DNA of 64,000 bases from the NCBI RefSeq assembly GCF_006345805.1, contig NC_042999.1, forward strand, positions 60,760,001 to 60,824,000, written 5' to 3'. Both the position numbers and the translations under genes were made by a program. The notes below the pieces were generated by a model. That model was not told the DNA's origin and did not search any database. It saw only the letters and a list, made by a program, of their open reading frames with translations. Each line of letters begins with the position of its first letter. The first letter of the stretch is position 1. Below are positions 1-64,000 of the stretch, in pieces. Source of the DNA: Octopus sinensis (lineage: Eukaryota).

Positions 1-1100
1 ACATACATGTTAAGGGTAGTGGAGATGGTAGCAAAGCAACATAATGTTTTAGACTCTGTATCTCAATATTAACAGTGACTTCTGCGTTTAGAAATCCTCT
101 GCCACTTCCCTTTCTCGATTGATAGAGTGAGTTGGTATTGCTGTTTTGGGTGGTGTGTGTTCTGCATTAAGTTCTGCAGCTCGACATTTGTCCATTTCTG
201 AAAGGGAGCAGAGCACTTCAATACAGCATGGATTTAATGGTGTTCCCACTATTTAATTATGTTTTGATGACCTTTCTAAATCTCGTCTATTATTCTTTAG
301 TGACTTTTCATTCCTCCTTCCATTAGCCTATCGCCTTGCAGCACTCCTGAATATATCTGCCTTTCGTTATTCCACAGCGATTTAATGATGTTGCCTTGGC
401 TTTTCTTCATAATTAGTACTGCTCGAATGTTTACCCAAAAATACATTACTATATCTATACTGAATTTTTTCGCTGTTTGGCTCAAAGTGTCTAGATTTGT
501 CTCATTTTTTTTCATATATACAGCTCGAGGTCATTTGTATAAAATAGGATATTATTTTTTCGTGTATGATTTAGTAAACTCCGGTCCTGTCTAGAATTTA
601 GCAAATGCCGGTCCTCTATTTTTTCTCAGTATACTTGTCAGAGCTATTGGTGCAATGCCTTGGAGTCATAGAAATGGTGTGTCTCCCTGGAATGTCCTCT
701 TGCATATTTTGACGTTGCCTAGCGATTCGTTGGCACATGTCAATTCGACATCCTACAATCTCATTGCTTTCTCCAAAAAGTTGTTTATCACTTACTGACT
801 GCAGTCGTCCTCAGATACTCCAAAAACCAGCAGTGTGAGAACTGGTAGAAAACCTGCAGTTCCCTACTGATTTCTTCCTACATTTTTTTTTTGCCTCTGT
901 CAGTAGATTCTCCTTTTACAGAAGATTATATACTTCCTCTCCTGTGAGGCCAGTTAATAATTTCCAGAGTAACAGTAAGCAGTGTAATAAGTATATAATT
1001 GCCGGCCTCCCTTCTCTTTCTTTGCCCTTCTGTATCAGTACTGTCCTTCCTATTTGTCATCCATGTTGACGTGCCACTTTTGCCACGCAGTCAGTAAAAA
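1..1100 (-). pseudogene. Decayed non-LTR retrotransposon reverse transcriptase, R4/Dong-like
   Basis: Frameshifted minus-strand translation gives WKLLTG..ENLL..CRKKS..G, LFYTNDLELY (YxDD region, cf. LLYMDDLKLY), KNETNLDTLSQT..F, YSGVLQGDRLMEGGMKS and K.SGRGF..VNIEIQSLKHY. Clade assignment is from recalled motif similarity. Confidence 0.7.
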
Positions 1101-1204
1101 CATGGTCTTATATAACTATGTCTACTTGGGAGAATCTTCAGTTAGAAAAAAACTGGACACACTCAGGTGCAGGGTTTGGTATTTTCTTAAAATCTTTTAA
1201 ATTT

Positions 1205-1373
1205 AATATTATTATTACTATTATTATCATTATTATCATTCTTATTTTTCTTCTTCTTCTTTTCTTCTTCTTCTTCTTCTTCTTCTTCTTCTTCTTCTTC
1301 TTCTTCTTCTTCTTCTTCTTCTTCTTCTCTTCTTCTTCTTCTTCTTCCTTCTTCCTTCTTATTATTATTATTA

Positions 1374-1415
<42 letters not shown>

Positions 1416-1532
1416 TAGTTTTATTTTTATAACGTGCTTTCATTTCCCTACCGAGCGCAGCTCTGTGTGCCTTGGGTATGTGCTGTGATTTGTTGTGATG
1501 CTCTGATGGTTACTGTATTGAAAGTGTTCTGC

Positions 1533-1606
<74 letters not shown>

Positions 1607-1612
1607 TATTTT
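1205..1612. repeat. Compound (TTA)n/(TTC)n/(ATC)n microsatellite
   Basis: Directly visible trinucleotide runs, interrupted at 1411-1533. Confidence 0.95.
1411..1533 (-). mobile_element. Very short 5'-truncated non-LTR 3' end inserted in (TAA)n, probably Dong/R4-like
   Basis: Unique ~123-bp block with (TAA)n on both sides. The minus strand reads RTLSIQ* followed by a UTR that runs into (TAA)n. Confidence 0.5.
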
Positions 1613-1795
1613 TTAGCCGAACAAATGGTTGGTGGTATTTCTTTCTGCTCTTTACGTTTTGCGCTCCAATATTACCGACGTTGACTTTGCCTTTCACCTT
1701 TTCCGGGTCTTTAAAATAAATACCAGTTGAGTACTGATGTCGCTCAAACTAATTCCCTCCCCATAGATGTGAGGCTTTGAACCTATAGAATTAAG
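1612..1795 (+). mobile_element. Degenerate SINE-A copy
   Basis: Contains ttgactttgcctttcac..aaataaataccagttgagtactgatgtcg, matching the SINE-A copies at 14303 and 54388. Confidence 0.65.
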
Positions 1796-2591
1796 GATTG
1801 TTATCATTATTATTACTATGCGCTCGTCCATTGTTTTGCTGTTTTTGCACTAAGAAACGCAGGATGATCTTGACTCATCCTCGTTAGCTGCAACCGTTGT
1901 CATAAAACCTCGGCCTATATTCCATTGTCCACGCTGTTTGTAACTACATTATAGTTCACTTATTTTGTGATCGAACAATAAGATATACACATAAAAGATA
2001 CTCAAACAAAATTAAGTAATCAAATAAATATAAATATTATTTCATTTGGAATTATGACAGCCATATTTAGTACTCATGAACTGGTGGTATTTATCATTAA
2101 TTATTTAATTATTAATCAACTGTTTTTATGTATACATATTATTATAACATTAGCTGTTAATTTCTAAACTAATTCTTCAATTCTCTTGCTTTATATATAC
2201 ATATATATGTATGTGTGAAAGCATGCTTGTGTTCATAGAATTTTGCTAATACACACTATCTATTAGCTGCAGTAAAATCGAAATACCATGTGAAGTATAT
2301 TATCCCTGTGATTTTCATATCAGAAGAAAGAGAAAAAAATCATAAAAGCATAATTTTGCATATTATATCGCCCTTACATTGCAGAGAGAATTACACTGGA
2401 AAATATATGCATTGTTCCTGACTTTCATATTGTCACATTAACAAGAGTGAATTTCATTCATATTTCTACTTTATTATTAAATATCCTGTAGAATATTAAG
2501 CATGAATCAACTAGTAATGAACATTCTCTCTTGATACTTATTAGAAAATGAATATCATTGATATATATATGTGTGTATGTGTATATATACA

Positions 2592-2653
<62 letters not shown>

Positions 2654-2677
2654 GTGTGTGTGTGTGTGTGTGTGTGC

Positions 2678-2719
<42 letters not shown>

Positions 2720-2770
2720 TATAAAGATATGTATATATATATATATATACACACATACATACATGCATAC

Positions 2771-2825
<55 letters not shown>

Positions 2826-3454
2826 ATATATATTATATATATACTTATACAAATGACCGAATATGCACTTACGTTTAATACTTTTATTACTGCGCATGCT
2901 GATAAAACTTGATGACTCCATTTCCTCGTTTTTTTTTATTCATTACCTGCAGTTTACAATGATATAATGTTTTCTAAATGTCGTTATTATTGTTTTCCAA
3001 GAAGCTCAACGCTCGGTGATATTAAATTTATTGTTCAATTTTATTCCGTAATATCTTAATGGTAATTTCTGTTATATAAGTTGACAGCTGCTGTGTTTTT
3101 ATGAACAATTTTAGTAATATATTGCATCAGAAAATTATTAAAATACTTCACAAGTTAAAATATATCCAAAACGAACACAGAAATTATCATGCAGTCATTG
3201 AAAGACACAGATACTAGCAATGAGATGTTCACAGGCATACGCAGTTAATACATACATTTTTACGTTCGTGTATTTATATTTTTATGGGTGTATATCTATA
3301 TAAAACATTTTGCAACCAGTGCAAGTTAAAGTATTGTTACCAAAGATTTCATATTTTGTACCTACACGTGTGTATTTTAACATGCTTAGAAATATGGAAA
3401 ATGAATGAGCTAAATTTCTTTACAGTCTCTGGTTTTATCTTCGGAATCCTTTCA

Positions 3455-3680
3455 TTCATTTATTCCTTTACTTGTTTCATTCATTTGACTGCGGCTATGC
3501 CGCAGCAATGCCTGGAAGGGACTTAGTCGAACATATCAACCCTAGGACTTATTTTTAGGCCTACTTCTTATTCTATCGGACTCCTTTGCCGATCCGTTGC
3601 GTTACGGGAACGTAAACACACCAACACCGATTGTCAAGCAACGATGGAATGACAAACTCAGGCACAAACACACACATGCA
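3455..3680 (-). mobile_element. SINE-B 3' half
   Basis: Reverse complement of the tail seen at 28560-28766 (..gcagtcaaatgaatgaaacaagtaaa). Confidence 0.7.
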
Positions 3681-3707
3681 CACACACACACAGACAACAC
3701 ATATACA

Positions 3708-3780
<73 letters not shown>

Positions 3781-3981
3781 ACAAATGATGGTGAAAATTT
3801 GATATTAATTTATAATACTATCAATTTAACACCAAGTGGCTTAGCACATAAAAAACAGGGATACAATACAAATTTATACATAAATATGAGAGAGTAACCA
3901 CTATGTAACTGTTAAATTTTGACGCAGAGTCAAACACACGTGCGGTTCAATCGATTGTATTAATAAATTGTATTTTAGACA

Positions 3982-4059
3982 AACTTCTGCTGATGAATTA
4001 GAGATGTTATGTAAGTAAAATTGCAAATTACATTAATAATGAAACAATTGTCCAGAGTT
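3982..4059 (+). ncRNA. Type I hammerhead ribozyme candidate (PLE pLTR/retrozyme-like)
   Basis: aac(t)tctg CTGATGA atta..taat GAA ACAATTGT C cagagtt. Stem I is aacttctg/cagagtt with one bulge, stem II is atta/taat, stem III is palindromic ACAATTGT, and GUC cleavage is predicted after 4052. Confidence 0.7.
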
Positions 4060-4489
4060 AATCTATTTTTTCGTTATTTTTCACTTGTCCTACGTTAAAT
4101 GTTGTGTTATTTCTCCTTGGAAACAATTTTTAGTGGCTATACCATAGCGGATCTATTTTTAGCACTAGAGTCGACCACATAGTGGTTACTCTCTCATATT
4201 TATGTATATATATATATATGTATGTATGTATATATATATATGTATATATGTATATATACATACACACACACATATATAATTGGAAATAGATGCGTCGCGT
4301 TCAATTAAGTAATAAGTAATAAATAATATATATACATGCATATATGAGTTCAGGACGTGACGAGCGCTGCAAATAACATGAAATATGACAACAACGAGAA
4401 AAAAAGGAGTAAACAAAACAAGTAAATACAGTGAAATGACATTTCATCAGTTGTAGGCTGTCTATCTTCTCATTTCGAGCATTCAACGA

Positions 4490-4930
4490 CAATATGAGTC
4501 GCCAAAGACAGTTCATCATTGAAGTGGTGGGTGGCGTCCTTATTAACGATCTCTATGTTGGCTGATAGTTTGGAAACCTGTTTGCTAATGCCTGAAAACA
4601 GGTTTTTAATTACAGCGGATGTGGGGTGAGGTCTTGTGAATATATACCGTTTCTTTATTAGGTTTCTTGTAGGGGTAGATTTTGCTCGTGTTCAGGTCTA
4701 ATGTTACGTCTCAGAAATCGACCGTAGTCATTTTGGTATTAACAGTTATGGACAGGACCAACTCTGAACAGTTTTGTCGAGCACTAGCTGAACATGTTCA
4801 TTGCGTGGCCATTCATATGATTTGAGGTAGCTCGGCCATCATCCCTATAAAGGAACGATCTATGTAGGTGGGTACGTCTCCTGAGAGTAGCCAAAATGTA
4901 TAAACCAAGGAGGCCGAAGACTAGAAACAC
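4490..4930 (-). pseudogene. Penelope-like element RT C-terminal remnant
   Basis: Minus strand reads DF*DVTLDLNTSKIYPYKKPNKETVYIHKTSPH, resembling the PLE motif FLDVTLDL..GKY.PYRKPN..YIH..SNHP. Confidence 0.65.
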
Positions 4931-6486
4931 GTTTGAAACTCAGACTACCAAGGCGTTACATACATGTAACTCCCAATGAATATGTTGAATGTCTTTCTTT
5001 CATTTGTCTACTCGTGTGTATATATATATATGTATAGATAGATAGATCGATAGATATACGATGGGTTTCTTTTAGTTTCTGTCTAACGAATCCACTCAGA
5101 AGGCTTTGGCCGATGTTACAGTACTCTGAATCACGTGGTTGAGAAGCAAGTTTCTTACCACACAGCCAAAAAACATTTGTTTGAATAGCTGAAAATTTTA
5201 TGGGACATTGATACATCAATAGAGATAACGCGATGGGGGTAAGAATATAACAGCGATGTGGGAATTAAGGATGTTTGAAAAGAAAGCAAAGCAAAGGGAT
5301 AAGTTAAGGAAGTCAGGTGGGAAAAGAAGGAGTACCGATGAAGTATACCTGTATCGAAACGTTTTCAGATCTACGCGCATGAGTACACTATCGGCCGGAT
5401 GAGGATGATATTTAGCTTGAAAATATCAGATGATTTTCAAAGTGCTCGCATTTCCTGACAATTCTGTGATGTGTTAATTAGAGGTCTTATTTACATAGCT
5501 TTCTGGAGATTTTCCTATTAACTACTGTTGAAAGATCAAACTTTTTTTTTCCCATTGTTAGCACTTGTGTCTTTCAGTTATTTTCTGAATACTTTGGCAT
5601 TGCACATCATAATTTAATTATCGAATGTAGCCATTTAATATTATCGTTTTCATTCTTATATGTCTAAAAGAATATGAAGCTTTAGAAAGTATTTCTTGAT
5701 ATTTCTCTTGTCGTGCTTATATAGCGCTTAGGTGCCATTTCAACGTTTGGTTATACAGAAATGATGCCTGCCTCATAATATATCGTTTTGTTAATGTAGA
5801 ATGTAAGTTTCTATTAGTTTGCTGGAACGGGTATGGAGAATAGTAAATCTGGGTTGGTGGCTGCCATATTAAGTTCTCCATGTTTGTGGTGCAACTGTAG
5901 ATTAGCTTCAGATTATGTCTGCAAAGAGATCTATATGATGCGCAGGGATGGGTTTTATATATTAGCATTCTAATAAAGTGAAAGGGGAAGTGAAAAACGT
6001 TTGGGTAACTCGTTTCAGCTTTAGTTGAAGACGAGAATTAAGTTATGCACGTCATTTTATCTCAAACCGGTAAATCAATATCATAGTAATTGTTTTAGAG
6101 GGCAGACTGCAAATGCACCTACTAATGATATAGATGCGGTTCTTAAAACATGTTACAAGTCCCGAAGAAAAAATATTTTCTATGGGACATGTTATTGATT
6201 CAGTTGTTAGATCCGAGGGTAATGTTAGCCCTTAAAATATAATGTAATGACAACTGATTGAGCAATTGGTTATATATGCTTGAAAGTTCAATGTTCTAAA
6301 ATTTTAGGTGTTGTCTTTAGATAATGTCATCTTATAATTAGCGTATTTGATTTTTCATATAGGAAACCCGTCATTTTTGCAAAGCGCGCACACTATAGTA
6401 GTGTTTCTGAGGCATAATCCTACAAGATTACATATAGATGAGCACTCTTATAGCCCTAGACCGGTATGAAAGAAGGATATACCGAA

Positions 6487-6546
6487 ATGCTAATGCATAC
6501 AATATATCCATCTGACAGTATGGATTTTTAGTGCAAATATCAAATA

Positions 6547-6607
<61 letters not shown>

Positions 6608-6659
6608 ATTTGCACTAAAAATCCATACTGTCAGATGGATATATTGTATGCATTAGCAT
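6487..6659. repeat. Inverted repeat with 56-bp arms around (AT)n
   Basis: 6487-6542 is the exact reverse complement of 6604-6659. Confidence 0.9.
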
Positions 6660-6967
6660 ACAATATAAATTAGGGTATCTACGAGATACCACCATGCTGA
6701 AAATAGCAGCCATGATCTGACTTTAAAACCACCTTCATTTTCCATATATCAACAAGGAGAGAAAACAAAGAGACAAGATGAAACTAGTAACACATTACTG
6801 TATAATTCTAGATCCCGGATTTTTGGTTTGCATTTAGGAATGCTTTGCCTCGTCAGTAGAATGCACACAGAAGAGAAACATAAATGTATATATGTATAAA
6901 TATATATAAGCACAACATACGAATACTTACATATACGAACGTATACCCACATATATATACATGTATG

Positions 6968-7243
6968 CATCATGGCCAGTTCAAAATGCCCGCCGTTTAA
7001 TTCCATATGCAATATGGTCAAAATATCGCCGCAGTAAATACGGTGACGAAATAAATTTAGATTTATATAAATAAGGATAAGATCGTTAATTTAAAAATAA
7101 AACAACGATTTAATCAAGTGGTCAGCATGGAAAAAATAACCTTCAAAGGTAATAATTATTAAAATTATAAATTAAGGGATCTACGAGGTACCACCATGCT
7201 GAAAATAGCAGCCATGATCTGACTCTTTGAACTGGCCATGATG
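6968..7243. mobile_element. MITE-like element with 18-bp terminal inverted repeats
   Basis: CATCATGGCCAGTTCAAA (6968-6985) and TTTGAACTGGCCATGATG (7226-7243). An internal ~55-bp segment recurs at ~6668-6725. No clear TSD. Confidence 0.5.
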
Positions 7244-7745
7244 TGAAATTTGTCTTGTCTTTTTGTGGAGGTGATGGTGGTGGTCATGGCGGAGGTGGTG
7301 CTGATGTTTGTGACGGAGTTGTCCGTAGTGGTAGTTGAGCTGTCGTCTGGGTGCTTTCAATTTTTTGTGTGTCGGTGGCGGTGTTTGCGTTCATTGCACC
7401 TGTGTTGATTCTCCCCTTCTTCCCTCCTTCATGAAGCTGTGGTGAAGGCAGTGTAGGGAAATCAACGTCGTAAGCGTTGTCAAGGAAACCAGCGTTCTTT
7501 TCAACAACGACTTCATGGCTTGAAGACGCCATGTTCAAAACAGAAATGGTTTAGAAAGCCGAAAACAAATTTACAAAATCGGGAAACATGCCATACAGGG
7601 CAGGTTTCCCGTGCAGAGAATTTGCACAACCGAATGTATTAGTTGTTGCACAACTTTTACATAAAAATATTATCAAAACACAAACTTTTGAAGGCAATAA
7701 AAGGCAAACTTACTACGAGCCGATGTGACTATCGTCCGTCCATAA
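7244..7745 (-). mobile_element. Probable 5' end (UTR plus ORF1 N-terminus) of a Tx1-like LINE, 3'-truncated
   Basis: ATG at 7532 starts MASSSHEVVVEKNAGFLDNAYDVDFPTLPSPQ, a low-complexity T/P-rich N-terminus. It begins right after a short (TCTA)3 that follows the 3' end of the adjacent Tx1 copy. Confidence 0.45.
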
Positions 7746-7757
7746 GATAGATAGATA

Positions 7758-8209
7758 TGTTTTTATTATGGCCACACGGGGCTAAACACAGTAAATAGAC
7801 GAAATACAATGTAGAGTTTTCCTTTTCGAGGTGGGATGGGTGGGACACATAAAAGAAAATGTCCGGTCAATAGGGATCGTTGGGCTGTGTTATTTACAAA
7901 AAGGAAAGACATATATAAATATTTAAAGTTCCAAAAAAAGTGGCGGGAACGATATTGTTTACAGTTTAGGTGTAGCCTTGGAAAGAAAAACCTATAACAA
8001 AGACCAAGGTTACCTCAGGCAGTTCAAAGTGTCCATAAGAGTAAGAACCTTTCCTCTCATTTTCTCTTTTTGTTACAGATTTATGCTTAAAATGGTGCCG
8101 TCCTTTATACTGACCATTCCTGCCAGATTTACCCATTTTTTATTGAAACTTTCATTCGACAATATTTTTCCTCTCTATTCTCATCCATCTTTTCAAGTGG
8201 TACTTGAAA
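7758..8209 (-). mobile_element. 5'-truncated Tx1-like LINE (ORF2 C-terminus plus 3' UTR) in (TCTA)n
   Basis: Reads FKYHLKRWMRIERK..KKWVNLAGMVSIKDGTILSINL*. Homologous to 48772-49377. (GATA)n on both sides. Confidence 0.7.
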
Positions 8210-8234
8210 GATAGATAGATAGATAGATAGATAT

Positions 8235-8330
<96 letters not shown>
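8210..8330. repeat. (GATA)n microsatellite
   Basis: Directly visible. Confidence 0.95.
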
Positions 8331-8902
8331 ATATACGCAAATGTTGATATATATGTACAAGATATTATGTATATTTTTTGAACTTTAGAGCGCTAGATAG
8401 TAGCATTTCCGATATGGAACTGTTTAAATGTTAAAATAAAATAGGTGCGATTACTGTTGATTCTATAGAATCTGCTAATAGTACAACTAATATCATAGCA
8501 GTCTGGTGTCTTCGCAATGGCATAATTAATATCATTTACAATTGCTGTCGGTCAGCCTATATTGTAGAAGACGCATAATTTTCATTTTGTCATAAGATTT
8601 TCAGTTTCTGTCTGGTTTTAGTTGTTTTCCTCTCTTTTTCACCTCATTATGTATGTTATCATAGCAGCGGAAGTTCTATATACTTTTAAACAATGTTGTT
8701 GTTGAGATGTCTGTGAATTGTAGTGTCAATTTGATGTAAGTTTCTACTTGTCTTTCATCTTAGACGTATTTCTCTGGGGTTTTTTAAAATTTGTCTACAT
8801 TTAAATTTACTTTCCAATGGATAATTGAATGTATGAATTGGTCTAATTCAAAGCGTACTTTTGGTGATGAAGTTTCACGTTTTTAATACCAGAGATGAAT
8901 AA

Positions 8903-9097
8903 GGCGGCGAGCTTTCTGAATCATGAAGCACGCCCGACAAAATAATTAACAACATTCCGTCCGTCTTCATGCTCTAAGGTTAACTTTGCCTTCCAACCCT
9001 TCGAGATCGATAGAATAATCACCAATTGAGCACTAAGGTTGATGTAATCAACTTCCTCCTTCTCCAAAATTGCTGAACTCACGCCAAAAGTTAAAAC

Positions 9098-9098
<1 letters not shown>
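8903..9098 (+). mobile_element. Degenerate SINE-A copy
   Basis: ggcggcgagct..gttaactttgccttccaacccttcgagatcgatagaataa, followed by an (ATT)n tail. Confidence 0.65.
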
Positions 9099-9130
<32 letters not shown>

Positions 9131-9142
9131 CATTATTATCAT

Positions 9143-9207
<65 letters not shown>

Positions 9208-9349
9208 CAAGTATTACTAGTACTATTGCTGCTGCTGCGCTGCTGCCACAACCACTCCTACTACTATTACTACTACTACTACTGCTACTACTACTACTAC
9301 TACTAATAATAATAATAATATAATAATAAATAATAATAATAATATAATA

Positions 9350-9403
<54 letters not shown>

Positions 9404-9509
9404 CAACAGTAACAATAATAATAAGACGAAGAAGAAGAAGAAAAAGAAGAAGAAGAGGAAAAAATATCAATAGTAAGATTAGCAGTAGCTGTTGTAGCAG
9501 CAGCAGCAC

Positions 9510-9572
<63 letters not shown>

Positions 9573-9792
9573 GAGGAGGAGGAGGAGGAGGAGGAGGAGG
9601 AGGAGGGCGAGAAGCAGCAGCAGCAGTATTGTACTTTTGAGTCAAGCGAAGACTCAGGCGCCGAGGTTGACTTTGAGTTTCATATTTTCGAGTTCGATAA
9701 AATAAGTACGAGTTGAGTACTGGGGTAGGGATACCCAGAATCCAAGTCTCGTGTCTATTAGCAGAAATTATTATTATTATTATTATTATTAT

Positions 9793-9860
<68 letters not shown>

Positions 9861-9861
9861 T

Positions 9862-9893
<32 letters not shown>

Positions 9894-9910
9894 TTATTAT
9901 TATCATCATT
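9099..9910. repeat. Large compound trinucleotide array (ATT, AGT, ACT, AAT, AAG, AGG, AGC) with an embedded SINE-like segment at ~9625-9765
   Basis: Directly visible; source of the poly-amino-acid ORFs in the track. Confidence 0.9.
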
Positions 9911-11231
9911 ATTTTCGCTTTATCATAAGTTTTGTTGGAGCTCCTGGAGTTTCGACTACCAGCAGCCTTCACTACTCCGAGAAGCTCATGTTTCTCACCG
10001 ACCACTAGACTTGTATATATTGCTACCATAAACCTGCCACCGATTGTAAAGCTTGACTTGTAGAGAGTAGTGAGCGGCGAGTTTCTCCTCTCCTTATCTT
10101 AGTCTGATATCTACTCTCACTTTCTACATACTTACACTCACATAAATTCACGCACACACACACACATTCACCTATACATATGTATGTATGTATCATTGTA
10201 TAAGACAGGTTTTGCTGTCTTACATTGATCGAAGCTACAGTAGAAAAGTATTTACTGAAAGTATCACATACTGTGATAGATCTAGGATCATCGTAGTTGC
10301 AAAGCGAACATCTTAGCTACGTAGCAATACACTAGCTTGTACTTTACACATATGCACTGAGAAAAAAAAGATGTCATTTCTGCTACGAAATGTAAGCAAT
10401 ATCATACCCCGTTTCCTGCTTTTTACATTTCTCCTTTCCTCTAAATGTCTTCATCACAAAGTAATATATTCGTTTCTAAATCTCAGCATTATTGCTTTTC
10501 CAGAAGATCAGACAAAAATGTTCATATTAAATTTATTGTTTATGTTATTGCAATATAATTTAATGGTTTTGTTTTATTTAACTTAACTCGACAGGTGCAG
10601 TGTCCATGAACAACATCAAGTAATATATGCATCTCTTATGGAAGTTTATGCTCCAAGACTTACCAGTAAAAGAAATTTTGCCAAAGTTATATTTTATTCG
10701 TATCTGCGTGACGTTTTAAGGAGAATACACTATCACAACAATATTTATATGATGTAAGATTTTAATGCAAGTTCATTCGTCATAATTTAGCCTGGAGTCA
10801 TGTTCCTCGTAGCTATAGCATTGGCAAAGTTAACAACTGAAGTAGGTTTTGTTCTTTATTTTCTACAGAAACTTTCAACTTTTCGTATGCAAATGTAAAT
10901 TATAAATCTCTCAGATATAAAAACAAACCATTGGATATACAAAAGATAAGGTGACTACCATCTGTTTTATTATGTTACTGTTTATTATCGTTATCACAGA
11001 GATATAAAATCTCGATTGTTCAAACGTTGAAGAAAGTTGTTCGAACTATAGTTTGATATATCGAAGTGTAAGACAATCAGAATGCAACAATTATGGAAAA
11101 TAAATCACTCTAAGTTAAATAAAACACTTATATGTGACCATTGCCAGAGATCATTTTAAAAATGATTGCATTTTCTACTTTGCGAGAAGTGCCTTATGGA
11201 GAAATAACAGACGATATGTACGAATCTTGCG

Positions 11232-11493
11232 TGACTGTGTGGTAAGAAGCTTCCTTTCAAAACACATGGTTGGGGGTTCAGTCCCACTGTGTGGCACATT
11301 GAACAAGTGTTTCCTACTATAGCCTCGAGAAGACCAAAGCCCTGTGAGTGGATTTGGTACACGGAAACTGAAAGAAGCCCGTCGTAAATATATATATATA
11401 CATACATACATACACACATACATGCATGCATGCATGCATACATACATACATCCATACATCCATACATCCATACATACATACATACATACATAC

Positions 11494-11525
<32 letters not shown>

Positions 11526-11665
11526 CGTATCTGTGTTCGTTCCCCATCATTATTTGACAAACGATGGTGTGTTTACCTCCCCGTAACCTAGCGGTTAGGC
11601 AGTGGAGACAGATAGTATAAGTACTGGGTTTACAAAGAATAGGTTCTGGGGGCTCTTTCTTCGAC
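11232..11665 (+). mobile_element. SINE-B copy
   Basis: tRNA-like head (gactgtgtggtaag..ggttcagtcccactgtgtggcacattgaacaagtgt), internal (CATA)n, 3' half. Confidence 0.8.
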
Positions 11666-11864
11666 TAAAAGTCACAGTGAAATTGGAAAACAAATTATCT
11701 TTAACAATAGCAACATCCCTATAAGTTATTTACGCGAAAGTAAATGTTAGGTTTTGTCATATGTGATGATTACTCCAAGTGATGTAACATATACATTGCC
11801 CAAACCGCATTCCCGTATTTGAAACTATCTTCATGTTTAGACAATACTTGCTCACCGTTTACAA

Positions 11865-12330
<466 letters not shown>

Positions 12331-13053
12331 ACGTCATGTCGAATCAACATTTAATTTTCTATTCACATATCGCTGAAGATGCACCGATAATACACGCAAA
12401 TATCCAAGAATACATCCTATAAAGGTATATACAGCTGTTTTAGAAAGCCCACCTCAACAACACATTACAGCCAAGGGCCTACTAAAACACCGTTACCGTG
12501 TTCTGTGCTTCAGAATGTACTAATATATCCGCAGTTTCCCTGTATTAGCTAGCTGCGTAACATCTGTTTCTTTGATGGTACTGTATTTCTTACAACCATG
12601 ATGTATATCTCCCAACACATTCTATTCAAAATAATTTGTGTAATATTTAGTTCTTTGCGGAGCAAACTCTGAACTTCTGTCTCTAGTCACGATTCTTATG
12701 AAGACATCGTCGTAGAGATCTTCAAAAATTATATCAGCAAAACCAATTCGAACAACCGATAGGAGCAAAAAGAGGCAAACAACACCGACTCTTCTTCTAA
12801 TTGATGAACGCACACATGCGTAAATATAAATATATGCGTGTGTGGTTTAACACACAAGCACACACATAAACATAAAGCATTTTCCGCCTGTACGCACTAA
12901 TATGCGTATGACCGTGTATGCAACAATTTGTGTTGGACTATACTCATATTATATAAACAGAGGTTTACGAAAACACACTCAGATATATTTTATATATGTA
13001 TGTATAGACATACTTACATAGATACACACACACATATATGTATATATGTATAT

Positions 13054-13107
<54 letters not shown>

Positions 13108-13591
13108 ATATCTTTGCGTACATATGCGTATGTATGTTTCTATGCATAAAAAGATGAATGAACTCGCGTTTCATCTCAGGAAGCTAATTATAGAACGCTA
13201 AGAATGAAACGGAGATATCGTCAATTATTTTCCTCTGATAGGTAATTTCGTGCCCAAACCATTCAGACACAAACGGATTCTTATAAGTAATACTCTGACA
13301 TCAAGCGAAAAAGGTCAGTGGATATATATATCAAATAACTCTCGGTTGATCGAATATATTGTTATTAATATATTCCACCGTAGGCCTGAGAATACCAGAT
13401 ACGATTTCCATAACCAATATAATTGTTATAATGGTCAATCATAAAATCTCTAAGAAGCCTAAAAACATTTATGAAAATCAATAAGTACTGATAATGATAA
13501 CTATATAGTTACATAAATAACTCTATGTGTTTTGTGTGTATGTATGTATATGTATATATAGGGGTGTATAAAAATACACACACCACACATA

Positions 13592-13660
<69 letters not shown>

Positions 13661-13980
13661 GTATTTGCGGTTTTGCAAATATCTATAGGCTTAGATATAT
13701 AGATATAGATGCACGTAATACAACTTAGTGAACGTTTCCTACGTATACACATACGCACGCAATCATATATATATATATAGCCATGTACAAATATAAATAT
13801 AAGTAGATACACACATGCACACACACTAAATATATATACATATATATATGTATGTATATATATATGTATATATATATAGTATATATATATATGTATATGT
13901 ATATATATATATGTATTATATATATATGTACATATATATATATATGTTTGTGTATATATATATATATATATGTATTTATG

Positions 13981-14019
<39 letters not shown>

Positions 14020-14302
14020 GAGTGTGTAAGTGAGTGTGTGTGTTGTGATGCACGTGTCATTGACTTTATATTTGTATATGAGATTATTTAGGCAATAATT
14101 CAGGCAAAAAAATCTACGATGCTGTGTCTGGTGATTTTAAAGAAATAATCTAAAGTGTATGTGATTTACCTCAATCTGAAGCTATTTATGATATTTTAAT
14201 GTTAGGGAGATTTAAATGCATTCAACGTTTCTCTATTTTTGTTCTTTTTTTTTAACATTTTGTTTTATTATATCTACGGTGTATCATTGTTAATGACTAA
14301 GG

Positions 14303-14885
14303 AAAGGCGGCGAGCTGGCAGAATCGTTAGCACGCCAGGCGAAATGCTTAGCAGTATTTCGTCTGCTGCTACGTTCTGAGTTCAAATTCCGCCGATGTCG
14401 ACTTTGCCTTTCATCCTTTCGGGTTCAATAAATTAAGTACCAAGTGTGTACTGGAGTCGATATAATCGACTGCTCTCGCCCTTTAGTCCCTTGTGGGCAA
14501 TAAAGAAATAAGAATCGTTAGCACACCGTGTGAAATGCTTAGCGGTATTTCGTCTGCCGTTACGTTCTGAGTTCAAATTCCGCCGAGGTCGACTTTGCCT
14601 TTCATTCTTTCGGGGTTGATAAATTAAGTACCAGTTACTCGCTGGGGTCGATGGAATCGACTCAATCCGTTTGTCTGTCCTTGCTTGTCTCTTCTATGTT
14701 TAGCCCCTTGTGGATAATAAAGAAATAGGTATTTCGTCTGCCGCTACGTTGTAAGTTCTAATTCCATCAACGTCGACTTTGCCTCTCATCCTTTCGGGGT
14801 CAATAAATTAAATACCAGTTGTGTACTGGAATCGATCTAATAGACTGGCCTCGCCCCCCCCCCCCCAAATTGCAGACCTCGTGCC
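14303..14885 (+). mobile_element. Tandem/nested trimer of SINE-A
   Basis: Three partial copies with junctions at 14510/14511 (aaagaaata|agaatcgttagc) and 14727/14728 (aaagaaata|ggtatttcgtctg). Confidence 0.9.
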
Positions 14886-16587
14886 TATAATAGAAATTGC
14901 TAAAGGAAATGATGGAGAAGTTGGCAAATATACTGACTCGGCTAACCTAAAAGTGGTGAAACAAGTGACAAGCCATGAAAAATTCCTATTTTCTTTTTTC
15001 ACGCTGGTTTTCTTGCCTTTAATTCCTCTTGTCTATGAATTTGTAAATAACTTGTCGGGAATGGAAAAGGTATTCTGTTGTGTCTGGGGAGAGTAATTTT
15101 CTTTTTGTGCCTTATAATGTAACACACTCACCGGTAAAATTTCCACTTATTTCTTATTTTTATTTTCCTAAAATTTTCGTTGCGTTTTGCAAACATTTCA
15201 ATAGTTTGACTCAACAGACACAACAGAATATGCTTCAACACACGAACTCATATAAAGAATCTTGCAAACCAAATCCCAAAACGGAAAATGTATTGTTGGT
15301 TAGAAAACTGTAAAATACAGGTCAATTTGGAATAGGGTAAGTACGGGCTCAATGAGTCCACGTGCGATGTTATAATACTGCTTTAGAATAAATTCTACAG
15401 AAAATGTACTGTGGATTAAAATACAGAATTTCTTGTATTTTTGTTGAACTTCATCGGTTCTCCGGTGATATTTAAAAATTATGGAAGTCAATAGAAGTAG
15501 GATGCTTGAATGTAGATTCTAATTCAAAGACACTGGAAACAAATGACGTGCGAATAATTCAGATATGTTAAATTGCAGCAGAATTGGTGCGTGTGAATGT
15601 TTTGCTGTCTACGTGTATGTGGACGTGTTTGTGATGTATATTAGCCAGGCAGTGTGTGAATGTGTGTACGTACATAAGAGCGAATGTGCATGAGCGGGAG
15701 GTCGCTATTGTGTGAGTGTGTGAACGACTATATTTTATCATGGGTGCAAGATTATAGGAAACTTAGTTGCACTTAGTGCCGTGGGAAGTGATCGTATTCA
15801 ATTTGAAAATTAGTTTTGGTTCGTGACGATGGCTTGTGGTGAAAGTCTTCCCGATGTATTTCACTAGATAGGCGTAGATTTCTGCTATATTATTACACTA
15901 ATTTAAATAGACTATTTCGTTTGTTATATTAAATCATGAGAAACTGTAGACTACGAAAGTTTTCTTCGGTATTTCTGCAAATGGTAATCTATATAAGACC
16001 ACTAGGAATCATACTCAGGTGGAGTCTCAAGACAGTGGTGCAACAGTCGCTAAATGCCTACAAAAATTAAACGAAGGCGTTAGGAATAACGGAATAGTGT
16101 TCTTTCTTACAAACATCGGTAGACGGTTTACAGAAATACATCCAGACTGTGCAGTAACACATCAATAACATGAAAGTAGAGAATTTTCTGAACACATAGA
16201 TGCGAATGCGGTGTAACAGACTCCAACCTAAACAAACAGACTGCACAAAACGTATAATAACGATGTTCCTACTCTTTCTGGGATGCGGAAGGACCACAAG
16301 CCCTTCACGGATCCGTTTTCTGCCCTCTGTCTTACTTCCTGTTGTAAAGTTAGAGAATGCAACGGCTCATTGAAGTCTTCCTCGACGACTGTGTGATCCA
16401 AGGAGCAGACATCGGTTTCTGTATAGCTAGGGACGTGGCCGGCCTTTTTATGACCTGGTGGGATAGGACGTTAGGTAATCCTTAGAAATACTCCCATTAA
16501 TTGTAATGCTATACCGTATTGAATAAATGATGTCAACATTCTAATTAGAACAATCGGATTATGGGTGAAATGTTCCAGTGAAGACCT

Positions 16588-16661
<74 letters not shown>

Positions 16662-17779
16662 TCAAATGCAATTTCAATTTGTATCGGTCTTGAGTTTGGT
16701 CCTCTTGGACAACATGCTTGCGTAGAAAGCTTGAATGGGCAACTATTAACCTTTCGCCAAATGAACTTTACCCATGCACCTCGGAGATGTAGCAGACCGT
16801 TCGTGACAGTCAAAAATATCTCTTCAAAACCTATCAATACAACAGAGAATGCCCCTTCACTAACAATAAAACATGTTGGCCACATAAAGCTGATTTATGA
16901 TATAGTTAAGTGTAAGCCTCCAACTCACATAGTGTTATTACTGTTTTGAATTATCAATTATGATATTGATGCTGTTGTTTGAATTGTAAACTAAGAGTAA
17001 AGAGGCTAAATTACAGACAAAGAAATATTCAAAAAGTGCAGAGTTTTGAGCAAAGATTTTATCAAGAATTTTAAAATAAGACTTAAAGGGCGGAATGACC
17101 GTTGGTTTAGCGTTCTCAATTCAAGGAAAGGAAGTTTCTAAACATTAATTGTTTGTGAAAACTTCTATAAAGAGAGACTAATAGTATTTTATCAACACTT
17201 CGGTGTAGCAGGACTTTCTGTATTTTGCCTTACACATTTCAGTTTCGGGAAATCTGATCATCAGGTATCGGCTTCAAATGATGTCTTTTTCTTTATTTTT
17301 CCAGACAGTGAACTGATTTGAAATATGAAGTACCTCTGTTCATTTTTATGGATTTAAGATTTCCGTTTAATATCGAAAAAATTGTTTAATGATTCCCAGT
17401 GGGAAATAACTCGAACTGACTGAATTCTGTGTACCACACTATGCTGAGAATTTTGGTAACTTGAAAATGTTTGCAAATATTCTTTACTTCAGCTTGTATT
17501 TGCATCAAAACTTTATATTTATGAATATTCACAAATCACAGAACCATCTCCTCAACAGATTGAAATTCTCACTCAGCCTTGAGTATAACTCGTGCCTGAT
17601 ATATCATATTTACATAAATCGCATTAAGAGTTTCAGTGACTCCTCGGTGACATTGATAAAGCATCGTAATGCTACGTTCAGTCATATCTGATCTTTTCTA
17701 GCGTTAAAAAAACTCAAGTATAACAGAAAGAAATCTTTCGCAGTGACGTTCACCAATAACTTATAAGACACTCAACTTT

Positions 17780-18060
17780 ACGAACAACTATACAGCTTTC
17801 AAAGAGCAGACTCTTCTGGAATCATACTCGCTTATCTTAACCTCCATTCGGCGGGTAAGAAAATATTTGAAATCATAGTTGTCGTCATAGATACCGATAA
17901 AGATTTTGACCGTATGTGGTTTACAAATTAACAGCACTACATCAGCCCTCGTGTGTCCCAAGGTTCGGTTTTGGTTCAACACTCTTCCTTTCATGTATCA
18001 CAATGAGCAAATTTTCACTTTCGTACATAACATGAGGTCTCTTTACACCTACCTTTCTCC
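17780..18060 (+). pseudogene. Decayed CR1/Jockey-like RT fragment
   Basis: VIDTDKDFDRMW (cf. LDISKAFDRVW) and RVSQGSVL (cf. GVPQGSVL). Confidence 0.5.
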
Positions 18061-18749
18061 AACCCAACAACGTCCGCATACAAACTAGATCCCGCATGCA
18101 AAGTTTGCAATAATTCCCAGAAGAGAGGTTTTAAAAACGTACTCCTGCAGAACTGTACCAATTTTGCCTCTTTCAACACACAACTCATATAAAGAAAACC
18201 TTATCGTACCACACCCGAATTAAACCCAGAGAGCACTCTAGTAATAATGTGGCCCACACTTCAAATGTTAGGACCTTCTATCATCGAATCACTGCCCTAA
18301 CAAAAGCACATCATTAACGTAGATTGAGGCCCAATGTCTCCAGAGCCAGTAAATACTTGAGCTCGCAACAAAGCTCATCTAGGTGCAACATAACAGACAA
18401 TTGCTCTCACATCTGGCACGGTACTACTACTACATTCACAGAAAGATCAATTGACTTATAGGTATAAATCTCAGAGACGCGCTCCTAGCTTCTGGGCCAC
18501 AGCCGAGCAATCAACGCAAGGTGCCTCTTCTTGGAGTACCCTAAAGGCCGCTCTATCACTGGTATCAAGTTAAATTTCCTCAGACTAGCTAAATTAACTC
18601 GAACAATCTTTCCTTTTTCTTTTTTTGATCAGACGTCGGGGTATTGTCACTTTAACCACTATGCCCTGTCCTTACTCGCCTTCAAAAATCTCACTGCCGA
18701 TGATTTTTTTCGGTTGGAATGGAATAATGGAATTGTAACATTCAAAGCG

Positions 18750-19030
18750 AAACACATACACACACACATACATACATACATACATACATACATACATACA
18801 TACATACATACATACATACATACGTACGTACGTACGTACGTACGTACGTACGTACGTACATACATACATACATATATACATACATACATACGTACATACC
18901 TACATACATACATAAATACATACATACATACATACATACATACATACATACATACATACATACATACATCATACATACATACATACATACATACATACAT
19001 ACATACATACATACATACATACATACATAA
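18750..19030. repeat. (CATA)n/(CGTA)n microsatellite
   Basis: Directly visible. Confidence 0.95.
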
Positions 19031-20784
19031 GCATGTATGTATAGTTTCTCGTAATCTGAGAAAGATGGTTTTGCAATTTCTTGCAGAACCATCTACACAA
19101 GAGATTTGTTTATAATTATGAAATATTTTCGCTTCACATTAGCTATCTTCCTGCATCAAATTGAAGACGTCTGAACAGGTGCACGGCACACCAAAATGCC
19201 AGGTGCGGAATTTACCGCAGAATGACGTGAAATGAAGTGATTTGCTCAAAAACACAACCCACCAACTAGTCCAGGAATTGAAACCACGATCTCGCGATTA
19301 TAAGATTATATCCTAACCACTAGTTCAGAAACCCTTGACACACATTTATGTGTCCTAATTTACTGTTAATTGAGTTTCAAGTAAGGTTTGAGAGATTTAT
19401 ATGCTTTGGTTCTGCTTCCAGCGTATCCCCATAGACCGGCATTTACACCGACTACATAACTTCTTGATATTTTTAATTTCAAAGTTAATGTATTATACAG
19501 ATGAATAATAGCATTGTTTCAATATATGAGTACAACTTGTACGTATGGGTGAAATAAATGTCATGCCTGTATAGAATAACATCTACCATGTAATTGTGAT
19601 CTCAATCCATAGAACGCGTTTTCTTGTACCGAGTCACTAATACAGAATGAACTGTATTCATACATGTCTAATTGTAACGAGGAATATCTCCACTGAAAAC
19701 TCGCCTGGTGAAAATGTCACCTAACAGTTGTAAATATTTAATTAATAGCTAATGCTATACAAGTTATCGTATAATTTGTAGAATTAGTTTGAGTGTCCTG
19801 TTACAATGGCATAGCTGTGTTCTACTTTAACTATTCTCTGAGGATTATATTTCCAAATTAAACACGGCAATGAATTGTAAGTGAAAAATAAACACAACAA
19901 CCGATACAGATGACTTTTCTTTTATGTTATGGACTTAATTGATTTCTCCTATTATTGGCTACGTAGAAAATTGCTGCTGAGTGTAAATTGATCTCAATAA
20001 ATCTAGGACTATATTAGTCATATACGAAGCGGTTATATATAATTCTAATCAACAACAACTGAGCTATTGTTTCAAATTTCGTGAAAAATCTATACAAGGA
20101 CAATATCAACCATGTATTAATCAATAAAATTAATTTGATACTATAGTGAAAAGTTTTTATAAATATTTGTAGAAGCAAAAGAGTCTGAAATCTATATATG
20201 AATATATCGATGTTTCTCCATTAATAGGTGAAAGTATATGTGAAAATATACGTTTATATTTGAATAAATAAGTTTGCGTATGAATAAATAAGATTTCATA
20301 TGGTTTAGTAATTTTGTATATGAATTAATAAGTTTCCATTAAATTCTTAAATATGCTCACGTATACATGTTCAAACAACTACACACTAACGAAATCAATT
20401 AATTCATATATGTATTAATAATTGATTGTACGCTTGCAGGCGGTAGCCAGAAATAAAAAATAAAAATAATACTAATATGCTTTCTAATGTCTATAAAAAT
20501 GGATTTCCAATATCTGTAAAATATTGTTTGCCACATTCACATACACCAATAAAAACGAGACCAACGTGGAGATATTTATGATGTAATTCAACTGCTAGAA
20601 ATATCTCAACAAAATCTGTTTCAAATCAGCTTTTAATCTCATAATAAAAGAAGAAAGCCCTGGGCAGTATAATATCAGATATACAAAATTGGACACATAG
20701 CTTGAACACTGTTGTGTTTAACGTAGAACAAGAATATTTTTTTTTTAAATAGCTCAATTAACAACAGCATTTTTTAATACCACG

Positions 20785-20876
20785 CCAATAAAACTCCCCT
20801 TTGTAATGGCCCAATCGGCTCGTCTTATCGCTTATAAATCACATTGACGCCAGATTTCTACGTAGACCACTCATTC
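20785..20876 (+). promoter_or_regulatory. Possible Pol II core promoter (2x CCAAT, TATA, Inr-like)
   Basis: CCAAT at 20785 and 20811, TATAAA at 20833, TCATTC at 20871, in non-repetitive sequence. The TATA-Inr distance (~40 nt) is longer than canonical. Confidence 0.2.
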
Positions 20877-23289
20877 AGAACTGGCAAGGTTTAAACAACA
20901 CCAAGGACAATAACAACTGTCAATAGTAGTCCGGTATTTAATTATATTTGAACAAACCTTTGGACAAACGAACGATATAAAAACATTTACATCGACATCA
21001 ATTACGGCGTTTCCTGGTCTTTTTTCCCCCTTTTCTGCTTTTCGTTATTTTCTACGGTTACACGCTTCAGTACTCAAAGAAAATTGGTGTTGTAAAAAAT
21101 GCATTAACTGCCTGCTTAGATCATATCCATTATTCGAGCATTTTCACAGAAACAGTTTTTTTTTTTCCATCAGCAATACGTTAAGCAAATGTGTATGGTC
21201 ATTGCAAATATTTCAAGTTCGTGAAGAATTTTATTGCTGAATACATTTTATAGGAGGCACCCAAAATATATTTACACTTTCATACTTCAATAGGGAACAA
21301 GTCAGAAGAATAGATGAGTAAGCACATAATTTTATAGAAATGTTTTAAACGAAATTTAAGTTCAAAGAGATTGTGACATCTTTGCAATAGCTTTTCAGTT
21401 GACGCCTAATTTAATTTCCTATACACAAACATTGCAATGGCTGGCTAAATAAGATGACGGCTACTGAAATGTGTGATCATTAATTAGTATTCCGTAAATG
21501 CATCTGGTGATGACCTAAATATAAAAATACATTATGCATAACAATACAGTACGACTTACACAAATGATGCAATTGATTAATCGATAACTAATGCATACAG
21601 GCGTCCACAATTTTAGTGGATGCTGTGTAATTGATTATACCGTCATCAATACTAGATTTGGGCTTAATTCTACTGAAAACATTTGCGTAAAAGGTACCGT
21701 AATCCCTGGCGGGATTGGAAATCAGAGAGCAAATCTTGCAGTGTTTTCTCGCTGCTCTACCGTTTATCTTGTATGTTCATGTGTGTGTGTGTGTGTGGTG
21801 TGTGTGTGTGTGTGTGTGTGTTTGTGTGTGTAAAATTTATCTCATGCGTTGCCAAGGACATTTGAATTGAATTTTAAACATCACGGCACCAACTTGAGTG
21901 CATTTAGCAGAGCTCAGCGTATTTTAAATGTACGATTCCGGTATCCAAGCTGTGAATAACTTATTCGACTTCAGCTCGATGTGGAGTCTTTGAGAGGTGT
22001 CAAGTTGTTAGATATGAAGCCTACACTACGCACCTAAAGCCATTACAAAGTATATTTACGTTAAGAAATCCAACCAGGCAACTGTGAGGTCATAGTCATT
22101 TCATTTTACAGCTAAAAGTGATCCGTCTCATGTTTTTTTATTTATACTGGATAAAATGGCGCATGTTAAGGTTATCTATACAGATTTTCTTTAGAAATTA
22201 TAGCAAGCAATGATGTCTGTTGCGACGTTTCGTATCCGTATACGCCTAATGTATACAACAATGTGTTTGAAGATGAAAAATAGGTAATATGCTATATTTC
22301 AGTAGCTTTTCTCTTTCGTCAGCACCCATCCAAACCATCAATCATCCACGAAATCATTGCTTCATGTCTCACTCGTATGTAATAATTTTTGAATTCTATG
22401 GTTACATGCTTTTCCTATAATCAACTACTTTACAGGGTGTACTAAACGTATTTTATTGTAGCACTGGCACTAGAGAGTACCTCCTTCTTTGTATTGTCTC
22501 AGTTTGTTTTTCCTTTTTTATTGCACTAATGGGTGGAAAGTGGGCCATAGTGAGGAGTTGATAAGAGGGATGATCATTAGGAGAGACTTGGAATAATAGG
22601 GGTAAGAAAGTGATAGAGTGAGAGCTACATGTTTGTTGGTAAGGTAATTTGATTGGAAACAATATGACTGACTGGGCGATATATCCGTGTAATGTTATTG
22701 GATATACAAATTTTACATATTAAACACCGTTGTATTCTAATTTCTTAAGTAAGTCAGTAACGATAACTTTAACAAGTGATGTAATAGCACTGCTAACACA
22801 GTAAATCACAGTATTGACTTATGAAACGTTTAATATACTTTGTATTATTTTTTGGTTGCATAACGAAATACAGTTTCCTTACAAGTCATTAATGATTAGA
22901 ATACGTTGAAATATAAAACTTTGTTCCTAGGAGTCTAGACGGTAGCCGTAACTTTCAAGGAAATTAACCAAAGCTGGCGAGCCAAGTATAAAATCTCTGC
23001 ATGTTTATGCAAGTTGATACAAATAGCTGTCTTATCATTCTGATGTCATATAATAAAATTTTAATGATACATTAGATAACGAAACTCTAGGTAAAACGTG
23101 AATATACGGATGGATTTAGCGTTATTTTCTTTGAGCATAGTTTTTATTGGTTAGGAATGATCTTATAATAAGCATGAACATGGATAATACAAATTAGATT
23201 AGGAACAGGAAAACGTAGTAGGATAAAACCTAGTTTGATGTAGTTGGATCCTTACCCGATTAGATTCTTTCAGTTGGCAATCGCATAAA

Positions 23290-24100
<811 letters not shown>

Positions 24101-27100
24101 CTCACCCGGCGCCCGCAACTGTCAGTGTTGTCTCCACGAAGGACTGCATATTCCGTACCAGCTTCCAGCATTAATCAACAGGAATTCAATCGAATTTAGT
24201 TCTTCAAGGTGGTGCCCCAGCAAGCTTACAATATTATGACGGAACCTACTAAAACTATTTCCTCTCTCTACATGTTAATATTATATTGATTATTTCTGTA
24301 ATATCCAGGTGATGCTAAAGAGGGGAAGACAAAGTTGACCAGTGAGATTTGAACCCACGAAGTAAAGATCCAGAAGTCATTGTGCATGATATTTTATCCA
24401 ACATTCTAATGATTCTACTAGTTCGTCAGTCATGACAATTAGCTTTGTTTTAAGAATATGGAAAAAGAGAACTTCTTTTGTTTATTTTCTTTCTTGCAGA
24501 AACTTTATATTTAGATTACATTGACAGATTTCCTAGTCATGAATTCACGCTCAAAGATATATTTCCAACAACTTGAAGTATCAGTAAAATCGACAGCAAT
24601 GAAAACTGAAGTTAAACAACACCGTGAAATGTAAACAGAGTTTCTTATTTGTAGATGTAGACGAGACTGAACTATAAAATGCATTTTAATTGCCATTATT
24701 AAATAATTTTATATAATTGCTATAAAATAGGGGGGAAAATTGCAATATGAATGGAGTGAAAACAGCATATGAAAGTAGAAAAATTACGTTATCAAGTGAT
24801 ATTTGTTGCACTCAAAGAGAGAATCAATGATCGTGATAATATTCCAAAACTACTGTATGCAATTTTATTCCGAGAGGTGTAAAGATTTCACATATAACAA
24901 CACCGGATATTCTCGTAAAACTGACACGCTTTCAACAACGTTGCTACCACGTGTCACAAGAAACCCGTTTCCTGCCGCTACGAAAGCAGTAATAAGAGAT
25001 CAACTAACGGTGATTAACAAAATTGGTGGTGATTATTTGCATAGTTCAATGTCCTTGCCTTTCAGAAAATTATTGCTTTTTATATGCCCTCTCCACAGAT
25101 ACTGTATGAGAAAACAAATGCTACTGAAAAGGAAAGAAAAGAATTGGCAAGCAGAAGAAAGGATTGTTATTCGGCAGAAGACGGCCAAGTTACTTTTCGC
25201 ATTCTGGCAAAAAGAAATTACACTCTTCTCCAACAAAAGGGGAAAACGAAATAGAATCAATGAATGTGTGTCAAATGTAAAAAGATAATACTTGTGTATA
25301 AATTAATCACACTTAGATATTTTTAAAATGTCAGTTAAACCTCTAGGATAAAAAAAATACCAACAACAACAAATAGTAGCTGAAAAAATACCAGGATATT
25401 TAATCGTAACCAATCAGCATTTAATAAAGATAAGAGAGGAAATCAATAAATGCCATGAATGTTAAATCTCGGAAACGTACTGATTCGTTCTGGAGAGAAA
25501 TCTGGAGGTAGAAAACGTGGTTTAAACAGGATGCATTTTGCCAATGAAGAATCCGAGAATTCGAAAGAAATATTGTCCCTGTATTACGTTAGAAGCTTAA
25601 AGGTTGTGATTTAATATTTTCAGGGGAGGTAAGCACCTGAAACAGATTAGATTGTCGGATATCGGTACAAAATCAGACCTTCTGTAGTGAGTACATTCTC
25701 GATCTTTAACAGCAATCATGTAGAAAAATATATGAATATTCTCTGTGGCAACTGAATATTCCTTGTGACAACTGAAATTAATCCTCAACACAAAATCCGT
25801 CATATGGCGGGAAACTAACGACGAAATGCACTCGTAATTTCTTGTCTAGAATTAAAACCACTAGGATTGCGGTGATAGTAAGAATATCATTACAACTGAA
25901 CGAACAGCTTAGCAAACAAGAAAATTGCAGCAAGGCTGCGTGAGTGTGGTGTTAGATGTGGCATGCAAACCCTCGTATAACTTGTTCTCTTCTTTTTTTC
26001 CGTTTCATTCTGACATGCGCATTACGTTTTTATTCTTCGCTTCTTTCTATTTTGACATGCGCATTGCGCTTTTATTCTTCTCTTCCGTTTTATGAATTCC
26101 ATGTGCACATGCACTTTGTGTGTTCATGCTTCTTTTTTTCCGGTTACTACTCAAAACTGTTTACAGATCACAACTATCTGAAGAACCTGCGTTCGTGAGG
26201 AGAGCCTCGCGGTCCGATGGTTGCGAAAAACACGGTACTCTGGAGATATACTTAGTACCTTCTACATAAATTTCTGAAGCCAAACATGTATTAGCATATG
26301 ATAAACTTGATTGTTTTCAGATACTCTTTGACTTGGTAACATTTCAGAGATCATGCTATGAAGAGTAGGTAACTGCATTAATACATGTCCACTATACTCA
26401 ATTTCGACTGAGGAAGTGGTTTTACGCGTTATTAAGAGAATACGGTATCACAGAAGTAAAATCTTTGAAGAAGGGTGACTCTTACTGTAGCCGGATTGTT
26501 ATCTTTTTTTTTTGAGAAAATCTGAGGTGTGTGCATTTAGATTTGAGGACGATTTGAATGTATGTATGCGGAACATGTATAGTATAAAGAAGATCTGGTT
26601 ACAACATTCTCCAATGATACAGAGATAGCGGTTTGTGAAACAAATATACTTATTGGATTGTAAAATAACGCTGATCTACAAAACAAGGAAGCAAGAATTG
26701 TATGAATGCTTGACTGTATCTACTGGTGACAAAAGAAAGAAGAAAAGGTATCCTATTGTTACTAAACAGATTTAGTTCCAGGGTGAAACAAAAATATCCT
26801 CCTTCAGATTTCTCTGCACATGTTGTATCAGAACAAATTGCGTTTCTTAATAGACCACCCAACCTACATTTGAACTATTCGATAACATGATAGTTGAGAT
26901 CCTGAGTATTGATTTTAAAGCTTGAAACATTTTCATCAACACTAGAAAATTCTACATCAAAAGGGAAATTGCTCGACATTATCTAAATGTAAAAAAAGGA
27001 AGCAGATGTTTAACATCGATTCTAACAGCTTTTGATTGTTGCATCGTATCCTTCCGACAAAGTCTACTAAGCACGAAATATCGAAATGCATCCATCGAAT

Positions 27101-28310
27101 AATTGTGTATACATGAAGCTGATAGCATCATGAGAATTAGAAAAGTGCTTCGCGGAAGTTATTCCTTTGTCTATGATCAACTGTACACACTCACCGAAAA
27201 TTTGCACAGTGCTAACAGATTGGCAGATGAAAGCTATGTGCATAACAGCAGAAGATCATGCATATTTGTATTATCTGAAAGTTTCGAATTGACAGAAACA
27301 AAGATAAGATACAAAAACTGAATGTTATCTTTCGTTGTCAAGAGCACGGTTTTGCAAACCAGGAACAAGAAATAACGCTGAAATATCTGATACACAAAAG
27401 GGTTTAATCACCCAAATAGAAAACCTGGATGTGACAAACGATACAGACATTGTGGAATTTATAGTTATATCGTAAGCAGATACACAGATATTTCATAAAG
27501 ATCTCTTAAAATATAGTTCGTGGAGAGAATGCTCCGAAAATAAAACATACACGTTATAGCGATCTGTATGAAGTAATCGCTCTTAATATGATATAGCACA
27601 GGAGAATGTCTCTGTAAAAACTTCAATAAAAGGAAAGTGTGAAAGAGTAGATATAACAATGTGGATCATTGAAGAGAAATTGGGCATAGTAGCGGAAATT
27701 AAGTATTCAGATGTTAATACATTATTAACGATTAATGAAACACAAGGATCTAAGGAAAAATTGAGAAACATTCCGATATAATAAACCGACTATATCTTTC
27801 GATTTATATCCGTAATTATTGGAACGATTGCATGCATATATTTAACTAACTCCGTAGCAATTTTGAGAAGATGAGATTCACAAATTCAGGAAGGAATTAA
27901 TTATTATGAAATTACAGGCTTGCACCATTAATACGGCTTGTAAATTTGTAAACCTTTCCACAAGATTAGCATTAAATAATAAAAAATACAAATATGAGAT
28001 TATCTTGATCATGGGCATGCCAAAATAATCTCATTGAATGTGAGCAAATGAAGTTTGCTTTTTAAACATAGTCATCGTTGCGTTCCACACAATTCTTCGA
28101 ACCGTGCTTGCAGTGCTTGCAGTGCTTGGATCCTATTGGCGAAGAGGTATTCATCCCGCTGGACTAAAATGTCATCAACAGTAAATATGAAGCCATTATC
28201 ACTGCGATACTACTTTCCAACGAAGAGTGTTGGGGGAGCAGATGTTAATCAAATAGGGCTAAATCAAGGGAATAGGGAGGGGGACCCAAAAGATCAAAGC
28301 CACAGTAATG

Positions 28311-28486
28311 ACTAGCTGTGTAGTAAGTAGCTTGTTTATCAACTACATGGTTCCGGGTTCAGTCCCACTGCGTGGTACCTTGGGCACGCGTCTTCTATTA
28401 TAGCCTCGGGCCGACCAAAGCCTTGTGAGTGGATTTGGTAGACAGAAACTGAAAGAAGACCGTCGTATATATGTATATATATATTA

Positions 28487-28563
<77 letters not shown>

Positions 28564-28766
28564 CTGTGTTTGTCCCACCAACATCGCCTGACAACGGATG
28601 CTGGTGTGTTTACGCTCCCGTAACTTAGTGGTTCGGCAAAAGAGACCGATAGAATAAGTACTAGGCTTACAAAGTGTAAGTCCTGCGGTAAATTTACTCG
28701 ACTAAAGGCGGTGCTCCAGCATTTCCGCAGTCAAATGTCTAAAACAAGTAAAAGAGTAAAAGAGTA
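28311..28766 (+). mobile_element. SINE-B copy
   Basis: Head, (TG)n spacer and tail ending aaacaagtaaaagagtaaaagag. Confidence 0.9.
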
Positions 28767-28911
28767 TAGCAGCAATTGAAACCAAGGACTGTTGAAACAA
28801 GACACCTTCCCTTAATTTTTCCTCGGCGTTTGGTTCTGATTGTTTTCCGTAACTGTCTCTGCAAGCTGCTTCAGTACTTATCATTGTTGTTGAGACACTT
28901 TGGAAGATTTC

Positions 28912-29690
28912 TCTATATATAAACGGCAGTTTGTCTGTCTGTGTGTCTGTGTGTCTGTCAGGTTGTACCCTCACCCTGACCACGGCTTTCAACCGATTCT
29001 GATGAAACTTGACACATACGTAGCCCAATGTCATAATTCAAAACTAACGCAGCGAAAATTTTGAAATGTTCCCCCAGTTCTGAAAAAAAATCGATAAATT
29101 CGACATGGGTCGAGAATCTAAGCTTTTTATATGCATCATACTTTCTACAGACTGTCTAGGGGACGCAACTCGACCTTTTTAACTCTCGGAACACGTGGGG
29201 TAAGTATCCCAAAATGTATAAAAATGTACAAAAACGGCAAAAAAGCGGGCAGTAATGTGAGTGACCAAACTGAACAAACGAATGGAAAAGGTTTTTTGAT
29301 GCACACGACAAAAGCGGTTTATAATAAACCAAGAGTTTGCAAGTAGCATCCGAGGACCCTTAGGGTACGTCAAAAATTTAATGTAAAACGTTTGGGGTGG
29401 TAGTTATAAAGAAAGTGTAAACAAAAAAAGTATTCGAATAACTTGCGGCAGCAGCAGCTATTAGCAGAAGTGGCGGTGTTGGGGGTAAGGTCTCGAATGT
29501 AATTTCTTCCTGGTAGGAATTGGTTGGGTTGAATTATCTATAGCTGTTTGATAGTTATTTGGGAGTGAAGAGAAGACATTGCAACCTACACATGCGCCTT
29601 CGTTCCCTAGAGGGAAAGGACTAGATTGAGATTAGTCGTTGCCTACTAGGGGCTCTTACATACCCGGGCAACGCCGAGCTATGCTGCTAG
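28912..29690 (+). mobile_element. Non-autonomous Helitron
   Basis: 5' TCTATATATATAAA followed by a (TGTC)-type microsatellite; 3' GC-rich hairpin (cccgggcaacgccgag) then CTAG|T. Confidence 0.75.
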
Positions 29691-30539
29691 TAATAAATAA
29701 ACACCATGTCTTTTGCATACCCCGCCTCCAAGGACACTGGGGCAATGACCTTCCCTGCAGGCGACTCTATTCTGACCTGCTTTGGAGTGGGTGAGAAGGG
29801 CTCTTCCCAGTGCATGAATGTCTTTTTCTCTCTGCAATGAACCCAAAACTCATCCTGCATCAGAAAATGTTCAAGGAAACAAGCTGGACCTCCTGAAACA
29901 ACTTCAGACATTTTTTTCTTGATGTGATCAGATTGATGCGCTTTGCATTAAGTGTCAGAAGAAGTGACACTCATTGACCAGGAACCTTCTTCATGCCAAG
30001 TTCATAGCACAGAATATTCTAATCTCTCTCATAGATATGCTAATAGCATTAGCTATTATATATATATAATCGCCGGTCATCCATCACCATGTGGTGATCA
30101 CGATTGCCATTGGTCTAAGAAGGACTTCTTGAAGTGCCTCGCTACACAGGAAGTTGGTGACGTCTTACTGTCTGGCCGGTCTTTAAAGGGATTAGCGGGT
30201 GTGAGAGTGTGAGGTTTATACTGGATGTATGAGCCCGTAGAAGTTGGTGCCTAATGCCTATCCCAATGTATCTCTTATGCGTCTGTCTGTCTGTCTGTGT
30301 GTGTTTGGGCTCGTAAGCAAGCGTGTAGATGAGAGCTGATGGCAGCTCCTTGATGCGTATGTGTGTGTTTGCCAGGGTGTGAGTACGTATACGTGCGCGT
30401 ACGTTCTACTATATGTGGATACTAGTCTGCGCGCATGTGTATGTATGTGTTAGATGTTTATTATTTGAATGTGTGTTTGTGCGTGCGCGCGCATGTGTGT
30501 GTATGTTTGTGTGTATGTGCTCATGGTGTTCACAATGAA

Positions 30540-30960
30540 TGCGTCAGGTCACTTTCGAGTGCTGCTGGTAACATGTAACCCAGTACAACCTGTTGCATGG
30601 TCGGGTCGTCGGCGACTAAACCGGCCACCCCACCAAGCTTGCTTGGTGAGGAGGGTGTTTATTGGACACCCTGCGGGATGAAAAATAGAACCCGTCAAAG
30701 TGCGGAGGAACTCTTGAGAGTCACCGGTCATCCAATAAATGTCTTAAGGATGTATCATGCGCGGGGACATAGAAATAATCGGACTGAATACCCGATCGCG
30801 CGGTTAAACCATTGGGAGTGAAGGACTCCTAGCCTTTGTTAGGGCATCCCTCTAGGAGAAGGTAACTCAGGTATCTGGGATAACTCCGACATAAAACCTG
30901 CGGCTCAGTGGTTACCGATGATGTTGACTTGTTCTTCTTTTCTTATACTCTTGTTTTTGG
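30540..30960 (+). mobile_element. GC-rich structured repeat, RTE 5'-UTR-like
   Basis: Hairpins caccaagc-tt-gcttggtg (30631-30648) and agggtgt..acaccct (30652-30672). The motif gggcatccctctaggagaaggtaactc resembles RTE-clade 5' UTR motifs as recalled. Confidence 0.35.
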
Positions 30961-30999
30961 TATTTGTTGTGTGTGAGAGCATGAAAGATGCATGCTAGT

Positions 31000-31430
31000 G
31001 TGATAGTAACAGCATTGCCGTAGGGTGGGGGTCTTTGCGCTTGGATTGCATCATGTATATGGAGACAGACTTGCGAGGTTACAGGGGATGCGTTAGATTG
31101 GAAGCTCAGCCTGTGTTTTGCGTAAGTATGTCAAGGACACTGTCCTTTGTTGTGAGCAGGCATTATTGAGGTGCCGTCAATGTTAAGGAGGTATATCTGG
31201 GTTGTCAGCATCCACTCGATTGAAGCTCATCAGTGAGCATAGCTCTGATGACAACTATAAGTTCGTATTTCCTGTTGATTCATGCTATGATCTAGTACAG
31301 GCACATAACTTGTCTTTTGCGGAAAGAGCGCTGACAATTGCGGGTGCCAGTTGGGTAAAGTGGGAGCCGTGTTGATGATGTTCCATTTGATGTCAGGTGT
31401 TAGATGTTTCTCTCAGATGGATTAAGTGAT
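31000..31430 (-). pseudogene. Penelope-like element C-terminal remnant
   Basis: PDIKWNIINTAP/TYPTGTRNCQ..INRKYELI, resembling the PLE GIY-YIG C-terminus KW.I...A.PY....KRC.LC..E....N.R.EL. Confidence 0.55.
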
Positions 31431-31698
31431 ATATATACACCTCTGATGAAATCCTCAATAGCGTCGAACATCAATTTTTGTTGTTCCTAATTTTTCTGTC
31501 AAAAATAACTATACAAATATGATACGCTTCTAAGTATACATACATACATACATATACGTATATATATATACATATATATATATATATAATATACATATAT
31601 ATATATATATATATATACAATATATATATACATATGTATATGTATATATATAATATATGTATATATATTATATATATGTATATGTATATGTATATGTG

Positions 31699-31803
<105 letters not shown>

Positions 31804-31810
31804 AGAGAAG

Positions 31811-31863
31811 GAGCTTCTACAGGACTAGAACTGTTTCATTCAAAAGAAATCATCAGGAAGCTC
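31811..31863 (-). ncRNA. Type I hammerhead ribozyme in an inverted PLE-like pLTR
   Basis: Minus strand reads GAGCTTC CTGATGA t ttc tttt gaa t GAA ACAG ttctagtc CTGT A GAAGCTC: 7-bp stem I, 3-bp stem II, 4-bp stem III, GUA triplet. The plus-strand mirror copy lacks one A of GAAA and has a broken stem I. Confidence 0.75.
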
Positions 31864-32270
31864 CTGATGATTTCTTTTGAATGAACAGTTCTAGTCCTGT
31901 AGAAGCTCCTTCTATAAAATAAATTAATTTACTCTGCTATGTATTGAGTACCTTATTGACTGTGGTTAACCCCGACTCAACCCGGGACCTATATTATATA
32001 TATATATATATATATATAAAGGGCATGCCGGGAAGAATTTTACGAATAAATTCATCATGTAGTATGCGAATATAAACACCTGGTAGTAAATAATATTACT
32101 ACCCTTCTTGTTTATATTCGCATACTACATGATGAATTTATTCGTAAAATTCTTCCCGGCATGCCCGTGTAAATTTTGCGTCTGCGCAGAGATTTGAAAA
32201 GTTAAGATCTGCTAGTAGTCGGATGTAACATATAGTCCCACATCGCTGCAGACCTCGATTAAATTCAGGC

Positions 32271-32345
32271 GACTCGCTGATGAAGCTGGCCTTAGCAACA
32301 TATTCTGTGTTTTGCTAGAAAGAAGCAGAAACCGCGGTACGAGTT
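32271..32345 (+). ncRNA. Type I hammerhead ribozyme, unit 1
   Basis: GACTCG CTGATGA a gct..agc a GAA ACCGCGGT A CGAGTT; cleavage predicted after 32339. Confidence 0.75.
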
Positions 32346-32715
32346 GTTAAAGTTATCGGTAAACGTTTTTGATTTTCACTCTCGATAAGTTCATCCCCTT
32401 TTTATGTTCCCAGCACTCGGCATCTCTTCTTATTTAGGAGCCCTTAATTGTATAACTACATAATAATATTTTTCTATATGAATAATATTTTTGTCTTATG
32501 ACTAATTCGTCTTTTGTGCTGGGCACCTGGTAGTAAATAATATTACTACCCTTCTTGTTTATATTCGCATACTACATGATGAATTTATTCGTAAAATTCT
32601 TCCCGGCATGCCCGTGTAAATTTTGCGTCTGCGCAGAGATTTAAAAGTTAAGATCTGCTAGTAGTCGGATGTAACAATAGTCCCACATCGCTGCAGACCT
32701 CGATTAAATTCAGGC

Positions 32716-32791
32716 GACTCGCTGATGAAGCTGGCCTTAGCAAACATATTCTGTGTTTTGCTAGAAAGAAGCAGAAACCGCGGTACGAGTT
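32716..32791 (+). ncRNA. Type I hammerhead ribozyme, unit 2
   Basis: Same core as unit 1; cleavage predicted after 32785. Confidence 0.75.
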
Positions 32792-33164
32792 GTTAAAGTT
32801 ATCGGTAAACGTTTTTGATTTTCACTCTCGATAAGTTCATCCCCTTTTTATGTTCCCAGCACTCGCATCTTTATTTAGGAGCCCTTAATTGTATAACTAC
32901 TACATGAATAATATTTTTCTATATGAATAATATTTTTGTCTATGACTAATTCGTCTTTTGTGCTGGGCACCTGGTAGTAATAATATTACTACCCTTCTTG
33001 TTTATATTCGCATACTACATGATGAATTATTCGTAAAATTCTTCCCGGCATGCCCGTGTAAATTTTGCGTCTGCGCAGAGATTTGAAAAGTTAAGATCTG
33101 CTAGTAGTCGGATAACATATAGTCCCACATCCCACATCGCTGCAGACCTCGATTAAATTCAGGC

Positions 33165-33240
33165 GACTCGCTGATGAAGCTGGCCTTAGCAAACATATTC
33201 TGTGTTTTGCTAGAAAGAAGCAGAAACCGCGGTACGAGTT
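33165..33240 (+). ncRNA. Type I hammerhead ribozyme, unit 3
   Basis: Same core as unit 1; cleavage predicted after 33234. Confidence 0.75.
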
Positions 33241-33609
33241 GTTAAAGTTATCGGTAAACGTTTTTGATTTTCACTCTCGATAAGTTCATCCCCTTTTTAT
33301 GTTCCCAGCACTCGGCATCTTTATTTAGGAGCCCTTAATTGTATAACTACATGAATAATATTTTTCTATATGAATAATATTTTTGTCTTATGACTAATTC
33401 GTCTTTTGTGCTGGGCACCTGGTAATAAATAATATTACTACCCTTCTTGTTTATATTCGCATACTACATGATGAATTTATTCGTAAAATTCTTCCCGGCA
33501 TGCCCGTGTAAATTTTGCGTCTGCGCAGAGATTTGAAAAGTTAAGATCTGCTAGTAGTCGGATGTAACATATAGTCCCACATCGCTGCAGACCTCGATTA
33601 AATTCAGGC

Positions 33610-33685
33610 GACTCGCTGATGAAGATGGCCTTAGCAAACATATTCTGTGTTTTGCTAGAAAGAAGCAGAAACCGCGGTACGAGTT
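33610..33685 (+). ncRNA. Type I hammerhead ribozyme, unit 4 (stem II variant agat)
   Basis: Same core with one substitution in stem II; cleavage predicted after 33679. Confidence 0.7.
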
Positions 33686-33899
33686 GTTAAAGTTATCGGT
33701 AAACGTTTTTGATTTTCACTCTCGATAAGTTCATCCCCTTTTTATGTTCCCAGCACTCGGCATCTTTATTTAGGAGCCCTTAATTGTATAACTACATGAA
33801 TAATATTTTTCTATATGAATAATATTTTTGTCTTATGACTAATTCGTCTTTTGTGCTGGGCACCTGGTAGTAAATAATATTACTACCCTTCTTGTTTAT

Positions 33900-33936
<37 letters not shown>

Positions 33937-34631
33937 TTGCGTGAGTCAGCGTGTGTGATTTTCACACTCACCACTATCAATATATGTGTGTGCCTGTATG
34001 TGTATGTATATATATATATACACACACGGACACACACACATACACATGCTTACGGATATATATATAGTTTATGCATCATAGTAAATATAACACATTTTTG
34101 CAAATAGGTATATGATGAAATCACACATATTTGTACAAAATTTACATGGCTTACAAATATGTATACATAAACTCGTTTATGCACGAACTTCACATATATG
34201 TGGCCGTACAATCTATCTATGAAGAAATATCTACACGTACGCGATTGAAAAGTTATAGCAGTATCATTTTGTATCAAATAATATTCACTGCAATTTAACG
34301 AAATTTGCATGTTTATCACCTTTATTTTTGTATAAATGTTTCATTAGATAATATTCAAAAGAATGGCATATATATAGATGAATAACGAAATAACTGTGTA
34401 GTTATTTTCATTTGAAATATCGAAACATAATTCAAAGCGCTTTCTGTGAATCACATACATGCCGCCATACGTCATTTAGAAATGTATGAGGCACGTTATT
34501 CCACTAATGGTAAGATTAAACGAGCTCGTTTGTAAAATATTTTAAAACAGCTCTTTAGTTCACATTGGTTCGAAGACATATTTAATGAAATTTGACTGAA
34601 TAAATACAACTGTGCAGAAATACACACACAC

Positions 34632-34687
<56 letters not shown>

Positions 34688-34695
34688 TACACACA

Positions 34696-34738
<43 letters not shown>

Positions 34739-34834
34739 ATATGTATATATGTATGTATGTATATGTATATATATATATACAAGCTAACATAAACACTCAA
34801 ATACATATGTATGTGTGTGTGTCTATTCTTTTAT

Positions 34835-35100
34835 TTGTTTCAGTTATTTGTTGCGGCCATCCTGGAGCAACATCTTTAGTCGAACAAATCGACTTCAGGA
34901 CCTATTCTTTGTAAGCCTAGAACTTACTCTATCGTTCTCTTTGCCGACCCGCTAAATTATGGGGACTTACACACACCAATATCCGTTGTCACGCAACAGT
35001 GGGGGGACAAACACAGATACTGAAACAATTTCCGTCTACCAAATCCACTCACAGGGCTTTCATGGGCCCAAGACTATATTAGAAGACACTTACCCAAGGT
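34835..35100 (-). mobile_element. Degenerate SINE-B
   Basis: tttcagttatttgttgcggccatcctggagc..tttccgtctaccaaatccactcac. Confidence 0.7.
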
Positions 35101-35944
35101 ACAATACCACGATGGCCGCAGCGAAGACACAATTACAGAGGGATACAGGAACAGTACCAAAGATCGTGTTCAAGGGAAGCACAGTGGCAACACGTTAGGA
35201 GATGGGATTGTGGGGATGGTGATAATGCTATGAAGAACAATGACGTACACACAGACAAGTATAGATGGAAACGTAAGCGCATATAAGATACATATCATAG
35301 AAGAACGGAAAGGAATAAGCAGAGCAATAACACACACGAAGAACGGAAAGTGTCGCAGAAGAGGTCACAGATGTGTCCCGAAAGATTACCGGACAATGGA
35401 CATGAGTTTTAATAAGAGCAGTAATATATGAGTAGAGAACGAATATATACTGCGTGTGTTTATTATGGGAAAAAATGACCATCACGAAATACAACAATAC
35501 TTCTTGCAACACGGGTTCATAAATATATTTGTATGGTTTGTCGATGAAATGTTTTGATAGATTTTCAGTACCAAATTGATGCGTATGAAAGTGTGATAGT
35601 TTTCAAATTTGGGTTATAAAAGGAGTGTTTGTGTAGAGAAAATCGAGTTTATGAAATTGATAATATAACTCAGAAAATAAAGGTGAATTTGGATTTCAGT
35701 TGTTAAGCGATTTTCTTGTTATGAACAAAACTTGAAGATTTTTTCTTTAACTAGCTGCCAATTTAATTTTCATTGACACGAGACTGCGACTATTTCTAAA
35801 AATTAGCACTTTGGGCATGTATAAGTTCTTTTGAACTAACAAACCCCACCTCAAAATTGCAGACCTTGTGATTACAGTAGAAAGGATTATAAATTATATT
35901 CGGTAGTGTCTATTGTTCTCATCATAGAAGAATAACAGTTAGCA

Positions 35945-36165
35945 CTAAGTTACTCTTTTATTTGTTTCAGTTATTTGACTGTAGCCATGCTGCAGCACCA
36001 CCTTTAGTCGAGCAAATCGACCCTAAGACTTATTCTTTGTAAACGTAGTACTTATCCTGTCGGTCACTTAGGCCGAACTGCTAAGTTACGGGGATGTAAA
36101 CAACCACCATCTGTTGTCAAGCGATGTTGGGGGAGACAAACACAGACATACAAACATTTACACAC

Positions 36166-36196
<31 letters not shown>

Positions 36197-36392
36197 CCAC
36201 ATATATATATATATATATATATACATACATACATACATACATACATACATACATACATACATACATACATACATACATACATACATACATACGAGGGGCT
36301 TCTTTCAGTTTCCGTCTAACAAATCCACTCACAAGGGTTTGTTCGGCCCGAGGAATGAACCCGGAAACATACGGTTGGTAAGCAAGATACTT
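35945..36392 (-). mobile_element. 3' part of a SINE-B split by two ORF1-only elements
   Basis: Minus strand resumes aagtatcttgcttaccaacc..ccgggttca..gtgagtggatttgttagacggaaactgaaagaagccc; the head is at 40490-40523. Confidence 0.85.
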
Positions 36393-38437
36393 TATTTCAT
36401 AAAAATTGTTATATACACAGTACAAAGATTGTGTAGCTTTGCGGGCTGGACAAACACATTAATGAATGAAAATGAAATAAAATGAATAAATGAGAGACGA
36501 AACCCAACACCCACCGATTGGATTTTTCTTGAAAACATATTTTTTTTTAAAAATCAATATGATGTTTCAAACCTCTTACAAGAAGGAGGAACTAAAACCT
36601 CTTACTTAATATGTTTTTTTAAACACACAATTGAGGTTATAAACCACAACAAATAATACAATAAGATCAGGTTCCCAACCCTCTAACGAGACTTTTTCAC
36701 CTCCTACTCATCGATATATCCATCGATATATTCATCGCTATCTTCAATGCCGCTTGATCCCTGTATCACGCCATGTCCCATGCCTCACTTATGTAGGACA
36801 TGTAAATCGTGTAAGGCCCACCCGGCTATATGCGACATTCCTCCCCAAATCCTTTAAGCCTTTCCCATAAGGGAAACCTTATGACCTCCACAGCTCTCTG
36901 CGGAGGCCATTCGGGATCTCGTGTGAATGGCATATCTACTGTCTCTTTATGTTCTATTTTTTCCACATCCCCGCCCTTGTAGAAAAAGATAATTAATTCA
37001 TTATCTGTAAGGGTGGGGATCGTTTCTTCCACCGTGGGTGGCACAACTTCGGGACATGCAGACGGCACATCATCTCCCCCCCCTGCGATGACTCGTTCTT
37101 CTTCTTTCTTTTCATTCTTTTCTTCCTGACTTCGGGACAGTAGAGCACTTCCGCCTTGTCCGGAGTCTCTCACCCACCTCCCGAAGCCTTAGGGTTTCCC
37201 ACCTTCCTTTTTAATCCTTTTTGGGTTGAGGAGGCTTGAACCTCATCCACCTCTCCATTTGACCGGGTAGGGGATGTGGCATCCAGTGACTGTTTCACGA
37301 CCTTACCCAGGTCCAGGGGGCAGTTCTTTTTAATGTGACCTGGCTGCAAACGCGGGTGACACTTGGTGGGGACGTCCCTCAAGTATCACTGGATACATAC
37401 AGCCAGCCATTTCAAACAAAATCTGGAAAAACCAGATCTGTTGCTGCCGATGGTGTCCACAGGGTCAAAATCGCTTTTGACCCTTCCCAATTGACCGCCG
37501 GAAATAACCTTACATTTAAGAGCCTGGGCCCGCTATCCCCCAGTCGCCGTCAGATGGTATATTTAATCCAACCCGATTCGGTGCCTTGGGGCAACCAACA
37601 TACCCAGGCTCTTATTAATTTTCTCCCGCAGTACGACGTGAGGGGAACAGAATTTCGTTGCCCTCTAAATGCTGACTCGCAATGTGCGAGCCTTTTCTCG
37701 GTTGTCAAACATGACCCCACGGGATATGTATTTCACAGAGGACAAATAGTCTTTCAGTTTATTTCCCATAACTGGTTTTGGGAAGACGGTGATGGAATCA
37801 AGAACTTTAGAATAAGTTCTAACCCCCCGTCCTCTTCTCCATATCTTTTAACCACTGCTTAGGCGGGTTAATTTCCCATTGTAAGGCAGAGATTCTTCTT
37901 TTTAAGTTCCTTTTCTGCCATGTCCAAAAAAATCAGTTCAAAAGTAGTTCGAAAGACAGTCCGCCAAAAAATTAAAACTGAATAAAAATAGAAGTAAAAC
38001 AAAATAAAAGAGAAGGAAAGGAAACTGAAATTGAAATAATGAAAAAAATGAACCAAAATTTAGAAAGAAAGAAGAAAAATAGAACGGAAAAATAAAAGAA
38101 AAACCTCACAAATAGAACAGACAGGGAATCCTTTGTATAATACTCCAACAGATAATCCACTAGTGTGGGTTATTCTTGAAGTACTCCAGTTAGGTAAAAT
38201 TCCACTTTTTCTAGGGAGATGCACACTAAAATTTACAAATTATTTGGCGAAAACAAGCCACACCAAAAATTCTTAATTCACCGTTATGGTGATGAGAACG
38301 CAATATTTTTGCTCGCTATAGCGAGCCGTAATTGACAATTTTTCTTTCTGTCCTTTTTTCTATTCACGGAGCCAAAACTCACGTCTTCTCTCTGTAACAG
38401 TCCAGACCAACAAGTGTTGCATTCTGGGTAACCGGAA
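36393..38437 (-). mobile_element. ORF1/gag-only non-autonomous retroelement E1 (decayed), ~2.05 kb
   Basis: Bounded by target duplication copies at 36378-36392 and 38438-38452. Ends in aaataaa. Contains a frameshifted homolog of the E2 ORF and no RT. Confidence 0.8.
36826..37921 (-). pseudogene. Disrupted ORF1/gag-like CCHC protein
   Basis: Reconstructed across frameshifts and a stop: QWEINPPKQWLKDMEKRT..VFPK..GRKLIRAWVCWLPQG..NWEGSKAILTLWT..YPVILEGR..GHIKKNCP..FYKGGDVE..PEWPPQRAVEV. Clearly homologous to 38739-39926. Confidence 0.85.
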
Positions 38438-38452
38438 GTAAGCAAGCTACTT

Positions 38453-40489
38453 TATTTTAATAATTTGCCACTAGGGCAGCACACAGAGTAGCTGCGGGCT
38501 GGACAAGGACATTAATGGATGATGGTGGTGGTTGATGAAGATGGTAATGGGAGAAGTCAGAAAGCGCCCGCCGATTTTTGCTTCTCTAAAACAATGTTCT
38601 TTTTTTCAATAATTTACAAAATTTCAAAAATTACAAAAATTCAAAAAATTTTCACAAAAATTTCAATTTACAATTTACACTTCTAAAAGTCTCTTCAGAG
38701 GCAATAAACCTCTGTCACAATGTAACACAATTACAATTTTACGTTACCCGACCGATGAACTCTCTTGCTTTAATGACGTAATCGTCCATTGTCAAGCTTC
38801 CGCATACAGGTATGACTTGCAAGAGATCCTCCGGGAAAGAATTCTCGATCCTGCACATATCATTTTCGAGTAGGACCTCCGCAGCCAGCTGCGAAGGCCA
38901 CTCGGGATGCTCCATGCAGGACCGAAGTCCCTCCCATTGGTTTCTCTTCCTCCTCTTACGTATTTCATTTTCTACAGTGCCTCCTTTATGGAAGAGGACT
39001 ACATAAAATTTCTCCGGCATCACAATCGCCGGAGGACACATGGGAGACGCCATCTGGGTGTTACAGTCCGCTGGTGGCGTCCCGTTCCTCTTTTTCTTTC
39101 TCTTTTTACGCTGGGCCTCGGGAGGTTGAGGTTCCGGTGCTATACGCACCGGGTCCTCTTTTTCTTCCGAAGCCTCCGGTTCCTTTTGTGGGTTGCCATT
39201 GCTCCCCACTCTTCTTTTTCTTTTGGAGGAGGACCTTTCCCCCTCCTCACTCTGTTTCTCTCCCTCCATTGGTGGGGCAGGGAGAGGCTCTGATATTAAC
39301 CTCTCCAGGATCCTACTCTGGCTCCTGGGGCAGTTTTTCTTAATGTGGCCGGTCTCCGAACACAGGTGACACTTGGGGGCGCGTCCCTCAAGCATCACCG
39401 GATACTTGGATCCGGCCATCTTCAGGAAGTCCGGCAAAACCAGACTCTTGGCCGACTGGGTCCACAGAGTCAAAGTAGCCTTTGCCCCTTCCCAGTCAGC
39501 CGCAGGCTGTATTCTCACGTTCAGGATCTTGGCTCTACCACCACTCAGACCCCGGCGGATGGAATCTTCCACCCACTCGGGTTCAAAGCCGGGCGGCAGG
39601 CCGCAGACCCGTAAACGTATCAATTTTTCCCCCTTATAGCTTGGGAGAAACAGAATCTCTTCGCCCTCAATGGGCCTACTCGCGAAATCGCAAGCTGCTT
39701 TAGGGGAGTCAAACAGCAGCCAAATCGTGGCGTATTTGACTCCCCGTTGAATATGTTTTACGGCTGGCATACAGTCTGTCAGCTCGTTCATGATGGTGGC
39801 TTTTGGGAAAACCATTATGGAATCGAGCGACCTCGAATATGTCCTCAACACCACGGTTCTGTCCTCGAGCTCCTTTAAGTACTTTTTGGGAGGTGTTAAT
39901 TCCCACACTGTGAAATTCCTTGCCATAACGTAAGAAAAACAGTTCAAAATGTTACAAAATAAATTAGACACAGAAAGGAGAATGAAAAAAGCAACAGAAG
40001 GGAAGAAATAAAACTAAAATGGCAGTTCAAAAAAAGTTCTTTTTTTTTTACAAATGAATGATAGACGGAGAAAGAGAGTTCAAATTCAGACAAAGGAATT
40101 ATTTTTTCTTTTCTTTTCACTTTTTCGGCCAAAAATTGTATTCCAGGCCAAATACACTGTTGGTGAAACACCTTGGTAAAGTAATCCTTGGTAAATCCCG
40201 TGGATAACACAAGGACAATTTCAAAATATAATTTTTGCAGACGTACTACGCCGCCTCAAAAACACAATTTTCTTCACACCCGACAACAGGCAGAAAAATT
40301 ATATCCGGAGCAAAGTGGAGCCTTATTATCTGCTAAAAAAATATTTAATGCTAAAGAACATTAATGCAAGTAATAAAACTTCACTTTGCTCGCAAAAATA
40401 CAAAATTCCTACCTTTAGTCGAGTCGAAAGTTCAACAATTCACGTTGAAACAACGTGGAAACCGGAGCAGCAAAATAACACGTCCGAAC
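38453..40489 (-). mobile_element. ORF1/gag-only non-autonomous retroelement E2 (intact ORF), ~2.04 kb
   Basis: Flanked by AAGTAGCTTGCT at 40490-40501 and 38441-38452. ~560-nt T-rich 5' UTR, one ORF, ~290-nt 3' UTR ending aaataaa. No ORF2. Confidence 0.85.
38739..39926 (-). CDS. 395-aa L1/Tx1-type ORF1 (gag-like) protein: two putative RRM-like folds, CX2CX4HX4C knuckle, basic linker, conserved C-terminal segment
   Basis: Open frame from the ATG at 39926 (the track starts upstream at a GTG). Contains VMLEGRAPKCHLCSETGHIKKNCP and IRLRVCGLPPG. The RRM call is inference from Tx1 ORF1 architecture. Confidence 0.8.
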   Translation of the reverse strand: MARNFTVWELTPPKKYLKELEDRTVVLRTYSRSLDSIMVFPKATIMNELTDCMPAVKHIQRGVKYATIWLLFDSPKAACDFASRPIEGEEILFLPSYKGEKLIRLRVCGLPPGFEPEWVEDSIRRGLSGGRAKILNVRIQPAADWEGAKATLTLWTQSAKSLVLPDFLKMAGSKYPVMLEGRAPKCHLCSETGHIKKNCPRSQSRILERLISEPLPAPPMEGEKQSEEGERSSSKRKRRVGSNGNPQKEPEASEEKEDPVRIAPEPQPPEAQRKKRKKKRNGTPPADCNTQMASPMCPPAIVMPEKFYVVLFHKGGTVENEIRKRRKRNQWEGLRSCMEHPEWPSQLAAEVLLENDMCRIENSFPEDLLQVIPVCGSLTMDDYVIKAREFIGRVT

Positions 40490-40523
40490 AGCAAGCTACT
40501 TACCACACAGCCACTCCTGCGCC
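40490..40523 (-). mobile_element. 5' head of the split SINE-B
   Basis: GGCGCAGGAGTGGCTGTGTGGTAAGTAGCTTGCT, compare the intact copy head at 56060-56093. Confidence 0.9.
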
Positions 40524-43056
40524 TGTATTATTCGTGTAAATATACATTTATTCGGTGTGTATGTTATAAAGTGTGTTATATAACCTGCACATCTTCAAAG
40601 CCAAAGATCTATGCTATGTCTCTAATCTAATATACACATATACATGAATTAAAAATTGCTTCGAAAATGCTACTTTAAGGGTTTTCTCCGGCTGGAAAAG
40701 ACATCCCTATGTATTTCGAGTATTACATTAACTACATTAGCATCTTATCACTTGAGGACGAAAGATAGATGTTTACCGAAACACTTTGGTTTCTACGTAA
40801 ATGTAATTGATTTACCCAGAGAAATTACATGCATATAAACAAGTATATTTAATAGTTGAGAAATATCTAGCTATTACTTGATCAAACTAACTATGTCTAT
40901 CAGTTCAGTTTATCTATCTCCCTACCTCATACACATACACACACACGCACACACATACACGTATACATGTTGTATATATATTTATGAATATGTAAATATA
41001 TGTACTTATATATATATATATATATATATACACATACGCACACACACACCCCTTATATATATATATATAAAGTTTTCGCTTATGTTAAAACTTAAAGATT
41101 CATGAGAAATATAATGCTAACAAGCTTTCAGTGGGATTAATTAGAACGCGGATGACCAAACATTTTTTCTTATATCAGTGATACATAATTTGACTGGAAG
41201 CATGTAAGCTGAACAACTCCGTTGACAAGAAATGAAGGTTACTGTTGTAAAGAGTGTAAACGTAATTTTACACTTTATGTATACACAAGTGCGCACGAGT
41301 GTTCGCATGCTGTATGCGTATGTATAGTTTAGCTTAAATTTTCAAAATTGGTATTGTTCACGTCATGTTGACTTATGTATATATACTTCAAATTACAAAA
41401 TGATTCGAGAAGTGTGAAGAAGTTAGTAATACCAAAACTTCATTGTAGCATGTTCTCAGTCGGATATTCAGTCGCCTGATATAAAACAAATTCATCGAAT
41501 GACCGCACCAATGAAATTTGAATATTCAATTTCGTATATGGTTGCGTAAACGTTCGGTCCACAACTGTTTGATAAATCAAAGTATTACACAAATATTTTG
41601 ATTGTGACGGTAAAAGATATCAATTCTGAACACTTACTCAGGATGGAATCTTTATGAAACAAACGCTTCGTAATATATTCTAAAAAATTTAATATCAATA
41701 TTTTCCAATAATAATATATATTTACACAAATATATATAGAAAGACTTGATAGATTTCTCGAAGCGTGAAGTTGTACATTAAACTGACCCTTAAATTTATT
41801 TGAACTTCAACTTTATAACCTCTGTATATCATATTAACTCCTGTAAAAAACACCTAAAAAGCTCCACGAGGCTCCGGCAGGGGATGGTGGTGATCCCTGC
41901 TGTACTCTTTCACCACTCTAAAAGGCGGTGCTCCAGCATGGCCGCAGTCAAATGACTGAAACAAGTACAAAAATAAAAAAAAAAATAGGATATGATCAGT
42001 TTCGGAATGCGTAACGTATTTAATATATAAAGTTGTTTATGATTTTTCATATCGTATACATTACTTTGAAATAAAAAATGTAACAAATCAATACAAATAA
42101 TTTCACTTTCTGCCTCACATGATAATATAAATGTTAAAAAAAACATATCTAATGCTAGTAAATCTCAGTCATAAAACTGGCTCAATCACTTAAGCAATAA
42201 ATAATGACTGTTATTCGAAATTGATGTGTTACGCAGATATATTTAGAGTTGTTAAATCAATATTTAACGAATATACTCCGCTAACTACATTTAAATCACG
42301 TTGTAATTAACATCGGCATTGTTTCAGAAATTCAATAAGGTTTATCAAGATACATATGAACTTTGAAGTTTAGCAAACGTGAAAACGAAATCGTTTAGAA
42401 TAACTTATGTACCAAGCATTACGATGGTTGAGTATTTTGTCTCTAAATGTGTGTGTGTTTATGTTTTTGTCTCTGTTTGTGTGGGAGTGCGCATGTGTGT
42501 GTATGTGTGTGACCTTGTGTGTGCATGTGTGTGCGTGTGTGCGGGCCGATGTTTGTGTTTGTGGGTCTCCTGTTTTGAATAATTATATGTTTGTAATTAT
42601 ACCTCTAAATATTCTTATATATTTTGAGTAACCACATGAGAGAAGCCGCACCAATCGTGTAACGTAATCTCCTGCACAAAACAATTGAAAACATTTTCTT
42701 CGGTTAACTTAAATAAATAGTAATTTTGAATTCTTATTTCAAAAAGACAAGAGATTATACATCGAATAACTTTATACAGTGAAGATTACCCAACAAATTC
42801 AACAGCTTTTGTAATTGAACACGTGCATGAACTGAATCTTGTTTAATATATTATATTATTCACTTCAAAATCAGATAAAAACTAAATGAACTATTGAAAC
42901 GTGAGTCATTTCTGCTTCAAATACAAATATTCAATTAATCTACGTATACTGATTTCCGCAAAGTAAGTTTACACAAAGATACATAGATATTTTTCTGTAT
43001 TGCATACGCACAGAAAGCTTCTAAGTATATACAGAGGTATATGAATATATACATAT

Positions 43057-44120
<1,064 letters not shown>

Positions 44121-44811
44121 CTCATTATCTACCTTTCTATCTTCCATCACATTGCTTAATATGTAAATTTGCCTAATCTATAGTATTACACTGCAGATTG
44201 TATTTGCCGTGTAAGATTGTATTCATAGATACTTGTATTGATAATTATATTCATAGTTTGACGTGCCGATGAGGGAGCAATAACTCCTAAAATAGGCATA
44301 TACACCTATTACCCTATATATGTGTGTGTGCGCGTTTATGCGGGTCTGTTTGTCTATATATTTATACATAGACGCACACACATATATGTACATATTTGTC
44401 TGTACATATACATACATACACACATATATATACATATATACTTGCGTATGTATGAGTGAACGTCATGTTGTGTGTTTCTGCATTTACACATACAGGTGAA
44501 ATTCTTCGTGGGGTGAAAAGATGATTATTTGTAGCCACATATCATCTTTCTATTAAGAAAACGCAGTTGAATAATGCATGAAGATTTTCTGATACTGGTA
44601 TTCAGTATCTAATATAAATGGAGAAGAAAATATTGTGAAAATCAACGTATATTTTAATAAGTATTGTGAAATTGAGCATAAGTTTTATCGAGAGTCAGCA
44701 ACATCTGCTGTACTTTGGAAGATTCCCGCGTAATAATAAAAGATACGCACACACGCAAACTTGCTTACACATATATGCATATGCATATGCACTTTCCGAG
44801 ACACACGCGCA

Positions 44812-44857
<46 letters not shown>

Positions 44858-44975
44858 AATCACATATATATATATATACATTTGTATTCATCTATGTTCG
44901 TATATGAACATATATACAGGATTGTATGCATATTTACAAATATATATATATACATATATATATATACACACACAC

Positions 44976-45045
<70 letters not shown>

Positions 45046-45278
45046 CAAATATGTAGTTTCTTTCATCTGAATTTATGCTGACTCAGCTTCGTAAATCATG
45101 TTTAGTAATTATCAGTATGCACGCAAGGTTGTAGGGGAATACAATAATAAATATATACAAAAAGACAGGCAGATATAGGCAGATAAATACACAAACACAA
45201 ATACACACGCACACAAGGACACATAATCACATCATATTATAATGTACGTCTATCTATCTATCTATCTATCTATATATG

Positions 45279-45311
<33 letters not shown>

Positions 45312-45619
45312 AAAACTTATGTATATATATATACACATATATATACATATATTCATATATATATATATATATATATATGCATATATTTATGCATATGTAT
45401 TTATATATACGTATGAATATGTTCCTTTATAAGAGAGGTATCTGAAACATTATGCAACATTAAACTCACACCCATATATGCGCATCCATTTTAGTTTATA
45501 TATGAACATATATAAGTGTGTGTTGTGTAGATAAATGTGTGCTGGCGTATATAGAGCTACAGTACCCCATGTATGCATATATTCATAAAACCCATTTATC
45601 ACACACATACAAAGCAGAA

Positions 45620-45780
<161 letters not shown>

Positions 45781-46427
45781 GTATATATTATATATATATA
45801 TATTATATATATATATATTATATATATATATATATATATATGCACGCACATACACGAGCATTCGCTCACCTACTTAGTAGATATATGTTTCAATTTATAT
45901 CTGTAATTATCATATTATTATACATTATATAATAAACACGTACAAATACAGCCTCATATACATACGCACGATGCGTATGAAATTATTACGTATGAAGTTG
46001 CTCTATTTTATGTGCGTGTACCGGTGTAAATGTGATTGTTTGTGCATTCGTGGCAATGCGTGCGAGATATTTCGTATGATATCCATCTATCCTCTTACGT
46101 TATCAAATAAAATTGAATTTAACGCGACTAAAGTTATACGTGGTTTTATTCGCCCGACGGAAAAACGTTTTTTTCTATGTTATCTGAAAGCTTTCCTCTA
46201 AAAGCTGCTCACGTACACACAAAGGCATATGCACGCATGATGCGTCTATACACAATCACATACTAAGACACACACATACACACACACACATATATATATA
46301 TAAGTGTGTGTGTGTGTGTATATACATATATATATATACACACACACATATATATATATATATCCATATATGTACCTATATATATAACATATATATACAT
46401 ATATATATATAATATGTATACATATAC

Positions 46428-46470
<43 letters not shown>

Positions 46471-46541
46471 TTATAGATATATATATATATACTTATATAT
46501 TCATATATATGCATATACGTGTATCTATCTGTATATGTTTA

Positions 46542-46584
<43 letters not shown>

Positions 46585-47021
46585 TATATACATATATAAT
46601 TAAAAACGCGTGTATGTTTCTGGTGTGTATTCACTTAGGCATATACATATTCTTTTTGTGTGATTTAGATCGACATAGATACAATGTTTTGTGCCAAATA
46701 TGTTCTTCTGCCTCAATCTACGTGCGTTCCTTTAGCTTTCGTTCTCTTAATACGTACGTATGTGTGTGTGTGTGGGGGGGCATGGGTGTAATTCTTTCTT
46801 TCTGCTCTTATACACAATGTTACTTCAGACTGTGGCATTATATGTATTCGTGTCTGTTTACGTATACACACATACATGCATATGTATATACATACATACA
46901 TACATGCATATATACGTACGTACGTAGATACATACATACATGCATACATTCATTCATACATACATAAATACATACATACATACATACATACATAAAGCCA
47001 AACAGAAATACAGGTATTTTG

Positions 47022-47070
<49 letters not shown>

Positions 47071-47192
47071 GAGAGATAGATAGATAGAGATAGATAGATA
47101 GAGATAGATAGATAAATAGATAGACAGACAGACTGACAGACAGATAGATATATAGAGAGCTAGATAGCTAGCTAGCTAGCTAGCTAGCTAGC

Positions 47193-47231
<39 letters not shown>

Positions 47232-47734
47232 TTAAATGTATTTGCATTGTGCTAAAATAGAAGTACTAGAGCAGTTTGTTACACTGTATGCGCAAAATAT
47301 ATTAAGAAATTTCGCACACACATTAGCAATTACTCTTGTCTATTGATATTACTGCAACATACTTCAAAATGCCAACATGCGAATGTTATATGTATATGTG
47401 CATACATACGCATGCTTATATAAACGCACAGTTATGCGTGTGTGTGTGTATACATAACCAGACACTTATCTTCCACGCACTATTGCGCATATGAGTGTGT
47501 GAATGGTTGAAGTAGCAATAAAATAAAAAGTAATGTAATAGAAAATATGTTCAATCTGTTTAAATGCACATCCCTTCTAGACATGGATATGCATGCGCAC
47601 GCACAAAAATAAACCTTCACAAACAGATAAACGTATACACATATACACCCACCCAAAGAAACAAGCACTCTCCCCCCTCTCTCTCTCACACACACACACA
47701 TATATATATATACATGTATGTACGTAAGTATTTT

Positions 47735-48560
47735 AGGCTTACACAAAATTATCAAATTCAAAATTCAGCCTAAATCATTGAAACATACCAACCAGCGCAA
47801 GACTATATCCATTAACAACGGAACCAAAAGTGAAAAAAATGTGGTCCATCTAACTGTGGTACATGCCCCACTTTTTGGAGGGTTCAGAGTTCCACTTTAA
47901 ACAAGGTGAAACATTTAAGATTAAATCAAATTTCACCTGTGCCTCTGAAAACCTAATCTATGCTATTACATGTTTAGGGTGAGGTAATCATTATATTGGC
48001 CAAACAGGAATATCATTCCGTCAAAGAACGACTCTCCACAAAGAACAAACCCGCCACCCATAATACAGACAGATACAGGTCAGTGAACACATGGAAAGTT
48101 GTGCTAGGAACCTTATTCCTAATTTCCTAATTGTCCCCTTCTATCAATGGTCACAGAACAAATCAGTACAGCAAAGAATGAATAAAGAGGCAACTTTCAT
48201 CAAAAAATAACTTCCCGAACTTAATATGAACACATAACCTATTACACAACACTATTAACCTTTCAATTAATACCACTAAACCCCATACATCCCATACACC
48301 ATTTACATTACAGATTCATATCTACCCTAATTGCACCAAATTCAGAACTACTTACCACCTTTACACATAATCTTTTTACTCAGGGACTGATACACCCGGC
48401 ACCGTTCGGTAATCGATGCGCATTCAAATCAGTGAACAGTAATTTTACGAAACAGGTATGCCTTGAATCTCTTTAACAATTCGCAATAATGACTTTTATT
48501 ACTTTTATTCCTCTCTCAGTTCTTCTAATTGTATACATCTGTCGTTACTTTTCATAAAAA
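47735..48560 (+). mobile_element. Penelope-like element 3' end: GIY-YIG endonuclease remnant plus pLTR
   Basis: KCGPSNCGTC..FKIKSNFTCASENLIYAITCLG*GNHYIGQTG..VSEH..FLIVPFY..EATFIKK..PELNMNT* (stop at 48238), followed by a C-rich UTR. Confidence 0.8.
48422..48468 (+). ncRNA. Decayed hammerhead in the PLE pLTR
   Basis: attcaa/ttgaat stem I, gta-attt-tac stem II and GAAAC are intact. The core is mutated (atcagtga for CTGATGA; GCC for GUC). Probably inactive. Confidence 0.4.
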
Positions 48561-48668
48561 AAGCCTTTACATTTTTTCTTTCCAATGTGCATTTTCGTTT
48601 CTTTTTTCTTCTTAATTTCCCCTTACATTTCCACGTGTAGTTTCTACTTTCTTTTTGTAACATATTTG

Positions 48669-48715
<47 letters not shown>

Positions 48716-48771
48716 TATTTATGGACAGACAGATAGTTAGATAGATAGATAAATAGATAGATAGATAGATA

Positions 48772-49376
48772 AGTTTCTTTATTGGCCACACAGGGCTGCA
48801 CACAGATGGGACAAGTTATAAGGTAGAGCTTTTCTTTTGGGGGATGAAGAGAACAAAAAACAAAAGAAAAAAAAGGGGTGGCGTAGGTTTTCGATCAAGA
48901 GGGATCGTTAAAGGGAAGAAAAGAACAAAAAAAAGAATAAAAAGATAAAAAAGAAAAGGAAAAGCAACAGAAGAGAAGAGAAATGAAAAAAGAAGAAAAA
49001 AGGGGAAAAAAAGGGGAAGAGGAAAAAAAAAAGAACGATCAATAGGGATCGTGTATCATAGTGTTATGATATATGGTGTAAAGGGGAAAGCAAGTAAGGT
49101 TTATCCATGGGAAGAAAAGCCTACGAAAAAGACCACGGTAACCTTGGTCAATATTGTTATATGTTACCACATTTGTTTGCAAGTGGGTAACCCTGTGTTT
49201 TCAATTTCTGGGTTCATAGGATTATGCTCAAGGTGGCTTCGTCATTCATACGTGCCATCCTTGCTACATTCACCCATCTTTTTTTTAAAACATTCGCTAG
49301 ACAAAACTTGCCTCTCTACTCTCACTTTCCTCTTCAAGTGGTACTTGAAGAAGTTGATGAGGGATTGACCAGAGAG

Positions 49377-49377
<1 letters not shown>
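48772..49377 (-). mobile_element. 5'-truncated Tx1-like LINE in (TCTA)n
   Basis: LSGQSLINFFKYHLKRKVRVERQVLSSECF..WVNVARMARMNDEATLSIIL*; 3' end ctgtgtgcagccctgtgtggccaataaagaaa; (GATA)n on both sides. Confidence 0.75.
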
Positions 49378-49450
<73 letters not shown>

Positions 49451-49971
49451 TATATAGATAGATAGGTAGATAAATAGATAAATAGATACATAGACATATA
49501 GATAGATCTCCATTGTGTCTCATGCAAGTAATTTGACCTCAGGTCGTGCGTGTTTAAAATGCCGCAATTACGTGCTGGAAGAACCGCATGGTTATATAAG
49601 ATATCACAAAATCTGTTAAATTTTCGTTTCACCTATCAATATTATCAAACCTTTGTTCCCACCATTTCTGCGCAATGGTATGGCAGACTTCTCGAAAAAT
49701 GAAGAAAATATCAAGTGAACATTGTTCGATTTTTCTTATACGATTGAAATTCGGTCTATTTGAATAAATAATGAATGGAACATCTATGATATGAAAACTG
49801 TTATCTACTAGATTTGCTACTTTTGCTTCTCCGGGATGTTCAATTGATGTAGACCCTTCTGGCTGGTGAGGCATTAATAAGTGCGGAAAACCAATTAAGG
49901 CTGTTCATCATTGTTTGTATTCTGCAATGTCTCAAATTTTCATACTACGATGAGTGTTTGTATATATGTGT

Positions 49972-50008
<37 letters not shown>

Positions 50009-50774
50009 AGTATACTTGCTATAACATGCTTCTGTGATTCTATGTCTATTCGTGTGTGTATGTGTGTGTGTCTAAAGGTATACCTGCAATACTATGTTTC
50101 TATAATTGTGTGTGTGCACATATTTTGCATTCTAAGTGGTGAAGTCAGGTGGTATATACTCGTTAGTGTGTAAGACTCGTGACTGCGAGATCATGGTTTC
50201 CAATTTCTTGAACGGGCAGTGCGCTTTGTTCTTAAACAAAATACTCCATTTCACGTTGCTCTGCGATCACATCAGCATCTGTGTGATAAGCCGTGCACCT
50301 GTACAAAATCGATTTGATGGAGAGGATATAGATATGCTTATGTGAAACTCAAGTGTTTGATCACTATATGCAAATCAAGGATGCAGTTTGCTTTGCAGGG
50401 TGTGCAGAATCCTCATCTATTCTCTGCGACAGTATAGCCCACGATAGTGCATGCATACATGCATAAATAGATTGATATATAGGCAGTGATGGAAATATGC
50501 CATACAAATGACCATAATATATGTATTGTGACAGGCGAAAAGAGTTATGGCATTTAGCAGTACTTTTACCAGCCAATATCGAACGACGCGCATGCAGAAC
50601 CAGTACTGAACAACATCAGTACGTGACTGGTGAGCAGAAATAAAACATGATATAGATACTAAATCTAATGAAACTCTGACATCAGTTGCAAACATCGAAG
50701 CATCAGAGATATTGAGACTGTCTCAAAAATAAAAAATAAACGGTACAAGGGATTAAATGCGCTGAAGATGGCCC

Positions 50775-50826
<52 letters not shown>

Positions 50827-52699
50827 CAAACAGCATCTACTAAACAACTGCCACACATAAACACATAAAGCAATCGCTCAGATATAAATCAAACATCTTG
50901 CGTGTTGGCAGTGAACAAATTAAATAGCGCTAACCCCACAGAAATGCTCGGAGACAAATACAAACAACATGTCTATCATTGAATATATGCATAAATATCA
51001 AGTCAAGGACTATTAATGGAACTTACCCATCAAATGTTCTAAGTACAAGCACAACAAATCTTGATATGGTTATTTGGAAGAGAAAATGATTGATATAGTT
51101 TAGGTTAACTATTACCGAGTGTTAACTAAACTATGTGGAAACTACACATCAACCCTGCTACCATTACCACACGGATAATACTCGATTTGGATTTTTGGGT
51201 AATATGTTTGATCATCCTAGTCTTGTTACGGAGATTGGTATCGCTGTTAATCTCAGTTGGTTCGCCAGATTGAGGTGCATGCTCAATCGATAAATCACCC
51301 TATTGAAATATTGAAAATCACATTTAATACGCACGTTCCATAACCCTATTCCATCCGTACACAGCACATATCTTACTGAAGTTTGTACCGATTTCTTACC
51401 GTTGTTCAAAATAAAAAGGCATGAAGAGTCGTTAATTTCCTCTTTGGTTTTCCATTTTCAAGGCGATCTGAAGTACACGAAATACAAACTCTCTCTTCCT
51501 AAGTTTTCATCGACCGTCGTATGTGCAAAGGACAGACTGCAGTTATCTGCTTCTTTGAGTACTTGAAGTTTGATGTCGATGAAAGCTGAACGGACATTTT
51601 GGCCGACCCAACATGTTTTTAATTTGTCATCATAAAAAAACTTATTAACTTTCTGTGGATATTGGACAGGCTTCATTCTGCTTCTTCAAAAAGTCAATGA
51701 TGGTACACATCATTTCCCCATCAATGAAGAACAGGGATGATAATTACTATAGAGTAAGAGTTCTTATCCCTGTTCACTAACATATGCAGTCTGAATATCC
51801 GATAAAATTCTCTGCCAGCTTTTACTTTAATTTCAGTCCACCATATGTGCGTGCGCGCACTAGCATTTCCTGTACGTTGGTTTTACACCTTCAGTTGTGA
51901 TAGACAAATATAATTTATCCGTTTTATCATATAAAATGGACGAAATAATAGAAAGAAGTGATGAAAAGAGTAAGAGTATGCAGAAAATGGAAAAATAGAT
52001 TAGATAGCATGTACACGAAAACATTTCAGACTAAGTCCTTCTTGTGGGTGGGCATATGCACAAACATGTACGTGTGTGTCACAGAGAGAGAGAAGAGAGA
52101 GTGTGTGTATGTGTGTGTGTGTGTGTGTGTCTGTGTGAGTGTGTGTGTCTGTGTGTCTGTGTGTGTGTGTGTGAGTGTGTGTCTGTGTGTGTGTGTGTCT
52201 GTGTGTGTGTGTGTCTGTGTGTGTGTGTGTGGTGTGTGTGTGTGTGTGTGTGGGCGCGCAAAATTACATACATCTGTTGCCACTGTTTGTTATAGGCGGT
52301 CTGCAAATCTGTACGAGAACGTTTCTCGCCAACAGACAGAAGTGGACAATTCTTTTTCTCTGTTAAAGACTAGCAAGTACCTATTGAAGCCGTCCGTACA
52401 ATTCAAAGAAAAGGAAGATCCAATACAACATGATTGTAGTGTCACCGCAGATGTGGCTGTCAGAAAGCACAGTTGCAAAAATGAGCGCACAATATTCTGT
52501 TCAATGCTCTTCTGATTCTGCTTAATCCACCAACCTAGAGTCGTAGTTGGAATACCACGCTTTAGTTAGAAAGAGAGAGACGGGAGTGAAGACAGTGAGG
52601 GCTGGTATGAAATAGAATGGAGGACGGAGGCGGAGTGAAAGAAAGATGCAGAGAAAGATGTACACATGCATACATATGCATGAATGCGTGTAAGCATGT

Positions 52700-53505
52700 A
52701 ATAGATATATTTACCAAATTTGCGTAAACATATCTTGAAATATTAAAGGATAAATTTTTTATTCAATAAAATTGCCATTGGCTTCAACCACGGCCTACAG
52801 ACGACTTTGGGATCTCCTGCAACTCTTCTGGATGGTTTCCTTGTTTAAGTTGGTGAATACTGCCATAGTCCTTATCTTCATTTCGTCTTTGGTGTTACGA
52901 GGGGTTTTGTTGATCCCTCGCTCAACTGCTTCCCACACTTAATAATCAAAAGGGTTGCAGTCTGGGGAGTTAGGTGGCCTGATGTTAGGAGTGGTGTGGT
53001 CGCAGTAATTGAATGACAGCCATAACTGGCTTCTCCTGCTTGTGAGGCATGGTTCACACTGCTGTTGCCAAACATAGAGTTTTCCAGTTGACGCAGGATA
53101 GTACTACCTCCACCAGGCACTTGATGTAGGCCTCCGTGTTGAGTATGAGGTCGTGTGGGAAGATGAATGGAAGCATAATGTTGCCATCACTAGTGTCACT
53201 CCAAACACCATGATGTTGACTGGATGTTTGATTCTTATCGCTCTCATTTTGGGGACACGGCAAGGCAATGGTTTTTCTGTATACTCACCATCTGCACGTA
53301 TTGGAGCTTCTAACTCGAATGCCAAGCAGCACAGCATGTTGTTTCCAAATTTCTGGCAGAGTGAATTGCATCATGGTGCTGTTTTCCTCACAGACGGTGT
53401 CCAACAGACCTTACTATTCTGTGTATTCGACAAGATCAAAAACAAACACTGCGCATGCGCGAAATAAAAAATATATAATGGTAACAATTTACCCATCGCA
53501 ACCTG
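52700..53505 (-). mobile_element. Internally deleted Tc1/mariner-superfamily element (maT/DD37D-like)
   Basis: 5' end CAGGTTGCGATGGGTAAATTG; N-terminus MMQFTLPEIWKQHAVLLGIR joined to KHPVNIMVFG..FIFPH..NTEAYIKCL..WQQ..PCLTS..PPNSPDCNP. Confidence 0.7.
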
Positions 53506-53985
53506 CATGTGTGTGCGCGTGTGTTTGTGTGTGTGTGTGTGTATGCATAAGTTTCTATATATTAATACGATGAAGGAAAATGTCTGACTCTGTGGTTGGT
53601 TGAAGGTAGAGGAGATTAAAAGAAGACAGAGTGAGAAACAGAAAGACGGAGTATGTGTTTACTGAAAAGAAAACTAAAAGTGTTAGTTTTTTTGATGTTT
53701 TGTCTCTAATTTTTATATCACACATCAGTTACGGCATGCGCTGTAGTGAATGAACTATCATCTACTAATTTAAAACTTGGAAAATATGGCCAACAACAAA
53801 CGATGTAAAACTAATAAGAGGAAAGAATGATAAGGTTTAGTAAGGGTTTTTTAAAAATAATTTTTTAAAAAAATAACATTTCAAATTTGTTAAAAGTTTA
53901 CCAGTGTAGTAAAGTAGAATAATACCATAGATAATAATGATTTTGGTTTCGTTCCATATTCAATAATGTTTATTTGTTAACATGT

Positions 53986-54242
53986 GGAGGCGCGTGGCTT
54001 AGTGGTTAGGGTGTCGGCACTATGATCGTAAGATTGTGATTCCGATTCCTGGACCGGGCGACACGTTCTGTTCTTGAGCAAAACACTTCATTTCGCGTTG
54101 CTCCAGTCCACTCAGCTGGCAAACATTAGCAACGCTGCGATGGACTGACGTCCGTCCAGCTGAGAATCACATACGCCATAGAAACCGGGAAACCGGGCCC
54201 CAGAGCCTGGCTAGGCTTTAAAAGGGCGCATTTTTCTATTTC
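53986..54242 (+). mobile_element. tRNA-derived SINE-D with 14-bp TSD
   Basis: Head ggaggcgcgtggcttagtggttagg; TSD ttatttgttaacat at 53970-53983 and 54243-54256. Confidence 0.85.
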
Positions 54243-54387
54243 TTATTTGTTAACATAAAGTGAAAAGTAACTGATAGCACACAAACTAGAAAACGTAGAA
54301 ATATAATAGTTTTCAGAGATTTCGTTTCTTGAGTTTCCTCCTTTAATTCTACTTATAAGGGGTTTTACAGTATCTGAAGGTCTTTAA

Positions 54388-54780
54388 AGTCGGTGAGCTG
54401 GTAGAAACGTTTGCACGCCGGGCGAAATGCTTAGCAGTATTTCGTCTGCCGCTATGTTCTGAGTTCAAATTCCGTCGAGGTCGACTTTGCCTTTCATCCT
54501 TTCGGGGTCGATTAAATAAGTACCAGTTACGCACTGGGGTCGATGTAATCGACTTAATCCGTTTGTTTGTCCTTGTTTGTCCTCTCTGGGTTTACCCCCT
54601 TGTGGGCAGTAAAGAAATAGGTATTTCGTCTGCCGCTACGTTCTGAGTTCAAATTCCGCAGAGATCGACTTTGCCTTTCATCCTTTCGGGCCCGATAAAT
54701 TAAGTACCCGTGGAGTATTAGGGTCGATGTAATCAATTATTTCCTTCCCCCACATTTCAGGGCTTCTGCCTAAGGGAGAG
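54388..54780 (+). mobile_element. SINE-A dimer/nested pair
   Basis: Junction aaagaaata|ggtatttcgtctgccgctacg at 54619/54620, the same junction as at 14727/14728. Confidence 0.9.
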
Positions 54781-55663
54781 ATGGTTATCTCAAGTTTTTA
54801 ACTGTCCAGGAAAATATACTATTCTATCTAACAATTTTGAAAATAACCGCGAAATTTACATGGGGTACTACTAATGTGTATATATCCAGAAACGATGAAA
54901 GTGAAGCTCAGAGATTTGTAACAGCGTGATTCATCCTCTGTGATGATCTAATCCACTTTATACAAACACTAACACGCACACTAACACATACATTCATACA
55001 TATAAATGTGTGTGTGTGTGTGTGTGTGTTTATGTGCGTATAAGCGTGTGTGTGTGTATGTTATGTATATCTATGTGTATGTGTGAGTGCGTTATAACAT
55101 AGTTTGTACTTTTAAGTACTAATTATTTTGCAATCAATTATCTTATTTTTATTTCCAATCGGTCTCAGTTTATTTTCCCTTGTGATGAAATAAAGAAATA
55201 TTTTTAATTATATTAATTTTGATATTCATAATTTTATCATTATTAAAATTAATTTCATATCAATCATCTTATTGCGTTCACCATCAATTAGCGCAGTTTT
55301 CTTAGCATTGGTCGCTTATATCAATTTTACATTTTCCACTGTAATTTGCATTGTCAATTCTGTTACGTTTATTGTGCGTGCTTTTCACTGGAACTGACTC
55401 GTAACTATATTCAAGTGGAGACTAATATCCTTTAACACCGTATTCTTGTGCCTCGTTTTCATATAGACGTATTTTCATCGATTTTCTCTTACTGTCTTCT
55501 CTCGTTCATAAACGTGATATATTCAATCATTTTACCGAATATTGCCTTCTTTAAAGCAAGCAGGCAATAGCTGCGTTATTCAGTGTTTATACATCAACTT
55601 CTGAACATGCATTGTTATATTACCAACATGCAGAAGAAAAAAAAAACTCTTTTGCTCTATACT

Positions 55664-56093
55664 CTTTTACTCTTTTACTTCTTTCAGTCATTTGACTGCA
55701 GCCATGCTGGAGCACCGCCTTTAGTCGAGCAAATCGACCCCAGGACTTATTCTTTATAAGCCTAGTACTTATTCTATCGGTTTCTTTTGCCGAACCGTTA
55801 CGTTACGGGGACGTAAACACACCCGCGTCGGTTGTCAATGGAGGTTGTGGGGACAAACACACACACACACACACTCACATACACACACACACACAAACAT
55901 ATATATATATATATATACATACATATGTACGATGGGCTTCTTTTAGTTTCCGTCTACCAAATCCACTCACAAGTCTTTGGTCGGCCCGAGGCTATAGTAG
56001 AAGACACTTGCCCAAGGTACCACGCAGTAGGACTGAACCCGGAGCCATGTGGTTGGTAAGCAAGCTACTTATGACACAGCCACTCCTGCGCCT
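55664..56093 (-). mobile_element. Intact SINE-B (reference for the empty target site)
   Basis: ggcgcaggagtggctgtgtcataagtagcttgcttaccaaccacatgg.. through the tail aaaagagtaaaagagta. Confidence 0.9.
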
Positions 56094-56489
56094 AAGGAGC
56101 AAAAAAAAAAAGAAGAGAAAAAAAGGCGATGAGCTGAGAGAATCGTTTTGCACACCGGATAAAATGCTTAGCGACATTCCGTCCATCTTAAAGTTCTGAA
56201 TTCGAATTCCACCGAGGTTAGGTGCCCAGTTAACTCATTTGCTTAGCAATTAGGAAGGCTGCGTTCAGTCCGACAGAACGGCACCTTGGGCCATCATCTT
56301 GTAGCAGGAATATGATTCATACGAAGCGGGGGAAATGTAATTATTGTTTCATCCTCCGTTTACGGTGGACAGACACTCAGTGCACAGAAATATTTCAGTG
56401 AGTACGTTCTGTATTTTTTTCCTGAAATAAAAGGTATATAGTATCATTTTATCAAATGCGACATTCTACTTATAAGAACTTACGGTATG

Positions 56490-56853
56490 ACATGCAACGA
56501 TTTAGTGAATAGTTTTAGCAAGTTTTGTAACTCCTTACATGTTCCTATGCGTGGGAGCCTGTTGGTGTCATATTGGCTCTCTGGAAGTAGAGGTTGTTTA
56601 TGGAAGACTAGCAGTAACCCATGCATACCGGCCTCCCCTCTCCACGCAACCAGTGTTATCCAAGGGAAAGGCTAAGGGACCAATACAGCTGGGCAACTTT
56701 GACGTCGCAACTCATTTCTACAACTGAGTGAACTGGATCAACGTGAAATAAAATGTCTTGCTCAAGAACAAAACACCCAGCCCGGTCCGGGTTTCGAACT
56801 CACAACCTCACGATCGTAAATTCGACGCTCTAACCACTGAGACATGCGCCTTC
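56490..56853 (-). mobile_element. tRNA-derived SINE related to the SINE-D head
   Basis: Minus strand gaaggcgcatgtctcagtggttagagcgtcg..gagttcgaaacccgg (A and B boxes), then ttcttgagcaagac. Confidence 0.75.
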
Positions 56854-57372
56854 ACTCAGTTCATTTTAGAGAAAGTATATAAAACATCACTTTATGGAGG
56901 CTTACCAAACTAAGCTATATTACACAATATCATATCTATACTTTCATATAATACCATATATACTTCCTTGATAAAGCTGAAAATACCATAAAAACTGTCT
57001 CATGAACGGGAACGTGATAGTCTGAGTAATAGCTTTTGTGATGTCTTTGCATCTTTATTAGTAAAGCATATTACTCTACCTCCGGTATTCGAGTACTATC
57101 ATATATATATATATATATATATATATAACAACAAATTGAGGAACGGCCATAATTGGCCGTTCGACTCACTAGAAGAAGCAGTCAGGACTTCAACCGCAAA
57201 TAGTAGTAATTCCGTAAACAGAGAAAAATTAAAAAAACATTTACCCTGTTCATCTTTAGACAATGCATTGTTTCATCGTTTTTTATTGGTAAATCAGCCT
57301 GATTAAATTAAATCAAGTCAATTTTCCAAAGGCCAACGCAATTCATCAGTAAAGAGGCCAGGAGGGAGAGAA

Positions 57373-57590
57373 ATTACACGAGGCAGCTACCATTATGCTT
57401 CGGCAATATCTGACCTAAAATTTTCAAAATCATCGTACTCCCGCCAATTTATCGGCAGCAAATATAAGCTGCCGATTCCATTTCGGAATTAATCAGAAAA
57501 TTTGCTGCCGATAAACTGGCGCGAGTACGATGATTTTGAAAATTTTAGGTCAGATATTGCCGAAGCATTATGGTAGCTGCCTCGTGTAAT
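57373..57590. mobile_element. Fold-back MITE, 218 bp, ~90-bp inverted arms
   Basis: attacacgaggcagctacc..ggcagcaaat versus its reverse complement with a few mismatches and a unique ~35-bp loop. Confidence 0.7.
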
Positions 57591-57644
57591 ATATATATAT
57601 ATATATGTGTGTGTGTGTTTATAAATATTTATATTCATATATTT

Positions 57645-57950
57645 GGAGGCGCAATGGTCCAGTGGTTAGGGCAGCTGGCTCGTGGTCGTAGGATCGCGGT
57701 TTCGATTTTCAGACCGGGCGTTGTGAGTATTTATTGAGCGAAAACACCTAAAGCTCTACAAGGCTCCGACAGGGACCGGTGGCGATCCCTGCTATACTCT
57801 TTCGCCACAACTTTCTCTCATGCTTTCTTCTGTTGGCCTGCTCGGTTAGCCAGCGGGTTGGCCTCATTTGAAGGCTAAAACAATGCGAGGCGCATTGTGA
57901 CCAGCGATGTGTAGCAACATCTTATGCCTTGGTCGGTCACGGTGATAGTG
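57645..57950 (+). mobile_element. tRNA-derived SINE-C
   Basis: ggaggcgcaatggtccagtggttaggg..gtttcgatt; shares its 5' ~190 bp with the copy at 59708. Confidence 0.85.
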
Positions 57951-58078
57951 ATATATATATATTCGAGGGTATATGCATGTATGCATGTTTAAATATATGT
58001 ATGTTAACACAAATTTGCTAGCGAAAACTCACATATTATACTGAGTAGCTAGGAAAAAGAAACTAACACTAGCATTTA

Positions 58079-58662
58079 TTGGGTTGTCTGGAAAGTTCGT
58101 GCCGATTTATAGTAGCTTACCTTTCGACCTATTTTAGAACACGTTTGAGTCCATAAAATAGGATTTGACTACACCTCCATTTAGAGCACGGTTTAAGTTA
58201 TCTTTTCATGGAAGAAGGTTAATGTTCCTATAACCTGTGTTAATTCTGTAACCCTTTAAAATGGAAGATAAGAAAGTTAATTTTCGTCACTTGATGCTTT
58301 TCTTTTTCCGTAAAGGGAAAAATGCCTCACAAGCAACCAAAGAAATATGCGCAGTTTATGGTGATGTTTCTTTATCCCCCCCCCCCACCAAAAAAAAAAA
58401 GAAAAAACTGTACAGAAGTGGTTCGCAAGGTTCCGAGCTTATTGATAAAGAGTGATCAGGCGGACCCTCCACTAAAGATGATGACCAAATCGAGTCATTG
58501 ATTGAGAATAACCCACATTGTACAACCCGAGAATTGGCAGAAAACCTCAACCTATCAAAAGCTGTCGTTCATAAGCACCTGGTAAAGCTTGGGTAATGGC
58601 AAGTATTTATTGACCTTTTGTCTTTCCTTTAAAAATTGGCACGAACTTTCCGAACAACCCAA
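58079..58662 (+). mobile_element. Internally deleted mariner with TIRs and TA TSD
   Basis: TIRs ttgggttgtctggaaagttcgtgccgattt / aaattggcacgaactttccgaacaacccaa; TA at 58077-58078 and 58663-58664; transposase N-terminus MEDKKVNFRHLMLFFFRKGKNASQATKEICAVYGD..SGGPST..IENNPHCTTRELAE. Confidence 0.9.
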
Positions 58663-59479
58663 TAGTTTTCGGTTATTTATTACATCTAAAGACAAAGAAA
58701 AAAATTACATATGTAATTAGCTGTCAAGTTTCATTTCTATTGTGTAATGGTTGCCATCACCTTCACTTGCTTGCTTAAAAAGGCTGCATTGATGTTCTTA
58801 GTAATATCTACCTCATGAGAATTTGCCATTTTGTCTTAAGTGTACACACATTTTGAAACATTTTTGAAAACGAAAGGGTATTTTCTGGAATTCAGTGCTG
58901 ACTTGAAGAATCCACTTTAAAATTGCTTTGAGGTTCTTTTTTGTCACTAGAACAGTTGACCTTTTCTGTTTAGCTGAAATGATAGGTTCTTCTATTGGCT
59001 TTGAACTTTGAATATGTGTGGCAGCACTAATAAAATTAACGATGCACTTGGAAAGCGACTCAGAGAGAGTCTATGGAAGTAAGGCATGGCATAGTTATAT
59101 AAGTTAAATTCTTATGCAACCATGTATATTTTATTTGTGCCAAATGCTTACTGAAAATTAAGGTTATTGATTTTACTGTAAAAATAAAGAATTTTAGCTC
59201 CTATCAAACTTTAGTAATATGTATAAATCCATAAATGAAACATTTGATGTCGAACCTAGATCACACTAACCAAATTGGAGACATAAATATTGATCTCTAA
59301 TGCAGACAAAATGTTTTATATTTATGGTGAGCATAAAATCGATTAAGATTATCTTTATGTACGTCGATGGCAACCAACTTCAAATTATATAGCTCTGAGG
59401 GACGAAAGTTAATACAGACATTAGCAGGATTCGAAATCCAAGCATAGATATGCGAAAATAGATTGAAGATTATTGTACA

Positions 59480-59700
59480 ACGTCCTATCCCTTCTGCCAA
59501 ACCGCCGCTTTATTCTTTAATTTTTTAGGTACTAGGCCCGCAATCTTGAGGGAGCAGGTAGTGGATTACATCAGTCCCAGATCTTGATTGGTATTTATTT
59601 TATCCATCACATAATAATGAAACGTTATTCGGAATCAAAACGTAAACACGGACGAAATCCTGCTAAACATTTCTTCCGACATATTAATGATTCTGTCAGC
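59480..59700 (-). mobile_element. Degenerate SINE-A hosting the SINE-C insertion at its head
   Basis: Reverse complement of gaatcgttagc..gaaatgcttagc..tttcgtc..aaataagtaccag. Confidence 0.55.
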
Positions 59701-59707
59701 TCATTGT

Positions 59708-60099
59708 GGAGGCGCAATGGCCCAGTGGTTAAGGCAGCGGACTCGCGGTCATAGGATCGCGGTTTCGATTCCTAGACCGGGCGTTATGAGTGTTTATTGA
59801 GCGAAAACACCTGAAGCTCCACGAGGCTCCGACAGGGGATGGTAGTGATCTCTGCTGTACTCTTTCACCACAACTTTCTCTCACTCTTACTTCCTGTTTC
59901 TGTTGTACCTGTATTTCAAGGGGCCGGCCTTGTCACTCTCTGTGTCACGCTGAATATCCCCGAGAACTACGTTAAGGGGTACACGTGTCTGTGGAGTGCT
60001 CAGCCACTTACACGTTAATTTCACGAGCAGCCTGTTCCGTTGATTCGGATCAACCGGAACCCTCGTCGTCGTAACCGACGGAGTGCTTCCATCCATCCA
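59708..60099 (+). mobile_element. Full-length SINE-C with 15-bp TSD
   Basis: TSD tctgtcagctcattg at 59692-59706 and 60100-60114; (ATCC)n tail. Confidence 0.9.
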
Positions 60100-62639
60100 T
60101 CTGTCAGCTCATTGCCTTACTTGATTTAAATATCGAAAGCAGTTCCAGCTCTAAAGCCGAGGATAACAGTTCGAAATATTAAATATTTTTATCACTAGCT
60201 TTCAAGTATCTTCAATAACGATATCACACATCGTGTTATGTAAGAAACTATGATCAAATTTCTGACAAGATGACAAATTCCAAGCTGATACAAACGTTAA
60301 TTTAATGAAGGAAAGGGAAGTCATAAAACAGTCTGTTCCTCAGTCTGGCATTCAATTCAATGACTTTTAAATCCCAGAGTGTCATAGATAGATGTCAAAA
60401 ATTTTCGTTATTACTAAATTACTTTCCATTTCATTTTTGAATGCTTATTATTTTCGAAGAATTTATGAAACGCCATACTGAATACTTTGGCATAAATGAC
60501 CAAAGAATAAAAAAAAAGATAAGTTTTTGCTATTCATTTTCAGGACAGAGACGACAGCCGTTTGTATAGAGCTTCTATATATCTTATCTTTTGCAGACAT
60601 TTCATCTGTTTCCTCACTATAAATATGATTAGTATTTTCGCGTGCGTTTGATTATATGTGTGTATCTGTGAGCGTATGGGAATACATGCCGGAATTATAT
60701 ACGTTTTTTTCTTAATTAGCAATTTATATAGTACATATTTTACGAAAATTATCCATTAGAGTTATTGATATAAATCTGTAATATATCAGCCATCATTTAT
60801 TATCTAAATAATATTTTTATCAATGCAATCATCTATAATGTTGTCATTTTTCTCTTCTCTATTAAAATAATGAATACATATATAGATTCATGCATACGTA
60901 GTTATATCTGCACATACAAGCATACGTAGTTAAAATCATACATATTGGAAACATGCGTAGAAGCAAATATACTTACAAGGAAACCTACCTGCTGTGTTAC
61001 ATATTGTAAACATACATACGTACATGATAATATTTTTCCAATCTGTGCCGGCAAGTTAGATTTTTTTTCTTACTTCACTGAATGGCTCATAACAACAAAT
61101 TGTCTGCACATGGTACTTGTTTACAGTGAAATAAGTTTGTCAATACCATAATCAACTCTCTTATTTATGTTGTACAACAAGTACTTGTGATAATATTACT
61201 ACAAAATAGAAAAAAGTATGGAAGCATGGAAACATAAGTTCGGAATTTGAGCAAATACTACATGTCAGAAGATGATACAAATACGCCACTAAAACCCCTT
61301 TTTTTAATGGTAAGGTGGCTTGAGTATGATTTGGCTAGAATTTCCTGTAGAGTACGCCACCACATTTAAATAATTTCTTGGTCTAAGTGCATGAGATTTT
61401 CAGTTGAATCGTGTGTATGAAGAGTACGACTTCAAATAGGCACATACAGATAGGAATTTATTTCCCTATCGCTGCTTCTCTAAGGCACAGACAATGTCTG
61501 TGTATATTTGAATAAAATAAGAAACGAAGAAGTAACACAAGGAGGAATTATTTCTTACGCAAATAGCTTAATGGCTAATTCATTTCTTAGGTAATTTATA
61601 CTTACATTTTACCTGGCCAAAGAAACCTAAGTTTGTTTGCTTCATACTTTATTCTCAAGCGAATAGACAGATGCACATCAGCATCAGTAGAATAACAGCT
61701 GTTTCCTTTCAGCCTGGCATAAAATCTTACCACACACAGGTCAACATTTATTTTTATCCTCGTTGGACGCGTTTCGATAAATAACTTACCTGTTTAGTGC
61801 ATTGGACTGGCGGAATTGTTAGAACAAGTCAGGTATTGTCTTGCTGTATTTGCTTCGGGTTTTGTTCCCTGTGTACAAATTGCCCATTTCAGGACACACT
61901 TATGGTGTGGGTATGCTGTACAGTTCCCTCGGTGCCTAACGAAATACTGGCATTATTCTAATCTATGTATGTTGCAGCTTGATGTCTATAAATACCATAG
62001 GGCCCAGGGCATTTATTTGCCTGGGGTCCATAATGGTTCGTGCCTCACTTGTTTACTTAATTGGGATACTTAATCCATTGCATGACTTAACACCACCTCT
62101 TGGTCCTTGGGTTCCTTTAGCAGAGACCATTCTGTTACATGAATGAGAAAATATATCTTCGATTAGAGGATGTCAGACTCATCCCCACCCCTTTGATTAG
62201 AAGATCAATATAAAGAAACGCAGGCATTATCTCCTCCCTCATATCTAAACAATTGAGTTAGGTTGTAACTTTTGACTATTTTAAAGACACTTAAAACAGA
62301 ATATTTTTCCTAGTCATTCTAAATTTTGTTGGTTTATTTATTAACTACCAATCTAAATTGATATTCACACCAATACAACATTCTCCGGAAAAAACTTCCG
62401 TCCTGGACATGTTCACCCGCTCTGTCTGAACCAGCATCAAAATCTAATCCATATATGCAATTAATAAGTTTTGTAAGAAAAGGGTTACATAATCATTTTC
62501 ACTAGCTCATAACTGTTTCTGATATGAGGAATCGTGAACCGGGGACAGAGTACTCATGAGGTTTCTTATAGCTAACCAATTTATTTACAAGAGATATATC
62601 GCTATAGCGAAAAGTATTTAAAAGTGCAGACATTAATGT

Positions 62640-62960
62640 GTGGATAAGAAACATGATCCCAACGTATGGTCTTGGGTTCTATCCCACTGCGTGGTACTTT
62701 GGGTAGGTGTTTCCGACTGTAGCCTTGAGCCAAAGAAAATCGTGTGAATCAGTTTAGTAGACGCAAACTGAAAGAAGCTCATCGGATAACTATGTTTGTG
62801 TGACTTAATGTTTGTGTTATGTTTGTCCCCCCCCCCCCACACACACACTTTTTCATAACTCATGTTGGTGTATGCATGTCCATGCATCCAAGCGGATACA
62901 TGAAGTGGGTTTCTTTGACCAGGCCCCCTCAGTGAGGTCACCCGACAAGACTGCAAGGGA
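62640..62960 (+). mobile_element. Degenerate SINE-B-like copy
   Basis: tgtgtggataagaa..ttgggttctatcccactgcgtggtactttgggtaggtgt..aaactgaaagaagc. Confidence 0.65.
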
Positions 62961-63066
62961 GTGAATGAAACAAGTAAAATATAAATTACTCACACACACA
63001 CACACATATATATATGCAGTATGTATATATATATATATATATGTATGTATATATATATGCAGTATG

Positions 63067-63117
<51 letters not shown>

Positions 63118-63464
63118 TATATATATGTATGTATGCATTTGTAAGTTTAAATATTTATATGTGTTTGAGTGTTTGTCTGTGTAACTCCGTGTGTGGGAAC
63201 ATGCGCATCTTTTCGTGTGTTATGTCTTGCGTTAATTTGTTTGCGTCCCCAAAAGCTAGCAGTTCCGCCGAATAAGTATGAGAGAGTAGGTAGAAAACTC
63301 AAAACGCCTACTGGGGTTGCTTTGATGTACTAACGTCTTCAGGGTAGTCCTCAGCATGGCTGCAGCCAATAGCGGAGGTATCGAGAGGAACAAATGTATA
63401 TACGCACATGCGGTCATAAATAGATGTACACACATATGTATAGATGTTTGCATATATATATATA

Positions 63465-63526
<62 letters not shown>

Positions 63527-64000
63527 CTATGTATGCGTGTATGCATGTACGTATGTGTATTAGATTAGCTGACTGACTGCTTAGCTGGATAGATAAATAG
63601 ATAAACAGCTAGAGAAGCGAAGTAATAGTTTGGATGGGAGATAGAAAGAAGTTACTAGTTACAGACTGGTATATCTTAGAAGGAAATAGATCAAAGACGG
63701 AAGCAGATGGAACAAAATTGATGGAATCAAAGCCATCTAGCCAATTAATAAGAAGAGCCAGATAATTACAAAGGTCATTTTTATTATCTTTCAAATATTA
63801 TTTCAAAGGCAACTGATTAAATGGTATTTCTGTTTATTTCAACTCTTTAAGCCAGTTATCTCTCCCTTTCCTTTCTGACCCTTCTTCTCACTTTTTCCTC
63901 TCAATCTCTCCCTCTCCTTCTGACTCTCTCGCAGGCTTTTCTCTCTTTTTTCTTTCCTTTTTTTTCGGAATTGTGCTTCCTTTTCGTCTCTTTCTTATTT

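What the first reader, a model, noticed from the sequence alone, without database searches (positions are those of the whole stretch)
36381..40523. RT-less gag/ORF1-only retroelements inserted site-specifically and in tandem into a SINE head
Seen on the minus strand: SINE-B head GGCGCAGGAGTGGCTGTGTGGT-AAGTAGCTTGCT [E2, 2037 bp] AAGTAGCTTGCTTAC [E1, 2045 bp] AAGTATCTTGCTTAC-CAACC, then the rest of the SINE. Both 3' ends join the same base. The TSDs (15 and 12 bp) imply that E1 came first and E2 then inserted into E1's upstream TSD, which fits E1 being decayed and E2 intact. The two elements are diverged subfamilies, so this is not a local duplication. The site lies in a GGTAAG/CTTACC hairpin between the Pol III A and B boxes, so insertion should disable the SINE. 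Known: Tx1-clade LINEs are target-specific, and HAL1 elements are ORF1-only L1 derivatives. Inference: a HAL1-like, Tx1-dependent family that targets an abundant SINE.
Basis: partly seen in the sequence, partly recalled or inferred. Interest (0 to 1): 0.88.

Follow-up and report, generated by a model that had tools for sequence, protein, structure and literature searches.

The report
ORF1-only retroelements targeting an octopus SINE
Two 2-kb mobile elements that encode only a LINE-type RNA-binding protein (no reverse transcriptase) sit head-to-tail at exactly the same base of an abundant octopus SINE, and two more copies in another octopus genome start at the same spot, so this is a site-specific, non-autonomous retrotransposon family that parasitises another parasite.

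Summary
On the minus strand the order is: SINE head, 12-bp TSD, E2 (2037 bp, intact 395-aa ORF), 15-bp TSD, E1 (2045 bp, decayed), 15-bp TSD, rest of the SINE.

- **Independent copies.** Two E-family copies in Octopus sinensis were found by protein homology alone. Both also begin directly after the same SINE-head position. That makes 4 of 4 copies on target, all in SINE-sense orientation.
- **The protein.** It is RRM-RRM-CCHC plus a family-specific C-terminal domain. This is a type I LINE ORF1p, not a retroviral Gag.
- **Relatives.** Its distant homologues are the ORF1 of autonomous octopod LINEs carrying APE, RT and zf-RVT. Their ORF2 best matches human L1 ORF2p.
- **3' tail.** E2 ends in the same 3' tail module as those LINEs (TGTGT..GCCCTWGTGGC + AT-rich).
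- **What is absent.** There are no LTRs, TIRs, RT or ORF2 remnants.
- **Selection.** dN/dS between subfamilies is about 0.2.

Best reading: a HAL1-like, ORF1-only derivative of target-specific L1/Tx1-type LINEs, mobilised in trans.

Not shown: the partner itself, Tx1 clade membership, or the order of insertion, because both orders give the same structure. I rate it a new variant of known kinds, of moderate interest.

The parts
40502..40523 (-). 5' head of the host SINE (GGCGCAGGAGTGGCTGTGTGGT), upstream of the insertions
   Evidence: identical to the intact copies at 56071-56092(-) and 11864-11885(+) within 2 mismatches
40490..40501 (-). TSD-a, AAGTAGCTTGCT (12 bp), 5' target-site duplication of E2
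   Evidence: the same 12 bases recur at 38452-38441
38453..40489 (-). E2: complete 2037-bp ORF1-only non-LTR element (5'UTR 563 nt, ORF, 3'UTR 286 nt)
   Evidence: no LTR/TIR; no ORF2 remnant
38739..39926 (-). E2 ORF, 395 aa: two RRM-like domains (about aa 10-180), CCHC knuckle (185-200), basic disordered linker, family-specific C-terminal domain (about aa 300-395)
   Evidence: dN/dS 0.21 against the O. sinensis copy
39327..39374 (-). CCHC zinc knuckle (CHLCSETGHIKKNC)
   Evidence: PF00098, E 0.0011; invariant C/H columns in alignment A3
38453..38488 (-). E2 3' tail module CTCTGTGTGCTGCCCTAGTGGCAAATTATTAAAATA, shared with autonomous octopod L1/Tx1-type LINEs
   Evidence: GCCCTWGTGGS: the only match in the window, 0.02 expected; same module at the 3' ends of the L004, L008 and L009 LINEs
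38493..38522 (-). 30-nt box conserved between E2 and E1 3'UTRs (TCATCCATTAATGTCCTTGTCCAGCCCGCA); aligns to the same LINE tail module
   Evidence: family D9 (90% identity inside otherwise unalignable UTRs)
38438..38452 (-). TSD-b, AAGTAGCTTGCTTAC: its first 12 bases are E2's 3' TSD, and all 15 are E1's 5' TSD
36393..38437 (-). E1: 2045-bp decayed member of a different subfamily. The ORF is broken into at least 3 frames. The C-terminal domain is still recognisable (ORF 36826-37173).
36440..36469 (-). E1 copy of the conserved 3'UTR box
   Evidence: D9
36378..36392 (-). TSD-c, AAGTATCTTGCTTAC, 3' TSD of E1 (1 mismatch to TSD-b)
36291..36377 (-). Remainder of the host SINE (B-box-like GGGTTCA..., about 40-bp internal deletion, conserved GTGAGTGGATTTG..GACGGAAACTGAAAGAAGCCC end)
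   Evidence: one search compared
36200..36290 (-). (ATGT)n/(AT)n microsatellite tail of the SINE (extends below 36200)
   Evidence: D1
55930..56092 (-). Reference 'empty site': an intact SINE copy with uninterrupted ...GTCATAAGTAGCTTGCTTACCAACC...

Best explanation
E1 and E2 belong to an old, diversified family of non-autonomous non-LTR retrotransposons of octopuses. These elements have kept only the first reading frame of an L1/Tx1-type LINE. That frame encodes a type I ORF1p: two RRM-like domains, one CCHC knuckle, a basic linker and a family-specific C-terminal domain.

Their RNA is presumably coated by their own ORF1p. It is then reverse-transcribed in trans by the ORF2 protein (APE endonuclease plus RT) of a related autonomous LINE, which recognises the shared 3' tail (TGTGT..GCCCTWGTGGC followed by an AT-rich end).

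Insertion is by target-primed reverse transcription at one site of the abundant octopus SINE. The bottom strand is nicked at ...CTT|ACC... (top-strand GGT|AAG), inside the GGTAAG/CTTACC palindrome that lies between the A-box-like and B-box-like motifs. The top strand is cut 12-15 bp downstream. This gives a fixed 3' junction, a slightly variable 5' junction and 12-15-bp TSDs.

Each insertion regenerates the target in its TSDs, so a second element can land beside the first. That produces the E2-E1 tandem.

Shown: anatomy, TSDs, same-site insertion of four diverged copies, ORF1 homology, absence of ORF2, shared 3' tail, purifying selection.
Inferred: trans-mobilisation, the identity and clade of the partner, exact nick positions, and who inserted first.
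For: Anatomy and TSDs.

Chance excluded.

Four of four family copies abut the same SINE-head position in the same orientation (window E1 and E2; L001:9489; L005:15741). The O. sinensis copies were ascertained by protein similarity, not by their flanks. The four copies are only 67-72% identical to one another, so these are independent, old events rather than one duplicated locus.

No LTRs or TIRs. No RT ORF in 64 kb. No ORF2 remnants in E1 or E2.

Protein: zf-CCHC. AF2 with an MSA gives a confident model for about aa 10-220, and the Foldseek top hits are tandem-RRM proteins. No capsid-like hits.

Homologues at 22-28% identity are the ORF1 of elements whose next ORF has Exo_endo_phos + RVT_1 + zf-RVT. 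That ORF2 matches human L1 ORF2p at 3e-60, against R2 at 3e-23.

Related octopod LINEs are themselves target-specific or tandem. L004 is flanked by (ATT)n on both sides. L008 holds a head-to-tail array of at least 3 copies.

Shared 3' tail: GCCCTWGTGGS occurs once in the window, 14 nt from E2's 3' end (0.02 expected), and at the 3' ends of the L004 and L009 LINEs.

dN/dS is 0.21 between the E2 and L001 ORFs.

Literature: type I ORF1p in animals goes with Tx1 (PMC5203782). Tx1-clade families target other transposons, small RNA genes and microsatellites, and non-autonomous SINEU share their partner's target (PMC4494074). L1-Tx1 families are recently active in O. vulgaris and SINEs make up 11.6% of that genome (PMC13282606). 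HAL1 is an ORF1-only L1 derivative (PMC5753468).
Against: Only four copies could be examined, and only E1 and E2 show the 3' junction; L001 and L005 are 3'-truncated.

No autonomous element inserted at this SINE site was found, so the partner is hypothetical.

No RT phylogeny could be built, so 'Tx1' rests on ORF1 type, zf-RVT, L1-like ORF2 and target specificity of relatives.

E1's 3' end matches the tail module only through the upstream box.

The predicted 3' RNA structures are no more stable than shuffles.

dS is saturated (1.4), so the dN/dS value is rough. It could also reflect selection while the ORF still resided in an autonomous ancestor.

The C-terminal domain has no detectable counterpart in the LINE ORF1s.

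The SINE's tRNA ancestry was not confirmed.
Confidence: 0.75

Rival explanations
1. E1 and E2 are occasional internal-deletion (delta-ORF2) copies of a full-length, autonomous SINE-targeting LINE. They are not a self-propagating ORF1-only lineage.
For: Internally deleted LINE copies are common. The ORF1 and the 3' tail are clearly LINE-derived. HAL1 itself arose repeatedly from L1 (PMC5753468), so recurrent origin is plausible. The purifying selection could have acted in the autonomous parent.
Against: Three diverged copies (E1, E2, L005; 67-78% identity in the ORF, unalignable UTRs) share the same ORF1-then-3'UTR architecture. E1 and E2 have almost the same length, 2045 and 2037 bp. No trace of ORF2 sequence is left at the supposed deletion point. 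No protein from a full-length parent was returned by the protein searches.
Confidence: 0.12
2. The ORF is (or derives from) a host gene of LINE-ORF1 origin, in the manner of L1TD1 or ZCCHC3-like genes. On this reading E1, E2, L001 and L005 are processed retrocopies of its mRNA, made by a site-specific LINE.
For: NCBI annotates the L001 copy as a gene (LOC115225585). One Pfam hit among relatives is to a ZCCHC3 RNA-binding domain. E2's ORF is intact, and dN/dS is below 1.
Against: There is no poly(A) tail. The 3' end is a LINE tail module. The four copies are mutually 28-33% diverged with different 5'UTRs, which is not what copies of one gene would look like. All sit in a SINE with TSDs. Most are decayed: L001 has lost the first Cys of the knuckle and is truncated (alignment), and E1 and L005 have stops.
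Confidence: 0.05
3. This is a composite or rearrangement artefact. Either the SINE head is part of the element (a SINE::E chimera that moves as a unit), or the tandem arose by local duplication or assembly error.
For: All four copies have the SINE head immediately 5', as a chimera would. Repeats are prone to misassembly.
Against: E1 is preceded only by the 15-bp TSD, not by a head, and is followed by the exact continuation of the SINE. E1 and E2 are about 27% diverged with unrelated UTRs, so there was no duplication. SINE heads and outer flanks differ between loci and species. The same arrangement logic (re-insertion at a regenerated target) is seen in the L008 LINE array.
Confidence: 0.03
4. 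They are gag-only derivatives of an LTR retrotransposon or endogenous retrovirus.
For: A CCHC knuckle is shared with retroviral nucleocapsids.
Against: No LTRs or other terminal repeats. The fold is tandem RRM, with no capsid-like match in PDB or BFVD. Homologues are followed by APE-RT ORF2s, not by PR-RT-IN. TSDs of 12-15 bp and variable length are not integrase-like.
Confidence: 0.01

Closest known systems
HAL1 ('half-L1') of mammals
   Same: A non-autonomous LINE derivative that keeps only ORF1 and depends on a partner's ORF2p. It persisted as its own lineage(s) (PMC5753468, citing Smit 1999 and Bao & Jurka 2010).
   Different: HAL1 derives from mammalian L1, with a type II ORF1p (coiled coil, RRM, CTD; Transposase_22) and a poly(A) tail, and it inserts without site specificity. 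E has a type I ORF1p (RRM-RRM-CCHC), a specific non-poly(A) 3' tail and a single target site.
Target-specific Tx1-clade LINEs (Tx1L into Tx1D, Tx1-Mar into Mariner-N4_AMi, Keno into U2, Kibi/Koshi into microsatellites)
   Same: APE-type LINEs of the L1 superfamily that insert at defined positions of other repeats, including other transposons, in a fixed orientation and often in tandem. They carry a type I ORF1p (PMC4494074, PMC5203782).
   Different: Those are autonomous, whereas E has no ORF2. A SINE as the target was not found in the papers I could search. Clade membership of E's relatives was not tested phylogenetically.
SINEU / Tx1-Mar pair in crocodilians
   Same: Non-autonomous elements that share the exact target preference of their Tx1 partner. 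This was taken as evidence of trans-mobilisation (PMC4494074).
   Different: SINEU are short, non-coding, snRNA-headed elements, whereas E is 2 kb and protein-coding. For E the partner has not been found.
R2 SIDEs (short internally deleted elements of R2; from my own knowledge, Eickbush & Eickbush 2012, not checked here)
   Same: Site-specific non-autonomous derivatives of a site-specific LINE.
   Different: R2 uses a restriction-like endonuclease, has a single ORF, and SIDEs are non-coding. Their target is 28S rDNA.
Octopod L1/Tx1-type LINEs seen here (O. sinensis L004, O. vulgaris L008, Argonauta hians L009)
   Same: Homologous ORF1 (22-27% identity, same RRM-RRM-CCHC core) and the same 3' tail module. 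L004 sits in (ATT)n and L008 forms head-to-tail arrays.
   Different: They are 5-5.6 kb with APE-RT-zfRVT ORF2 and have other targets. Their ORF1 C-termini are unrelated to E's C-terminal domain.

Membership tests
Non-LTR (LINE-type) retroelement inserted by TPRT | No terminal repeats (LTR or TIR) | tested here: met
   within 36200-40700 the only long direct repeats are E1/E2 homology and the TSDs; no terminal inverted repeats
Non-LTR (LINE-type) retroelement inserted by TPRT | Flanking TSDs of variable length, with a precise 3' junction and a variable 5' junction | tested here: met
   12-bp and 15-bp TSDs, both 3' ends at |AAGTA. 5' junctions are GCT|, TTAC| and GCTTCC| in four copies
Non-LTR (LINE-type) retroelement inserted by TPRT | Encodes a reverse transcriptase and endonuclease (autonomy) | tested here: not met
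   one ORF only, with no RT/APE similarity. The element is therefore non-autonomous
Non-LTR (LINE-type) retroelement inserted by TPRT | 3' tail shared with an autonomous LINE (stringent-type recognition) | tested here: met
   for E2. For E1 only the upstream box aligns
HAL1-like (ORF1-only LINE derivative) | The ORF is homologous to a LINE ORF1p | tested here: met
HAL1-like (ORF1-only LINE derivative) | The ORF1-only structure is propagated, not a one-off deletion | tested here: inconclusive
   3 of 3 informative copies from diverged subfamilies lack ORF2, but n is small and no census was possible
HAL1 proper (mammalian L1 derivative) | Type II ORF1p (Transposase_22), poly(A) tail | tested here: not met
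   only zf-CCHC; tandem RRM; no poly(A). This is an analogue, not a member
Tx1 clade of the L1 superfamily | RT-domain phylogeny places the element, or its partner, in Tx1 | not testable with these tools
   E has no RT. No reference RT set was available, and the third protein search returned only unnamed ENA proteins
Tx1 clade of the L1 superfamily | L1-superfamily ORF2 (N-terminal APE, RT, C-terminal zinc-binding domain) in the relatives | tested here: met
Tx1 clade of the L1 superfamily | Type I ORF1p (RRM + CCHC) | tested here: met
   PMC5203782
Tx1 clade of the L1 superfamily | Sequence-specific insertion into a repeat | tested here: met
   4 of 4 E copies at one SINE site. Relatives: L004 in (ATT)n, L008 in tandem
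LTR-retrotransposon / retroviral gag-only element | LTRs, PBS/PPT, capsid fold | tested here: not met
tRNA-derived SINE (the target) | Head recognisable as a tRNA with A and B boxes | tested here: inconclusive
   By eye, TGGCTGTGTGG and GGGTTCAGTCC resemble A and B boxes, and GGTAAG/CTTACC forms a 6-bp stem with a 7-nt loop. However, ARAGORN and Rfam at E<=10 call no tRNA

The most novel reading that the evidence does not exclude
This is a long-lived, self-sustaining lineage of protein-coding 'hyper-parasites'. It has tracked one palindromic site (CTTACCA on both strands) of an octopus-specific SINE across several subfamilies. A single endonuclease specificity makes both nicks about 13 bp apart. 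The family-specific C-terminal domain of the ORF1p is what lets the element hijack a partner's ORF2p, or helps it find the SINE. Because each insertion splits the SINE's A-box-like and B-box-like promoter elements, the family could act as a natural brake on SINE source copies.
Probability: 0.15. Interest if true: 0.7.

Novelty: new variant of a known kind. Interest (0 to 1): 0.5.

Why it matters
ORF1-only LINE derivatives are so far textbook-known only as mammalian HAL1. Site-specific LINEs are known to target rDNA, small RNA genes, microsatellites and DNA or LTR transposons. An ORF1-only family that is also strictly site-specific, and whose safe harbour is a SINE, combines the two.

It offers a compact 2-kb natural system for three questions: what ORF1p contributes in cis when ORF2p comes in trans, how an APE-type endonuclease reads a 20-bp target, and how transposons nest in one another in the SINE-rich octopus genome.

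Practically, it explains at least two octopus 'genes' as element copies: LOC115225585, and the N-terminus of XP_029639579.

Tried and rejected
- Single-sequence AlphaFold gave a useless model (pLDDT 35). Only the MSA-based run was used.
- Rfam and ARAGORN gave no tRNA call for the SINE. The only Rfam hits near the locus are microsatellite look-alikes of mir-297 and similar families.
- RNA folding of the last 110 nt of E2, E1 and the L004 LINE is no more stable than shuffles (z about 0 to -1.2). I therefore claim no 3' hairpin.
- E2's C-terminal 112 aa shows no similarity to the C-termini of octopod LINE ORF1s.
- A profile search of PDB sequences hit only zinc knuckles.
- Two metagenome scans, one with the protein and one with a 3'-tail DNA pattern, found nothing related. 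The 2 DNA hits are chance.
- The third protein search (ORF2 of L002) returned only unnamed ENA proteins, so it gave no clade label.
- The Logan contig of P0003 (about 1.9 kb) looked like a possible second ORF1-only element, but it continues into an APE ORF2 start.
- My first tail-motif pattern was mistyped and found nothing.
- Literature searches found no description of a SINE-targeting or ORF1-only Tx1-like element in cephalopods. Repbase itself could not be consulted.

Full report
**1. The observation**

| Feature | Coordinates |
|---|---|
| SINE head GGCGCAGGAGTGGCTGTGTGGT | 40523-40502 |
| AAGTAGCTTGCT (TSD-a) | 40501-40490 |
| E2 (2037 bp) | 40489-38453 |
| AAGTAGCTTGCTTAC (TSD-b) | 38452-38438 |
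| E1 (2045 bp) | 38437-36393 |
| AAGTATCTTGCTTAC (TSD-c) | 36392-36378 |
| CAACC... and the rest of the SINE | to 36291 |
| (ATGT)n/(AT)n tail | below 36291 |

- Both elements end in ...AAATA and are joined to the same base.
- Uninterrupted copies of the SINE in the same window carry ...GTGGTAAGTAGCTTGCTTACCAACCACATGG... (56092-55930 minus, 28310-28470 plus). Joining the two flanks therefore restores an empty site.
- The head and target strings have no expected chance matches.
- E1 and E2 align only in and around the ORF, at about 73% column identity. Their UTRs are unrelated apart from a 30-nt box near the 3' end, so this is not a local duplication.
- E2 has an intact 395-aa ORF (39926-38739). 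It is the only substantial ORF in the whole 64 kb.
- E1's homologous ORF survives in at least three different frames.

**2. What organism and what target**

The only close protein match is an 'uncharacterized protein' of Octopus sinensis. More distant matches come from O. bimaculoides, O. vulgaris and Argonauta hians, so the window is octopod DNA.

The interrupted repeat is the abundant octopus SINE with a microsatellite tail. SINEs make up 11.6% of the O. vulgaris genome (PMC13282606).

The insertion site lies in a GGTAAG-N7-CTTACC palindrome, between an A-box-like TGGCTGTGTGG and a B-box-like GGGTTCAGTCC. That reading is by eye. ARAGORN and Rfam do not call a tRNA in the SINE, so I treat the Pol III promoter interpretation as plausible but unconfirmed.

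**3. Independent copies**

The O. sinensis protein P0001 maps to locus L001. A second, chimeric gene model (P0035) came from the exhaustive protein search and maps to L005. Both loci contain E-family elements.

- In L001 the element starts right after ...GGCATGGCTGTGTGGTAAGTAGCTTGCTTCC (L001:9489).
- In L005 it starts right after GGCGCAGGCGTTGCCGTGTGGTAAGAAGTTTGCTTCC (L005:15741).
- In both cases a SINE head, preceded by unrelated DNA, is followed by the element in SINE-sense orientation.
- These loci were found by protein similarity, not by their flanks, so the test is unbiased with respect to the target.
- All four copies are only 67-72% identical to each other and alignable mainly in the ORF. 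They are independent, old insertions from several subfamilies.

With SINEs at roughly a tenth of the genome and one position of about 170 in one orientation, I estimate the chance of four random hits at about 1e-12.

Both O. sinensis copies are 3'-truncated, so only E1 and E2 document the 3' junction. About eight SINE copies with an unoccupied target are present in the same roughly 160 kb. Most targets are therefore empty.

**4. What the element is**

There are no LTRs or terminal inverted repeats. TSDs of 12 and 15 bp, a fixed 3' junction and a 5' junction that varies by a few bases are the signature of target-primed reverse transcription.

The ORF has one Pfam hit, a CCHC knuckle. An exhaustive HMMER search found 62 relatives, 14 of them at E<=1e-10. 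They are mostly cephalopod proteins with the same core.

With an alignment of homologues, AlphaFold gives a confident model for residues about 10-220. Foldseek's best PDB matches are tandem-RRM proteins (hnRNP A2/B1, IMP3 RRM12, UP1). There are no capsid-like matches in PDB or in viral models.

The protein is therefore RRM-RRM-CCHC, followed by a basic disordered linker and a roughly 100-aa C-terminal domain. RRM plus CCHC defines the type I LINE ORF1p, which in animals goes with the Tx1 group (PMC5203782). 'Gag' is a misnomer.

**5. Link to autonomous LINEs**

The distant homologues are genuine ORF1s.

| Locus | Source | What is there |
|---|---|---|
| L002, L003 | ENA contigs | ORF1 homologue followed by an ORF with Exo_endo_phos + RVT_1, then a zf-RVT domain |
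| L004 | O. sinensis | P0012 followed by APE, RT and zf-RVT pieces |
| L008 | O. vulgaris | At least three head-to-tail full-length copies with a long open ORF2 |
| L009 | Argonauta hians | A full-length copy with a 16-bp TSD |

- The ORF2 aligns to human L1 ORF2p over APE plus RT at 3e-60, against 3e-23 for R2. These are L1-superfamily elements.
- L004 is flanked on both sides by (ATT)n, and L008 is a tandem array. Target-specific behaviour therefore runs in this group, as it does in the Tx1 clade (PMC4494074).
- L1-Tx1 is the only L1-type class listed among recently active LINEs in O. vulgaris (PMC13282606).

The 3' tail adds a further link. These LINEs end in a common module, TGTGT(n)CAGCCCTTGTGGC(n)A followed by 10-14 AT-rich bases, and E2 ends in CTCTGTGTGCTGCCCTAGTGGCAAATTATTAAAATA.

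- The core GCCCTWGTGGS occurs once in the 64-kb window, 14 nt from E2's 3' end (0.02 expected by chance).
- The same core occurs at the 3' ends of the L004 and L009 LINEs, and of two short elements in L009.
- The box conserved between E1 and E2 (TTGTCCAGCCCGCA) aligns to the same module.

E therefore shares both its protein and its 3' recognition end with autonomous octopod L1/Tx1-type LINEs. Yet it has no ORF2 and no detectable ORF2 remnant.

**6. Is ORF1-only a propagated state?**

E1, E2 and the L005 copy come from diverged subfamilies. All three run ORF, stop, 3'UTR, and E1 and E2 are almost the same length.

dN/dS between the E2 and L001 ORFs is about 0.21 (0.19 over the RRM-CCHC core). 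dS is saturated, so the value is rough.

The C-terminal domain motifs (..L.IFF.KGG.VE.. and DPEWPPQ.AVEV) are conserved among E copies. They have no counterpart in the LINE ORF1s.

This favours a HAL1-like lineage over sporadic deletion derivatives. With so few copies I leave that rival at about 0.12.

**7. Mechanism**

Shown:
- same-site, same-orientation insertion with TSDs;
- LINE ORF1 and LINE 3' tail;
- no RT.

Inferred:
- The element's RNA is bound by its own ORF1p and is reverse-transcribed in trans by the ORF2p of a related LINE. That LINE's endonuclease nicks the bottom strand at ...CTT|ACC... (top strand GGT|AAG; the A-run makes this ambiguous by up to 2 nt). The primer's terminal TT can pair with the RNA's terminal A residues.
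- The second nick falls 12-15 bp downstream.
- The palindrome puts CTTACCA on both strands. A symmetric second cut (GCTT|ACC) lies within 1-2 nt of the observed 5' junctions (GCT|, GCTTAC|, GCTT+CC). One specificity could therefore make both nicks, as R1Bm endonuclease cuts both strands of its target (PMC1919474). This is a low-confidence inference.
- Each insertion regenerates the target in its TSDs, so re-insertion produces tandems, as in the L008 LINE array.

**8.

- The TSDs do not fix the order of insertion. E1 first and then E2 into the upstream copy gives the same final sequence as E2 first (12-bp TSD) and then E1 into the downstream copy (15-bp TSD). Only E1's decay and the single mismatch in its TSDs suggest that E1 is older. 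A non-autonomous element can also be copied when already defective.
- 'Disables the SINE' is reasonable, because the A-like and B-like boxes end up 4 kb apart. It is untested, and it matters little for an already degenerate copy with an internal deletion.
- 'Tx1-dependent' remains an inference.

**9. Comparison and novelty**

Each ingredient is known:
- ORF1-only HAL1 in mammals (PMC5753468);
- Tx1-clade LINEs that target other transposons, small RNA genes and microsatellites, and non-autonomous elements that share their partner's target (PMC4494074);
- non-coding site-specific derivatives of R2 (from my own knowledge).

The combination was not found in the papers I could search: a protein-coding, ORF1-only, strictly site-specific family whose target is a SINE, in a cephalopod. 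I could not consult Repbase or Dfam.

I rate it a new variant of known kinds, with interest about 0.5. It is a neat and testable system, but not a new principle.

Noticed in passing
L004:9725-15375 (O. sinensis CM016872.1): A roughly 5.6-kb L1/Tx1-type LINE (ORF1 = P0012; APE, RT and zf-RVT pieces with frameshifts) is flanked on both sides by an (ATT)n microsatellite. It looks like a microsatellite-targeting LINE.
   Followed up: partly
L008:2440-17026 (O. vulgaris OX597840.1): At least three full-length LINE copies lie head-to-tail with a period of about 5.28 kb, and at least one ORF2 is open over about 1145 aa. The junctions read ...AAAACAC + TGATAA/CCGATA + GGACGTTACTTTG. This looks like a tandem array built by repeated insertion at a regenerated target.
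   Followed up: partly
L009:4500-4537 and 7100-7133 (Argonauta hians): Two short sequences end in the same tail, (C/A)AGCCCTTGTGGC(A/T)AATAGAGAAATC, as the full-length LINE at L009:7796-13243, which has a 16-bp TSD (TCTTCAACTTATGTTT). They may be 5'-truncated copies or SINE-like passengers of that LINE.
   Followed up: no
window 11864-11900 (+): This SINE copy reads ...GGCTGTGTGGTAAGT|ACATGGTTCC.... The 16 or so bases AGCTTGCTTACCAACC, which include most of the E target, are deleted. This may be chance or a footprint of an aborted or removed insertion.
   Followed up: no
window 49260-49375 (-) and 8146-8208 (-): Short fragments are similar to the C-terminus of the L004 LINE ORF2 (57-62% aa identity; E 1.7e-08 at 49260-49375, but only 0.008 at 8146-8208). 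The first begins directly after a (TCTA)n/(TC)n microsatellite, so it looks like a 5'-truncated L1/Tx1-type copy.
   Followed up: no
L001:10001-10846 and L005:10001-36638: Two O. sinensis RefSeq gene models are really E-family element copies. LOC115225585 is a truncated copy with the first knuckle Cys mutated. XP_029639579 ('K02A2.6-like') fuses 39 aa of an E ORF to an integrase fragment 20 kb away.
   Followed up: partly
window 5137-5167 (-), L004:8906-8950 (+), L004:21042-21060 (-): A second SINE subfamily carries AAGAA(G/A)CTTGCTTCTCAACC instead of AAGTAGCTTGCTTACCAACC at the target. The L005 insertion sits in a head of this type, so the family tolerates target variants.
   Followed up: no
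L002:14130-14330 and L003:7540-7740 (ENA sample ERZ21867824): The two LINE copies of this unidentified eukaryote share more than 200 bp of similar sequence beyond their apparent 3' ends (...TTTTAAGTAGG(T/A)CTT..CATAGAGCAAATGTGG...). Either the element is longer than assumed, or it too sits in a repeated target.
   Followed up: no
window 8921-10029: Long low-complexity ORFs (poly-L/I/S/T/P/Y) on the minus strand come from trinucleotide repeats. They are not genes.
   Followed up: no
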